Below are positions 1 through 40,999 of a stretch of 40,999 bases of DNA, piece after piece (the stretch's first letter is position 1; every line of letters starts with the position of its first letter). Where the stretch lies: the NCBI GenBank assembly GCA_043819035.1, contig JBDRFD010000005.1, positions 1-40,999 of the forward strand. The letters run 5' to 3'. The position numbers were made by a program, and so were the translations under genes. This stretch comes from Patescibacteria group bacterium. GTDB lineage: Bacteria; Patescibacteriota; Gracilibacteria; Peribacterales; Peribacteraceae. The notes beneath the pieces are model-generated. The model saw nothing but the letters and a program-made list of their open reading frames with translations. It was not told the origin of the DNA and ran no database searches.

Positions 1-94
1 TGGAGCTGGCGTGAATATGATGAGGCTTCTGGCCTTCTATCTTCACGTGTCCTGATGCTATTGCCTGCCGGATGTCGCGGTCGGAGAGGATCAT
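1..94 (-). CDS. dcd: dCTP deaminase, N-terminal part (runs off window start)
   Basis: Reverse complement from ATG at 94 reads MILSDRDIRQAIASGHVKIEGQKPHHIHASS, matching the typical Dcd N-terminus (MILSDxDI...IxPASxDL). Not in the ORF track because it is truncated. Confidence 0.8.
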   Translation of the reverse strand, partial: MILSDRDIRQAIASGHVKIEGQKPHHIHASS

Positions 95-147
95 GGATGA
101 GTAGACTACATTGAATAAGAATAAAGATACAAGATACAAAGTCCATT

Positions 148-300
148 GTCTGAATCACGAATTACGCGGATTATACTGATTACACGGATTCCTTCCACCT
201 GATCTCTTTACACTTACAACGAGCATCCGTGAAATCCGCTTAATCATATTAATCCGTGATTCTGACAGTGTGCGTAATCTGCGTAATCTGCGGTTCAGAC
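148..300. repeat. Palindromic element, GTCTGAAYC/GRTTCAGAC family, copy 1 (with an extra right arm)
   Basis: GTCTGAATCACG (148) ... CGTGATTCTGAC (266) with ~9-nt-period CGGATTA/TAATCCG arms, followed by TAATCTGCGTAATCTGCGGTTCAGAC to 300. Confidence 0.85.
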
Positions 301-385
301 ATTTTGGAATTTCATTCTATCCACCCCACAAAAACTCTCCTCCGCCCATTGATCCCACCCCTTAAGTCCGTAGAATACTCGAGTC

Positions 386-2167
386 ATGTCCAAAAGTGCG
401 ATTCATGAAAGAGGCAGTGCCACAAAGAATTCTCCCTTCAATACCAAAGGAGGAGATGGTGTCGGTGCGGCGGAAGACTACAAGGGGCGATCCGAATGTG
501 AGCATTCGCGCATGCTCTGTGCACAGGAGCTTCAGCGAATTGTGTCCAAGTCGGACATGTTTACTGAACGAGATCTGAAGGCATACAAGGATATACTCAC
601 AGACTCAAAGCTTGCACTCGCAGGAAAAGTAACATACGCACAAAAGCAAGAGGCATTGGAGGAAAATATCTCGGAATTTATTCCACGTACAATGGAAGAT
701 GTATCACGAGCAGAAAATGTTTTTTATGGCATGCTCGCCACTGCTCAGGCTCGTAATATCATTACACATGAAACGGCAATGTACTGGCGCGACAAACTTA
801 AGTCGGAAAAATTCCCGTGGTGGGAAAAAGAGAAATTCATCTACGAGAAATTCCCCCACATTGTAGCAAACTGGGAAGAGCTCGCGAAGGATATTAAGAC
901 CCTTGAGAAGGAAGTGAGCCGAAACAGAATGTTTGCCGATATTCCGGAAGTCCGAAAAGTGCTGGGTAAAACAAACTCGATTAAGAAATACAAATCCTGG
1001 CGCAATGCAGTCAGCGAGGCACTTGGAGCGATCGAAGCGGATAAAAGGCTGCAACAGAATCTCTTCCAAAAAGCCAAAAACATCCTTGAAGGTGCCGCAA
1101 GTGGAAAAGTGCTCGCTTCCAAAAAAGTCGGTATCTGGCTCCATCGAATCTTCAAGAGTAATGCTCCCAATAACAAGATTGCCGACTTCATCAATGGCAG
1201 CGGGGCTGCATCACTCTCCGGACTAATAGATCGCTGGAGCAGTGTGCGCAGTCGCTATGACAAAATTGAGAATAAACGCAAAGTTGGAAATGATCCGCGC
1301 GGCTTCCACTTTGTAACAACTGAGAAGTTTCTTGATTGGCACTACACCAAGCGCCTGGCATACGTGGAAGAAGCTGAGAAACGTTTCGTCGATGTCGCAA
1401 AAGAGAAACCAATCCTGCTCGCCATACGCCGCGAGCTCGATAGCCAGGACTGGGAATCTGCAACAATATTGATCCGCCGGGCAGAATCAGAAGCACTATC
1501 CGAATCCGATAGTTCAAAACTTTCTTCGATGAAACGTTATCTTAGCGAACATCAATCCGAGAATCCGGTTGAAGAGAAAACGGGAGAACCACAAACAAAG
1601 GAAGAAGCAGAAACAGAACTGCAGCAGCTTCTTTCCCAGCTTCCCCCTGTGCTACAACCGCTCTACAGAAAATCGATCAATGCGGGGAAGTTTTTCTGTC
1701 TCGCCGCACTCATGTACAACCGCGTGTGGTGCCGCGAGAAGGGACACGTGCTGGATGGGCACAAGGAAACGATACTGCGAGAATCATCGGAGGACGATAC
1801 AAAACGTGTTCTTGAACATGGAGACGATAGAAGGCTGCGTAACGCTGCCGTATCTTCATACCATGAACCTTCTATCCGAGGATATTCCTGCACCGGCATC
1901 AATGCTCCACAGGTGCTTCACGTAGGTTACGGAGGACAGGATGCACTCGTGGCAAAAATGGCTTCGGAGGATAACGAGCGTTTCCGATACTGGACAACCC
2001 TGATTCCGGAAGGAGTGGATTACGGAACACATTCCTACATCGTGAAGAAGCTGAATCGCCAGATTAAGAGATGTTTGAGGAACATTGACTCATCGTCTAC
2101 TCCGGCCATTCAAAATAAACCTTTGGCGAAAGGCCATGCAACTCCAACGTTCGCTCTAGCACCGTAG
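386..2167 (+). CDS. Hypothetical protein (593 aa, charged, probably helical)
   Basis: Long ORF; TAGAAT -10-like hexamer just upstream; no recognisable catalytic motif. Confidence 0.8.
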   Translation: MSKSAIHERGSATKNSPFNTKGGDGVGAAEDYKGRSECEHSRMLCAQELQRIVSKSDMFTERDLKAYKDILTDSKLALAGKVTYAQKQEALEENISEFIPRTMEDVSRAENVFYGMLATAQARNIITHETAMYWRDKLKSEKFPWWEKEKFIYEKFPHIVANWEELAKDIKTLEKEVSRNRMFADIPEVRKVLGKTNSIKKYKSWRNAVSEALGAIEADKRLQQNLFQKAKNILEGAASGKVLASKKVGIWLHRIFKSNAPNNKIADFINGSGAASLSGLIDRWSSVRSRYDKIENKRKVGNDPRGFHFVTTEKFLDWHYTKRLAYVEEAEKRFVDVAKEKPILLAIRRELDSQDWESATILIRRAESEALSESDSSKLSSMKRYLSEHQSENPVEEKTGEPQTKEEAETELQQLLSQLPPVLQPLYRKSINAGKFFCLAALMYNRVWCREKGHVLDGHKETILRESSEDDTKRVLEHGDDRRLRNAAVSSYHEPSIRGYSCTGINAPQVLHVGYGGQDALVAKMASEDNERFRYWTTLIPEGVDYGTHSYIVKKLNRQIKRCLRNIDSSSTPAIQNKPLAKGHATPTFALAP

Positions 2168-2266
2168 CAATCCAGAAAACCTCTGTAATCGCTTGCCATG
2201 GTTATTGCGATTGCCGTGGCTTGTGAATAATGGAACAATGACACTGTATTCCCCCCTTCTTCACTT

Positions 2267-2851
2267 ATGAAACGTTTACTCACACTCGCCGCACTTTCAC
2301 TGCTTATTACCGCATGCTCTCCGCGCAACACGAGCACCATGACACTCGCCGAGCGCCTCCAGAACCCTCTCTTCGCTGAGCGTTATTCCAAGATGCTGGT
2401 AGGGCGGCTAACAGAGCTTGAAATTGACAAGGATCCACTCCTTGAGGATCCGAAGATGCAAGAACTGGTCACAAGCACTAAAACTAAGTGGATGGAAGTT
2501 GACCGTGAAGCGCGCAGGATTCAGAGAGAAGGAATGAAGGGTGAATTTGTGGGCATCAAAGAGTACGCACTGGGCGAAGTACTTCTGCTAGAACATATGC
2601 TTTATTTAGCATCGGACTTCGAAACAGATCCCGGTCCGGGTCTTTCTATTTTTCTATCTGATGCTATAGATCCTCGTGAAGTAGATGGCTTTCCCCGTAC
2701 CGAAGAGATCAACTTAGGACCACTGCAATCTCCCTACGGGCATCAGCGATATACAATTCCCGAAACGGTAGACACTACCACGTTAAGAACGGTGATACTG
2801 TGGGATACGGAATTACAGAGATTGTATGGGTTTGCACAAATCTCTAAATAA
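2267..2851 (+). CDS. Lipoprotein with C-terminal DM13-like domain
   Basis: Lipobox LITAC after a hydrophobic signal; C-terminal DFETDPGPGLSIFLS...LGPLQSPYGHQRYTIP...VILWD resembles DM13. Confidence 0.7.
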   Translation: MKRLLTLAALSLLITACSPRNTSTMTLAERLQNPLFAERYSKMLVGRLTELEIDKDPLLEDPKMQELVTSTKTKWMEVDREARRIQREGMKGEFVGIKEYALGEVLLLEHMLYLASDFETDPGPGLSIFLSDAIDPREVDGFPRTEEINLGPLQSPYGHQRYTIPETVDTTTLRTVILWDTELQRLYGFAQISK

Positions 2852-2863
2852 CACGCTTCGTTT

Positions 2864-2970
2864 TTAACAGTTAACGGTTAACATTTAACGGCGCTGTTAA
2901 GAGTGAAGCATGTTAACTGTTAATTGTTAACTGTTAATTGTTAACTGTTAATTGTTAACTGTTAATTGTT
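2864..2970. repeat. Inverted 7-nt tandem repeat (TTAACAG / CTGTTAA) between convergent genes
   Basis: TTAACAGTTAACGGTTAACATTTAAC, then about four GTTAACTGTTAATT units in the opposite orientation. Confidence 0.85.
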
Positions 2971-2971
2971 G

Positions 2972-3556
2972 TCACAATCTTTGCTCAAACAGCTTAAGCA
3001 CCTTTTCTACCGCAGCGCTCAACGTATCAAACCCCGGTTGAACTTTTTCTCCATTAACGAAGAATGACGGCGTGCCGTTTACTCCCAATGCACGTCCTTC
3101 TTCATAATCAGCAAGAACAATCGATCTTTTAGAGTGTGACTTCCAGCATTTTTCAAAGAGTGGTACATCCAACTGAAGCTGAGACGCCCACTCCAGAAGT
3201 GCATCGTATCCCAAATCAGCCTGATGCTCGTATGCCAGATCGATAAACTCCCAAAACTTCCCCTGATCCGCCGCGCACTCACTTGATTCGGCGCTGTCCA
3301 TCGCAAAACGATGAATGGTGCGCAGCGGAAAATGTTTGTACTCCAAACGTACTACATTTCCGTACTGTTCCATAAGCGGAATAACCGCACCCGCATGCGC
3401 CATACGACATGCCGGGCATTCCAGGTCAGAAAACTCCATAATGGTTATCACTCCGTTTGGATTACCCAGGGGACCCCTGCTTGATTCTTTGGAAGCACCG
3501 CCGGTGCAGCCCGTTAATAGAAGTACAAAAACTAGTGATGCTATTTTCCTGCTCAT
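2972..3556 (-). CDS. DsbA-family thioredoxin-fold lipoprotein
   Basis: EFSDLECPAC active site, HFPL motif, GVNGTPSFFVNG cis-Pro loop, LTGC lipobox. Confidence 0.9.
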   Translation of the reverse strand: MSRKIASLVFVLLLTGCTGGASKESSRGPLGNPNGVITIMEFSDLECPACRMAHAGAVIPLMEQYGNVVRLEYKHFPLRTIHRFAMDSAESSECAADQGKFWEFIDLAYEHQADLGYDALLEWASQLQLDVPLFEKCWKSHSKRSIVLADYEEGRALGVNGTPSFFVNGEKVQPGFDTLSAAVEKVLKLFEQRL

Positions 3557-3558
3557 AG

Positions 3559-3678
3559 AAGTGAATAATGAAAAGTGAATAATGAGAATAAATACTCTTA
3601 CCTATAATATCATTATAACCATACTATTTTGGTATTTTTTGCCATTTTTCATTATTCACTTTTCACTTTTCATTTCTC
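3559..3678. repeat. Inverted 7-nt repeat arms (GTGAATA/ATGAAAA vs TTTTCAC/TATTCAC)
   Basis: AAGTGAATAATGAAAAGTGAATAATGAG on the left; TTTTTCATTATTCACTTTTCACTTTTCAT on the right of the dsbA-dnaX divergent spacer. Confidence 0.75.
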
Positions 3679-3704
3679 GTCCATAAGGTACACTCCATCC
3701 CCCA

Positions 3705-5186
3705 ATGTCCTTATATCGTAAATACCGGCCCCTGACGTTTGCCGAAGTGGTTGGGCAGGATGCTGTTGTGACCACACTCGAGCAGGCGGCTGAGCAGGAC
3801 AAACTGGCGCATGCGTTTCTCTTTGCGGGAAGCAGAGGAACCGGGAAGACCTCCGTCGCCAGAATCCTCGCAAAGATATTGATGACGAAGGATATCAAAG
3901 ATGAAATGATTCAAAAACAGATCATTAAAGGAGTGGAAGAAGGAAATATCGTTGATCTTCTGGAAATCGATGCCGCAAGTAACCGTGGAATTGACGATGT
4001 GCGTGATTTGATTGAAAAGATACAGTTCTCCCCTGTTGTTTCAAATGCCAAAGTATATGTGATTGACGAAGTACACATGCTGACGAAAGAAGCTTTTAAC
4101 GCACTTCTCAAAACTTTGGAAGAACCCCCTCTGTATGCGTACTTCATCCTGGCAACAACAGAACTTAATAAAATCCCTTCAACCATTCAATCGCGCTGCC
4201 AGTGCTTTCCGTTCCGTGCCATTCCGGAAGAAGACATTATTCGGCGCCTCCAGTTTATTTCAGATCAGGAGCACATCAACATTGATCGTGAAGCGCTTCG
4301 CGCCATCGCGCACCATGTTCAAGGAGGACTTCGCGATGCGATTTCTATGTTGGATCAGATACGCGCACTGCCGAAAATTACACTCGAGGATGTAGAGCAA
4401 CGCATGGGTAAAACAGGGAGTGAATATTTGGAGCCGCTCTTCGAGGCCATCGATAGCCATAATCCAAAGGAAATTATCGCAATTGTACGTACAATCGAAG
4501 AAGCAGGCATCGCCCTGGACGTCTTTCTGCGGATGCTTCTCTTGACCACGCGCGAAATGCTCCATGAAGCGATCGAGAAGAAGCAATCTCTGCACTTTCT
4601 CCAATGCATTTTAGATACACTTCTCAAAGCCATTCGGGACGTGCGCATCGCACCGGTGCCGGGATTGATTCTGGAATCTGCGCTCCTGTCGCTTTGTACT
4701 CTCGCTGAAGAAGGTAAAAGAGAACCGGAAAAACTATCCCGCCCGAAGAAAGAAGAACCCAAGAAAAAAGAGAGGAAGAAAGAAGAAGCCAAAGAACCGG
4801 AGGCAACAGAGGAAAAACCCGAATCTAAAGGTGAAGAGGTTGAATTAAAAGAAGCAAGCGTAGAAGCGGTGGAAATATCCTTGGAAAACATCAATGCACT
4901 GTGGCCGCAGATTATTAATGAGACGAGCCCCGCACCGATCAAGATTTCGCTCAAGAACGGACAGCTCATTTCTGTTGACGAGAAAACGCTCAAGGTTGGG
5001 TTTGCGTCATCTTTTCATAAAGACAAAGTGGCGCACCCCGAGGCCAGTAGAAAAATCGAAGAAGTAATGAAGAAGATTCTCAGGCGCTCTTTGAAACTGG
5101 AGTGTGTTATCGGCGATGGTGATGCGACACAAGAACATCCACAGCCGGATGTGGACTTGGCGGAAGCGGCGGCGGAGATATTTTGA
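3705..5186 (+). CDS. dnaX: DNA polymerase III subunit gamma/tau
   Basis: SLYRKYRP start, Walker A GSRGTGKT, EIDAASNRGID, IDEVHML, ALLKTLEEPP, SRC motif. Confidence 0.97.
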   Translation: MSLYRKYRPLTFAEVVGQDAVVTTLEQAAEQDKLAHAFLFAGSRGTGKTSVARILAKILMTKDIKDEMIQKQIIKGVEEGNIVDLLEIDAASNRGIDDVRDLIEKIQFSPVVSNAKVYVIDEVHMLTKEAFNALLKTLEEPPLYAYFILATTELNKIPSTIQSRCQCFPFRAIPEEDIIRRLQFISDQEHINIDREALRAIAHHVQGGLRDAISMLDQIRALPKITLEDVEQRMGKTGSEYLEPLFEAIDSHNPKEIIAIVRTIEEAGIALDVFLRMLLLTTREMLHEAIEKKQSLHFLQCILDTLLKAIRDVRIAPVPGLILESALLSLCTLAEEGKREPEKLSRPKKEEPKKKERKKEEAKEPEATEEKPESKGEEVELKEASVEAVEISLENINALWPQIINETSPAPIKISLKNGQLISVDEKTLKVGFASSFHKDKVAHPEASRKIEEVMKKILRRSLKLECVIGDGDATQEHPQPDVDLAEAAAEIF

Positions 5187-5218
5187 ACAAATCCTTCCTA
5201 CTTTATAGGACAAAGTTT

Positions 5219-5304
5219 AATGGTTTGATGGCTGAATGGTTGCTAAAGTGGCAACAGGCATATTTCTCGCCTGCGAACCATCCAACCATTTAGCCATCCA
5301 ACCA
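5219..5304. repeat. 8-nt-period palindromic element (GATGGTTG/CAACCATC family), copy 1
   Basis: ATGGTTTGATGGCTGAATGGT-TGCTAAAGTGGCAAC-N16-TGCGAACCATCCAACCAT-TTAGCCATCCAACCA; same core as 25155-25244. Confidence 0.85.
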
Positions 5305-5313
5305 CCCAATACA

Positions 5314-5868
5314 ATGCACACATCAATAGAAAAGACCGTGCTCCGAAAATCCATTGAAACCCGCATCGTCGAGATGACCGGCGAAGAACGTGCATCTGAG
5401 AATCAAATTATTTGCGAAACACTCCTCGACCGTATTCCTAAAGGATCAACCATCTGCGCCTACAGCGCACTCGATACCGAAGTGAACCTCACACGGCTAG
5501 TCACAGAACTGATGAATCGCGGTGACACTGTTTTTCTCCCCCGCTACACAGATGATGCGATTACATTTCATCGTATTACTGATCTAAATGAGCTTAAAAT
5601 GAGCTTTTTCTCAATTCTGGAACCGCCTGCAGATTTTGAACAGGCAGACCCAAAAAGTATTAATATTGTCCTCGTCCCCGGTCGTGCGTTTGATGAACGC
5701 GGCAATCGCCTTGGTAGAGGAAAAGGAGGATATGACAAGTGGATTGAGGAGCAACGCAATGAAAACCCTCAAACAAAGATGTGGGGAATCGCTTTCCAAT
5801 GCCAAATGATCGAAGAGGTTCCGACTGAAGAGCATGATCAGAGGATGGATGAGGTGGTGAGTGCATAA
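5314..5868 (+). CDS. 5-formyltetrahydrofolate cyclo-ligase
   Basis: LVPGRAFDERGNRLGRGKGGYD signature and terminal EEHDQRMD. Start placed at ATG 5314 because the ORF-track extension is the upstream repeat. Confidence 0.93.
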   Translation: MHTSIEKTVLRKSIETRIVEMTGEERASENQIICETLLDRIPKGSTICAYSALDTEVNLTRLVTELMNRGDTVFLPRYTDDAITFHRITDLNELKMSFFSILEPPADFEQADPKSINIVLVPGRAFDERGNRLGRGKGGYDKWIEEQRNENPQTKMWGIAFQCQMIEEVPTEEHDQRMDEVVSA

Positions 5869-5869
5869 A

Positions 5870-5987
5870 GTCAGAATCACGGATGACGCGGATTAAACGG
5901 ATCACACGAATCGATGTTGTTTAGAGTAAATCATTTTGTTATAAAATCCGTGAAATCCCCATAATCCGTTTAATCTGTGATTCTGAC
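5870..5987. repeat. GTCTGAAYC-family palindromic element, copy 2
   Basis: GTCAGAATCACGGATGACGCGGATTAAACGGAT ... ATCCGTGAAATCCCCATAATCCGTTTAATCTGTGATTCTGAC. Confidence 0.85.
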
Positions 5988-6112
5988 AATGAGAATAATG
6001 TTTGTGGCTACTATTTGTACTCATCCTACTTGTCCACAAGAAGTCTGATCGTTAGTCTTTACTTACTATGACACCTGTCTCCACTCCCCCATCCCATTCC
6101 AAAACCGCAGCT

Positions 6113-7378
6113 ATGACCTACCTGCCAGCTCTCAAAGAAACCGATCCCGAGATCCGCGATCTGATTATCGAAGAAGAGAAGCGCGAGACATATAAGCTCA
6201 GATTAATACCTTCCGAGAATTACGCATCTCATGCTGTGCGGGAAGGAACGGGGAGCGTTCTTACCAATAAGTACTCCGAGGGGTATCCAAAGAAGCGATA
6301 TTACGAGGGGCAGCAGATTACAGACCAGGTCGAAACACTCGCATGCGAGCGCGCGAAGAAGATATTTGGTGCCGATCACGTCAATGTGCAGCCGCATTCA
6401 GGCAGCCCCGCAAATATGGCTGCATACCGCGCGATTTTGAAGCCGGGTGACACGATTATGGGTCTTTCCCTCCCACATGGGGGACACCTTACGCATGGAT
6501 GGAAGTCAAACTTCTCCGGAACTCTTTATAACTCAGTTCCTTATGAACTCGACTATGAAACGGAGATGCTCAATTTCGACAAAATTCGCGAGCAAGCCAA
6601 AGAGTGCAAGCCACAACTTATCATTGCCGGCTATACCGCATACCCACGTACCATTGATTGGACCAAGTTCCGCGAAATTTGCGATGAAGTGGGTGCCAAG
6701 TTCCACGCGGATACTTCGCATATCACAGGTCTCATCGCCGGAGGCCAGCATCCAAACCCATTCCCGATTGCCGATACCGGAATCACCACAACGCACAAAA
6801 CTCTTCGCGGCCCGCGTGGCGCTATGATTCTTTGTAAGGAAGAATATGCGGATGCCGTGAACAAAGCCATCATTCCGGGAATACAGGGAGGACCGCACAT
6901 GCATACCATTTCCGCGATCGCTGTAGCATTAAAGGAAGCGACCACTCCTGATTTTAAAGCTTATGCCGTGCAAATTGTGAAGAACGCCAAAGCGCTGGCA
7001 GATCGCCTTCTCTCTCACGGTTTCCGTCTTGTTTCCGGCGGAACAGACAATCACTTGATCCTGATGGAAGTCTTTGAATCCAAGGGTATCCTCGGCCGGG
7101 ATGCTTCGCGCGCTCTGGATAAAGCCGGAATAGTCTGTAACTGCAACATGGTGCCGTTCGACAAGAATTCTCCATTCAATCCTTCTGGCCTTCGTATCGG
7201 GACTCCGTCTATGACTTCACGCGGAATGAAGGAACCTGAAATGGAGAAGCTTGGTGACTGGATGAACGAAGTTATCTCTAATATTGAAGATGAAGCGAAC
7301 CTCAAGCGCATCGAAGGTGAGGTGAAAGAGATGTGCTCCGGCTTCCCGTGCCCGGGGATTGATCCGAGTAAGTGGTAA
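6113..7378 (+). CDS. glyA: Serine hydroxymethyltransferase
   Basis: LIPSENY, NKYSEGYPKKRYY, NVQPHSGSPAN, TTTHKTLRGPRG (PLP lysine), GGTDNHL, SGLRIGTP. Alternative start at 6068. Confidence 0.98.
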   Translation: MTYLPALKETDPEIRDLIIEEEKRETYKLRLIPSENYASHAVREGTGSVLTNKYSEGYPKKRYYEGQQITDQVETLACERAKKIFGADHVNVQPHSGSPANMAAYRAILKPGDTIMGLSLPHGGHLTHGWKSNFSGTLYNSVPYELDYETEMLNFDKIREQAKECKPQLIIAGYTAYPRTIDWTKFREICDEVGAKFHADTSHITGLIAGGQHPNPFPIADTGITTTHKTLRGPRGAMILCKEEYADAVNKAIIPGIQGGPHMHTISAIAVALKEATTPDFKAYAVQIVKNAKALADRLLSHGFRLVSGGTDNHLILMEVFESKGILGRDASRALDKAGIVCNCNMVPFDKNSPFNPSGLRIGTPSMTSRGMKEPEMEKLGDWMNEVISNIEDEANLKRIEGEVKEMCSGFPCPGIDPSKW

Positions 7379-7380
7379 TT

Positions 7381-7539
7381 GTCTGAACCGCAGGATTTAC
7401 CTCTCCCCTTAATCCCCTCTACACAGGAGAGGGGAAACTCTGTTAGTGGTTCCATTTATCGGTTTCAAGAACAACAGAGCTCCCCTTCCTCCCGTGGAGG
7501 AAGGGGCCGGGGGATGGAGGTAAATCCAGTGGTTCAGAC
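7381..7539. repeat. GTCTGAAYC-family element, copy 3, with nested GC-rich hairpins
   Basis: GTCTGAACC..GGATTTACCTC left arm and GAGGTAAATCC..GGTTCAGAC right arm enclose TCCCCTCT/AGAGGGGA and CCCCTTCCTCC/GGAGGAAGGGG hairpins. Confidence 0.85.
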
Positions 7540-7694
7540 AACGAAACATCAAAAAACAAATACAGAATCCAAAGACATATACTTACATCATATTTTCCGC
7601 TTCCCCCAGCCGCAAATTCACCGTTGCTGAAAAGTGTTGACTTTGAAAAATACGAGTGTAGTCTGCGCGCAATATTCTTTTCCCATTCATTATC

Positions 7695-7859
7695 ATGTCT
7701 TACGGCAGTGCACCTAATGAAACTCCAAGATTAACTGAAACTCCAGAATCTAGTGATAGCGTTACCATCACTATTGAAGCTGAGAGAGATGCAACACAGG
7801 CAGAAAAAGACAGATTGCTTGATGAACAACTAGCAGCAGATATGGAAGCTGGCTTCTAA
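7695..7859 (+). CDS. Small acidic hypothetical protein (54 aa)
   Basis: ATG 7695 to TAA 7859: MSYGSAPNETPRLTETPESSDSVTITIEAERDATQAEKDRLLDEQLAADMEAGF. Promoter-like TTGACT-N16-TAGTCT (7637-7664) upstream; GCAGCG/CGCTGC hairpin downstream. Confidence 0.5.
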   Translation: MSYGSAPNETPRLTETPESSDSVTITIEAERDATQAEKDRLLDEQLAADMEAGF

Positions 7860-7951
7860 CAAAACATTTTTGATTTATTACCAGTAGCAGCGACGCGGCG
7901 CCGCTGCTGCATTTTGTAATGTACATCCGGTCAGTGTAGTCTATCCTCGAC

Positions 7952-7986
7952 CCATTTTCCCTTTTCCCATTACCCTTTACCCTTTT
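7952..7986. repeat. 7-nt tandem repeat (TTTTCCC/TTTACCC)
   Basis: CCATTTTCCCTTTTCCCATTACCCTTTACCCTTT; same family as 40109-40250 and 40612-40640. Confidence 0.65.
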
Positions 7987-7995
7987 TAATTTTCT

Positions 7996-9207
7996 ATGGC
8001 ACAATTAAAACGCCGCCTCAACCTCCCTTTCTTCACCTTCTATGGATTAGGCTCCATTCTGGGTGCAGGAATTTATGCTTTAGTTGGAAAAGTGGCAGGA
8101 GAAGCCGGCTTCTTTACGCCCGTTGCCTTCATTGTCGCCTCGATTCTTTCGGGACTCACAGGATTTGCATACGCAGAACTCTCAGCTCGTTATCCAAAAA
8201 GCGGTGGCGAAGCGCTTTACACCGCACATGCCTTCGGCATTCCCGCACTTTCGACTGTTATCGGACTGCTTGTCGTACTTTCGGCAATCGTCTCTTCCGC
8301 AGCACTTACAAATGCATTCGTAGGATACCTTCAGGTGTTCGTTTCCATTCCCGCAAACACCGCAATCACCATTACAGTGCTAATCGCAGCATTCATCGCC
8401 GCATGGGGGATAAAGGAATCTGCATTTGCTGCAACAATTCTGACTCTTATAGAGATTGGAGGGCTGCTTCTGATTATTTGGGTTGGCAGAGATGGGTTAA
8501 TGTCATTCCCCTTCCGATTTACAGAATTTATACCGCCCTCAGATACGGCCATTTGGGGAGGAATTATGACCGGAGCGTTCATCGCGTTTTACGCCTTCAT
8601 AGGTTTTGAAGACATGGCCAATGTGGCGGAGGAAGTGGAGAATCCACACAGGAATCTGCCTTTGGGAATTCTTATTGCCATAGTCAGTTCAACAATCCTT
8701 TACTGCATCGTTGCAGTTGTAGCAGTCCTGAGCTTGCCTGCCGCCGATCTTCAGGCAACAGACGCGCCTCTTGCCCTCATCTACACACAAAACACCGGCT
8801 CTTCTCCGATAATCATCACCTTCATCGGCCTATTTGCGATCGTCAACGGCCTATTGGTTCAAATCATCATGGGTTCACGCATCTTGTATGGCCTAAGCAA
8901 AAAGGATTGGCTCCCCGATATGCTCTGTAAAGTCAATCCGCACACACATACACCGATCAACGCAACGATACTGATTACTGTGCTTATCCTGGTTCTCGCT
9001 CTCGGCTTCAATCTGACAATACTCGCACAATTCACAAGTTTCATCATCCTCGTAGTCTTCGCGATTGTGAATCTGGCGTGTATGCGCGTAAAAATCCGTG
9101 ACCCGCACCCCAAAGATGTAACAATCTTCCCATTTGCTTTTTCACTTTTGGGATTTGTGACGATTGTGTGCTTCGTGGGGGTTCGGGTGTGGATGGCTAT
9201 TTTCTAG
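7996..9207 (+). CDS. APC-superfamily amino acid permease
   Basis: GSILGAGIY, YAELSARYPKSGG, FYAFIGFE, EEVENP motifs; multiple hydrophobic segments. Confidence 0.93.
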   Translation: MAQLKRRLNLPFFTFYGLGSILGAGIYALVGKVAGEAGFFTPVAFIVASILSGLTGFAYAELSARYPKSGGEALYTAHAFGIPALSTVIGLLVVLSAIVSSAALTNAFVGYLQVFVSIPANTAITITVLIAAFIAAWGIKESAFAATILTLIEIGGLLLIIWVGRDGLMSFPFRFTEFIPPSDTAIWGGIMTGAFIAFYAFIGFEDMANVAEEVENPHRNLPLGILIAIVSSTILYCIVAVVAVLSLPAADLQATDAPLALIYTQNTGSSPIIITFIGLFAIVNGLLVQIIMGSRILYGLSKKDWLPDMLCKVNPHTHTPINATILITVLILVLALGFNLTILAQFTSFIILVVFAIVNLACMRVKIRDPHPKDVTIFPFAFSLLGFVTIVCFVGVRVWMAIF

Positions 9208-9254
9208 CACAGTAGCTCAGTAGTAAGTAGGCTTTTGAACCTACTGCGCTAAAG

Positions 9255-12200
9255 TCATCCCGCGTAACTCGTCGACTTAACTACCGTTGTTGGATACTCG
9301 ATCCAGGTGAAACTTGTTAACGATGTTGCATCTATGTCACGCCAGAGAATATGGCTCATGTGTTGCTCATTTTCTACCCCAAAATCTGTTCGCTCAATGG
9401 ATTCGAAGTTTTGGAGTGACACTTGCAACGTACTAGGTGCACCAACAGTTGAGCTATTCTGATCAAGAACATTTCCTTGAAGAACAAGTGTTATGCTATT
9501 CCCCGAATATATATTGGTGTCGACAGCGGAAGGTGATAGATCTTTACACTCAATAAGCAGGGAGCCGCTCACTTCACCTGATACTTGTTCCCGTGTCGAA
9601 TCATTGAGAAACGTCTTACAATTATGCGTGATTGTTGAGTCAGCAGGATTGTAAACACGGAAATTGCCTGGAGAAGCATTGAGCAAGACATTGGTTGCAT
9701 TCAGATTGAAGATAATCCCATTAATCTCTGCAGCATTGAGTCCATTCCTAGAATTAGTGTTACTTGCTGCTGTGAATTTGAGCTTCCCGATATCAGATAG
9801 ACCCATCGGAACTGCAGATCCGTTTGGATCTTCGTTCGCGTTTGTAATAGAAGTGATCTTGGACATGACAGAAACACCTTCTTTGGAATAAATTGGTGCA
9901 TTTGGACCGGGAGAGTCTGTACCAACAAATATTTCTCCTTCTGCAACATTATCACCATTATTCTCAGAAAGCTCATTACTTGAATTATACCCTCTTGCTT
10001 GCACTTTATTAGGTCTTAGCGCCATACGAACCTCTTCGCCTGAGGATGCACCTTGTGCATCAGTTTTCATACGTGGACGCACAAGTACATCTACTTTCTC
10101 TCCATCCTGAATAACCAATTGTTGGTTCTCCATAACAGCACAGAACTCATTTCCAGATCCACAAGCAGCTCTAGTGGCCGCTACAAACGGTTCACTCTCC
10201 CCATCTCTGAATAATTCCAACCGATCAACAGAAATCGCTTCCCCATCTACACCAAAATGAAGGAAGTTTACGTCTACACCCTCGTTCTGAGCTCGGAATT
10301 GCATGCGTAGAATCGGTTCACCCAGCTCTCCACCTAGAAGTTGATGACTGCGAAGTGCAACGACCGACTTTGTGATGTAAAGATTGCCTGTCGGCTCATC
10401 GTCATCATCGTCGTCGTCATCAGCAGCATCCTCATAATTACAATCACTACTACACCCATCCCCATCCTCAGTATTCCCATCATCACACTCCTCGCCCACC
10501 AAAGAAGTTCCGGTAAATCCAAAGAGGAACCGAAGGATTATTGTGCCATCATGCTCGTCATCGGTTGTACCATTACCATCAGCATCGTAGTGCGTTAGGT
10601 GAGCCTCAATATGAGCTTCTATGGCTTGCGGATCAGTGCGACTCGCATTTATTCCAATAGCCCCATTTACAAGATCCTGACCACGAATGCCATTGAGATA
10701 GCGAAGAAGGAGATTACCGTCACTTGAAGCTATGGCTTCTCCATTGCCATCGATATCCAGGTAATCATTTGATTGCTGTTCTTCCAGGAATGCTTGAACA
10801 GCTGTTGCAGTAGTACGTGCTGCACCTTCTCCGAGAATATTCTCTTTTGTGCCATTTCCACAGACAGGATCTCCCACTCTCTTCACCAACCGCACCGCAT
10901 CCGCAGCAAACTTCTCACTTTGAAGCGAAGCTATGTACACGCGCACGAGTTTTCCGGTTTCCAGATCCACTTCTCCCACTTTTTGCCAGGGCACCCCATT
11001 CCACACAGGTCCTCCGGGTAGTTGAGATTGGCTAACTTTCTGATTCTTCAGGATGATACGCTTCCCTCCAAAGGTACGTGTGTACTCCACAGCACCGAAG
11101 TACACGTTATCCGAACCTTGTGAGGGCCATGTGGTGTAGAGATCATAAGTGCCGGGTTCAACGTTGAAGAGCGACCACCGTGCGTAGACCTTTCCTTTAC
11201 TCAATGCGAAACGAGATGGGCTGTGTGCGTAGTGCTGTTCTTTATAACCACTCCCGGCAATACTTGTCCATCCAATCCCAGATGTCTTGAAGGTACGGTA
11301 GCCATCGGCATCATCTGCCACGGTTTCTGATTGAACAATGACTTCCTTCTTGCACTCACTGCTACACCCATCACCATCCACTTTGTTTCCATCATCACAC
11401 TCTTCACCCCCTTCCGTCACACGATTCCCGCAGAACGACCACTGGGACTGCCCATTTACATATTTCAGGTTTACTGTGCCACAGTGTGCTTCTATGGGTA
11501 TGCGGTATGTTGAGGAATTAAACGTATTACCTGCTTCGTCCGTGAACTGGATGAAGGTATCGTAATCAATCGGAAGTGCAGCCGTTAAGTAATGATTGGT
11601 CTTCAATCGACCAACTCCTCCTCCATTGTATCCCTCTGAGTTCTTGTACTTAAACATAACGTCAATGGATGCAGGAATATCCGATTGAATACTAATATCA
11701 GCCTGCGGATACATCTGTACTTTTCCGGCATTCACACTCCTCATGCTCGTGATATCCTTAAACTGCTCTTCTTCATCGAACGGGTGGATCCCAAGTGCCA
11801 TATCATATCCTTCTTTGTCTCTTCGAACTAAGAGATTGGCATATCCGTAACACTTATTGAAGAAGCTCCACATTCCTCCACTATCACTCTGCCACTCTTC
11901 AACTCCTTCTGTAATCACAAAATCAGTACTCACTTTGAATTTAAACTTACCACTTTTCCCAGACATCACACTCGATGGCTCAAATTCATACGCACTTAGC
12001 AGCTCAGCCTCTGACACCGGCTTTCCGGTGAGCTGATCTGTGAGTTGTCCGTAGAGCGTAATGTCATAGGCTTCCTCCTGCTCGCACTCACTCGGTTCGC
12101 CTGTGCAGGACCATCCACTCTCCACATCACAATTCTGCGAACAGCCGTCACCACTCTCATCATTATCGTCATCACAATCTTCTAAGATATCAATTACGCC

Positions 12201-13895
12201 GTCACCACATTCGAAATCATCGTTATCGTCGTCGCTGTCATAGTCATCGTCAGAATCGTCATCATCGTCATCGTCATTGTCGTCATCGTCATCATCGTCG
12301 CTATCATCATCATCGTTATCGTCATCGTCGCTATCATCATCGCTATCATCATCGTTATCGTCATTATCATCATCCGCTGATGGATGAACACATTCCCCCG
12401 TACAGACATCAGGACAGCCCCCACCAAGCTTGCAGTCCGGATGTAGATTGCAATCACCTTGTGACGTGGAGCAGATGAGAGGTTCTTCACAGTCACTGTT
12501 GGAGGTGCAGAAATCCACTCTGCAATCCTGCGGACACGTCCGTTGCTCTAATTCCCCTTCACAAGCTCCATTCCCACACACAGGCCCCCCTCCTGCGCAA
12601 TCGTCCGGACAATTCTTTGAATCTTCCTTTCCTTCACATTCGTCATTTCCACAACACGTCACACCTTTTTTACAGCCACATTCATTTTCACCTTGGCCAA
12701 TATATGTCCCATCTGGGCAATAAGGGGGTGAAACCATAGGGCAAGGCCTCGAACAAGGACCGCAATCCTCTTTGCAGTTACACCTGTTCTCCCATGGTTC
12801 ACACTTACCATTTCCGCAATCTGAACAAATCACAGCTCCAACGGCAGCGATGCACTTATTCTCATCAACCATTTGCTCAGACGTATTGTCATCGGGAAAT
12901 GCAACACTGATTTTCTTCAGTCCTTTGCAACATTCTGGTGCATCGGGGACTACTGGTGTCTTTCCTCCGGCTTTAACACATTCCTGTTCTATACAATCCT
13001 TTGGACAAGAACACCTATCTTCTTCACTCCTGTCACACGTTCCGTCCCCACATGTGCGCCACCAGTCCTGTACACAGATACCCACTGAACCATCTTCAGA
13101 TGGTGAGCACAATCCATTATCTTCCAACAGTGATGGTGGTTTAACACCAGCATTCTTACTACAACAATGTGTTGGCCCAAGTGCAGGCTTCTTGAACACA
13201 GGCTTGCCATCATCAGCACAATCTGAAGGACAATCCTGTGGACATGTCCCTTTTTTGTAATAGGCAGGAGGGCCAAGGCATTCCGGTGGCGCATCCGGTC
13301 CACATCCTCCGGGGTTGATCTCATCTGCTTCCCCTTCCTCACACTTACCATTGCCACACAGAGATCTACAAGGATCTACAAAATAATTAAGTGGATACCC
13401 ATCTTTACATGAAGGGAATTCCCTGCCGTCTGCACATTTGATGGGAGCACATTTGTCATCATCATCGTCGTCATCATCACCCTCACAGATTATCTCTCCA
13501 CAGCTTATCAGGCATTTGTTGTCATCATAAACTGGCCTGACATACTTGCAGTTTTCTGGAGGAACTGCGCATGGAGGAGGATCAGGGCATTCATCATCAT
13601 CTGTATCTTCATATTCACATACTTCCCATCCGCTTCTTTCGTATTTATTTAACGAATTACTGGTGAATATTCCAGATCTTAAGCATCTGGTAGTATTCAT
13701 TTTTTTATTGTAAATACACACTTGTTGAGAAGAGCAAAGATCTTTGCACAGATCACACCCAACCACTTCAGGGGCTGATGAGGTTAATTGCGCAACTAGA
13801 TCAGCTTCGAATTTCTGTTGCACAGTTGCAACAGCTGCAAGGGCAGCGACAAATGCAATCGCCGCAGCAACAATGTTGTAACGGAAATTTACCAT
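9255..13895 (-). CDS. Large secreted/surface Cys-rich repeat protein (1546 aa)
   Basis: N-terminal hydrophobic anchor; CGNGxCE...CPxDC repeats; Myxococcus-type (DUF4215-like) CG(N/D)...E(E/D)CDD(G/D)N...GDGCS repeats; poly-Asp tracts; golvesin-like module (ARWS..PGTYDLYTTWP..ADAVRLVK); paired DxDGNG Ca-binding dockerin-like repeats. Confidence 0.9.
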   Translation of the reverse strand: MVNFRYNIVAAAIAFVAALAAVATVQQKFEADLVAQLTSSAPEVVGCDLCKDLCSSQQVCIYNKKMNTTRCLRSGIFTSNSLNKYERSGWEVCEYEDTDDDECPDPPPCAVPPENCKYVRPVYDDNKCLISCGEIICEGDDDDDDDDKCAPIKCADGREFPSCKDGYPLNYFVDPCRSLCGNGKCEEGEADEINPGGCGPDAPPECLGPPAYYKKGTCPQDCPSDCADDGKPVFKKPALGPTHCCSKNAGVKPPSLLEDNGLCSPSEDGSVGICVQDWWRTCGDGTCDRSEEDRCSCPKDCIEQECVKAGGKTPVVPDAPECCKGLKKISVAFPDDNTSEQMVDENKCIAAVGAVICSDCGNGKCEPWENRCNCKEDCGPCSRPCPMVSPPYCPDGTYIGQGENECGCKKGVTCCGNDECEGKEDSKNCPDDCAGGGPVCGNGACEGELEQRTCPQDCRVDFCTSNSDCEEPLICSTSQGDCNLHPDCKLGGGCPDVCTGECVHPSADDDNDDNDDDSDDDSDDDDNDDDDSDDDDDDDNDDDDDDDSDDDYDSDDDNDDFECGDGVIDILEDCDDDNDESGDGCSQNCDVESGWSCTGEPSECEQEEAYDITLYGQLTDQLTGKPVSEAELLSAYEFEPSSVMSGKSGKFKFKVSTDFVITEGVEEWQSDSGGMWSFFNKCYGYANLLVRRDKEGYDMALGIHPFDEEEQFKDITSMRSVNAGKVQMYPQADISIQSDIPASIDVMFKYKNSEGYNGGGVGRLKTNHYLTAALPIDYDTFIQFTDEAGNTFNSSTYRIPIEAHCGTVNLKYVNGQSQWSFCGNRVTEGGEECDDGNKVDGDGCSSECKKEVIVQSETVADDADGYRTFKTSGIGWTSIAGSGYKEQHYAHSPSRFALSKGKVYARWSLFNVEPGTYDLYTTWPSQGSDNVYFGAVEYTRTFGGKRIILKNQKVSQSQLPGGPVWNGVPWQKVGEVDLETGKLVRVYIASLQSEKFAADAVRLVKRVGDPVCGNGTKENILGEGAARTTATAVQAFLEEQQSNDYLDIDGNGEAIASSDGNLLLRYLNGIRGQDLVNGAIGINASRTDPQAIEAHIEAHLTHYDADGNGTTDDEHDGTIILRFLFGFTGTSLVGEECDDGNTEDGDGCSSDCNYEDAADDDDDDDDEPTGNLYITKSVVALRSHQLLGGELGEPILRMQFRAQNEGVDVNFLHFGVDGEAISVDRLELFRDGESEPFVAATRAACGSGNEFCAVMENQQLVIQDGEKVDVLVRPRMKTDAQGASSGEEVRMALRPNKVQARGYNSSNELSENNGDNVAEGEIFVGTDSPGPNAPIYSKEGVSVMSKITSITNANEDPNGSAVPMGLSDIGKLKFTAASNTNSRNGLNAAEINGIIFNLNATNVLLNASPGNFRVYNPADSTITHNCKTFLNDSTREQVSGEVSGSLLIECKDLSPSAVDTNIYSGNSITLVLQGNVLDQNSSTVGAPSTLQVSLQNFESIERTDFGVENEQHMSHILWRDIDATSLTSFTWIEYPTTVVKSTSYAG

Positions 13896-14456
13896 AATGA
13901 CAGGGGGAAGGTATTAACAGGAATGGTACATCTGAACCTAAGACCAAGAAAAATGATCTTTGTTGACTTCTCTGTTTTCTAGTGCCTTAAAAATATGTAT
14001 GCTTCTTTAAGATATGAAAAGATTATTATTACTCGTGGCCATTATTTTCCTCGTTTCGTGTGGTCCGGATACTAAATTACCACCAACACCCTCCTCTTCT
14101 GAAGAAGCAATCATTACACGTGTTGTTGACGGCGATACCGTCACTATTCTTCTTAAAGGAAAAATGGAATACGTGCGTATTGTCGGAATTGATGCACCGG
14201 AAAAGGATGATTGCTTCTCTGTGCAGGCTTCTGAGAAAATGCGCAACCTAGTTGAAGGAAAGAGAGCACTTCTTGAAAGCAAGATTGATGAGAATCGCGA
14301 CCAGTATGACCGACTTTTACGTTACCTTTCCGTTGAAGAAATCGACGTTGGAGGGCAAATGCTATACGAAGGATATGCCAGAAATTACCCATGGTTCCCA
14401 CACCCACGTAGCGAGATGTATAAAGAGCTGGAACGTCAATCAAAGGAGAGTTCACT

Positions 14457-15738
14457 CAGTAGCGTCCAAAGAAACTTCGGCATGAACCAGTGATATGACA
14501 AAAAAGCGGTAGAATGAAGTTGTTACCACAACATTCCCCGCTTCTTTGATGTATACGAATTCTACCACAGTTCTCAACCAACTGCTCTACCTTCTTCCCG
14601 AAGAACGCTTTCAGACGTTCGTTGGACAGCATGAAGCCGATCGATACGTGAAGACATTTTCCTGCTTCAATCAGCTCACAACACTCCTGTTTGCGCAGGC
14701 AACAGAGAAGGATTCACTGCGTGATATTTCCACATCACTTCGTTCTCTGGACAGCATGTGGCAGGAAGTGGGGCTCAAAAGCGTTGCCCGTTCTACGATT
14801 GCCTACGCCAACGAACACCGCCCTTGGCAGATTTATCAATCGCTGTTCTATGCATTACTGGAACAGTGTCAGATATTGGTTCCTGGACAGCAAACATTCT
14901 CCTTCAGGAACGATCTGCAGATTCTTGATGCCACCACCATCGATCTCTGTCTCAATCTGTTCCCGTGGGCAAAGTTTCGCACAAGGAAAGGGGCTATCAA
15001 GATCCATACCCGTCTCAACCAGCGTACACAGATTCCCGACATCATCTGCATCACCGATGGCAAGACTCATGAGGTGACGATTGCAAAAGACATGGACTTT
15101 ACCGCCTTTGCCAAAGGCACGATATTCGTGATTGATCGTGGATACTATGACTTGGGACTGTTGCAGAAGATCAAGGACGCGGGACATCACTTCGTCATTC
15201 GTCTGAAGAGCAATGCACAAATCGTGCGTTTGGGGCAGCATCGTAATGCAACTGGCGAGGGAGTGCTCAAAGACGAGTGTATTGCCTTTATGCTCTCTGC
15301 TGCACAGTACAAAGATAATCTGCGTCTGGTCACGTTCTACGATGAAGAGCACGACGTGACGTACGAGTTTCTCACAGATGAGTTCCGTCTATCTGCACTG
15401 AACATTGCCGCCATTTACAAGAAACGCTGGGACATCGAGATTTTCTTCAAATGGATCAAACAGAACTTGAAGATCAAGACCTTCTTTGGAACCTCAAAAA
15501 ACGCTGTGCTTACACAGATTTGGATTGCCATGATCTACTTCCTCCTGCTCAAGTGGCTCAAGCACCAGTTGAACTTCAGAGGATCGCTGACAGATCTCAC
15601 ACGAATGATTGCCACCGTCATTCTCCATAGAGTTCAATTCGTCGAATTAGCCTCATTGAGGCCAAATACACTCAATCGGCTGCGCATCAGAGCTGGTCCG
15701 CAACCAAGTTTGTTCTAAAGTTTCTTTGGACAGTTCTG
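14457..15738 (+). mobile_element. IS4-family insertion sequence, 1282 bp
   Basis: Left end CAGTAGCGTCCAAAGAAACTT; right end reverse-complements to CAGAACTGTCCAAAGAAACTT; identical 9-bp flanks GAGTTCACT at 14448-14456 and 15739-15747. Confidence 0.96.
14549..15718 (+). CDS. IS4-family DDE transposase (DUF4372-like N-terminus)
   Basis: LDATTIDL, IDRGYYD, YKKRWDIEIFFKWIKQ (YREK motif); uninterrupted reading frame. Confidence 0.96.
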   Translation: MYTNSTTVLNQLLYLLPEERFQTFVGQHEADRYVKTFSCFNQLTTLLFAQATEKDSLRDISTSLRSLDSMWQEVGLKSVARSTIAYANEHRPWQIYQSLFYALLEQCQILVPGQQTFSFRNDLQILDATTIDLCLNLFPWAKFRTRKGAIKIHTRLNQRTQIPDIICITDGKTHEVTIAKDMDFTAFAKGTIFVIDRGYYDLGLLQKIKDAGHHFVIRLKSNAQIVRLGQHRNATGEGVLKDECIAFMLSAAQYKDNLRLVTFYDEEHDVTYEFLTDEFRLSALNIAAIYKKRWDIEIFFKWIKQNLKIKTFFGTSKNAVLTQIWIAMIYFLLLKWLKHQLNFRGSLTDLTRMIATVILHRVQFVELASLRPNTLNRLRIRAGPQPSLF

Positions 15739-15773
15739 GAGTTCACTAGGACTCTGGGGTGAGTGTGAATGAT

Positions 15774-15880
15774 AACAATCAACCTTCAACTATCAACACG
15801 CTTCGCTCTCAACTATCAACAAACATGTTTATCGTACTTTATGCAACCATTGATTGTTGCTTGTTAATTGTTGCTTGTTA
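15774..15880. repeat. Inverted 7-nt repeat arms (TCAACTA / TTGTTGC-TTGTTAA)
   Basis: AACAATCAACCTTCAACTATCAAC...TCAACTATCAACAA versus TTGATTGTTGCTTGTTAATTGTTGCTTGTTA; shares AACACGCTTCG with 2850-2860. Confidence 0.7.
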
Positions 15881-15892
15881 CCATCCCCTCCT

Positions 15893-16414
15893 TTGAAACG
15901 CTTCATCATATTACTCGGCTTACTCTTCCTCACCAGCATCCCAGCGAATGCACGGACGAGTTGCACAGAGATACGTGAGTCAAAGGGGAAAGCTGAATAT
16001 GAAGAATGCCGCATCGATGAGAAGGAGGACGAAATTAAAGAGAACATCAAAAAGTATAAGGATGCTCTCGAGGATCAACAAAAGGACACTGAGGATTACT
16101 ACGAGGACATCATCGGCCGTATTCAGGACCGCCGGAAAGACCTCGATCGACGATTAGAGCGCGAAGAAGACGATGAAAGCGATCGCCTGAAGGATCTGAA
16201 AGATGATGATGCAGATAAAGAGAAGATTGTGAAACAGAAGGAAAAGAGCGACAAAGTGAAGAATGAGCGCAAGGCCGCGAAGAAGTACTTCGATGCATGG
16301 TTAGACGTCATTGAAACGCAACAGAAGCTCGATGAAGCACGAATTGACTTAGAAGCTGCCCAATATGAGTACCAACAGAGGGGAGGATCGACTCAGTGGA
16401 TACGGTGGTACTGA
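15893..16414 (+). CDS. Secreted coiled-coil hypothetical protein
   Basis: TTG start gives the signal peptide MKRFIILLGLLFLTSIPANA, followed by a highly charged E/K/D-rich helical body. Confidence 0.75.
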   Translation: MKRFIILLGLLFLTSIPANARTSCTEIRESKGKAEYEECRIDEKEDEIKENIKKYKDALEDQQKDTEDYYEDIIGRIQDRRKDLDRRLEREEDDESDRLKDLKDDDADKEKIVKQKEKSDKVKNERKAAKKYFDAWLDVIETQQKLDEARIDLEAAQYEYQQRGGSTQWIRWY

Positions 16415-16545
16415 GAAAAGGAAAAAGAGGATAAAAAAGCAAAAGAAGAAAAGGAGAATATATAAAAGAACAATATGGATTTTGCACAAGATATCAGAAA
16501 TCCTTTTTTCCTTTTCATCCTTTTTTTCCTTTTTTGCTTTTGCAT
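16415..16545. repeat. Inverted ~9-nt purine/pyrimidine arms
   Basis: GAAAAGGAAAAAGAGGATAAAAAAGCAAAAG versus TCCTTTTTTCCTTTTCATCCTTTTTTTCCTTTTTTGCTTTTGC. Confidence 0.65.
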
Positions 16546-16625
16546 GAGCCAATAAGTACAACGTCAAATTACGAACACAATTTGTATTCATAAAACGCAC
16601 CCGAGCCCTTGTCTATGGGTAAAAG

Positions 16626-16654
16626 TTGCACTGGTTTTGCAGTGTGAGTAATAT
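16626..16654 (+). promoter_or_regulatory. Sigma70-like promoter of the putative ncRNA
   Basis: TTGCAC (16626-16631) - 17 nt - TAATAT (16649-16654). Confidence 0.6.
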
Positions 16655-16660
16655 GTGCGG

Positions 16661-17319
16661 ATTTGTTCGTGACCAAAAAAACAGAGCAAATCAGAAACAG
16701 AAAGAAAGACAAATACAAACATTTATCCCGCATTGAAGTTCAACTTCTAGTGCGGGACGGGGCGCCCCTCACACAAACACCTTCGATCCTTCACACCACC
16801 GACTGCCACCCCGCACCACTCCCATCCATGTGCGGGCCGAGCAAGAGTAGATAGGAGGGGAGCCAATCCCCTTTTCACCCATTGACGCCTAGTGCGCTCC
16901 TCTCGAGAGGCCGTACCGGACGAAAGCGGGCCCCGAAAGCTTCGTCTTCCGCTCAGTCACACACCTTTATTTCTTAGGTTCTAGCTGAGGAACTGGAAAT
17001 GCATAAGCTAACGGGACAGGACGGCTCCCATCCTCTCTGCTCTGCGATGACGTACCGTAGATGGGAGGTCGCTTTACGGTATGCATCCCTTCCTCCCCAT
17101 GGTCTCCTTTGCCCTTGTGCATTGTTTTGAGTCCTGGTTCGGGGACCTCGTTCGGTTGCGAGGAGAAACAAGAAACCTGAGCAAGGCAGAGGTTCGAGGG
17201 CTCCTCCTCTCAGTCAGCTTCCTCAATTAAGAACGGCTCAGCGGTAGTAAATACTTCTGATAGCCAAGGAAGCAAGACACAAACACAAAAAAGGCCAGAG
17301 GTTTCTTCTGGTCTTTTTT
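16661..17319 (+). ncRNA. Putative large structured non-coding RNA (~660 nt), family not recognised
   Basis: No credible CDS; bounded by promoter and terminator; many helices (16726-16732/16751-16757, 16810-16816/16830-16836, 16986-16995/17215-17225, 17106-17113/17185-17192) and a pseudoknot (17025-17032/17060-17067 crossing 17053-17059/17075-17081). Confidence 0.6.
17287..17319 (+). terminator. Intrinsic terminator
   Basis: AAAAAA-GGCCAGAG-gtttc-TTCTGGTC-TTTTTT; the G-U pairs are valid only on the + strand transcript. Confidence 0.75.
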
Positions 17320-17323
17320 GAAT

Positions 17324-17404
17324 GTCTGGAACCAGATTCACATGATTTCTAGATGAATAGGATTAATCCTGTAATCCTTTAATCCTGTGAATCATGGTTC
17401 AGAC
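17324..17404. repeat. GTCTGAAYC-family element, copy 4
   Basis: GTCTGGAACCAGATTCACA ... TGTGAATCATGGTTCAGAC with internal TAATCCT units. Confidence 0.8.
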
Positions 17405-17429
17405 ATTTCTCTGTCATTACTTCTTCCAC

Positions 17430-17547
17430 GTCTGAACCACGGATTAAACGGATTGTACGGATTACACGGATAACTTAATAAATAATCTGACTATATTTAA
17501 CGAACATCCGTGTAATCCGCTTAATCAGCGTAATCCGTGATTCAGAC
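17430..17547. repeat. GTCTGAAYC-family element, copy 5
   Basis: GTCTGAACCACGGATTAAACGGATTGTACGGATTACACGGAT ... ATCCGTGTAATCCGCTTAATCAGCGTAATCCGTGATTCAGAC; contains the stop codon of the adjacent ATPase gene. Confidence 0.88.
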
Positions 17548-20277
17548 AATGTTCGTTTCCTTTTTATCCTTTTTTTCCTTCAATTGCAAAAGCGTCTTAC
17601 TCGGCTCCGGCACTCCCCCGCTCTCTTTGAGCTTCTTCTCGAGTTCCGCCATCTCCTTCTTCTCATCGTCACTTAAAGCTTCTCCCATAAAGTCCTTCTT
17701 GCGAATCATATTAAAATCATTCACCCACATTTCCCGATCACGCCACTTACGATATTCATCCAGTTTCATGCCCTTTTTACGTGCCTTCTTGACCTCTTCC
17801 TCTTCCTTCTCTTTTGCCTTACCCGCCTGCTTAGCATCCTTTCTCCCCTCTGCAGCAGACTGTGCCCACTTGTAGATCTTACCCTCGACCTCGCTGCGAG
17901 ACTTGCTGTATCGCTCACGCGAAAGGCTCCGAAGCGTCTGCACACGCCCTGGGTCTTGTTTGAACACAGGTGGCGGCAGCGTGGTCACGGAGAACGGCTT
18001 CGAAGGAACGCCATCAATCATCACGCGTGCGTATGCATGGTACTTGGGCAGACTTAAGATGTCCTTTGCAGTCACCATTTCTTCAAACTGCAAACTCATT
18101 TCTTCCGCATCATCACTGCCTACCTGGAAGCTGATGAGGGATCCGACGTTTCCGAAGACGGCATCACGAAGTGCAGTGTTTTTATCATCAATCAAAAGCT
18201 GCGCCACGTACTGGTTCGCCATCGTCAGAGAGAGGCGATATTTGCGCGCCTCGGAGAGAATGGTGGCAAACGATTCGGTCGCAAAGTTCTGGAACTCATC
18301 AACGTAAAGATAAAAATCTTTACGCTCTGCTTCCGGAATATCTGCGCGGCTCATCGCATCAATCTGGAATTTGGTCACAAGCATCGATCCGAGGAACGCA
18401 GACACGTCTTCACCCAGTTTTCCTTTACTCAAATTGACAAGGACAATCTTGCCGGTATCCATCGCATGGCGAAGGTCCACAGAGCTCTTCACCTGCCCGA
18501 CAATGTTGCGCATGATGGGAGTAGAGAGAAGTTGGCCGACTTTGTTCTGGATGGCTGAAATTGCCTCGGTGCGGTACTTCTCTGACCATTGTGCGTACTC
18601 ATCTTGCCAGAAACTTTTGACCAGTGGATCGGTGATCTTTTCCACAACTTTAGAACGGTATGCATCGTCAGCGAACATGCGCATAATCCCCAACATCGAG
18701 GAACCTTGGTACTCCAGAAGTGCCAGAAGTGTATTGCGGAGTATGTGCTTCATGCGCTCACTCCATACATCCGGCCAGAGTTTGGTAAATACTCCCATCA
18801 GACCTGATGCGACAATCGGGCGCTGGTCGGGATCGGTTGCCTCCAGCATATTGAAGGAAATAGGGAAGTCCCGATCTGCCGGATCGAAGAGGATGATGTC
18901 GTTCGAGCGGCTCTTTGGAATGAACTGCATGATTGCATCGATGAGATCGCCGTGTGGATCAATGACACCAACCCCCTTACCCTCATGCACATCCGAGAAG
19001 ACCATGTTCTCCAAGAGCGTGGATTTTCCCATTCCCGTTTTTCCGATGCAATAGATATGTCGCCTGCGGTCGTCGGGGCGGATACCAAATTTTGTTCGCT
19101 GTCCGCGGAACACTGCTTCCCCAAGGATTGTAACTTCCTTTTCCTCTGCAAGTGGTAAGTCGATGGGTGGTTCTAGCTTCTTACTCAGCACCCAATCAAT
19201 GTTCGGTGTTTGCACGAGAATCGTCGGTGGATGCCAAATGGTCGCAATTTCCTCAACGGATAAAATGTATGGAGTCGTATCGTGCCCATGTGACATGCGT
19301 GCTCCTTGCTTAATCTTTCCCAATTCAAAAGCATTACAATTGGGAAGAGAAAATTGGCGAAAACTCCCCGCTATTTCCTCCACCTTTGCAGTGGCTTGTT
19401 CCCTATTGCCCGCCGGTGCAATGACACTGATTCTCACATTACACAAAAACATCAGGCGATTGGCTTTATCCAGAGCCGCAGTAAGCGCATTCTCACGATC
19501 ATGTGAACGTGTGCTTGCGCGCTCAATTTCCTCTTCTTCGGGATCGGAAGAAATAGAAGCAGTATCACCTGTCATCTTAATAGGCGCTGTAAAGTATTTG
19601 TTAAACCCCGGCCAGGCGCGAAATCCCCCCATAATAAATGCAACAGGCAGGAAGGCGATCCTTCTCCAGCCGCGAGCCAACTGCATTCTTGTAAAAAAAC
19701 ATGCGTAGTTGTCCGATAGAGATGCAATTCCCTTATCCAGCAAAGGAATAAATCTAATCGCCCTGTGGCGGAACCTCCAGCCGATTGGCTTCATAACAAT
19801 CTGCACATGGCCCCGCATTCCTGGGACCGGAGACCTGGAAAAAGATGAAGTTATTCCGGCAATTGGGTCAACATTCACCCGCGTAAGAATGTCATCGAAC
19901 TGCGGATGGCGCTTGATGGGATAAATCTCCGGATCGGTGAGCTCGAGTTCAGCAGTGAATACTTCTTCTCCTTCCTTCGCCGCAAAAGGATCATCCTGTA
20001 CCTGTTCGATATCCACATCAGGATACTGCGCATAGAGTTGTCCTTCCGCCAATCGCACAGCGCGTTCATTCCCCCTCACAAAAAAACCGATTTTTCCTTC
20101 CCGCGTCATTCCAACTTCCATACTGACCATTTGATTCTTATCTTTCAAAGAATGCAGTGCCGCAATAGCAGGTTCCATATACAGCGGACCACGGTTGTGC
20201 CTGTCCTCAGGGTCTGCATGGGCCGGACGAATTCGAAGAAGTTTTGATATCATGAGACACATTGAGAAAACGAACAC
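17542..20277 (-). CDS. VirB4/TrwB(TraG)/HerA-like P-loop ATPase
   Basis: DRRRHIYCIGKTGMGKS Walker A, IDPHGD, LYVDEFQNF Walker B, LSEARKYRLSLTMANQY. True start may be ATG 20253. Confidence 0.9.
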   Translation of the reverse strand: MFVFSMCLMISKLLRIRPAHADPEDRHNRGPLYMEPAIAALHSLKDKNQMVSMEVGMTREGKIGFFVRGNERAVRLAEGQLYAQYPDVDIEQVQDDPFAAKEGEEVFTAELELTDPEIYPIKRHPQFDDILTRVNVDPIAGITSSFSRSPVPGMRGHVQIVMKPIGWRFRHRAIRFIPLLDKGIASLSDNYACFFTRMQLARGWRRIAFLPVAFIMGGFRAWPGFNKYFTAPIKMTGDTASISSDPEEEEIERASTRSHDRENALTAALDKANRLMFLCNVRISVIAPAGNREQATAKVEEIAGSFRQFSLPNCNAFELGKIKQGARMSHGHDTTPYILSVEEIATIWHPPTILVQTPNIDWVLSKKLEPPIDLPLAEEKEVTILGEAVFRGQRTKFGIRPDDRRRHIYCIGKTGMGKSTLLENMVFSDVHEGKGVGVIDPHGDLIDAIMQFIPKSRSNDIILFDPADRDFPISFNMLEATDPDQRPIVASGLMGVFTKLWPDVWSERMKHILRNTLLALLEYQGSSMLGIMRMFADDAYRSKVVEKITDPLVKSFWQDEYAQWSEKYRTEAISAIQNKVGQLLSTPIMRNIVGQVKSSVDLRHAMDTGKIVLVNLSKGKLGEDVSAFLGSMLVTKFQIDAMSRADIPEAERKDFYLYVDEFQNFATESFATILSEARKYRLSLTMANQYVAQLLIDDKNTALRDAVFGNVGSLISFQVGSDDAEEMSLQFEEMVTAKDILSLPKYHAYARVMIDGVPSKPFSVTTLPPPVFKQDPGRVQTLRSLSRERYSKSRSEVEGKIYKWAQSAAEGRKDAKQAGKAKEKEEEEVKKARKKGMKLDEYRKWRDREMWVNDFNMIRKKDFMGEALSDDEKKEMAELEKKLKESGGVPEPSKTLLQLKEKKDKKETNIV

Positions 20278-20345
20278 CGGAATCCGGAACTCGAAATCAG
20301 GAATTCGGTTGTCACGGATTCCGGATTCCGGATGCCGGATTCCGA
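20276..20345. repeat. Inverted 7-nt repeat (GGAATCC / GGATTCC)
   Basis: CCGGAATCCGGAACTCGAAATCAGGAATTCGG versus CGGATTCCGGATTCCGGATGCCGGATTCCG; same family as 30952-31020. Confidence 0.8.
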
Positions 20346-20379
20346 TAACCCCAAAATAATCTTCATTGAGAACACACTG

Positions 20380-21090
20380 TCAATAAGAACGTAATAAGTC
20401 AGCAACCAAATCAATCGCCACCGTATTGTACGCGTAATCCATCCGCATGGGACCCAGAATTCCCAGAACTCCACGGAAATCCCGCACACGATATTCTGTC
20501 ACCATCATAGAACAGCTTTGAATAGAACTGAGGATATGTTCATCACCAATGTAGTAACGCACCTTGTTATCCACATCCACCTCGGAGAGCAATGCATTCA
20601 ACTTATCCTCAAGAAGTTCTGCAACACCACTTGCAAGAAGAGGATTGCTCTGGAATTCCGGTTGCTTGAGAACATTACTTAAGCCCAAGTAGTACACACG
20701 ATCTTTATGCGGAACCGAAGCGAAGGCAACATTTGGAATCATGTGCGAAAGAAGCGCTACAGCTTCGTACACTCTCTCCTGATCTTTGCGCTGGAAATAT
20801 TGTTCCCGCAGCGTTTCGAATTTTCGGCGGACTGCTTTCTCCCGCACAGTCGGCTTCATAAAATCCTGCACGTACATTCTGTACCCTCGCGCAGTCGGAA
20901 TACGACCGGAGGAAATGTGCGGCTGCTCCAGAAATCCCTCATCCTCCAGCAGACCCATCTCATTGCGAATCGTTGCAGAGGAGCAGAAGAAATCCCCGGA
21001 TTCTAAAAGCCGTCTGGACCCTACCGGCAGAGCTGTCTCGATGAATTGGTCGATTATCGCCACCAGAAGCTTACTTTGGCGCTCGTTCAT
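20380..21090 (-). CDS. hrcA: Heat-inducible transcription repressor HrcA (short form)
   Basis: PVGS..SSATIRNEM..LE..G.LEQPHISSGRIPT..GYR N-terminus; GILGPMRMDY C-terminus. Confidence 0.95.
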   Translation of the reverse strand: MNERQSKLLVAIIDQFIETALPVGSRRLLESGDFFCSSATIRNEMGLLEDEGFLEQPHISSGRIPTARGYRMYVQDFMKPTVREKAVRRKFETLREQYFQRKDQERVYEAVALLSHMIPNVAFASVPHKDRVYYLGLSNVLKQPEFQSNPLLASGVAELLEDKLNALLSEVDVDNKVRYYIGDEHILSSIQSCSMMVTEYRVRDFRGVLGILGPMRMDYAYNTVAIDLVADLLRSY

Positions 21091-21099
21091 GGGTCTAGA

Positions 21100-21126
21100 A
21101 TAGCAATCAAAATGGCCGAGTGCTAG
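21100..21126. promoter_or_regulatory. CIRCE element (HrcA operator)
   Basis: aTAGCAATC-AAAATGGCC-GAGTGCTAg versus consensus TTAGCACTC-N9-GAGTGCTAA, just upstream of the hrcA start and overlapping a TATTCT -10 box. Confidence 0.9.
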
Positions 21127-21142
21127 ACAATATGTGCCTCTT

Positions 21143-21260
21143 TTAGGTGATAGGTGATAGGTTTATAGGTTTGGGGAAGAGGTGTTGAGGGAAGAGGTAT
21201 GGAAAAACGACCATGAATAAAACTAAACTAAAAACCAACAAACCAGAAACCAGTAAACAA
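21143..21260. repeat. 7-nt tandem repeats (TAGGTGA; AAACCAG/AAACTAA)
   Basis: TTAGGTGATAGGTGATAGGTTTATAGG and AAAACTAAACTAAAAACCAACAAACCAGAAACCAG; related arrays at 30131-30304 and 37076-37110. Confidence 0.7.
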
Positions 21261-21264
21261 TCGC

Positions 21265-21486
21265 TTACTTCTTCTTTTCCCGTCCCGCCGCCATCCTCTT
21301 CCTAAACCTCTCAACCCGTCCTCCCTTCATTTCCTTACGCTGTTTGCCTGTATACACCGGATGGCACTGAGAGCAGGTTTCCACCGTGATCTCCTTTAAT
21401 GTGCTTGGAATCTTAAAAATCACCCCGCACGTGGTGCAGGTAGTTTTGGCATCCCGGTGTGTTTCGGGGTGGATTCCGGCTTTCAT
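21265..21486 (-). CDS. rpmE: 50S ribosomal protein L31 (Zn-binding type)
   Basis: MKAGIHP..CTTCG..VETCSQCHPVYTGKQ..GRVERFRKR. Confidence 0.96.
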   Translation of the reverse strand: MKAGIHPETHRDAKTTCTTCGVIFKIPSTLKEITVETCSQCHPVYTGKQRKEMKGGRVERFRKRMAAGREKKK

Positions 21487-21528
21487 ATCGGGAGGATTGT
21501 ACAGAGAATGTGGTGCGCCACAAGAAAC

Positions 21529-22035
21529 TTAAGAGGATTCTTCAGCACCTTCAACTGAATCTCTGCGATAAATAGTTATCTCAGATGAATATTTATTTGG
21601 CTCCATCGTTGGGAGAAAAAAGAAGCCACCATCTTCCCCCTCACTCAGATTTAGAATTCTGCATATATCATCAGCTATGGGCCAGTGACGGCGCTGTTCT
21701 GCTCTTGAAAAAGGATCAATATGAATATCAAAATAAGGCTTACCTGCAGGATATATGTTGCCCAATCCAATGTTCACTGTAACCAGAGAAACATTCAACC
21801 ATTGCTCTCTAATATGTTGCGCAACAGCATCGAGCTGTGGCTTTCTGATTTGATAATCAGCTAGATGCCCTGCGGTATCCGGCGCTGGCAAGCGTGTATC
21901 GCATAAAAAATCATTAACTGCTGGCATAGTCTGGCGAAGAGCATCTATTGCCTTCCTTCTCAGACGTGCCGTTTCGTCGTCATCACTTGAATCGCCCAAC
22001 GGATCCGGATTTTCATTCATCATAAAGACGAGCAA
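21529..22035 (-). CDS. Hypothetical protein
   Basis: 168-aa ORF filling the gyrA-rpmE gap on the same strand; no motif recognised. Confidence 0.6.
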   Translation of the reverse strand: MLVFMMNENPDPLGDSSDDDETARLRRKAIDALRQTMPAVNDFLCDTRLPAPDTAGHLADYQIRKPQLDAVAQHIREQWLNVSLVTVNIGLGNIYPAGKPYFDIHIDPFSRAEQRRHWPIADDICRILNLSEGEDGGFFFLPTMEPNKYSSEITIYRRDSVEGAEESS

Positions 22036-22059
22036 ATTAGCATAGAATAATTTAGAGTA

Positions 22060-25000
22060 CTACCTCCTTTTTGCCTTTTTCTTTTCTCCAACCTTCTTCT
22101 TCTTAAAGACTGGCTTCTTCTTAGCCGGAGCCTTCTTCACAACCTTCTTCGGCTTTGGCTTTGCCTTCATCTTCTTCTTAGGTTTGGGCTTAGATTTTAC
22201 CTTCTTTTTAGGCTTAGGCTTGACCTTTGGTTTAGCCTTTGGCCTTGGTTTTGGTTTTGGTTTTGGCTTAGTTTTTGGCTTTGGCTTAGGAACCAGCTTT
22301 GGTTTCGGCTTAGGCTCAGCAGCTTCCTCGGGCACAGGAGCAGGCTTAGGTGCCTGCGCTACCGCGATTGCTGCTGCCGTTCCTCCCATCCCTGCCATCG
22401 CCCCTACTCCCACCGCCACATTAACTTTCTTTCCCGCGCGCTTCACACGTCGCTCTTCTTTTTTAATCAGCTCGACTTCTTCTGTGCGCGTATCCGCCGC
22501 CGCCTGAATAACTGCTTCCGCCTCTCCTTTATCCAGCATCACCACACTAGTTGTGGATACTTTGTCGCGTGCTTTTAGGCGCATGACGATAACCCCCTGT
22601 GTAGCACGCCCACGGGACGGAATGTCACTTAGTTTCATGCGAATGGCCTGCCCCTGCTTGCTTAGGCAGAGCAGATCACCTTCATCACCTTCCTTCAGAA
22701 CACACCCGCCAACGATATCGCCGGTCTTCGCTGTCAGCTGTGCAGCCTTTACACCAGATCCTCCCCTGCCCTGGAAACGATACTCATTCACCGCTGTCAT
22801 TTTACCAAGCCCATTCTCCATCACCACAAGCAACTTACTCTTACCGGGATCATCTATAGCAGCCGCTTCTACTACCTGATCACCAGGTGAAATTTTGATA
22901 CCACGTACACCGGCTGCAGCACGACCCATCTCGCGTACATCTTCCTCCTTGAAACGAATGGCCTTGCCTTTTTGAGTAACGAGGAGAATTTCATTCTTTC
23001 CAGTTGTAGACAGAACCCAACGGAGTTCATCTCCCGGAGGCATTTTCTGCGCAATAAGACCTGACCTGCGAATGTTCTCAAACTGATCGATTTCCGTGCG
23101 CTTAACCGTTCCTTTTCTCGTAGCCATAAAGAGATGACTCTTGCCTTCCATATCTGCCTTGAGAATAGCTGTGACCTTCTCCTCAGGCTGCAGCTGCAGC
23201 AAGTTCACAATCGCCTGCCCCTTGGCAATGCGCGATCCTTGAGGAAGTTCATACGTAGGTAACTTGAAGATACGTCCGGTATTCGTGAAGAACAAGAGGC
23301 TATCGTGGTTCATTACATTCAGAATCATCATTGTTTCATCTTCTTCCTTTACTTCCATACCCTTCACACCCTTACCCCCGCGCGCCTGCGCACGGAACTG
23401 TTGGGGACTTAAACGTTTTACATACCCACTGAGCGTGAGCGTCACAATCATCGGTGCATTGGGGATCGTATCTTTGGCGGAGAAATCACCGACTGCATGC
23501 CTCACGATGGTTGTACGTCGCTTGTCACCGTACTTTTCTTTTATCTCATCCAACTCCCCTTTGATAATGCCATCGATTCTATTTGGATCCTTGAGGATTA
23601 ACTCGCACTCTGCAATGAACTTTCTTTTCTCCTTAAGCTCATCCTCAATCTTCTTGCGTTCAAGGCCTGCCAACGTCTGCAAACGCATTTGCAAAATCGC
23701 ATCTGCCTGAATTTCAGTCAGTTTGAACTTTTTCACCAGATTCACCTTAGCGATTTCCTTAGTCTCACTCTTTTTAATTGTTTCCACCACCTTATCAATA
23801 TCATTGAGGGCTATACACAAACCCTCCAAAATGTGTGCACGATCTTTGGCACGATCCCGCTCGAATGTCACTCTCCTGCGAGTTACCACTCTGCGGTGAT
23901 CAATGAAGATCTGCAAAAGTTCCTGTAAGTTAAGCAGCCTCGGCTGAATTCCATCGGCAAGTGCAATCGTGTTGTACCCGAAACTCGACTGTAGTTCCGT
24001 GTGCTTAAAGAGCTGATTTAGAATCTTCTGTGGATACGCATCCTTCTTAAGCTCAATAATTACACGGATTCCTTCACGATCCGACTCATCACGAATATCT
24101 GATATCCCCTGTATGACCTTGTCCTGTACCAGGGTCGCCATCTTCTCGATCATGGTAGATTTATTCACCTGATAGGGAATCTCGGAAATTCGGATATGAT
24201 AGCGACCGCTTTTGGCCTCTTCTATCTCCGCCTTTCCGCGCACCACCACAGAACCTCGTCCCGTGAGATACGCCTGTGTCAGAGTCGCTTGGTTGTAGAC
24301 TATTCCGCCTGTTGGGAAGTCCGGTCCTTTGATGAACTCAAGCAAATCTTCCACCGTCGCTTTGGGGTTCTCGATCAAGTGCTCAGTTGCATCAATCAGC
24401 TCAATCAAATTATGTGGTGGAATGTTTGTTGCCATTCCTACCGCGATACCAACCGTCCCATTAAGGAGAAGATTGGGCACTTTAGCAGGAAGAACGGAAG
24501 GCTCTTTGCGCGTTGAATCATAGTTGGGACGAAAATCGACCGTATCTTTATCAATATCTTGCAAAAGCTCCTCGGCCAACTTCTCCATTTTCGATTCGGT
24601 ATATCGCATCGCGGCTGCTCCATCTCCATCAATCGACCCAAAGTTTCCCTGCCCCTTAACAAGCGGATAGCGTAGGGAAAAGTCCTGTGCCATACGTACG
24701 AGCGAGTCGTATATGGCGATGTCACCATGCGGGTGATACTTTCCAAGCACATCTCCTACCACGAGTGCGGACTTGCGGAATTTTGCACTGCTCCGCAGTC
24801 CAAGTTCATTCATAGAAAATAGAACGCGACGATGAACAGGCTTAAGACCATCCCGCGCATCAGGTAAAGCACGGCTGACAATCACACTCATCGCGTAGGC
24901 GAGGTAACTCTCCTCCATCTCATTCACAATCGGCCGCGGAGTGACACTTCCAATATTATTCAGTGCCTCTCCACCATGCAGCGGGCCATGGATCTTGGGT

Positions 25001-25086
25001 TCCTCTTTACCTTCAGAAGTGGCTTCCTCTTGCGAAGAATCTTGTTCCTCAGAATCAGCCGGAGGGGTCTTTTTATCGTCTGACAT
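22060..25086 (-). CDS. gyrA: DNA gyrase subunit A with long Lys/Pro-rich tail
   Basis: [33 protein letters not shown] (catalytic Tyr), GyrA-box QARGGKG, beta-pinwheel repeats. Confidence 0.98.
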
Positions 25087-25154
25087 ATTTCCTGCAAAGC
25101 ATAGCGAAAATTATTATAAATGGAAGGGGTTTTGTTTCCATGATAAACATACCA

Positions 25155-25244
25155 AGCTGGATGGTTGGATGGTTGGATGGCTGCTAAAGTGGCAACCAGC
25201 TTTGGGTTCGCTTGCGAACCATCCAACCATCCAGCTATCCAGCT
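25155..25244. repeat. 8-nt-period palindromic element, copy 2
   Basis: AGCTGGATGGTTGGATGGTTGGATGGC-TGCTAAAGTGGCAAC-N16-TGCGAACCATCCAACCAT-CCAGCTATCCAGCT, ending at the rsmI ATG. Confidence 0.88.
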
Positions 25245-25916
25245 ATGCTCTCAATCGTTTCAACCCCCATCGGAAATTTAGGTGACATAACTAAGCGCGC
25301 CATAGAAACCCTCTCGAACGTTGATGCCATCATCTGCGAAGACACACGCGTGACTGGGAACCTATGCAAGCAATTGGAAATTCCTAAGAAAGAATTCATC
25401 TCTATGCACAGCTATACATCTGACCGGAAAATTGAAGAGGTTTTAAAACGCCTGAAGAAAGGAGAGGACATGGCCGTGGTCACCGACGCCGGAACTCCGG
25501 GAATATCGGATCCCGGATTCAAGCTAATAAGCCAAGCGCGACAACGGAAAATAGAAATTGAAGTAATTCCCGGCCCATCCGCCTTTCTAGCAGCACTTTC
25601 TGTGAGCGGACTTCCGGCGAATCAGTTCCTTTACCTGGGCTATCTCCCTCTAAAGAAAGGAAGGAAACGCCTCCTCGCATCTTTCGCCGACGAAAAGCAC
25701 ACCATCGTTTTCTACGAATCCGTCCACCGTATCGAGAAAGCACTCAACGAACTCGCGGAGGCCTTGGGCGATCAACCGGATCGTAAAGTGGTCATTGCGA
25801 GAGAGCTCACTAAGCTTCATGAAGAAGTAATCGAGACTACCGCAGCAGAACTTCTGACCGTTGCTCAGGAAATTATGAAAAAGGGAGAGTTTGTGGTGGT
25901 TGTGGGAGCTATTTGA
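25245..25916 (+). CDS. rsmI: 16S rRNA (cytidine1402-2'-O)-methyltransferase
   Basis: STPIGNLGDIT, CEDTRVT, VTDAGTPGISDPG, PGPSA, FYESVHRI, ARELTKLHEE, KGEFVVVV. Confidence 0.96.
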   Translation: MLSIVSTPIGNLGDITKRAIETLSNVDAIICEDTRVTGNLCKQLEIPKKEFISMHSYTSDRKIEEVLKRLKKGEDMAVVTDAGTPGISDPGFKLISQARQRKIEIEVIPGPSAFLAALSVSGLPANQFLYLGYLPLKKGRKRLLASFADEKHTIVFYESVHRIEKALNELAEALGDQPDRKVVIARELTKLHEEVIETTAAELLTVAQEIMKKGEFVVVVGAI

Positions 25917-25922
25917 GACACA

Positions 25923-26071
25923 GTCTGAACCGCAGATTACGCAGATAGCGCAGATTTCGCAGATGCTCGCTTAAAAACAACAGATTCATATGTAGAAATC
26001 TGCGCCTGCCGGCCATAGCTCATTGGCGACGGCTGGTAATCCTTTTAATCTGCGCCATCTGCGGTTCAGAC
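25923..26071. repeat. GTCTGAAYC-family element, copy 6
   Basis: GTCTGAACCGCAGATTACGCAGATAGCGCAGATTTCGCAGAT ... AATCTGCGCCATCTGCGGTTCAGAC. Confidence 0.88.
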
Positions 26072-26084
26072 AAGGGAGAACATA

Positions 26085-26120
26085 TAAACAAAGAAAGGGG
26101 CAGCGTTTATGGCGCTGCCC
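26085..26120 (-). terminator. Probable intrinsic terminator
   Basis: GGGCAGCG/CGCTGCCC stem followed on the minus strand by CTTTCTTTGTTT, downstream of ORF 26150..26440. Confidence 0.5.
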
Positions 26121-26149
26121 GGGTCCGACTGCTGATGGGATCCTATAAT

Positions 26150-26440
26150 CTAACGCATCCAGTATCCTACAAGGATTCCATAGACTCCACATCCTACATA
26201 CAACATTACTTGCCATTTGTTGTAACTCCCTCCTGTGAACTTACAGAGCAGGAGACCAAAGAAGGCAATCAATGCAAGCAAGAGGATCATACAACCAACG
26301 AAACGCAAGGAAGCCTTTTCCAGGCCTTCCGTAGTCGTTTTCTTGGAGATCAGCCTAATGCCGATCACCACGTCCATCATTGCAATGATGGACGTAATAA
26401 AATTCATCATCGCAGAGCTCCTTTTATTGTGAGAGAACAA
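26150..26440 (-). CDS. Small membrane protein
   Basis: Three hydrophobic segments; no motif recognised. Confidence 0.45.
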   Translation of the reverse strand: MFSHNKRSSAMMNFITSIIAMMDVVIGIRLISKKTTTEGLEKASLRFVGCMILLLALIAFFGLLLCKFTGGSYNKWQVMLYVGCGVYGILVGYWMR

Positions 26441-26542
26441 CGGTCGGCCTATTACAATAAGCTTAATATTTTTGGTGTCAAAACATTCTTACATGCAAAA
26501 ACGGCGAGGAACCCGAGGGCCCCCGCCATGCTTTGTCAGTCA

Positions 26543-26833
26543 TCACTCGCGACACATCCAGATTCGGATACGATAGTAGATTCGTTTGAACCAGTTTTCG
26601 ATCCGAACATAAATCATGTACGCAGAGTATCCAACGGGAAACAGGAAGATACTTCCCAGCCACATTCCCACAACCAGAAAGAAGTTGTGTGCCATCGAAA
26701 GCTCAATGCAATGAAACATTAAGCCAACGTTGGCAACAATGAACGCGGCAAGGAAAGAATCTTTGGTTGGATCTCTTCGAAACTCGAAGAGCGCCCAACC
26801 CGAAACTCCCGCCAGAGCAACAAGAACAATCAT
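26543..26833 (-). CDS. Small membrane protein
   Basis: Three hydrophobic segments; GAGGT upstream of the ATG. Confidence 0.5.
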   Translation of the reverse strand: MIVLVALAGVSGWALFEFRRDPTKDSFLAAFIVANVGLMFHCIELSMAHNFFLVVGMWLGSIFLFPVGYSAYMIYVRIENWFKRIYYRIRIWMCRE

Positions 26834-26929
26834 TGTTCTACCTCTCTTCCATGAAACGTTGTTGTGAAACGACCGACCGGGATATTTAACACTATTTGGG
26901 GTTATATGTCAAGTTTCCTTTTCACTCCT

Positions 26930-27880
26930 CTACTTCCTCAGCGGCCCCATCTCCATAAGTCGCGACGGGACGATCTTCCACTTGGTAAGCGGCACATTTA
27001 TAAAGAGGACACCGAACACGATGAACACCATACTCAAGAGATGAAAAGAAGTGAGAGGCTCATGCAGGATCACACTGGCAGCAACCACCGCCAACACGCG
27101 TCCTGCGGCTTCGATAACCCCCGCATCAATCGCCTTGATGGTCTTGAGCGCGTTGAAGAAGAGGAAGTACGGAAGGATGAACGCGAAGATCGGCACAGAG
27201 AGCAGCAGCCAGATATTTTCCGGCGCCGAGAGGATCTGAAAGCCAGTCGGTTCAAAGAGGATCATCCAGAGCCCCACAATGATAATCGCGAGCAGTGTGC
27301 GGATCAGGACCACGGAATCGAGGTGGCGGTGCTTGATGTATTTTTTATGGACGATGGTCGTCATCGCGCCGAAGAACGTTGAACCCAGAATGAAAGGCAC
27401 ACCTTTGCTCATATGGAATGCTTGCATGTCCGGCCATAGAATCACCAGTACTCCACATACAATGAAGAATCCTCCAAAAAGCATCTGGCGCCTGAAGCGC
27501 TCTCCCAGAAGGAAAATTCCAAAGAACACCACAAAGAATGGCAGCATGCTCGAGAGAATGATCGACTCAGAGGCAGTGACATGCTGCAATCCCGTGAAGA
27601 AAAAGAGCGGCGCCAGCACACCTCCGGTGAGTGTGGTTATGAGCACACCGAAAAAGTCCCGCTTGCGCATCTGCCACCGCATGTGCCGGTCGAAATCGAT
27701 GTACTCATGGATGAGGAGCACAATCCCCACAATAATGAGCGTGACGAAGTAGAGGCTGGCCGGTGTCCATCCGCGCGCATAGAGAATTTTTGAGAAAATG
27801 GGATTCAAGTTCGCAAGAAGCACCGCGAGGAGCATTTGAGAAAGAGCGAGATGTCGTACGGATGGGGATGTGAAGATCAT
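26930..27880 (-). CDS. DMT/EamA family transporter
   Basis: About 10 TM segments in two EamA-like halves; FFTGLQHVTASE, FLLGERF, ILHEPLT motifs. Confidence 0.9.
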   Translation of the reverse strand: MIFTSPSVRHLALSQMLLAVLLANLNPIFSKILYARGWTPASLYFVTLIIVGIVLLIHEYIDFDRHMRWQMRKRDFFGVLITTLTGGVLAPLFFFTGLQHVTASESIILSSMLPFFVVFFGIFLLGERFRRQMLFGGFFIVCGVLVILWPDMQAFHMSKGVPFILGSTFFGAMTTIVHKKYIKHRHLDSVVLIRTLLAIIIVGLWMILFEPTGFQILSAPENIWLLLSVPIFAFILPYFLFFNALKTIKAIDAGVIEAAGRVLAVVAASVILHEPLTSFHLLSMVFIVFGVLFINVPLTKWKIVPSRLMEMGPLRK

Positions 27881-27900
27881 TGTGGAATGTATGGTACATG

Positions 27901-27980
27901 GTTTAGGGGCTAGGGGTTAGGTATTAGGGCCTAGTACCACCAACTTACAATTCTATCTGCCCCCTAGTCCCTAGCCCCTT
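27901..27980. repeat. Inverted 7-nt repeat (TAGGGGC / GCCCCTA)
   Basis: TTAGGGGCTAGGGGTTAGGTATTAGGGCCTAG versus CCCCCTAGTCCCTAGCCCCT. Confidence 0.75.
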
Positions 27981-28016
27981 GCACTGCTATGCTAAACTTA
28001 ACATTCCCCTTAGCAC

Positions 28017-28400
28017 ATGAAGATTCTCCTTGCCGAAGACAATTCGATCCTCGCAAATTTATATAAAAGCATGCTAGAGAAAGCGGGGCATACGGTTTAT
28101 GTTGAGCCCGATGGAGAACAGGCGTTATACCGCATGCGACGGTGGAAGCCGGATCTGGTTTTACTCGATCTCAATATGCCCAAAAAAACCGGGTACGAAG
28201 TTCTCGCTGAGCGCAAAGGTGATTCGGATCTTAAAAAGATTCCTGTCATCGTTCTCACAGGACTCGATGAGAGTGAAACACGCAGAAAAGCAGAAGAGCT
28301 GGGAGCGGATGGGTACATCCACAAGGTCAAAGTTGAAATAGAACCACTGTTGAAAAAGATTGGTGAGTTGGTTCCCAAAAAAGAGAATTCTAAAGACTAA
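28017..28400 (+). CDS. Single-domain response regulator (CheY-like receiver)
   Basis: ILLAEDN, PDLVLLDLNMP (phospho-Asp), VIVLTG, GADGYIHK. Confidence 0.92.
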   Translation: MKILLAEDNSILANLYKSMLEKAGHTVYVEPDGEQALYRMRRWKPDLVLLDLNMPKKTGYEVLAERKGDSDLKKIPVIVLTGLDESETRRKAEELGADGYIHKVKVEIEPLLKKIGELVPKKENSKD

Positions 28401-28425
28401 GGCAGTACTACCACTGGACCAACAT

Positions 28426-28866
28426 TCACTCCTTCTTCCTCCAAAGGCATCGGACAAGCTTTTCGACAATACCCCCCTTACCTTTCTGCACAACTTCCTC
28501 TTCTTTATATTCTGGATTAGGAAGACTTTTACCAAATGCTTCTCCTTTGCGTACATACTCTGATATCACATGTGCAGATTTCTTGGAATAATTCACATCG
28601 AATTTTTCTTTAAAAACACTTACAAATATCCGAACAACTTCATCTACATTAACTTCACCGTTTTCTAAAAGCCTTCTCAAAAGCTCAATCTTGAATTGCG
28701 TATAAATCTGGTTATGATTATCAAAGTGTTCATATTCAAGCCTTCTCTCATACTCAACTAATTTCGCTTCTAATCTGGGACGAAGTCCTTTATCTGCATC
28801 ATCAGGAAGAATGATACGATAAGATTCGTCTTGCACCTCTCTGCCTTTAGATGAAAAACTAATCAT
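28426..28866 (-). CDS. Hypothetical protein (AT-rich)
   Basis: 146-aa ORF directly downstream of the M23 gene on the same strand. Confidence 0.6.
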   Translation of the reverse strand: MISFSSKGREVQDESYRIILPDDADKGLRPRLEAKLVEYERRLEYEHFDNHNQIYTQFKIELLRRLLENGEVNVDEVVRIFVSVFKEKFDVNYSKKSAHVISEYVRKGEAFGKSLPNPEYKEEEVVQKGKGGIVEKLVRCLWRKKE

Positions 28867-28872
28867 AAATAA

Positions 28873-30075
28873 CTATGGAAGAACATTACGCGGATCCACA
28901 TTCACCCCACCCTTAATAACTTCAAAATGCAGATGTGCTCCGGTTGTAGTCGGCCCCGCGCCACGCGTACCGGGCTGCCCCCCACTCGCGCCAATGATCT
29001 CGCCGGCCGACACATCCTGTCCCGCGTGAACTGCGATGTGTGTAAGGTGGCCGTAAAGTGTTGCGTATCCACCGCGATGTCCGATGAGTACATAGGAATA
29101 ACCATCCACTCCCCCGTTCTTTGTAAGGAAGACGACGCCGTCAGCTGCACTGACAATGGGACTGCCCTGTGCAATTACAATGTCCATGCCCCTGTGAGGA
29201 ATCCCAAAATACTTCTGATAGCTCGGCTGCATGAATGTTGCCGAAATTGGGCCATATGCGGGCCATGTGAACTTCGGTGTGAATGGGACGATACCCTGCG
29301 AATGCTCGCCAGGCTTAGGATCCATCAATCTCTTCTCAATCAACTTCCGTTCCGCTTTTGCTCGTAAACGTGCATCGATACGTGCTAACTCCGATTGCAT
29401 TCTGAGAACCTGCGTATGCACCTCTTCCATCACGCGCTTGATCTCATCGGTGCGCCCACCGCCTATCTCCCCGTACTGCTCAGCCCGGTTAATGGTGTAG
29501 GCAACCTGGTCGTATTCCTTTTGAAGCGATTGCTGACGTTGCTCGAGGGATGCGATGGTGTCGTCGCCCTCCCCCACTTCGGATAACAGAGACTTGAGGT
29601 GCGTGAGTTTTTCATTGAGCACACGTTCCTGAAGCTGCTTTCCGGAAAGAACACTGACAGAAGAAAGTAGAAATGACTTGAGGTTCGTTGATGCGGCACC
29701 GTGGAAAGGAGATCGGTCGTACAAAGAGAACAACTGGAAAGGTACTTTCTCCCATCCACCTTTGCGTTCACTATCGAGACCGAAACTTTCCTCGAGTTGA
29801 TCAGAGACACTTCGATAAGATGCGATCTGCATGTCAACGTCTTGTTTCAGTCGCGCAACTTCCTGTAGTCGCGCTCGCGCCTTCTCAGCTTCTTCTTCAT
29901 TAACTCCCTTAACATAACGCTGAACACGATACTGCCCGACTGCACGATCAATTGCCTGATCAAGCTTCTCAACTGCTTGGCTCCTCTCATCGGGATCTGT
30001 TAATGCAAACGTCATGAGCGGCACGAGCGCCACAAGGAGAACGGCAGTCACAATGAAACGTTGAATAGTGTGCAT
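28873..30075 (-). CDS. M23-family peptidase with coiled-coil N-terminus
   Basis: Signal peptide, coiled coil, then HRGMD, YATLYGHL and GAHLHFEV zinc motifs. Confidence 0.92.
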   Translation of the reverse strand: MHTIQRFIVTAVLLVALVPLMTFALTDPDERSQAVEKLDQAIDRAVGQYRVQRYVKGVNEEEAEKARARLQEVARLKQDVDMQIASYRSVSDQLEESFGLDSERKGGWEKVPFQLFSLYDRSPFHGAASTNLKSFLLSSVSVLSGKQLQERVLNEKLTHLKSLLSEVGEGDDTIASLEQRQQSLQKEYDQVAYTINRAEQYGEIGGGRTDEIKRVMEEVHTQVLRMQSELARIDARLRAKAERKLIEKRLMDPKPGEHSQGIVPFTPKFTWPAYGPISATFMQPSYQKYFGIPHRGMDIVIAQGSPIVSAADGVVFLTKNGGVDGYSYVLIGHRGGYATLYGHLTHIAVHAGQDVSAGEIIGASGGQPGTRGAGPTTTGAHLHFEVIKGGVNVDPRNVLP

Positions 30076-30130
30076 TTCCCCCTATTATAGCGCAAAACAG
30101 TACCGTTTTCCATTTTAATCTTAAATTTTA

Positions 30131-30304
30131 AGGTTATAGGTTGTAGGTTAAATCCGCCTTCGTCCATTCCCCTCAAAAGGTCGAGGGACTACGGCGGACA
30201 AGTAGGTTTTGGGAACAGGTTCAAAGGGGACAGGTTCTTCTATGTACCACCTTCTAACCTTTAAACCTAAAACCCAAACCTAATCACCTAATCACCTATC
30301 ACCC
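30131..30304. repeat. Inverted TAGGT(T/G)x 7-nt arms with an inserted REP-like hairpin (30153-30198)
   Basis: AGGTTATAGGTTGTAGGTT [TCCGCCTTCGTCC...GGACTACGGCGGA] ...TAGGTTTT; right arm AACCTAATCACCTAATCACCTATCACC. Confidence 0.75.
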
Positions 30305-30355
30305 TTTTAGGAGCTAGTACTCCCAATACAGCTCCGTCACTGCTACAATTGCTCC

Positions 30356-30940
30356 ATGATTTCCCTCCTCCGCGGCATCATCTCTAAAGGCGCATCGCAA
30401 GAACTCACAATAGACGTTCACGGAGTGGGCTACTTGGTCCATGTCCCTATCAATGTGTGGGACAATGTAAAGGAGGGCGAGAGGCAAGAGCTGTACATCA
30501 AAACCTTCGTCCGCGAAGATCGTTTCGACCTTTTTGGATTTCTGGATAAGATGAGTAAGCTTCTGTTCGAAGAAGCGATTGGTCTGCCCGGTATCGGACC
30601 GAAGACCGCTCTGGAAATCTGTTCGGTTCCCCGTCACCTGCTGCTTACTGCCATTGAACAACAAGACTCAAAGCTGCTTAGCTCTATTAAAGGAGTCGGG
30701 AAGAAAACAGCTGAGAAGCTCTTGGTGGACCTAAAGTCACTCACAGAAAAACACCCACAGATTTTCGCAAAAGAACGTACAGAAATGGCCGGAACCACTG
30801 CACACTTCGACCAGGACGCGATTGATGCGCTCAAGGCTCTCGGATACGACACGGCAACTGCACTTCATGCCCTCAAAAACACGCCAGAAGATGCAAAAAC
30901 TTCAGAAGAACGTGTTGCATCGGCCCTTCGTTCCCTATAA
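30356..30940 (+). CDS. ruvA: Holliday junction branch migration protein RuvA
   Basis: MISLLRG..DVHGVGY, VREDRFDLFGF, GIGPKTAL, GVGKKTAEKL, DALKALGY. Confidence 0.97.
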   Translation: MISLLRGIISKGASQELTIDVHGVGYLVHVPINVWDNVKEGERQELYIKTFVREDRFDLFGFLDKMSKLLFEEAIGLPGIGPKTALEICSVPRHLLLTAIEQQDSKLLSSIKGVGKKTAEKLLVDLKSLTEKHPQIFAKERTEMAGTTAHFDQDAIDALKALGYDTATALHALKNTPEDAKTSEERVASALRSL

Positions 30941-30951
30941 TAGCCACCCTC

Positions 30952-31020
30952 GCCGGATTCCTGATTCCTAATTCCTGATTCCTGATTCCTGATTCCTAAT
31001 CCCGGATTCCGGATATCGGC
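30952..31020. repeat. 7-nt tandem repeat (GATTCCT)n
   Basis: GCCGGATTCCTGATTCCTAATTCCTGATTCCTGATTCCTGATTCCTAATCCCGGATTCCGGATATCGGC. Confidence 0.85.
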
Positions 31021-31045
31021 ACCAAGGCTAAACTACCACACTTAT

Positions 31046-32332
31046 ATGCTCCAACTTGATATCACCGGCGCATTGGCCAAAACCATCACGCCGTCACTCG
31101 GGATTCCCGATCAGGAGCTCTCCGCACTGCGCACGACCATGAAACGAAACACGGAGGACTTCCTGCGTGAACGCGAAAAGGGTGAGCACCCGTGGTCCAT
31201 GGATCCGTACGACAAGCAGGCGATCACCGCTGTCAAAAACGCTGCGCAGTATGCACGGACAGAAAAAATCCGCCAGGTGGTGTGGATCGGTATCGGAGGA
31301 TCGGGGCTCGGGCCCAAAGTGATTCAGGAAGCATTCGAGAGTCCCGCAACCACTGAATTCATTCTCCTGGATTCGATCGACCCCGCGATGATCGAGATGA
31401 ATATGAAATTGATTGATTGGAAACGTGCACTGCTCGTGATTGCCAGTAAATCCGGAGGAACGCTGGAACCCATGAGCCTCTTCTTTTTCTGTTTCGAACA
31501 GTTGAAAAAAATAATGAAGGACCGCGCACCTCAACGCGTTATTGCGATCACAGATCCGCAAAAAGGAATACTCCATGATTTCGCGAAAGAACAGGGCATC
31601 CCGATGCTCTCCATTCCTCCGGGAGTCGGTGGACGCTACTCAATCTTCACTCCTGTCGGACTTTTGCCACTCGCGCTCCTTGGAGGAGACGTTGATTCCT
31701 TTGTGGAGGGTGCAAAGAAAATGGATACGGCTTGTCAGAACACTGTCCTCGACGAGAGTCCCGCCTCACTCCTCGCAAGCGTGCAGTTCCTTCTCGACAC
31801 CAAGCGTGGATACCCGATTCGCGTGATAATGCCCTACTCAAAACGGCTCGAATCGATTGCGCGCTGGAATCAGCAGTTGATTGCCGAGAGTCTTGGAAAA
31901 ACGGAGACACATAACCCCATCCCACTGGCTGCAATTGGGACTCAAGATCAGCATTCACTCCTCCAACAATGGCTCTCCGGTCCGCGCAAGTGCTGGCATA
32001 TCTTTATCAAAGAAGAGAGCACCGGATCCGTTGCAGTCCCCATGGAAGTAGAAGAATCCTTCTCCTACATTGCCGGTAAGAAGTTTGGCGAGCTCTTAGA
32101 CGCATGCCACCAGGGAACGAGCCAGGCACTCATGAGTGCAAAACGTCCGCACGTAACGATCTCGCTACCGAATTTTTCTGAGGAATCGCTCGGGCAACTC
32201 TTCTTCCTCTTCCTCACGGAAGTCATCTTGCTCGGGAAGCTATACCGCATTGATCCGTACGGGCAACCTGCAGTGGAGGTTGGGAAGAAGATTACGAAGA
32301 GTATCCTCTCTGATAATGAAACAGACGTTTAA
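31046..32332 (+). CDS. pgi: Glucose-6-phosphate isomerase
   Basis: GIGGSGLG, ASKSGGTLE, VGGRYSIFTPVG, QLIAESLGK, GTQDQHS, DPYGQPAVEVGK. Confidence 0.95.
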   Translation: MLQLDITGALAKTITPSLGIPDQELSALRTTMKRNTEDFLREREKGEHPWSMDPYDKQAITAVKNAAQYARTEKIRQVVWIGIGGSGLGPKVIQEAFESPATTEFILLDSIDPAMIEMNMKLIDWKRALLVIASKSGGTLEPMSLFFFCFEQLKKIMKDRAPQRVIAITDPQKGILHDFAKEQGIPMLSIPPGVGGRYSIFTPVGLLPLALLGGDVDSFVEGAKKMDTACQNTVLDESPASLLASVQFLLDTKRGYPIRVIMPYSKRLESIARWNQQLIAESLGKTETHNPIPLAAIGTQDQHSLLQQWLSGPRKCWHIFIKEESTGSVAVPMEVEESFSYIAGKKFGELLDACHQGTSQALMSAKRPHVTISLPNFSEESLGQLFFLFLTEVILLGKLYRIDPYGQPAVEVGKKITKSILSDNETDV

Positions 32333-32400
32333 TTGACAATGGACAATTGACAATGAATTTTGTGACATAATTCTCAATTATCAATTGTCAATTGTCAATT
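32330..32400. repeat. Inverted 7-nt repeat (TTGACAA / TTGTCAA)
   Basis: TAATTGACAATGGACAATTGACAATGAATT versus AATTCTCAATTATCAATTGTCAATTGTCAATT; related to 37111-37138. Confidence 0.85.
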
Positions 32401-32457
32401 TCGCTGGCTCTACGAAAAGCAATTGCTATACTCAACTCGAATTTTCCCCTAATTTTT

Positions 32458-32775
32458 ATGGCTCAAGAAATCACAGATGCCGAATTCGAAGCAGAAGTGC
32501 TAAAAGCAGACACTCCTGTCCTTGTGGACTTCTGGGCTCCCTGGTGTGGGCCATGCAAATCTATGTCCCCCATTATGGATGAACTTTCCACCGAGTATGA
32601 AGGAAAGGTTAAAGTGGTGAAGGTGAATGTGGATGAAAATACCGAGACACCCGGGAAGTTCTCTGTGATGAGTATCCCCACCTTCATTATCTTCAAGGAT
32701 GGTGATGCGGTCTCGACGTTCGTTGGCGCGAAGTCTAAGGAGGATATGAAGAAGGAGCTGGATGCAGCTTTATAA
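32458..32775 (+). CDS. trxA: Thioredoxin
   Basis: VLVDFWAPWCGPCK, VMSIPT; start set at ATG 32458. Confidence 0.97.
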   Translation: MAQEITDAEFEAEVLKADTPVLVDFWAPWCGPCKSMSPIMDELSTEYEGKVKVVKVNVDENTETPGKFSVMSIPTFIIFKDGDAVSTFVGAKSKEDMKKELDAAL

Positions 32776-33110
32776 AGGAAACCTAGGAATCCAAGAAAAC
32801 TTAGGAATCCAAAGGTGCTCAGATGAAAAATTCACAGATATAGCTGAATCAACATAAAACGACATAGGATCATATGCATCTGCAGTTGCGATTCGAACTC
32901 AAGCGGGCTGAAGCCCTTGTGCGACTTCATCGTTAACCCAGCCCTTAAGGGCTGGGTTAACGAATCAAATAAAATTGGGCTTTAGCCCTTTAAAAGCTAC
33001 AGCTTTTTAGTGAATTCAATATGACAAATTATATTGATCTGGCTATATGAGTAGATGAAATACTTCATCCCCTTGGCTTCCTCGGATTCCTCGGTTTCCT
33101 TGGATTCTTT
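32775..33110. repeat. Composite element: inverted 9-nt arms enclosing a REP-like triple palindrome
   Basis: Arms AGGAAACCT/AGGAATCCA (32775-32815) versus CTTGGCTTC/CTCGGATTC (33071-33110). Inside: GGGCTGAAGCCC (32905), a perfect 34-bp palindrome (32930-32963) and GGGCTTTAGCCC (32977). Confidence 0.8.
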
Positions 33111-33165
33111 TGTAAGGAGTGTCGAAAGATTGAACCCCACTCTGCGTTGTTCTACAATCCCAGCT

Positions 33166-33405
33166 ATGGGACGCATCATCCTCGGTCTTATGGGCATTGC
33201 ACTCTCGTTTCTCATCTTTCGTTTCAGGAGAATGATCGGTGATACGATTGGAGAAGGTGCGTGGATGCAAAAGATCGGTGGTGTGTACACCGTGGTTATT
33301 TACGCCGGCATATTCATCTTCTTCTGGAGCCTGCTGATGATTTTCAACCTGACGAATATCTTTATCGCCCCGTTCATTGCGCCCTTCCGGGCATTTGGGT
33401 TGTAA
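33166..33405 (+). CDS. Small two-TM membrane protein, probably leaderless
   Basis: TTGAAC-N17-TACAAT promoter (33130-33158) ends 7 nt before ATG 33166; sequence begins MGRIILGLMGIALSFLIF and has a second TM segment. Confidence 0.7.
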   Translation: MGRIILGLMGIALSFLIFRFRRMIGDTIGEGAWMQKIGGVYTVVIYAGIFIFFWSLLMIFNLTNIFIAPFIAPFRAFGL

Positions 33406-33466
33406 AATTTCCTCGTAAGCTTAGTAGATTTTCGCTATCAACTCTGTACAATTCTCACGCTCTTGT

Positions 33467-33530
33467 GGGGCTGTAGCTCCCTCCTTCGTCCACCTGCGGC
33501 AGACTACGGAAGGGCGGGCCAGTTTGGTAC
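33467..33530 (+). pseudogene. tRNA 5' fragment interrupted by a REP-like hairpin
   Basis: GGGGCTGTAGCTC (identical to tRNA-Ala nt 1-13), then CCTTCGTCC..GACTACGG..GGGC, then D-loop-like CAGTTTGGTA. Confidence 0.5.
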
Positions 33531-33561
33531 CCTTGTTCTTTTTCTTCTCTAAACACACTTC

Positions 33562-33638
33562 GGGGCTGTAGCTCAGTTGGCTAGAGCGCCTGCTTTGCAA
33601 GCAGGAGGTCAGGAGTTCGATTCTCCTCAGCTCCACCA
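33562..33638 (+). tRNA. tRNA-Ala (TGC)
   Basis: GGGGCTG acceptor with G3-U70, anticodon arm CCTGC-TTTGCAA-GCAGG, T-loop GTTCGATTC, encoded CCA. Confidence 0.98.
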
Positions 33639-33756
33639 CTACGTGTCTGCGTAAAGAGACCCGACACTTTGACCAATAGATGCAAAATTTCTAAGACCCG
33701 AGTGGTTCGAATCTCTTCAGGTCGGAAGCGAAAAAAACCAATGAACCGCATAGTCA

Positions 33757-34272
33757 CTAGCGTTTTTTGCTTTTTTCGAACGATCTGATGATTTCCTCTT
33801 GTTCTTTGTCATCGATAGGACAATTTCCACATCGGTACTCGCTACAGAGAACAGAGTACCCTCCTTCAGGAAGCGCGATGCGCGTACCGCATTTTCCGCA
33901 GTGGGTTGGTTCGAAAGATGGTGGATTATCCAATATTGTGAAGTTGTATTCATTGGTGCCATACCAGACGTAAATTTCCATCTCATGCTTGAAATCAGAG
34001 AGACATTTCTTACAATCCTTCCAATTTCCCCCATGCTCTTCACAGGCATGATATCCACAGAGTGTGAAGCGCCTGTGGTTTCGCGAACAGCTGTTCCGAG
34101 CATAGGAAAAGAGCACATACCCATCTTCATCGTCGCAAATCCAGTTGCCACAACACTCTGTCTTTATAAGTTTCTTTCGTACAGAGTCACAGAGGCCGCA
34201 CCTTTTCCTTATCTTTTTCTTTGTCGGCCGAGTTGATGCCGTCCCGTAACGAGAGTTTGACATAGCAGACAT
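33757..34272 (-). CDS. Cys/His-rich putative zinc-binding hypothetical protein
   Basis: CGLC, CCGNWIC, C..H..C..H..H, CKKC, CGKC and CGNC clusters. Confidence 0.75.
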   Translation of the reverse strand: MSAMSNSRYGTASTRPTKKKIRKRCGLCDSVRKKLIKTECCGNWICDDEDGYVLFSYARNSCSRNHRRFTLCGYHACEEHGGNWKDCKKCLSDFKHEMEIYVWYGTNEYNFTILDNPPSFEPTHCGKCGTRIALPEGGYSVLCSEYRCGNCPIDDKEQEEIIRSFEKSKKR

Positions 34273-34414
34273 ATGCTGCCTTTGCGTTCAATCTTATGCA
34301 AGCAAGAATGTATGAGCTGACAGGCCGTTAAACGGGTGCTGACTTGAGGTTTTTGCATAGGAAATGGAGTGAAATTGTAGCGCAAAACGCACGTATCTAT
34401 GCTATAATACGTCC

Positions 34415-34597
34415 GTGACATTCGGTACAGGCACTCCACTTCGGCAATTCTCGTCTCATCTGCGTAACGCAGCAGCAAGACACCAGATTATTCTGGATCG
34501 CGTAGAGCGAAACAGCGTTATTGAAGGACTGCCTCGTTTTACAAAAAAGAGTAAAGCGGAATGTCTTCAGGAAATTAAGAAGGTTTCGAAGAGTTGA
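34415..34597 (+). CDS. Small protein, possible Fic antitoxin-like
   Basis: TGcTATAAT 6 nt before the GTG; contains RNSVIEGL, resembling the (S/T)xxxE(G/N) Fic-inhibitory motif; 3' end overlaps the fic 3' end. Confidence 0.45.
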   Translation: MTFGTGTPLRQFSSHLRNAAARHQIILDRVERNSVIEGLPRFTKKSKAECLQEIKKVSKS

Positions 34598-35222
34598 ATG
34601 CTTCAATAATAAGAGTTTGCATTGGCGCAAAGTCTTTGAGTATCGCCGCTGCAGCTGCTTTAATGTAGCGTTGTTTTCCTGCATCTGAGTCGTCGTATAC
34701 AAGTGGCAGCCTTCCCGCTTGCAGTGCCATTAAATCTGTTACCAATTTAATTGTTCTGGCATTGCCTTCACGAAAAGGGTGAATGGCAAGGAATTCACCC
34801 TGAATGTGCGCGATTGCATTACAAAAATCTTCATCGCTTTGCAGTAATAGTATGGGATATTTGTTCAGTATATCTCGCTCAAATTCTCTCATTGCTTCAT
34901 CAAGGTAATCCGGCGGTGGCCACGTCACTCCGGTTTTACTGATAGTGACCGTACGCCACCTGCCTGCCCATTCGTACAGATCACCGAAGATTACATTATG
35001 AACATGTCGTATAAATTCCGATGTCATCGGCGTATCTGAGCGAACCTCTTCGAACAGCAATTCATACGCTCTGGCCAATGCCTTTTCCTCTTCAAGCTGC
35101 AGAACCTGTAGATCATTGATGTTGTCCTTGTTCTTGAGGATGGTTTGCTGTTCATCCGTATACTCATTTTCAGCTCCTCCGACACTGTATCGGGAAGTCG
35201 ATTTGTGGACATCTTTTTTCAT
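34575..35222 (-). CDS. Fic/DOC family protein
   Basis: HNVIFGDLYEWAGRWRTVTISK and HPFREGNARTIK motif; start set at ATG 35222. Confidence 0.92.
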   Translation of the reverse strand: MKKDVHKSTSRYSVGGAENEYTDEQQTILKNKDNINDLQVLQLEEEKALARAYELLFEEVRSDTPMTSEFIRHVHNVIFGDLYEWAGRWRTVTISKTGVTWPPPDYLDEAMREFERDILNKYPILLLQSDEDFCNAIAHIQGEFLAIHPFREGNARTIKLVTDLMALQAGRLPLVYDDSDAGKQRYIKAAAAAILKDFAPMQTLIIEAFNSSKPS

Positions 35223-35385
35223 ATATACATCATACCCCAATCCATCCATAAGCCAGAAATTTGCAGTAAATGGAGATTGATAATGTTACTCGAGTGTATG
35301 ACCCGACTCACAACCTATACCAAGAGATGTAAAAATACTGGAGACCCGAGTGGTTCGAATCGTTTCATCTCCACCACATTAACCA

Positions 35386-35652
35386 CTAAAGATGACGTAG
35401 TAGATTCTGAAGTATTGGTCCTTGTTTTTTGACAATTGCGTAACGCACAAAAAGCCCCTTTTTCTTTCTTTCAATAACACCTGCTGCCTCAAGAATCTTG
35501 AGATGTTTTGAAGTGGACTTTATTTTAAGATTAATAGCTTCTGCAATATCACTTACAGTCGCTGTTCTTGTTTTGAGAAACGAAAGAATCTTGAGTCTAT
35601 TACGATTAGCAATGGACATAAGACGACATTCGAAAGTACGGAGTTTATCCAT
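35386..35652 (-). CDS. ArsR/SmtB-family transcriptional regulator
   Basis: IANRNRLKILSFL..TVSDIAE..STSKHLKILEAAGVI..KKGLFVRY winged HTH. Confidence 0.9.
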   Translation of the reverse strand: MDKLRTFECRLMSIANRNRLKILSFLKTRTATVSDIAEAINLKIKSTSKHLKILEAAGVIERKKKGLFVRYAIVKKQGPILQNLLRHL

Positions 35653-35674
35653 AAGACAATAGAAAAAGGTGCTA

Positions 35675-35861
35675 GTATTCGCCTAATCGCGCGAATAGTC
35701 CATAATAAAAACATACGATTTGAAACTTACCAAAAGCCGAAATGTATTCGCCTATTCGCGCGAATAGTCCACTATAAATGTTATTTTGTAATACATTCAA
35801 ATTTAAAAAGTATTCGCCTACTGGTGGTGAGCATATCGAACCATTCGTGCGAATAGTCCAC
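35675..35861. repeat. Three regularly spaced ~27-bp palindromic repeats upstream of the ArsR gene
   Basis: GTATTCGCCTA(A/T)TCG(C/T)GCGAATAGTCC starting at 35675, 35744 and 35810; the third has a 23-bp insert. Confidence 0.85.
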
Positions 35862-35886
35862 TAATATGACACATAGCTTCTGAGCC

Positions 35887-37056
35887 TCACGTCACCACCT
35901 CTTCAAGCCGATTCTCATCAATTGCTGTTTTTAATTCGATCCCGATACGCTCCCCCACACTCATCGATTCTCCATATAAGTATCCTGAGTAAGGAGTCGA
36001 ACGTGTACCGGGTGAGCCTGGAATCCTCAAAGAAACATCGAAAATCACGATATCCTCTCTCCCATCTTCTGCGACTACCGCACCCTGAAGAGCAAACGGT
36101 CCGATGATTCCTTTCTGGGATGGATCGACATCGGGTGTGAGTGATTTCGTCGCCTCCACAAACTTATCACCTAGATCGAATGCTTTCTCTAAAATTGATT
36201 CTTTGACTGTGCAAGCAACGTGTCCCGTTTCGATCATCTTCGGCTCAATTCCAAATTCCAGTGCGTGTTCCTGCTGCGGGGCAAGCATCCTAAGAAATCC
36301 ATCCAGGTTTGTCTGGCGCCGCATATCGGTACCCATCAGTTCGAGCTCCTTCGTGAACGGTGAGTAGAAGAAGTTGAAGTTCACGTGCGCCCCAACGATA
36401 AATTCTTCAATGGTTGCTTTGCGCCAATTAGACGCAATGCGGCCGGTTTCCTCGAGTTTCGTTCCCTCTTCCTCCCATGATTCGGGACTATTGCATATAA
36501 AAAAGGCACGCTCGTAACCTCGCTGAGCTTCATTCGCTTTCACCAATACAGGACGATCTATCTCTTCGGAATTCTTGAAAATTTTCGGCGTTCGAATACC
36601 CGCCATGTGCAGGAGGTCATACTGCGTAAAGTTCTGATCGCGCTCTTCGAACCGTAACAAGTGCCGCGACCCAAAAATTGGAACGTTGAATTCATTCTCA
36701 ACCTTCGTGAAATCATCGAAGTACACCCAGAAGTAGCGGTTATGAATGAAAATAGTGTTCAGAGATCTAAGTTGCTCCTGTATTTTTTTATCCAGAATAT
36801 TTTGGAAAGACTCCGTTACAATCACTTCATCGATACAACCAAGCTTTTCGACGTCCGATGCCTGACGTCCGCTGTTTGACGTCCTCGTTTTAAAATATTT
36901 CGTGTACGTCTTCTCCCTCCCCTTCCTCGCAACACACACCGTCTTGAATCCCACCTGTTTCGCTCCATGACACACATCGAGTGCACTGTGTCCACCAAGG
37001 ACCCCGACAGTGATGTCTTTAAGATCATAACCTTTAAGGAGTTGAGCAGTATCCAT
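35887..37056 (-). CDS. purP: PurP-like ATP-grasp protein (DUF1246/DUF1297 type)
   Basis: GVLGGHSALD, YERAFF, GTDMRRQTNLDG, ESILEKAF, GIIGPFALQG, FDVSLRIPGSPG. Confidence 0.85.
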   Translation of the reverse strand: MDTAQLLKGYDLKDITVGVLGGHSALDVCHGAKQVGFKTVCVARKGREKTYTKYFKTRTSNSGRQASDVEKLGCIDEVIVTESFQNILDKKIQEQLRSLNTIFIHNRYFWVYFDDFTKVENEFNVPIFGSRHLLRFEERDQNFTQYDLLHMAGIRTPKIFKNSEEIDRPVLVKANEAQRGYERAFFICNSPESWEEEGTKLEETGRIASNWRKATIEEFIVGAHVNFNFFYSPFTKELELMGTDMRRQTNLDGFLRMLAPQQEHALEFGIEPKMIETGHVACTVKESILEKAFDLGDKFVEATKSLTPDVDPSQKGIIGPFALQGAVVAEDGREDIVIFDVSLRIPGSPGTRSTPYSGYLYGESMSVGERIGIELKTAIDENRLEEVVT

Positions 37057-37075
37057 TTATGAAAAGTGTAGAGAA

Positions 37076-37138
37076 AAAATCAGAAACCAGAAACTAAAAA
37101 CTAAAAACCGAATTGTCCATTGTCCATTGCCAATTATC
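37076..37138. repeat. Two abutting 7-nt arrays between the purP paralogues
   Basis: AAATCAGAAACCAGAAACTAAAAACTAAAAACC then AATTGTCCATTGTCCATTGCCAATT. Confidence 0.75.
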
Positions 37139-38189
37139 CAAGAACTTCCTCCAACCGCCCAGACTCAATCGCCTGCTTAATATCCCTCGCCATCCTCCGC
37201 CCCGTGCTCATTGGCACATCATACTTGAGTGCCGAATAAGGAGAACCTTCGATAAACGGATTTGTTCCGGCCACAATCCTAGCACTGATTTCGAAGACCA
37301 GGACTTCCAGCTTGCGTGTGACAATTGTTTCCAGGCAGAACGGACCGAAGAGACCCTTCCCACCACAGACCTCCCTGCTGGTCTCGACGACTCTGTCCCC
37401 CATATCAAACATCAGTGGCAGGAGCGATTCACGTACAACCACCGGAATATTCCCGACTATTGTGTAACTGGTATGAATATTTGCTGCCAATTGATCCTCT
37501 GCCTTAATTCGCCCGATGGAATCCGCATTTGATTCATAGCGTTTGTCGAAGCTGAGGATCTCAAGCTCTTTTGTGATCGTCGAGTAGAAGTAGTGGATAT
37601 ATAGCGGGACTCCCACAACATATTCCTGAAGCACGAAGTCATTTTGATCCGGATACTTGCGATTCTTCACTTCGTAAAACTGCTCAGGTGTCTTGGCAAT
37701 AAAGTACCCGAATCCCCCACCCGCCCCATGGAATTTTACAATCACCGGTTTATCAATATCCTCCGGCCTTTCATAGACCCGCGGAAGTTTTAAGCCCGCT
37801 TTCTCCATCCATACACGTTCTTTCTTGCGGTCAGACTCCCACTCGAGAATCTCCTTCGTCCCGTAGTACATCACCTTCATTTTCTGAACACGATCGTGAC
37901 CCATATATGCAATAAAGGAACCGTGAGGAATCACAATCGCATTGCGCTTGATCAGCTCCTCTTCCAGCTTTTCGTCCCATGCATCGAAGCTGTTTATAGT
38001 GATTATTTCATCTGCCACCGGATATGCTTTGTATGGCCGCTCCCGACCTTTGCAGCAAATTGCCAACGTACGCATTCCCTCATCCTTCGCCCCTTTCAAT
38101 ATCTGCAGCGCGGAGTGGCTTCCCAGAGTTGCAATCACGAAATCCTTAGAATTCGTGGAAGCCGGAAGAATGGGAGATCCCTTTTTCAT
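37134..38189 (-). CDS. purP: Formate-dependent FAICAR synthetase PurP (archaeal type)
   Basis: IATLGSHSALQILKGAKDEG, IPHGSFIAY, DKRYESNAD, VGNIPVVVRESLL, GPFCLE, FEISARIVAGTN. Confidence 0.92.
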   Translation of the reverse strand: MKKGSPILPASTNSKDFVIATLGSHSALQILKGAKDEGMRTLAICCKGRERPYKAYPVADEIITINSFDAWDEKLEEELIKRNAIVIPHGSFIAYMGHDRVQKMKVMYYGTKEILEWESDRKKERVWMEKAGLKLPRVYERPEDIDKPVIVKFHGAGGGFGYFIAKTPEQFYEVKNRKYPDQNDFVLQEYVVGVPLYIHYFYSTITKELEILSFDKRYESNADSIGRIKAEDQLAANIHTSYTIVGNIPVVVRESLLPLMFDMGDRVVETSREVCGGKGLFGPFCLETIVTRKLEVLVFEISARIVAGTNPFIEGSPYSALKYDVPMSTGRRMARDIKQAIESGRLEEVLG

Positions 38190-38254
38190 GGTATTTTGGG
38201 CATTGTACCAAATTCCTATTGCTTGGCAAGCTCTCTTTTATACAAGTTTTTCTT

Positions 38255-38713
38255 TTACTCTGAAAAGCTTTCTCCAAGCGGAAAATCAACTTCACGAGTA
38301 CATACTTCCCCGCTGCCTGAAACATGCGGAAATTGCATCTGGAGATGAATTCGAACAATCTTGTGTGTTTCTGGATCAATTACATCAATCAGTTGCGTTC
38401 GTACAAGTTTAACTGTGGCTTCCATCCCCACATCTTCATGAGCATGTTCACTCATGAGCCACTTCAATAACTCAATATCGGGGGCAATGTCGTTTTCAAA
38501 CCGTCGCATGACTTCTTGATACCTTTCAATAGGTACTCCTCTACGCTTACAAATCTCTGCTGTGAGTCCCGCAAACAAATCTGACCATGCCATTACTGCA
38601 GCATTTTTGTCAGGTGCTCTTTCATACTCCGCCCATTGTGTAATGAGACCAGTCTGCATGCCATTCCACTCTCTAAGCCCTACATCTGTACCGTCAGCGT
38701 GGTGCGCATTCAT
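38255..38713 (-). CDS. Hypothetical protein
   Basis: 152-aa ORF with an AT-rich upstream region; no motif recognised. Confidence 0.6.
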   Translation of the reverse strand: MNAHHADGTDVGLREWNGMQTGLITQWAEYERAPDKNAAVMAWSDLFAGLTAEICKRRGVPIERYQEVMRRFENDIAPDIELLKWLMSEHAHEDVGMEATVKLVRTQLIDVIDPETHKIVRIHLQMQFPHVSGSGEVCTREVDFPLGESFSE

Positions 38714-38845
38714 GATATTGCGGGAAAGATTACTCTTTTATATAGATATAATCTACTATTATTAGCTATTGTCAATATCTTATTTACCGCTTGAATATAG
38801 GCACATCCGTTGCACCGTTCCATCTGATCGCTACAATAGCTCAAC

Positions 38846-40099
38846 ATGAACAAGCGCCTCATCTTCTTCCTTGGCCTCGCACTCGTCCCTGTTATCGCAC
38901 TGGGAATCTTCTTCCCGGATCGTGCTTTAGATGGAGCTAAGGACACAGGCGATGGCATTTACGTCTCCACGACAGGAGCAGATATTGTCGTGTTCGTCAG
39001 CAAAGACTGTCCGCACTGCAAAGACCTGAAGGAATATGCAGGGTTGCAAGAATGGGAAATCGAGTACCTCGAAATCTCTGAGGCCGAGAGCCAGAAATTA
39101 TTTTCGAAACTCCAGGAACGCGCACCGGGCCTCAATCAAGGAGTACCCACAACCGTTATCAACCAAGATATTATTCAAGGGTACAAAAATCATGAAACAA
39201 CGGGGCAACTTTTAAGTTTCCTGCTCAAACGTTGCCGAGATTCCGATGAAGGATGCCAACCATTCATCGAATTTTTAGAGAGCGATATCCATGTTGAAGT
39301 TCGAGCATCGGAAGGTATTTGCGAAGATGGATGCGAAGTGGATCTGGATAAGTACATCTTTGATCTTCCACTTTTGGGCAAGGTCGATTTGACACTTATG
39401 TCACTCCCCGCTCTCTCGATTCTTCTCGGATTCCTCGACGGCTTTAATCCATGCGCGATGTGGGTGCTGATCACACTCCTGACCTTGCTAATCAGCACAA
39501 AGGATATGCGGAAGGTTTGGGTGATCGGCGGAACTTTCCTCTTTGTAAGCGGTGCGGTGTACTACTTCTTCATTGCTGCATGGCTCAATGCATTCCTGCT
39601 TATTGGCTACAACCTCTGGGTACAGAAAATCATCGGCATTGTGGCGATTGGCGGAGGAGGCTTCTACTTCTATGAAGCATACGGCAAGAATCCAAACGAG
39701 TGCCAGATAACGAACATGTCGCAACGACAGAAAACCATTGCAAAGATGAAAGAGATTCTGAAAATCTCCGCATGGCCCGCGATGATTATCGGAGTCGCGA
39801 TACTCGCCTTCTCGGTGAATCTGATTGAGCTGGTGTGCACCGCAGGACTTCCAGCAGTCTTCACGCAAATCCTGGCATTCAATGATGTAAGTAACATCGC
39901 GCGCTACGGTTACATGGCACTCTACATTCTGTTGTACATGATTGATGACTTCGTGATCTTCGCAATCGCTGTGTACACATTGCACGCCTCAGGACTAACC
40001 TCCAAGTACGCCCGCTTCACGCTCGTCTTCGGCGGATTCCTGATGTACGCGCTGGGGATTCTGTTAATATTTGCACCTGAAGTGCTCACATTCTCCTAA
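38846..40099 (+). CDS. Glutaredoxin-like domain fused to a CcdA/DsbD-like membrane domain
   Basis: CPHC and GVPT thioredoxin-fold motifs; membrane part with LDGFNPCA and ELVCTAGLP cysteines. Confidence 0.85.
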   Translation: MNKRLIFFLGLALVPVIALGIFFPDRALDGAKDTGDGIYVSTTGADIVVFVSKDCPHCKDLKEYAGLQEWEIEYLEISEAESQKLFSKLQERAPGLNQGVPTTVINQDIIQGYKNHETTGQLLSFLLKRCRDSDEGCQPFIEFLESDIHVEVRASEGICEDGCEVDLDKYIFDLPLLGKVDLTLMSLPALSILLGFLDGFNPCAMWVLITLLTLLISTKDMRKVWVIGGTFLFVSGAVYYFFIAAWLNAFLLIGYNLWVQKIIGIVAIGGGGFYFYEAYGKNPNECQITNMSQRQKTIAKMKEILKISAWPAMIIGVAILAFSVNLIELVCTAGLPAVFTQILAFNDVSNIARYGYMALYILLYMIDDFVIFAIAVYTLHASGLTSKYARFTLVFGGFLMYALGILLIFAPEVLTFS

Positions 40100-40108
40100 A
40101 AACTGATA

Positions 40109-40250
40109 AATGGAAAAGGGTAAGGGGAAAGTGGTAAAGGGTAAGGAGTAAGGAGTAAGGGATAAAGGGTAAGTGGAAAGTGGAAAGTGGAAAACGGATA
40201 CCATTCACGGTAAATAACTTTCGTTTTCCCTTTTCCCTTTTCCCTTTTCA
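40109..40250. repeat. Inverted 7-nt repeat (GGGTAAG/GGAAAGT vs TTTTCCC)
   Basis: Long G/A-rich 7-mer array (GGTAAGG, AGTAAGG, TGGAAAG) followed by (TTTTCCC)3. Confidence 0.8.
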
Positions 40251-40271
40251 GTTTCCTTACAGTCTGCCTAC

Positions 40272-40493
40272 TTATCGCCCCCGCGGACACTCATCCTCTT
40301 CAATGTGTGCCACTTTGCATCCTTTAAATGCTTCTTCTACAAGAAGGAGCACCCTTTTAGATGTCACACGTACTTCAATAACTTCATGACGCACTTCGTG
40401 TATCTCGTCTTCTGGCACACCAACTTCCTGCAATTTGGCACGTACAAAGGGTTTACGTACTTCATCGTCTACAATGATATGACGAACCTCCAT
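40272..40493 (-). CDS. Small hypothetical protein
   Basis: 73-aa ORF, GAGGAG upstream on the minus strand. Confidence 0.5.
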   Translation of the reverse strand: MEVRHIIVDDEVRKPFVRAKLQEVGVPEDEIHEVRHEVIEVRVTSKRVLLLVEEAFKGCKVAHIEEDECPRGR

Positions 40494-40591
40494 AGGCGCA
40501 TTGTTTTACTCCTCTTGTTTTCAGTCGTCAACGTACAAGCTATCCGAACTGCTTCGTTTGGCTAAGAAAACCCAAGCAAGAACTCGTTTTC

Positions 40592-40640
40592 CCTGCCTGC
40601 CGGCAGGCAGGCACTTACCCTTTACACCTTACCCTTTTCT
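40592..40640. repeat. Perfect 20-bp palindrome inside a 7-nt array
   Basis: CCTGCCTGCCGGCAGGCAGG (40592-40611) followed by CACTTACCCTTTACACCTTACCCTTTT. Confidence 0.8.
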
Positions 40641-40642
40641 TT

Positions 40643-40999
40643 TTACTGCTTGCCCACATACCGTTGCCCTTCACGCTCATTCACCAAACAACGAGTGTAG
40701 CGTTGTGAGGTTTTGTCGTACTGCTCACAATGATTATTAACACGTGGCTTGGGTTTCACAGGAATCACGGCAGTATTCACCATTGCCTGCTCACGAACTT
40801 CTTCTGCAACCTTACAATCTTGTTCTGCATTGTTGAGCGTTACTGCAATCTGATCACGCAACTGAGCATACTTGGCTGTGTTCGGAATAATGCGTTTTGC
40901 AGCTTCACGCATCTGCGCAACCACGCGAACAGTTTCATCGCATTGAGTACTGACCTGGACAGCAGGTTGTTCCTTCACAGGAGTCTGAGGATAGCGCGG
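40643..40999 (-). CDS. Hypothetical protein, C-terminal part (enters from window end)
   Basis: Frame of ORF 40643..40978 stays open to the window edge. Confidence 0.6.
   Translation of the reverse strand, partial: PRYPQTPVKEQPAVQVSTQCDETVRVVAQMREAAKRIIPNTAKYAQLRDQIAVTLNNAEQDCKVAEEVREQAMVNTAVIPVKPKPRVNNHCEQYDKTSQRYTRCLVNEREGQRYVGKQ

What the first reader, a model, noticed from the sequence alone, without database searches (positions are those of the whole stretch)
16626..17319. Candidate novel ~660-nt structured ncRNA with its own promoter, terminator and pseudoknot
Seen in sequence: a ~700-bp gap with no credible CDS. It is opened by TTGCAC-N17-TAATAT and closed by a + strand terminator. After an unstructured A-rich leader (16661-16725) come dense helices: TCCCGCA/TGCGGGA (16726/16751), CCCGCAC/GTGCGGG (16810/16830), AGGGGA/TCCCCT (16856/16867), CCTC-TCGA-GAGG, GACGAA/TTCGTC (16919/16941). 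A long-range helix GTTCT..TGAGGAACTG / CAG.TTCCTCA..AGAAC (16978-16995 with 17215-17234) closes a domain holding a multiway junction (17106-17192). G-U pairs favour the + strand. Inference: a stand-alone large RNA in the size range of OLE/ROOL/GOLLD. I cannot match it by eye to RNase P, tmRNA, SRP, 6S or group I/II intron motifs.
Basis: partly seen in the sequence, partly recalled or inferred. Interest (0 to 1): 0.85.

Follow-up and report, generated by a model that had tools for sequence, protein, structure and literature searches.

The report
New large structured RNA in Peribacteria
The gap holds a real gene for a roughly 660-base, intricately folded non-coding RNA that matches no catalogued RNA family, is kept in almost every genome of one order of tiny uncultured bacteria, and has an unknown function.

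Summary
Window 16660-17319 (+) is a stand-alone gene for a large structured non-coding RNA.

- **Ends:** it has its own promoter (TTGCAC-N17-TAATAT-N5-GATTTG) and an intrinsic terminator. A regex found the same promoter layout upstream of 65 of 80 homologues.
- **Conservation:** the 3' ~300 nt (17022-17319) is the conserved core. A covariance model of it hits 93 of 101 genomes of the family (40 of 41 in the order-level sample), often as two convergent copies.
- **Taxon:** named relatives are Candidatus Peribacteria/Peregrinibacteria (candidate phyla radiation, CPR). Weak collinear hits suggest diverged relatives in two further families.
- **Structure:** 96% of cells pair, against 43-52% with slid partners. 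25 of 41 pairs change on both sides.
- **New features found here:** a long closing helix P0 (16846-16865 with 17022-17040), an H-type pseudoknot (17154-57 with 17174-77), a kissing loop (17065-68 with 17203-06), and a GC palindrome in the 5' domain.
- **Not supported:** Hairpin a is missing from the one close relative inspected, and hairpin c competes with P0.
- **Known families:** no Rfam 15 family matches. RNase P and tmRNA lie elsewhere, and a sub-threshold 6S-like hit lies on another contig.
- **Expression:** contigs from two RNA libraries cover 17034-17273.

Function is unknown. My best guess is a trans-acting folded scaffold, either a ribonucleoprotein or an RNA assembly.

The parts
16626..16654 (+). 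Promoter: -35 TTGCAC (16626-31), 17-nt spacer, -10 TAATAT (16649-54). The transcript probably starts at or near G16660.
   Evidence: Sequence checked. A regex found the same layout (TTGCnn-N17-TAYRAT-N5-GATTT) upstream of 65 of 80 homologues. Window 16600-16650 is 82% identical in G004 and G005.
16660..16692 (+). 5' terminal hairpin GAUUUGUUC...GAGCAAAUC
   Evidence: A helix starting at nucleotide 1 has at least 5 bp in 53 of 67 full-length homologues. Positions 6-8 vary as GC/CG/AU pairs. It is also predicted in the MFE fold.
16693..16725 (+). A-rich unpaired linker (AGAAACAGAAAGAAAGACAAAUACAAACA)
   Evidence: Sequence. CA/A-rich linkers stand at the same place in homologues.
16726..16757 (+). 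Hairpin a (UCCCGCA/UGCGGGA), apparently a lineage-specific insertion
   Evidence: Present in the sequence. Missing at this place in the closest relative inspected, L100 (the G001-like record).
16759..16768 (+). Perfect GC palindrome GGGGCGCCCC, flanked by CA-rich linkers
   Evidence: A perfect GC-rich palindrome of 10-14 nt lies within nt 20-200 in 40 of 67 full-length homologues. Shuffles give a mean of 2.6 and a maximum of 7.
16785..16800 (+). Conserved, apparently unpaired motif GAUCCUUCACACCACC
   Evidence: A regex found the C(C/A)UUCACAYCAY motif in 42 of 80 upstream regions, always 5' of P0. It is also present right after the start in the distant homologue from G172.
16810..16836 (+). 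Hairpin b (CCCGCAC/GUGCGGG)
   Evidence: Sequence. Kept in the G001-like relative. Not tested across the family.
16846..16865 (+). P0 5' strand (GUAGA-U-AGGA-G-GGGAGCC)
   Evidence: RNAduplex with 17022-17040 gives -28.1 kcal/mol. The same three-part helix appears in 12 of 12 close relatives, with compensating changes such as GGGAGCC/GGCUCCC to GGUAGCC/GGCUACC. Family-wide, G(C/U)AGAGAGG plus its extension pairs with the extension plus CCUCUCUGC, up to 19 bp. RNAalifold recovers it.
16866..17021 (+). Variable insert domain between the P0 strands. It holds the palindromic hairpin d (16899-16910), hairpin e (16919-46) and helix X (UUCC-G-CUCAG 16947-56 with CUGAG-GAACU-GGAA 16985-98).
   Evidence: RNAalifold on 12 close relatives recovers d and X. 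In X, CUCAG/CUGAG changes to CCCAG/CUGGG. This 'X-domain' form goes with the TraD-like neighbour.
17022..17045 (+). P0 3' strand (17022-40), overlapping the P1 5' strand (CUCUGCUCUGC, 17034-45)
   Evidence: The segment 17034-40 can pair either with P0 upstream or with 17185-92 downstream.
17051..17083 (+). Hairpin H2. Its loop carries GAGG (17065-68), one partner of the kissing loop.
   Evidence: All 8 pairs show changes on both sides, and 96% of cells are paired.
17094..17145 (+). H3 (UCCCC 17094-98 with GGGGA 17141-45), enclosing inner helices 17101-06/17129-34 and hairpin 17110-21
   Evidence: H3 has 100% of cells paired, and 4 of 5 pairs change on both sides. For the inner helices, RNAalifold draws an inner helix inside H3, and I read the compensating changes by eye from the alignment.
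17146..17177 (+). H4 (17146-51 with 17158-63), the invariant A-rich strand AGAAACAAGA (17164-73), and a pseudoknot between the H4 loop GGUU (17154-57) and AACC (17174-77)
   Evidence: Pseudoknot pairs are GC 81/82, GC 82/82, UA 80/82, and UA 40 / CG 34 / UG 2 / other 6. These columns were unpaired in the model. A blind stack scan also found it.
17181..17192 (+). P1 3' strand GCAAGGCAGAGG
   Evidence: P1 has 97.7% of cells paired. The innermost pair covaries (CG 65, UA 7, UG 7). The outer pairs hardly vary.
17197..17210 (+). Hairpin H5 with loop CUCCUC (17201-06), whose CCUC is the kissing-loop partner of the H2 loop
   Evidence: All 5 stem pairs change on both sides. Loop changes are matched in the H2 loop: CUCCUU/AAGGAG, UUCCUC/GAGGAA, AUCCUC/GAGGAU, AACCUC/GAGGUU, UUCUC/GAGAA. 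The matched mean run is 4.49, against 4.17 for mismatched (maximum 4.38 of 200).
17217..17273 (+). 3' domain: helix Z (GCUUCCU 17217-23 with AGGAAGC 17267-73) enclosing the hairpin GGCUCAG...CUGAUAGCC (17235-65)
   Evidence: For Z, matched duplex energy is -12.7 against -10.6 kcal/mol mismatched, over 68 sequences. The hairpin pairs covary.
17274..17319 (+). CA-rich tail (AAGACACAAACACAAAAAA) and intrinsic terminator (stem 17293-17313, T-run to 17319). The hairpin is bidirectional.
   Evidence: Conserved in 20 of 20 aligned sequences, and the stem covaries. A terminator-like site is listed on the - strand.

Best explanation
Window 16660-17319 (+) is the gene of a large (about 660 nt here, median about 507 nt in relatives) non-coding RNA. 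It is transcribed from its own conserved sigma-70-type promoter and ended by an intrinsic terminator.

Shown:
- It is conserved in nearly all genomes of its family.
- It folds into a multi-domain structure: 5' hairpin, GC palindrome, unpaired CCUUCACAC motif, long closing helix P0, and a core junction with an H-type pseudoknot and an H2-H5 kissing loop.
- It is not coding.
- Part of it occurs in RNA libraries.

Inferred (about 50-55% likely): it acts in trans as a folded scaffold. It would be the RNA part of a ribonucleoprotein or of an RNA-only assembly, with the invariant pseudoknot strand (AAACAAGA) and the unpaired 5' motif as binding surfaces. It would not act as an antisense regulator or a cis element.

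The segment CCUCUCUGC can pair either upstream (P0) or downstream (outer P1). This suggests a folding switch or a processing stem. That last step is speculation.

The confidence given (0.55) is for the whole statement, including the scaffold mechanism. That it is a genuine structured non-coding RNA gene I hold at about 0.95.
For: Gene nature:
- No ORF over 65 aa.
- The four small ORFs inside the core are intact in only 4/20, 1/20, 2/20 and 4/20 homologues.
- Promoter layout found in 65 of 80 homologues. Terminator conserved.

Conservation:
- blastn hits in 31 of 36 family genomes.
- Covariance model R1 hits 93 of 101 family genomes, and 78 of 82 high-quality ones.
- 40 of 41 in the order-level sample.

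Structure:
- 53 RNAalifold pairs, 21 compensatory.
- On 82 distinct sequences, 96.0% of cells paired against 42.7-51.5% with slid partners, and 25 of 41 pairs changed on both sides. 0 of 500 shuffles reach any measure.
- Also supported: pseudoknot, kissing loop, P0, helix Z, 5' hairpin.

Strand:
- Invariant or frequent G-U pairs: UG 79/79 in P1, GU 53 in H2, UG 51 in H4.
- z = -6.5 for + against -2.6 for -.

Trans-acting, not cis:
- The next gene downstream is convergent in at least 13 of 20 loci.
- The upstream gene is divergent in 6 loci.

RNA libraries:
- Contigs from two metatranscriptome runs of one study cover 17034-17088, 17059-17273 and 17059-17240.

Scaffold reading:
- Tertiary contacts together with invariant unpaired nucleotides.
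- Near-universal presence with conserved synteny.
- Perfect GC palindromes in 40 of 67 homologues, against 2.6 expected.
Against: - No partner protein, ligand or target is identified.
- No conserved neighbouring gene points to a function. The TraD-like neighbour goes with only one of the two paralogous forms.
- The alignment used for the pair counts was fitted to the model, which favours the nested helices.
- The pseudoknot rests on one covarying pair plus three invariant ones.
- The kissing-loop excess over permutation is small in absolute terms (4.49 against 4.17), and some consensus H2 loops could also pair with variant H5 loops.
- The RNA-library contigs do not prove transcription, because DNA carry-over cannot be excluded. 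They give no ends and no strand.
- P0 and outer P1 exclude each other, and I could not decide between them.
Confidence: 0.55

Rival explanations
1. It is a regulatory RNA that works by titration or base-pairing. Its CA/A-rich linkers (16693-16725, 16769-81, 17274-92) would sequester an RNA-binding protein, as CrcZ or CsrB do. Alternatively, its C/U-rich loop CUCCUC (17201-06) and the CCUUCACAC motif would pair with Shine-Dalgarno-like regions of mRNAs, as the C-rich loops of RNAIII do.
For: Three conserved CA/A-rich unpaired stretches, partly (ARN)n-like. There is a terminator with a U-tail. The H5 loop is identical to an anti-Shine-Dalgarno core. Two paralogous copies occur in many genomes, as with several sponge RNAs.
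Against: - No Hfq domain was found in this genome, although the first-look filter may miss divergent ones.
- The H5 loop covaries with the H2 loop of the same RNA, so it is probably used internally.
- A search of the genome for sites complementary to the 5' motif or the A-rich strand gave nothing specific: 7 sites at up to 1 mismatch including the gene's own opposite strand, with no rRNA or recurrent target seen.
- The ornate conserved tertiary core is more than a sponge needs.
Confidence: 0.15
2. It is a ribozyme or a ligand-sensing RNA. The invariant pseudoknot with the strand AAACAAGA would be an active site or binding pocket, and the P0/P1 alternative pairing would be the switch.
For: The invariant unpaired nucleotides sit within a pseudoknotted junction. 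There are mutually exclusive conserved pairings. The family is kept across a whole order.
Against: No match to any self-cleaving ribozyme, group I/II intron or riboswitch model in Rfam 15. There is no downstream gene on the same strand that a switch could control. No cleavage site can be inferred.
Confidence: 0.12
3. It is a DNA-level or cis element rather than an RNA gene. One option is inverted repeats bounding a ~28-kb segment, acting as recombination sites or single-strand DNA structures. Another is merely a complex bidirectional terminator region between convergent genes.
For: In 13 of 17 genomes with two copies on one contig, the copies are convergent and 20-33 kb apart. The terminator hairpin is bidirectional.
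Against: - Conserved G-U pairs would be A-C mismatches on the other strand.
- A conserved promoter stands at a fixed distance from the 5' hairpin.
- The two copies are old paralogues with different architecture, not homogenised repeats.
- This genome has a single copy.
- Contigs from RNA libraries cover the core.
Confidence: 0.03
4. It is a very divergent member of a known housekeeping RNA family: SRP RNA, 6S, RNase P, tmRNA, or a known large RNA such as OLE, ROOL or GOLLD.
For: No SRP RNA was found in the genome or in 41 family and 41 class genomes, which left a vacancy. By my recall of the E. coli 4.5S sequence, the P1 strands (CUCUG.../...AAGGCAGAG) resemble its helix 5.
Against: - No Rfam family reaches even E = 0.07 on 16400-17600. 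There are no gathering-level hits in the window or in 20 homologous loci.
- RNase P (130 bits) and tmRNA (82.6 bits) lie elsewhere, and a sub-threshold 6S-like hit (42.9 bits against a gathering score of 46.4) lies on another contig.
- The SRP proteins are missing too: no SRP54-type GTPase by Pfam search or by my own six-frame motif scan. That fits a published statement that SRP subunits are absent in many CPR bacteria (PMC8080830, passage read).
- The architecture is a multi-way junction, not an SRP rod.
Confidence: 0.02

Closest known systems
OLE RNA (ornate, large, extremophilic)
   Same: Several hundred nucleotides long. Many covarying helices. A stand-alone gene restricted to one bacterial lineage, with function not deducible from neighbours. 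Likely to work as a folded scaffold.
   Different: No Rfam match. Different lineage: CPR rather than Firmicutes (the latter recalled). I saw no conserved adjacent partner genes like oapA (recalled). The pseudoknot and kissing-loop core is unrelated in sequence.
ROOL and GOLLD RNAs
   Same: Large ornate orphan RNAs. These were reported to form homo-oligomers (abstract start of PMC12286853, seen in the listing). The perfect GC palindrome here could play a comparable intermolecular role.
   Different: No Rfam match. Not found on viral contigs: 0 matches of the core pattern. Near-universal with conserved chromosomal synteny, rather than patchy or phage-linked (the latter recalled). Oligomerisation was not tested.
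RNAIII of Staphylococcus aureus
   Same: About 500 nt, own promoter and terminator, many hairpins, C/U-rich loop complementary to Shine-Dalgarno sequences.
   Different: No conserved ORF. The C-rich loop covaries with an internal partner. Conserved tertiary core. No link to quorum sensing.
CrcZ / CsrB-type protein-sponge RNAs
   Same: Repeated unpaired A/CA-rich stretches. Often two paralogous copies per genome.
   Different: No Hfq domain found. Only three linkers, and most of the conserved sequence is in a structured core rather than in repeated binding motifs.

Membership tests
Bacterial RNase P RNA | Match to the Rfam covariance model at or above the gathering score (P4 core) | tested here: not met
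   No hit on the locus. The genome's RNase P RNA is at G000:C100:12235-12679, 130.3 bits.
tmRNA | Match to the Rfam tmRNA model; tRNA-like ends and tag reading frame | tested here: not met
   No hit on the locus. tmRNA is at G000:C25:8794-9199, 82.6 bits.
SRP RNA (small or large bacterial) | Match to RF00169 or RF01854; helix 8 motif; presence of the partner Ffh | tested here: not met
   No SRP model hit with E up to 10 on 16400-17600. None in the whole genome. No Ffh M domain or SRP54 GTPase.
6S RNA | Match to RF00013; about 180-nt rod with a central bubble | tested here: not met
   No hit on the locus. A 6S-like match of 42.9 bits (gathering score 46.4) lies at G000:C96:267-418.
OLE, ROOL, GOLLD, raiA, HEARO and other large RNAs held in Rfam 15 (that Rfam holds them is recalled) | Match to the family's covariance model | tested here: not met
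   cmscan of all 4227 families at gathering level on the window gave only a tRNA. With E up to 10 on 16400-17600, the best E is 0.07, to a plant microRNA in a low-complexity stretch. At gathering level on 20 homologous loci there were 0 hits.
Group I / group II introns and self-cleaving ribozymes | Match to the Rfam models; flanking exon context | tested here: not met
   No hits. The locus is intergenic, not inside a gene.
Riboswitch or other cis-acting leader | Lies upstream of, and on the same strand as, the gene it controls | tested here: not met
   It ends in a terminator, and the next gene is convergent (TraD/TrwB-like ATPase) in at least 13 of 20 loci (Pfam).
Large ornate structured non-coding RNA (informal class) | Over 400 nt, own transcription signals, many covarying helices plus tertiary contacts, non-coding | tested here: met
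   Length and promoter, covariation, pseudoknot, kissing loop, no conserved ORF.
Hfq/Crc-type sponge RNA | Presence of the titrated protein (Hfq) and repeated binding motifs | tested here: inconclusive
   PF17209 was not found in G000: 2 candidates, none significant. The search's first-look filter may miss divergent proteins. ARN-like linkers are present.

The most novel reading that the evidence does not exclude
This is a new class of ornate RNA that assembles with itself. The perfect GC palindrome, kept palindromic while its sequence changes and flanked by flexible CA-rich linkers, would be an intermolecular dimerisation site. The P0/P1 alternative pairing would govern assembly or maturation. 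The result would be an RNA-based particle specific to a lineage of ultra-small bacteria in which no SRP was found.
Probability: 0.2. Interest if true: 0.85.

Novelty: categorically new. Interest (0 to 1): 0.78.

Why it matters
New large structured bacterial RNAs are rare, and the known ones (OLE, ROOL, GOLLD) have led to unexpected biology.

This one is near-universal in an order of uncultured, ultra-small CPR bacteria whose cell biology is largely unknown. It has a strongly conserved promoter and an elaborate tertiary core. Contigs from two RNA libraries cover that core.

It offers three concrete things: a target for structure determination, a marker for annotating Peribacteria genomes, and a handle on lineage-specific biology. 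It would also add a family that is missing from Rfam.

Tried and rejected
- **Divergent SRP RNA:** prompted by the lack of any SRP RNA hit. Rejected because the SRP proteins are missing too, the literature says SRP subunits are absent in many CPR bacteria, and the fold is not SRP-like.
- **Small protein gene:** rejected.
no covariation.
- **Hfq partner:** not found.
- **Trans targets:** genome search for sites complementary to the 5' motif, the H5 loop and the A-rich strand gave nothing specific.
- **Phage carriage:** core pattern scanned in viral contigs, 0 matches.
- **RNA-library cover of the 5' half:** no contig from runs X4 or X6 lay on 16300-17033 or beyond 17273. With contigs this proves nothing about the 5' half or about processing.
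- **Single-column covariation scan for further tertiary pairs:** mostly phylogenetic noise apart from the known helices.
- **Full-length model including the two distant hits:** I built two half models instead.
- **Literature:**
  - Peribacteria + signal recognition particle: 0 papers.
  - Peregrinibacteria + ncRNA: 0 papers.
  - Patescibacteria / noncoding RNA / covariation terms: nothing relevant among the 15 listed.
  - ROOL/GOLLD/OLE + CPR/Patescibacteria: none of the listed papers holds a CPR term.
  - No description of this RNA was found. Supplements were not available and may hold motif lists that I could not see.
Full report
**Observation**

Between 16415 and 17541 the longest ORFs are 65 aa (-) and 63 aa (+). 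The + strand of 16661-17319 folds with -230 kcal/mol (z = -6.5; 0 of 20 shuffles as good), and the - strand gives z = -2.6. The consensus promoter scan did not list TTGCAC-N17-TAATAT, which matches only 7 of 12 consensus positions. It listed the terminator hairpin on the - strand only.

**Relatives and boundaries**

The window is a whole 40,999-base contig of a 1.29-Mb genome. blastn with 16600-17330 found matches in 31 of 36 genomes of the same family and 1 (marginal) of 24 from other families.

- Only one genome (G001) matched over the full length, at 81% identity.
- All others matched the 3' ~300 nt (about 17019-17321) at 70-87%.
- The promoter region 16600-16650 is 82% identical in G004 and G005.

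The upstream sequence of the conserved block in 80 homologues turned out to be more RNA, not a promoter. The layout cTTGCnn-N17-TA(C/T)(A/G)AT-N5-GATTT(G/C) was found by regex in 65 of 80. It is followed by:

- a 5' hairpin closing at nucleotide 1 (at least 5 bp in 53 of 67);
- CA-rich linkers;
- a GC-rich perfect palindrome (40 of 67 against 2.6 in shuffles);
- the motif C(C/A)UUCACAYCAY (42 of 80 by regex).

From GATTT to the end of the T-run the estimated lengths have a median of 507 nt over 67 sequences. The range is 309-803, and some extremes are probably mis-assigned starts. In this genome the RNA runs from about 16660 to 17319.

**Structure**

RNAalifold on 20 sequences from 20 genomes gave 53 pairs, 21 of them with compensatory changes.

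A covariance model of the core (R1, 182 positions) aligned 90 hits, 82 of them distinct. With the pseudoknot added:

- 96.0% of cells form standard pairs, against 42.7-51.5% when the 3' partners are slid by 1-3 columns.
- 25 of 41 pairs show changes on both sides.
- No shuffle of 500 reaches any measure.
- Caveat: this alignment was fitted to the nested helices.

Helices in window coordinates:

| Element | Coordinates |
|---|---|
| P1 | 17034-45 with 17181-92 |
| H2 | 17051-58 with 17076-83 |
| H3 | 17094-98 with 17141-45 (plus inner helices) |
| H4 | 17146-51 with 17158-63 |
| H5 | 17197-17210 |
| Z | 17217-23 with 17267-73 |
| 3' hairpin | 17235-65 |
| Terminator | 17293-17319 |

Helix Z has a matched duplex energy of -12.7 against -10.6 kcal/mol mismatched, over 68 sequences.

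1. **Long closing helix P0.** The upstream strand G(C/U)AGAGAGG plus a variable extension pairs with the extension plus CCUCUCUGC. It reaches 19 bp, and the variable parts compensate. In this genome it is 16846-16865 with 17022-17040 (-28.1 kcal/mol). It is kept in 12 of 12 close relatives and recovered by RNAalifold.
2. **H-type pseudoknot.** The H4 loop GGUY (17154-57) pairs with RACC (17174-77): GC 81/82, GC 82/82, UA 80/82, and UA 40 / CG 34. These columns were unpaired in the model. A blind stack scan also found the pairing.
3. **Kissing loop.** It joins the H2 loop (GAGG, 17065-68) and the H5 loop (CCUC, 17203-06). Changes in one loop are matched in the other: CUCCUU/AAGGAG, UUCCUC/GAGGAA, AUCCUC/GAGGAU, AACCUC/GAGGUU, UUCUC/GAGAA. 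The matched mean complementary run is 4.49, against 4.17 for permuted partners (sd 0.07, maximum 4.38 of 200).

P0 and the outer half of P1 compete for 17034-40. The upstream and downstream purine strands are nearly the same sequence (GCAGAG). I could not decide which forms, or whether both do at different times.

- Hairpin a is missing from the closest relative inspected.
- Hairpin c overlaps the P0 strand.
- Hairpin d and helix X (16947-56 with 16985-98) are supported within the genus-level group.
- The long-range helix 16978-95/17215-34 shows no covariation: matched -10.9 against mismatched -11.2 kcal/mol. It scores -17.3 here but -7.4 and -2.1 in two close relatives.

**Not coding; strand**

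The four small ORFs inside the core are intact in 4/20, 1/20, 2/20 and 4/20 aligned homologues. Frequent G-U pairs fix the + strand: UG 79/79 in P1, GU 53 in H2, UG 51 in H4.

**RNA libraries**

Of 22 listed runs, two groundwater metatranscriptome libraries from one study hold part of the stretch. Their contigs lie on 17034-17088 and 17059-17273 (X4) and on 17059-17240 (X6), with 3-4 differences. Two DNA runs cover the region more broadly. This is consistent with transcription of the core. Because these are contigs, it gives no ends, strand or level, and DNA carry-over is not excluded.

**Distribution, copies and context**

- R1 hits 93 of 101 family genomes (78 of 82 high-quality ones) and 40 of 41 in the order-level sample, which held only this family.
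- In the class sample R1 hits 15 of 15 of this family and 2 of 135 others, both marginal.
- An exact core pattern occurs in 112 stretches of the species-representative genome collection. Of the 80 listed, 75 are titled Candidatus Peribacteria, Peribacteraceae, Peribacterales, Peribacter or Peregrinibacteria. It has 0 matches in viral contigs.
- The two marginal hits carry the family's hallmarks. G172 has the same promoter-GATTTG start, the CCUUCACAAC motif, P0, the 3' hairpin and a terminator.
- Half models that include them (R2, R3) hit 9 of 15 genomes of family f8 and 1 of 1 of f28 at E up to 0.05, but 0 of 119 in the remaining families.
- In G073 the 5'-half and 3'-half hits are collinear at two loci. 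Diverged relatives therefore probably exist in two further families.
- Many genomes have two copies. In 13 of 17 genomes with two or more copies on one contig, the copies are convergent and 20-33 kb apart. The block between them is syntenic with window 17.5-38 kb, which holds the TraD/TrwB-like ATPase, HrcA and GyrA.
- The copies are old paralogues. The form with the X domain between the P0 strands (as here) has the TraD-like gene convergent downstream in 15 of 25 cases with room. The form without it counted 2 of 39, and both of those are X-type copies that my regex missed.
- This genome has one copy.

**Known families**

- Rfam 15 at gathering level finds only a tRNA in the window.
- With E up to 10, nothing credible lies on 16400-17600.
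- Twenty homologous loci give no hit.
- RNase P and tmRNA lie on other contigs, and a sub-threshold 6S-like match (42.9 bits against a gathering score of 46.4) lies on another.
- SRP RNA and SRP proteins were not found. This agrees with a published remark that SRP subunits are absent in many CPR bacteria (PMC8080830, passage read).

**Mechanism**

Shown: this is a conserved, structured, non-coding, independently transcribed unit.

Inferred: it acts in trans as a folded scaffold, a ribonucleoprotein or an RNA assembly. The reasons are that:

- it combines tertiary contacts and invariant unpaired nucleotides with near-universal presence and conserved synteny;
- it has no gene to regulate in cis;
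- its most target-like loop is used internally.

Rivals are a sponge or base-pairing regulator, a ribozyme or ligand sensor, a DNA-level element, and a divergent known family. They are weighed in their own sections.

**Novelty**

No Rfam family matches. The four literature searches that bore on RNA in these lineages found no description of this RNA. Supplements were closed and may list motifs that I could not see. I rate it as a new RNA family of the informal kind 'large ornate bacterial RNA', with unknown function.

Noticed in passing
window 17330-17406 and 17430-17552: Two long imperfect palindromic elements. Their arms are built of short tandem units (about 9 nt, ACGGATTAN and its complement), bounded by GTCTGAA...TTCAGAC. 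The second has 46 blastn pieces across at least 12 contigs of this genome, including a near-complete copy at C17:10482-10600 (94%). It is multi-copy in the DNA metagenome runs (depth 30-82 against 13). It looks like a dispersed MITE-like repeat.
   Followed up: partly
loci L087, L089, L130, L083, L139, L086, L125, L079, L142 (upstream of, or inside, the RNA gene): Other species carry analogous hairpins made of their own short repeat units, for example GGGATTAG, GAATAGAATAAT and CGAAATTCGAA. Several are inserted between the P0 strands of the RNA gene. So the variable insert seems to tolerate or attract these elements.
   Followed up: no
whole genome G000 and relatives: No SRP RNA, no Ffh M domain and no SRP54-type GTPase (Ffh/FtsY) were found. 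They were missing in this genome, in 40 relatives for the M domain, and in 81 genomes of the phylum for the GTPase domain (only P-loop-level matches). My own six-frame motif scan of G000 also found none. A paper states that two SRP subunits are absent in many CPR bacteria (PMC8080830), so this is known. The tool's first-look filter may also lose divergent genes.
   Followed up: partly
G017:C1:228241-257895, G031:C1:187963-215500 and 11 other genomes: Two paralogous copies of the RNA gene face each other across a conserved ~20-33-kb block of housekeeping genes (GyrA, HrcA, TraD-like ATPase and others). The reason for this arrangement is unknown.
   Followed up: partly
window 16417-16545: A long purine-rich stretch (GAAAAGGAAAAAGAGGATAAAAAAGCAAAAG...) is followed by its pyrimidine-rich complement, right after the stop of the KE-rich 186-aa ORF (15854-16414). 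It forms a long hairpin. It attracts only spurious weak Rfam matches to microRNA families and the Plasmodium RNase P model.
   Followed up: no
window 14546-15718 and 14014-14493: An IS4-type DDE transposase (DDE_Tnp_1, DUF4372) and a staphylococcal-nuclease-like gene lie just upstream of the locus. In relatives the ~185-aa KE-rich ORF is the conserved upstream neighbour (9 loci).
   Followed up: no
G172:C43:14615-15060 (L198) and G200:C1:265402-265617 (L199); G073:C1:137886-138211 and 715316-715641: These look like diverged homologues of the RNA in two other families of the class. G172 shows the same promoter and start but lacks the 5' hairpin. The true range of the family is wider than my models can delimit.
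   Followed up: partly
G000:C96:267-418: A 6S-like match just under the Rfam gathering score (42.9 against 46.4 bits). It is probably the genome's 6S RNA.
   Followed up: no
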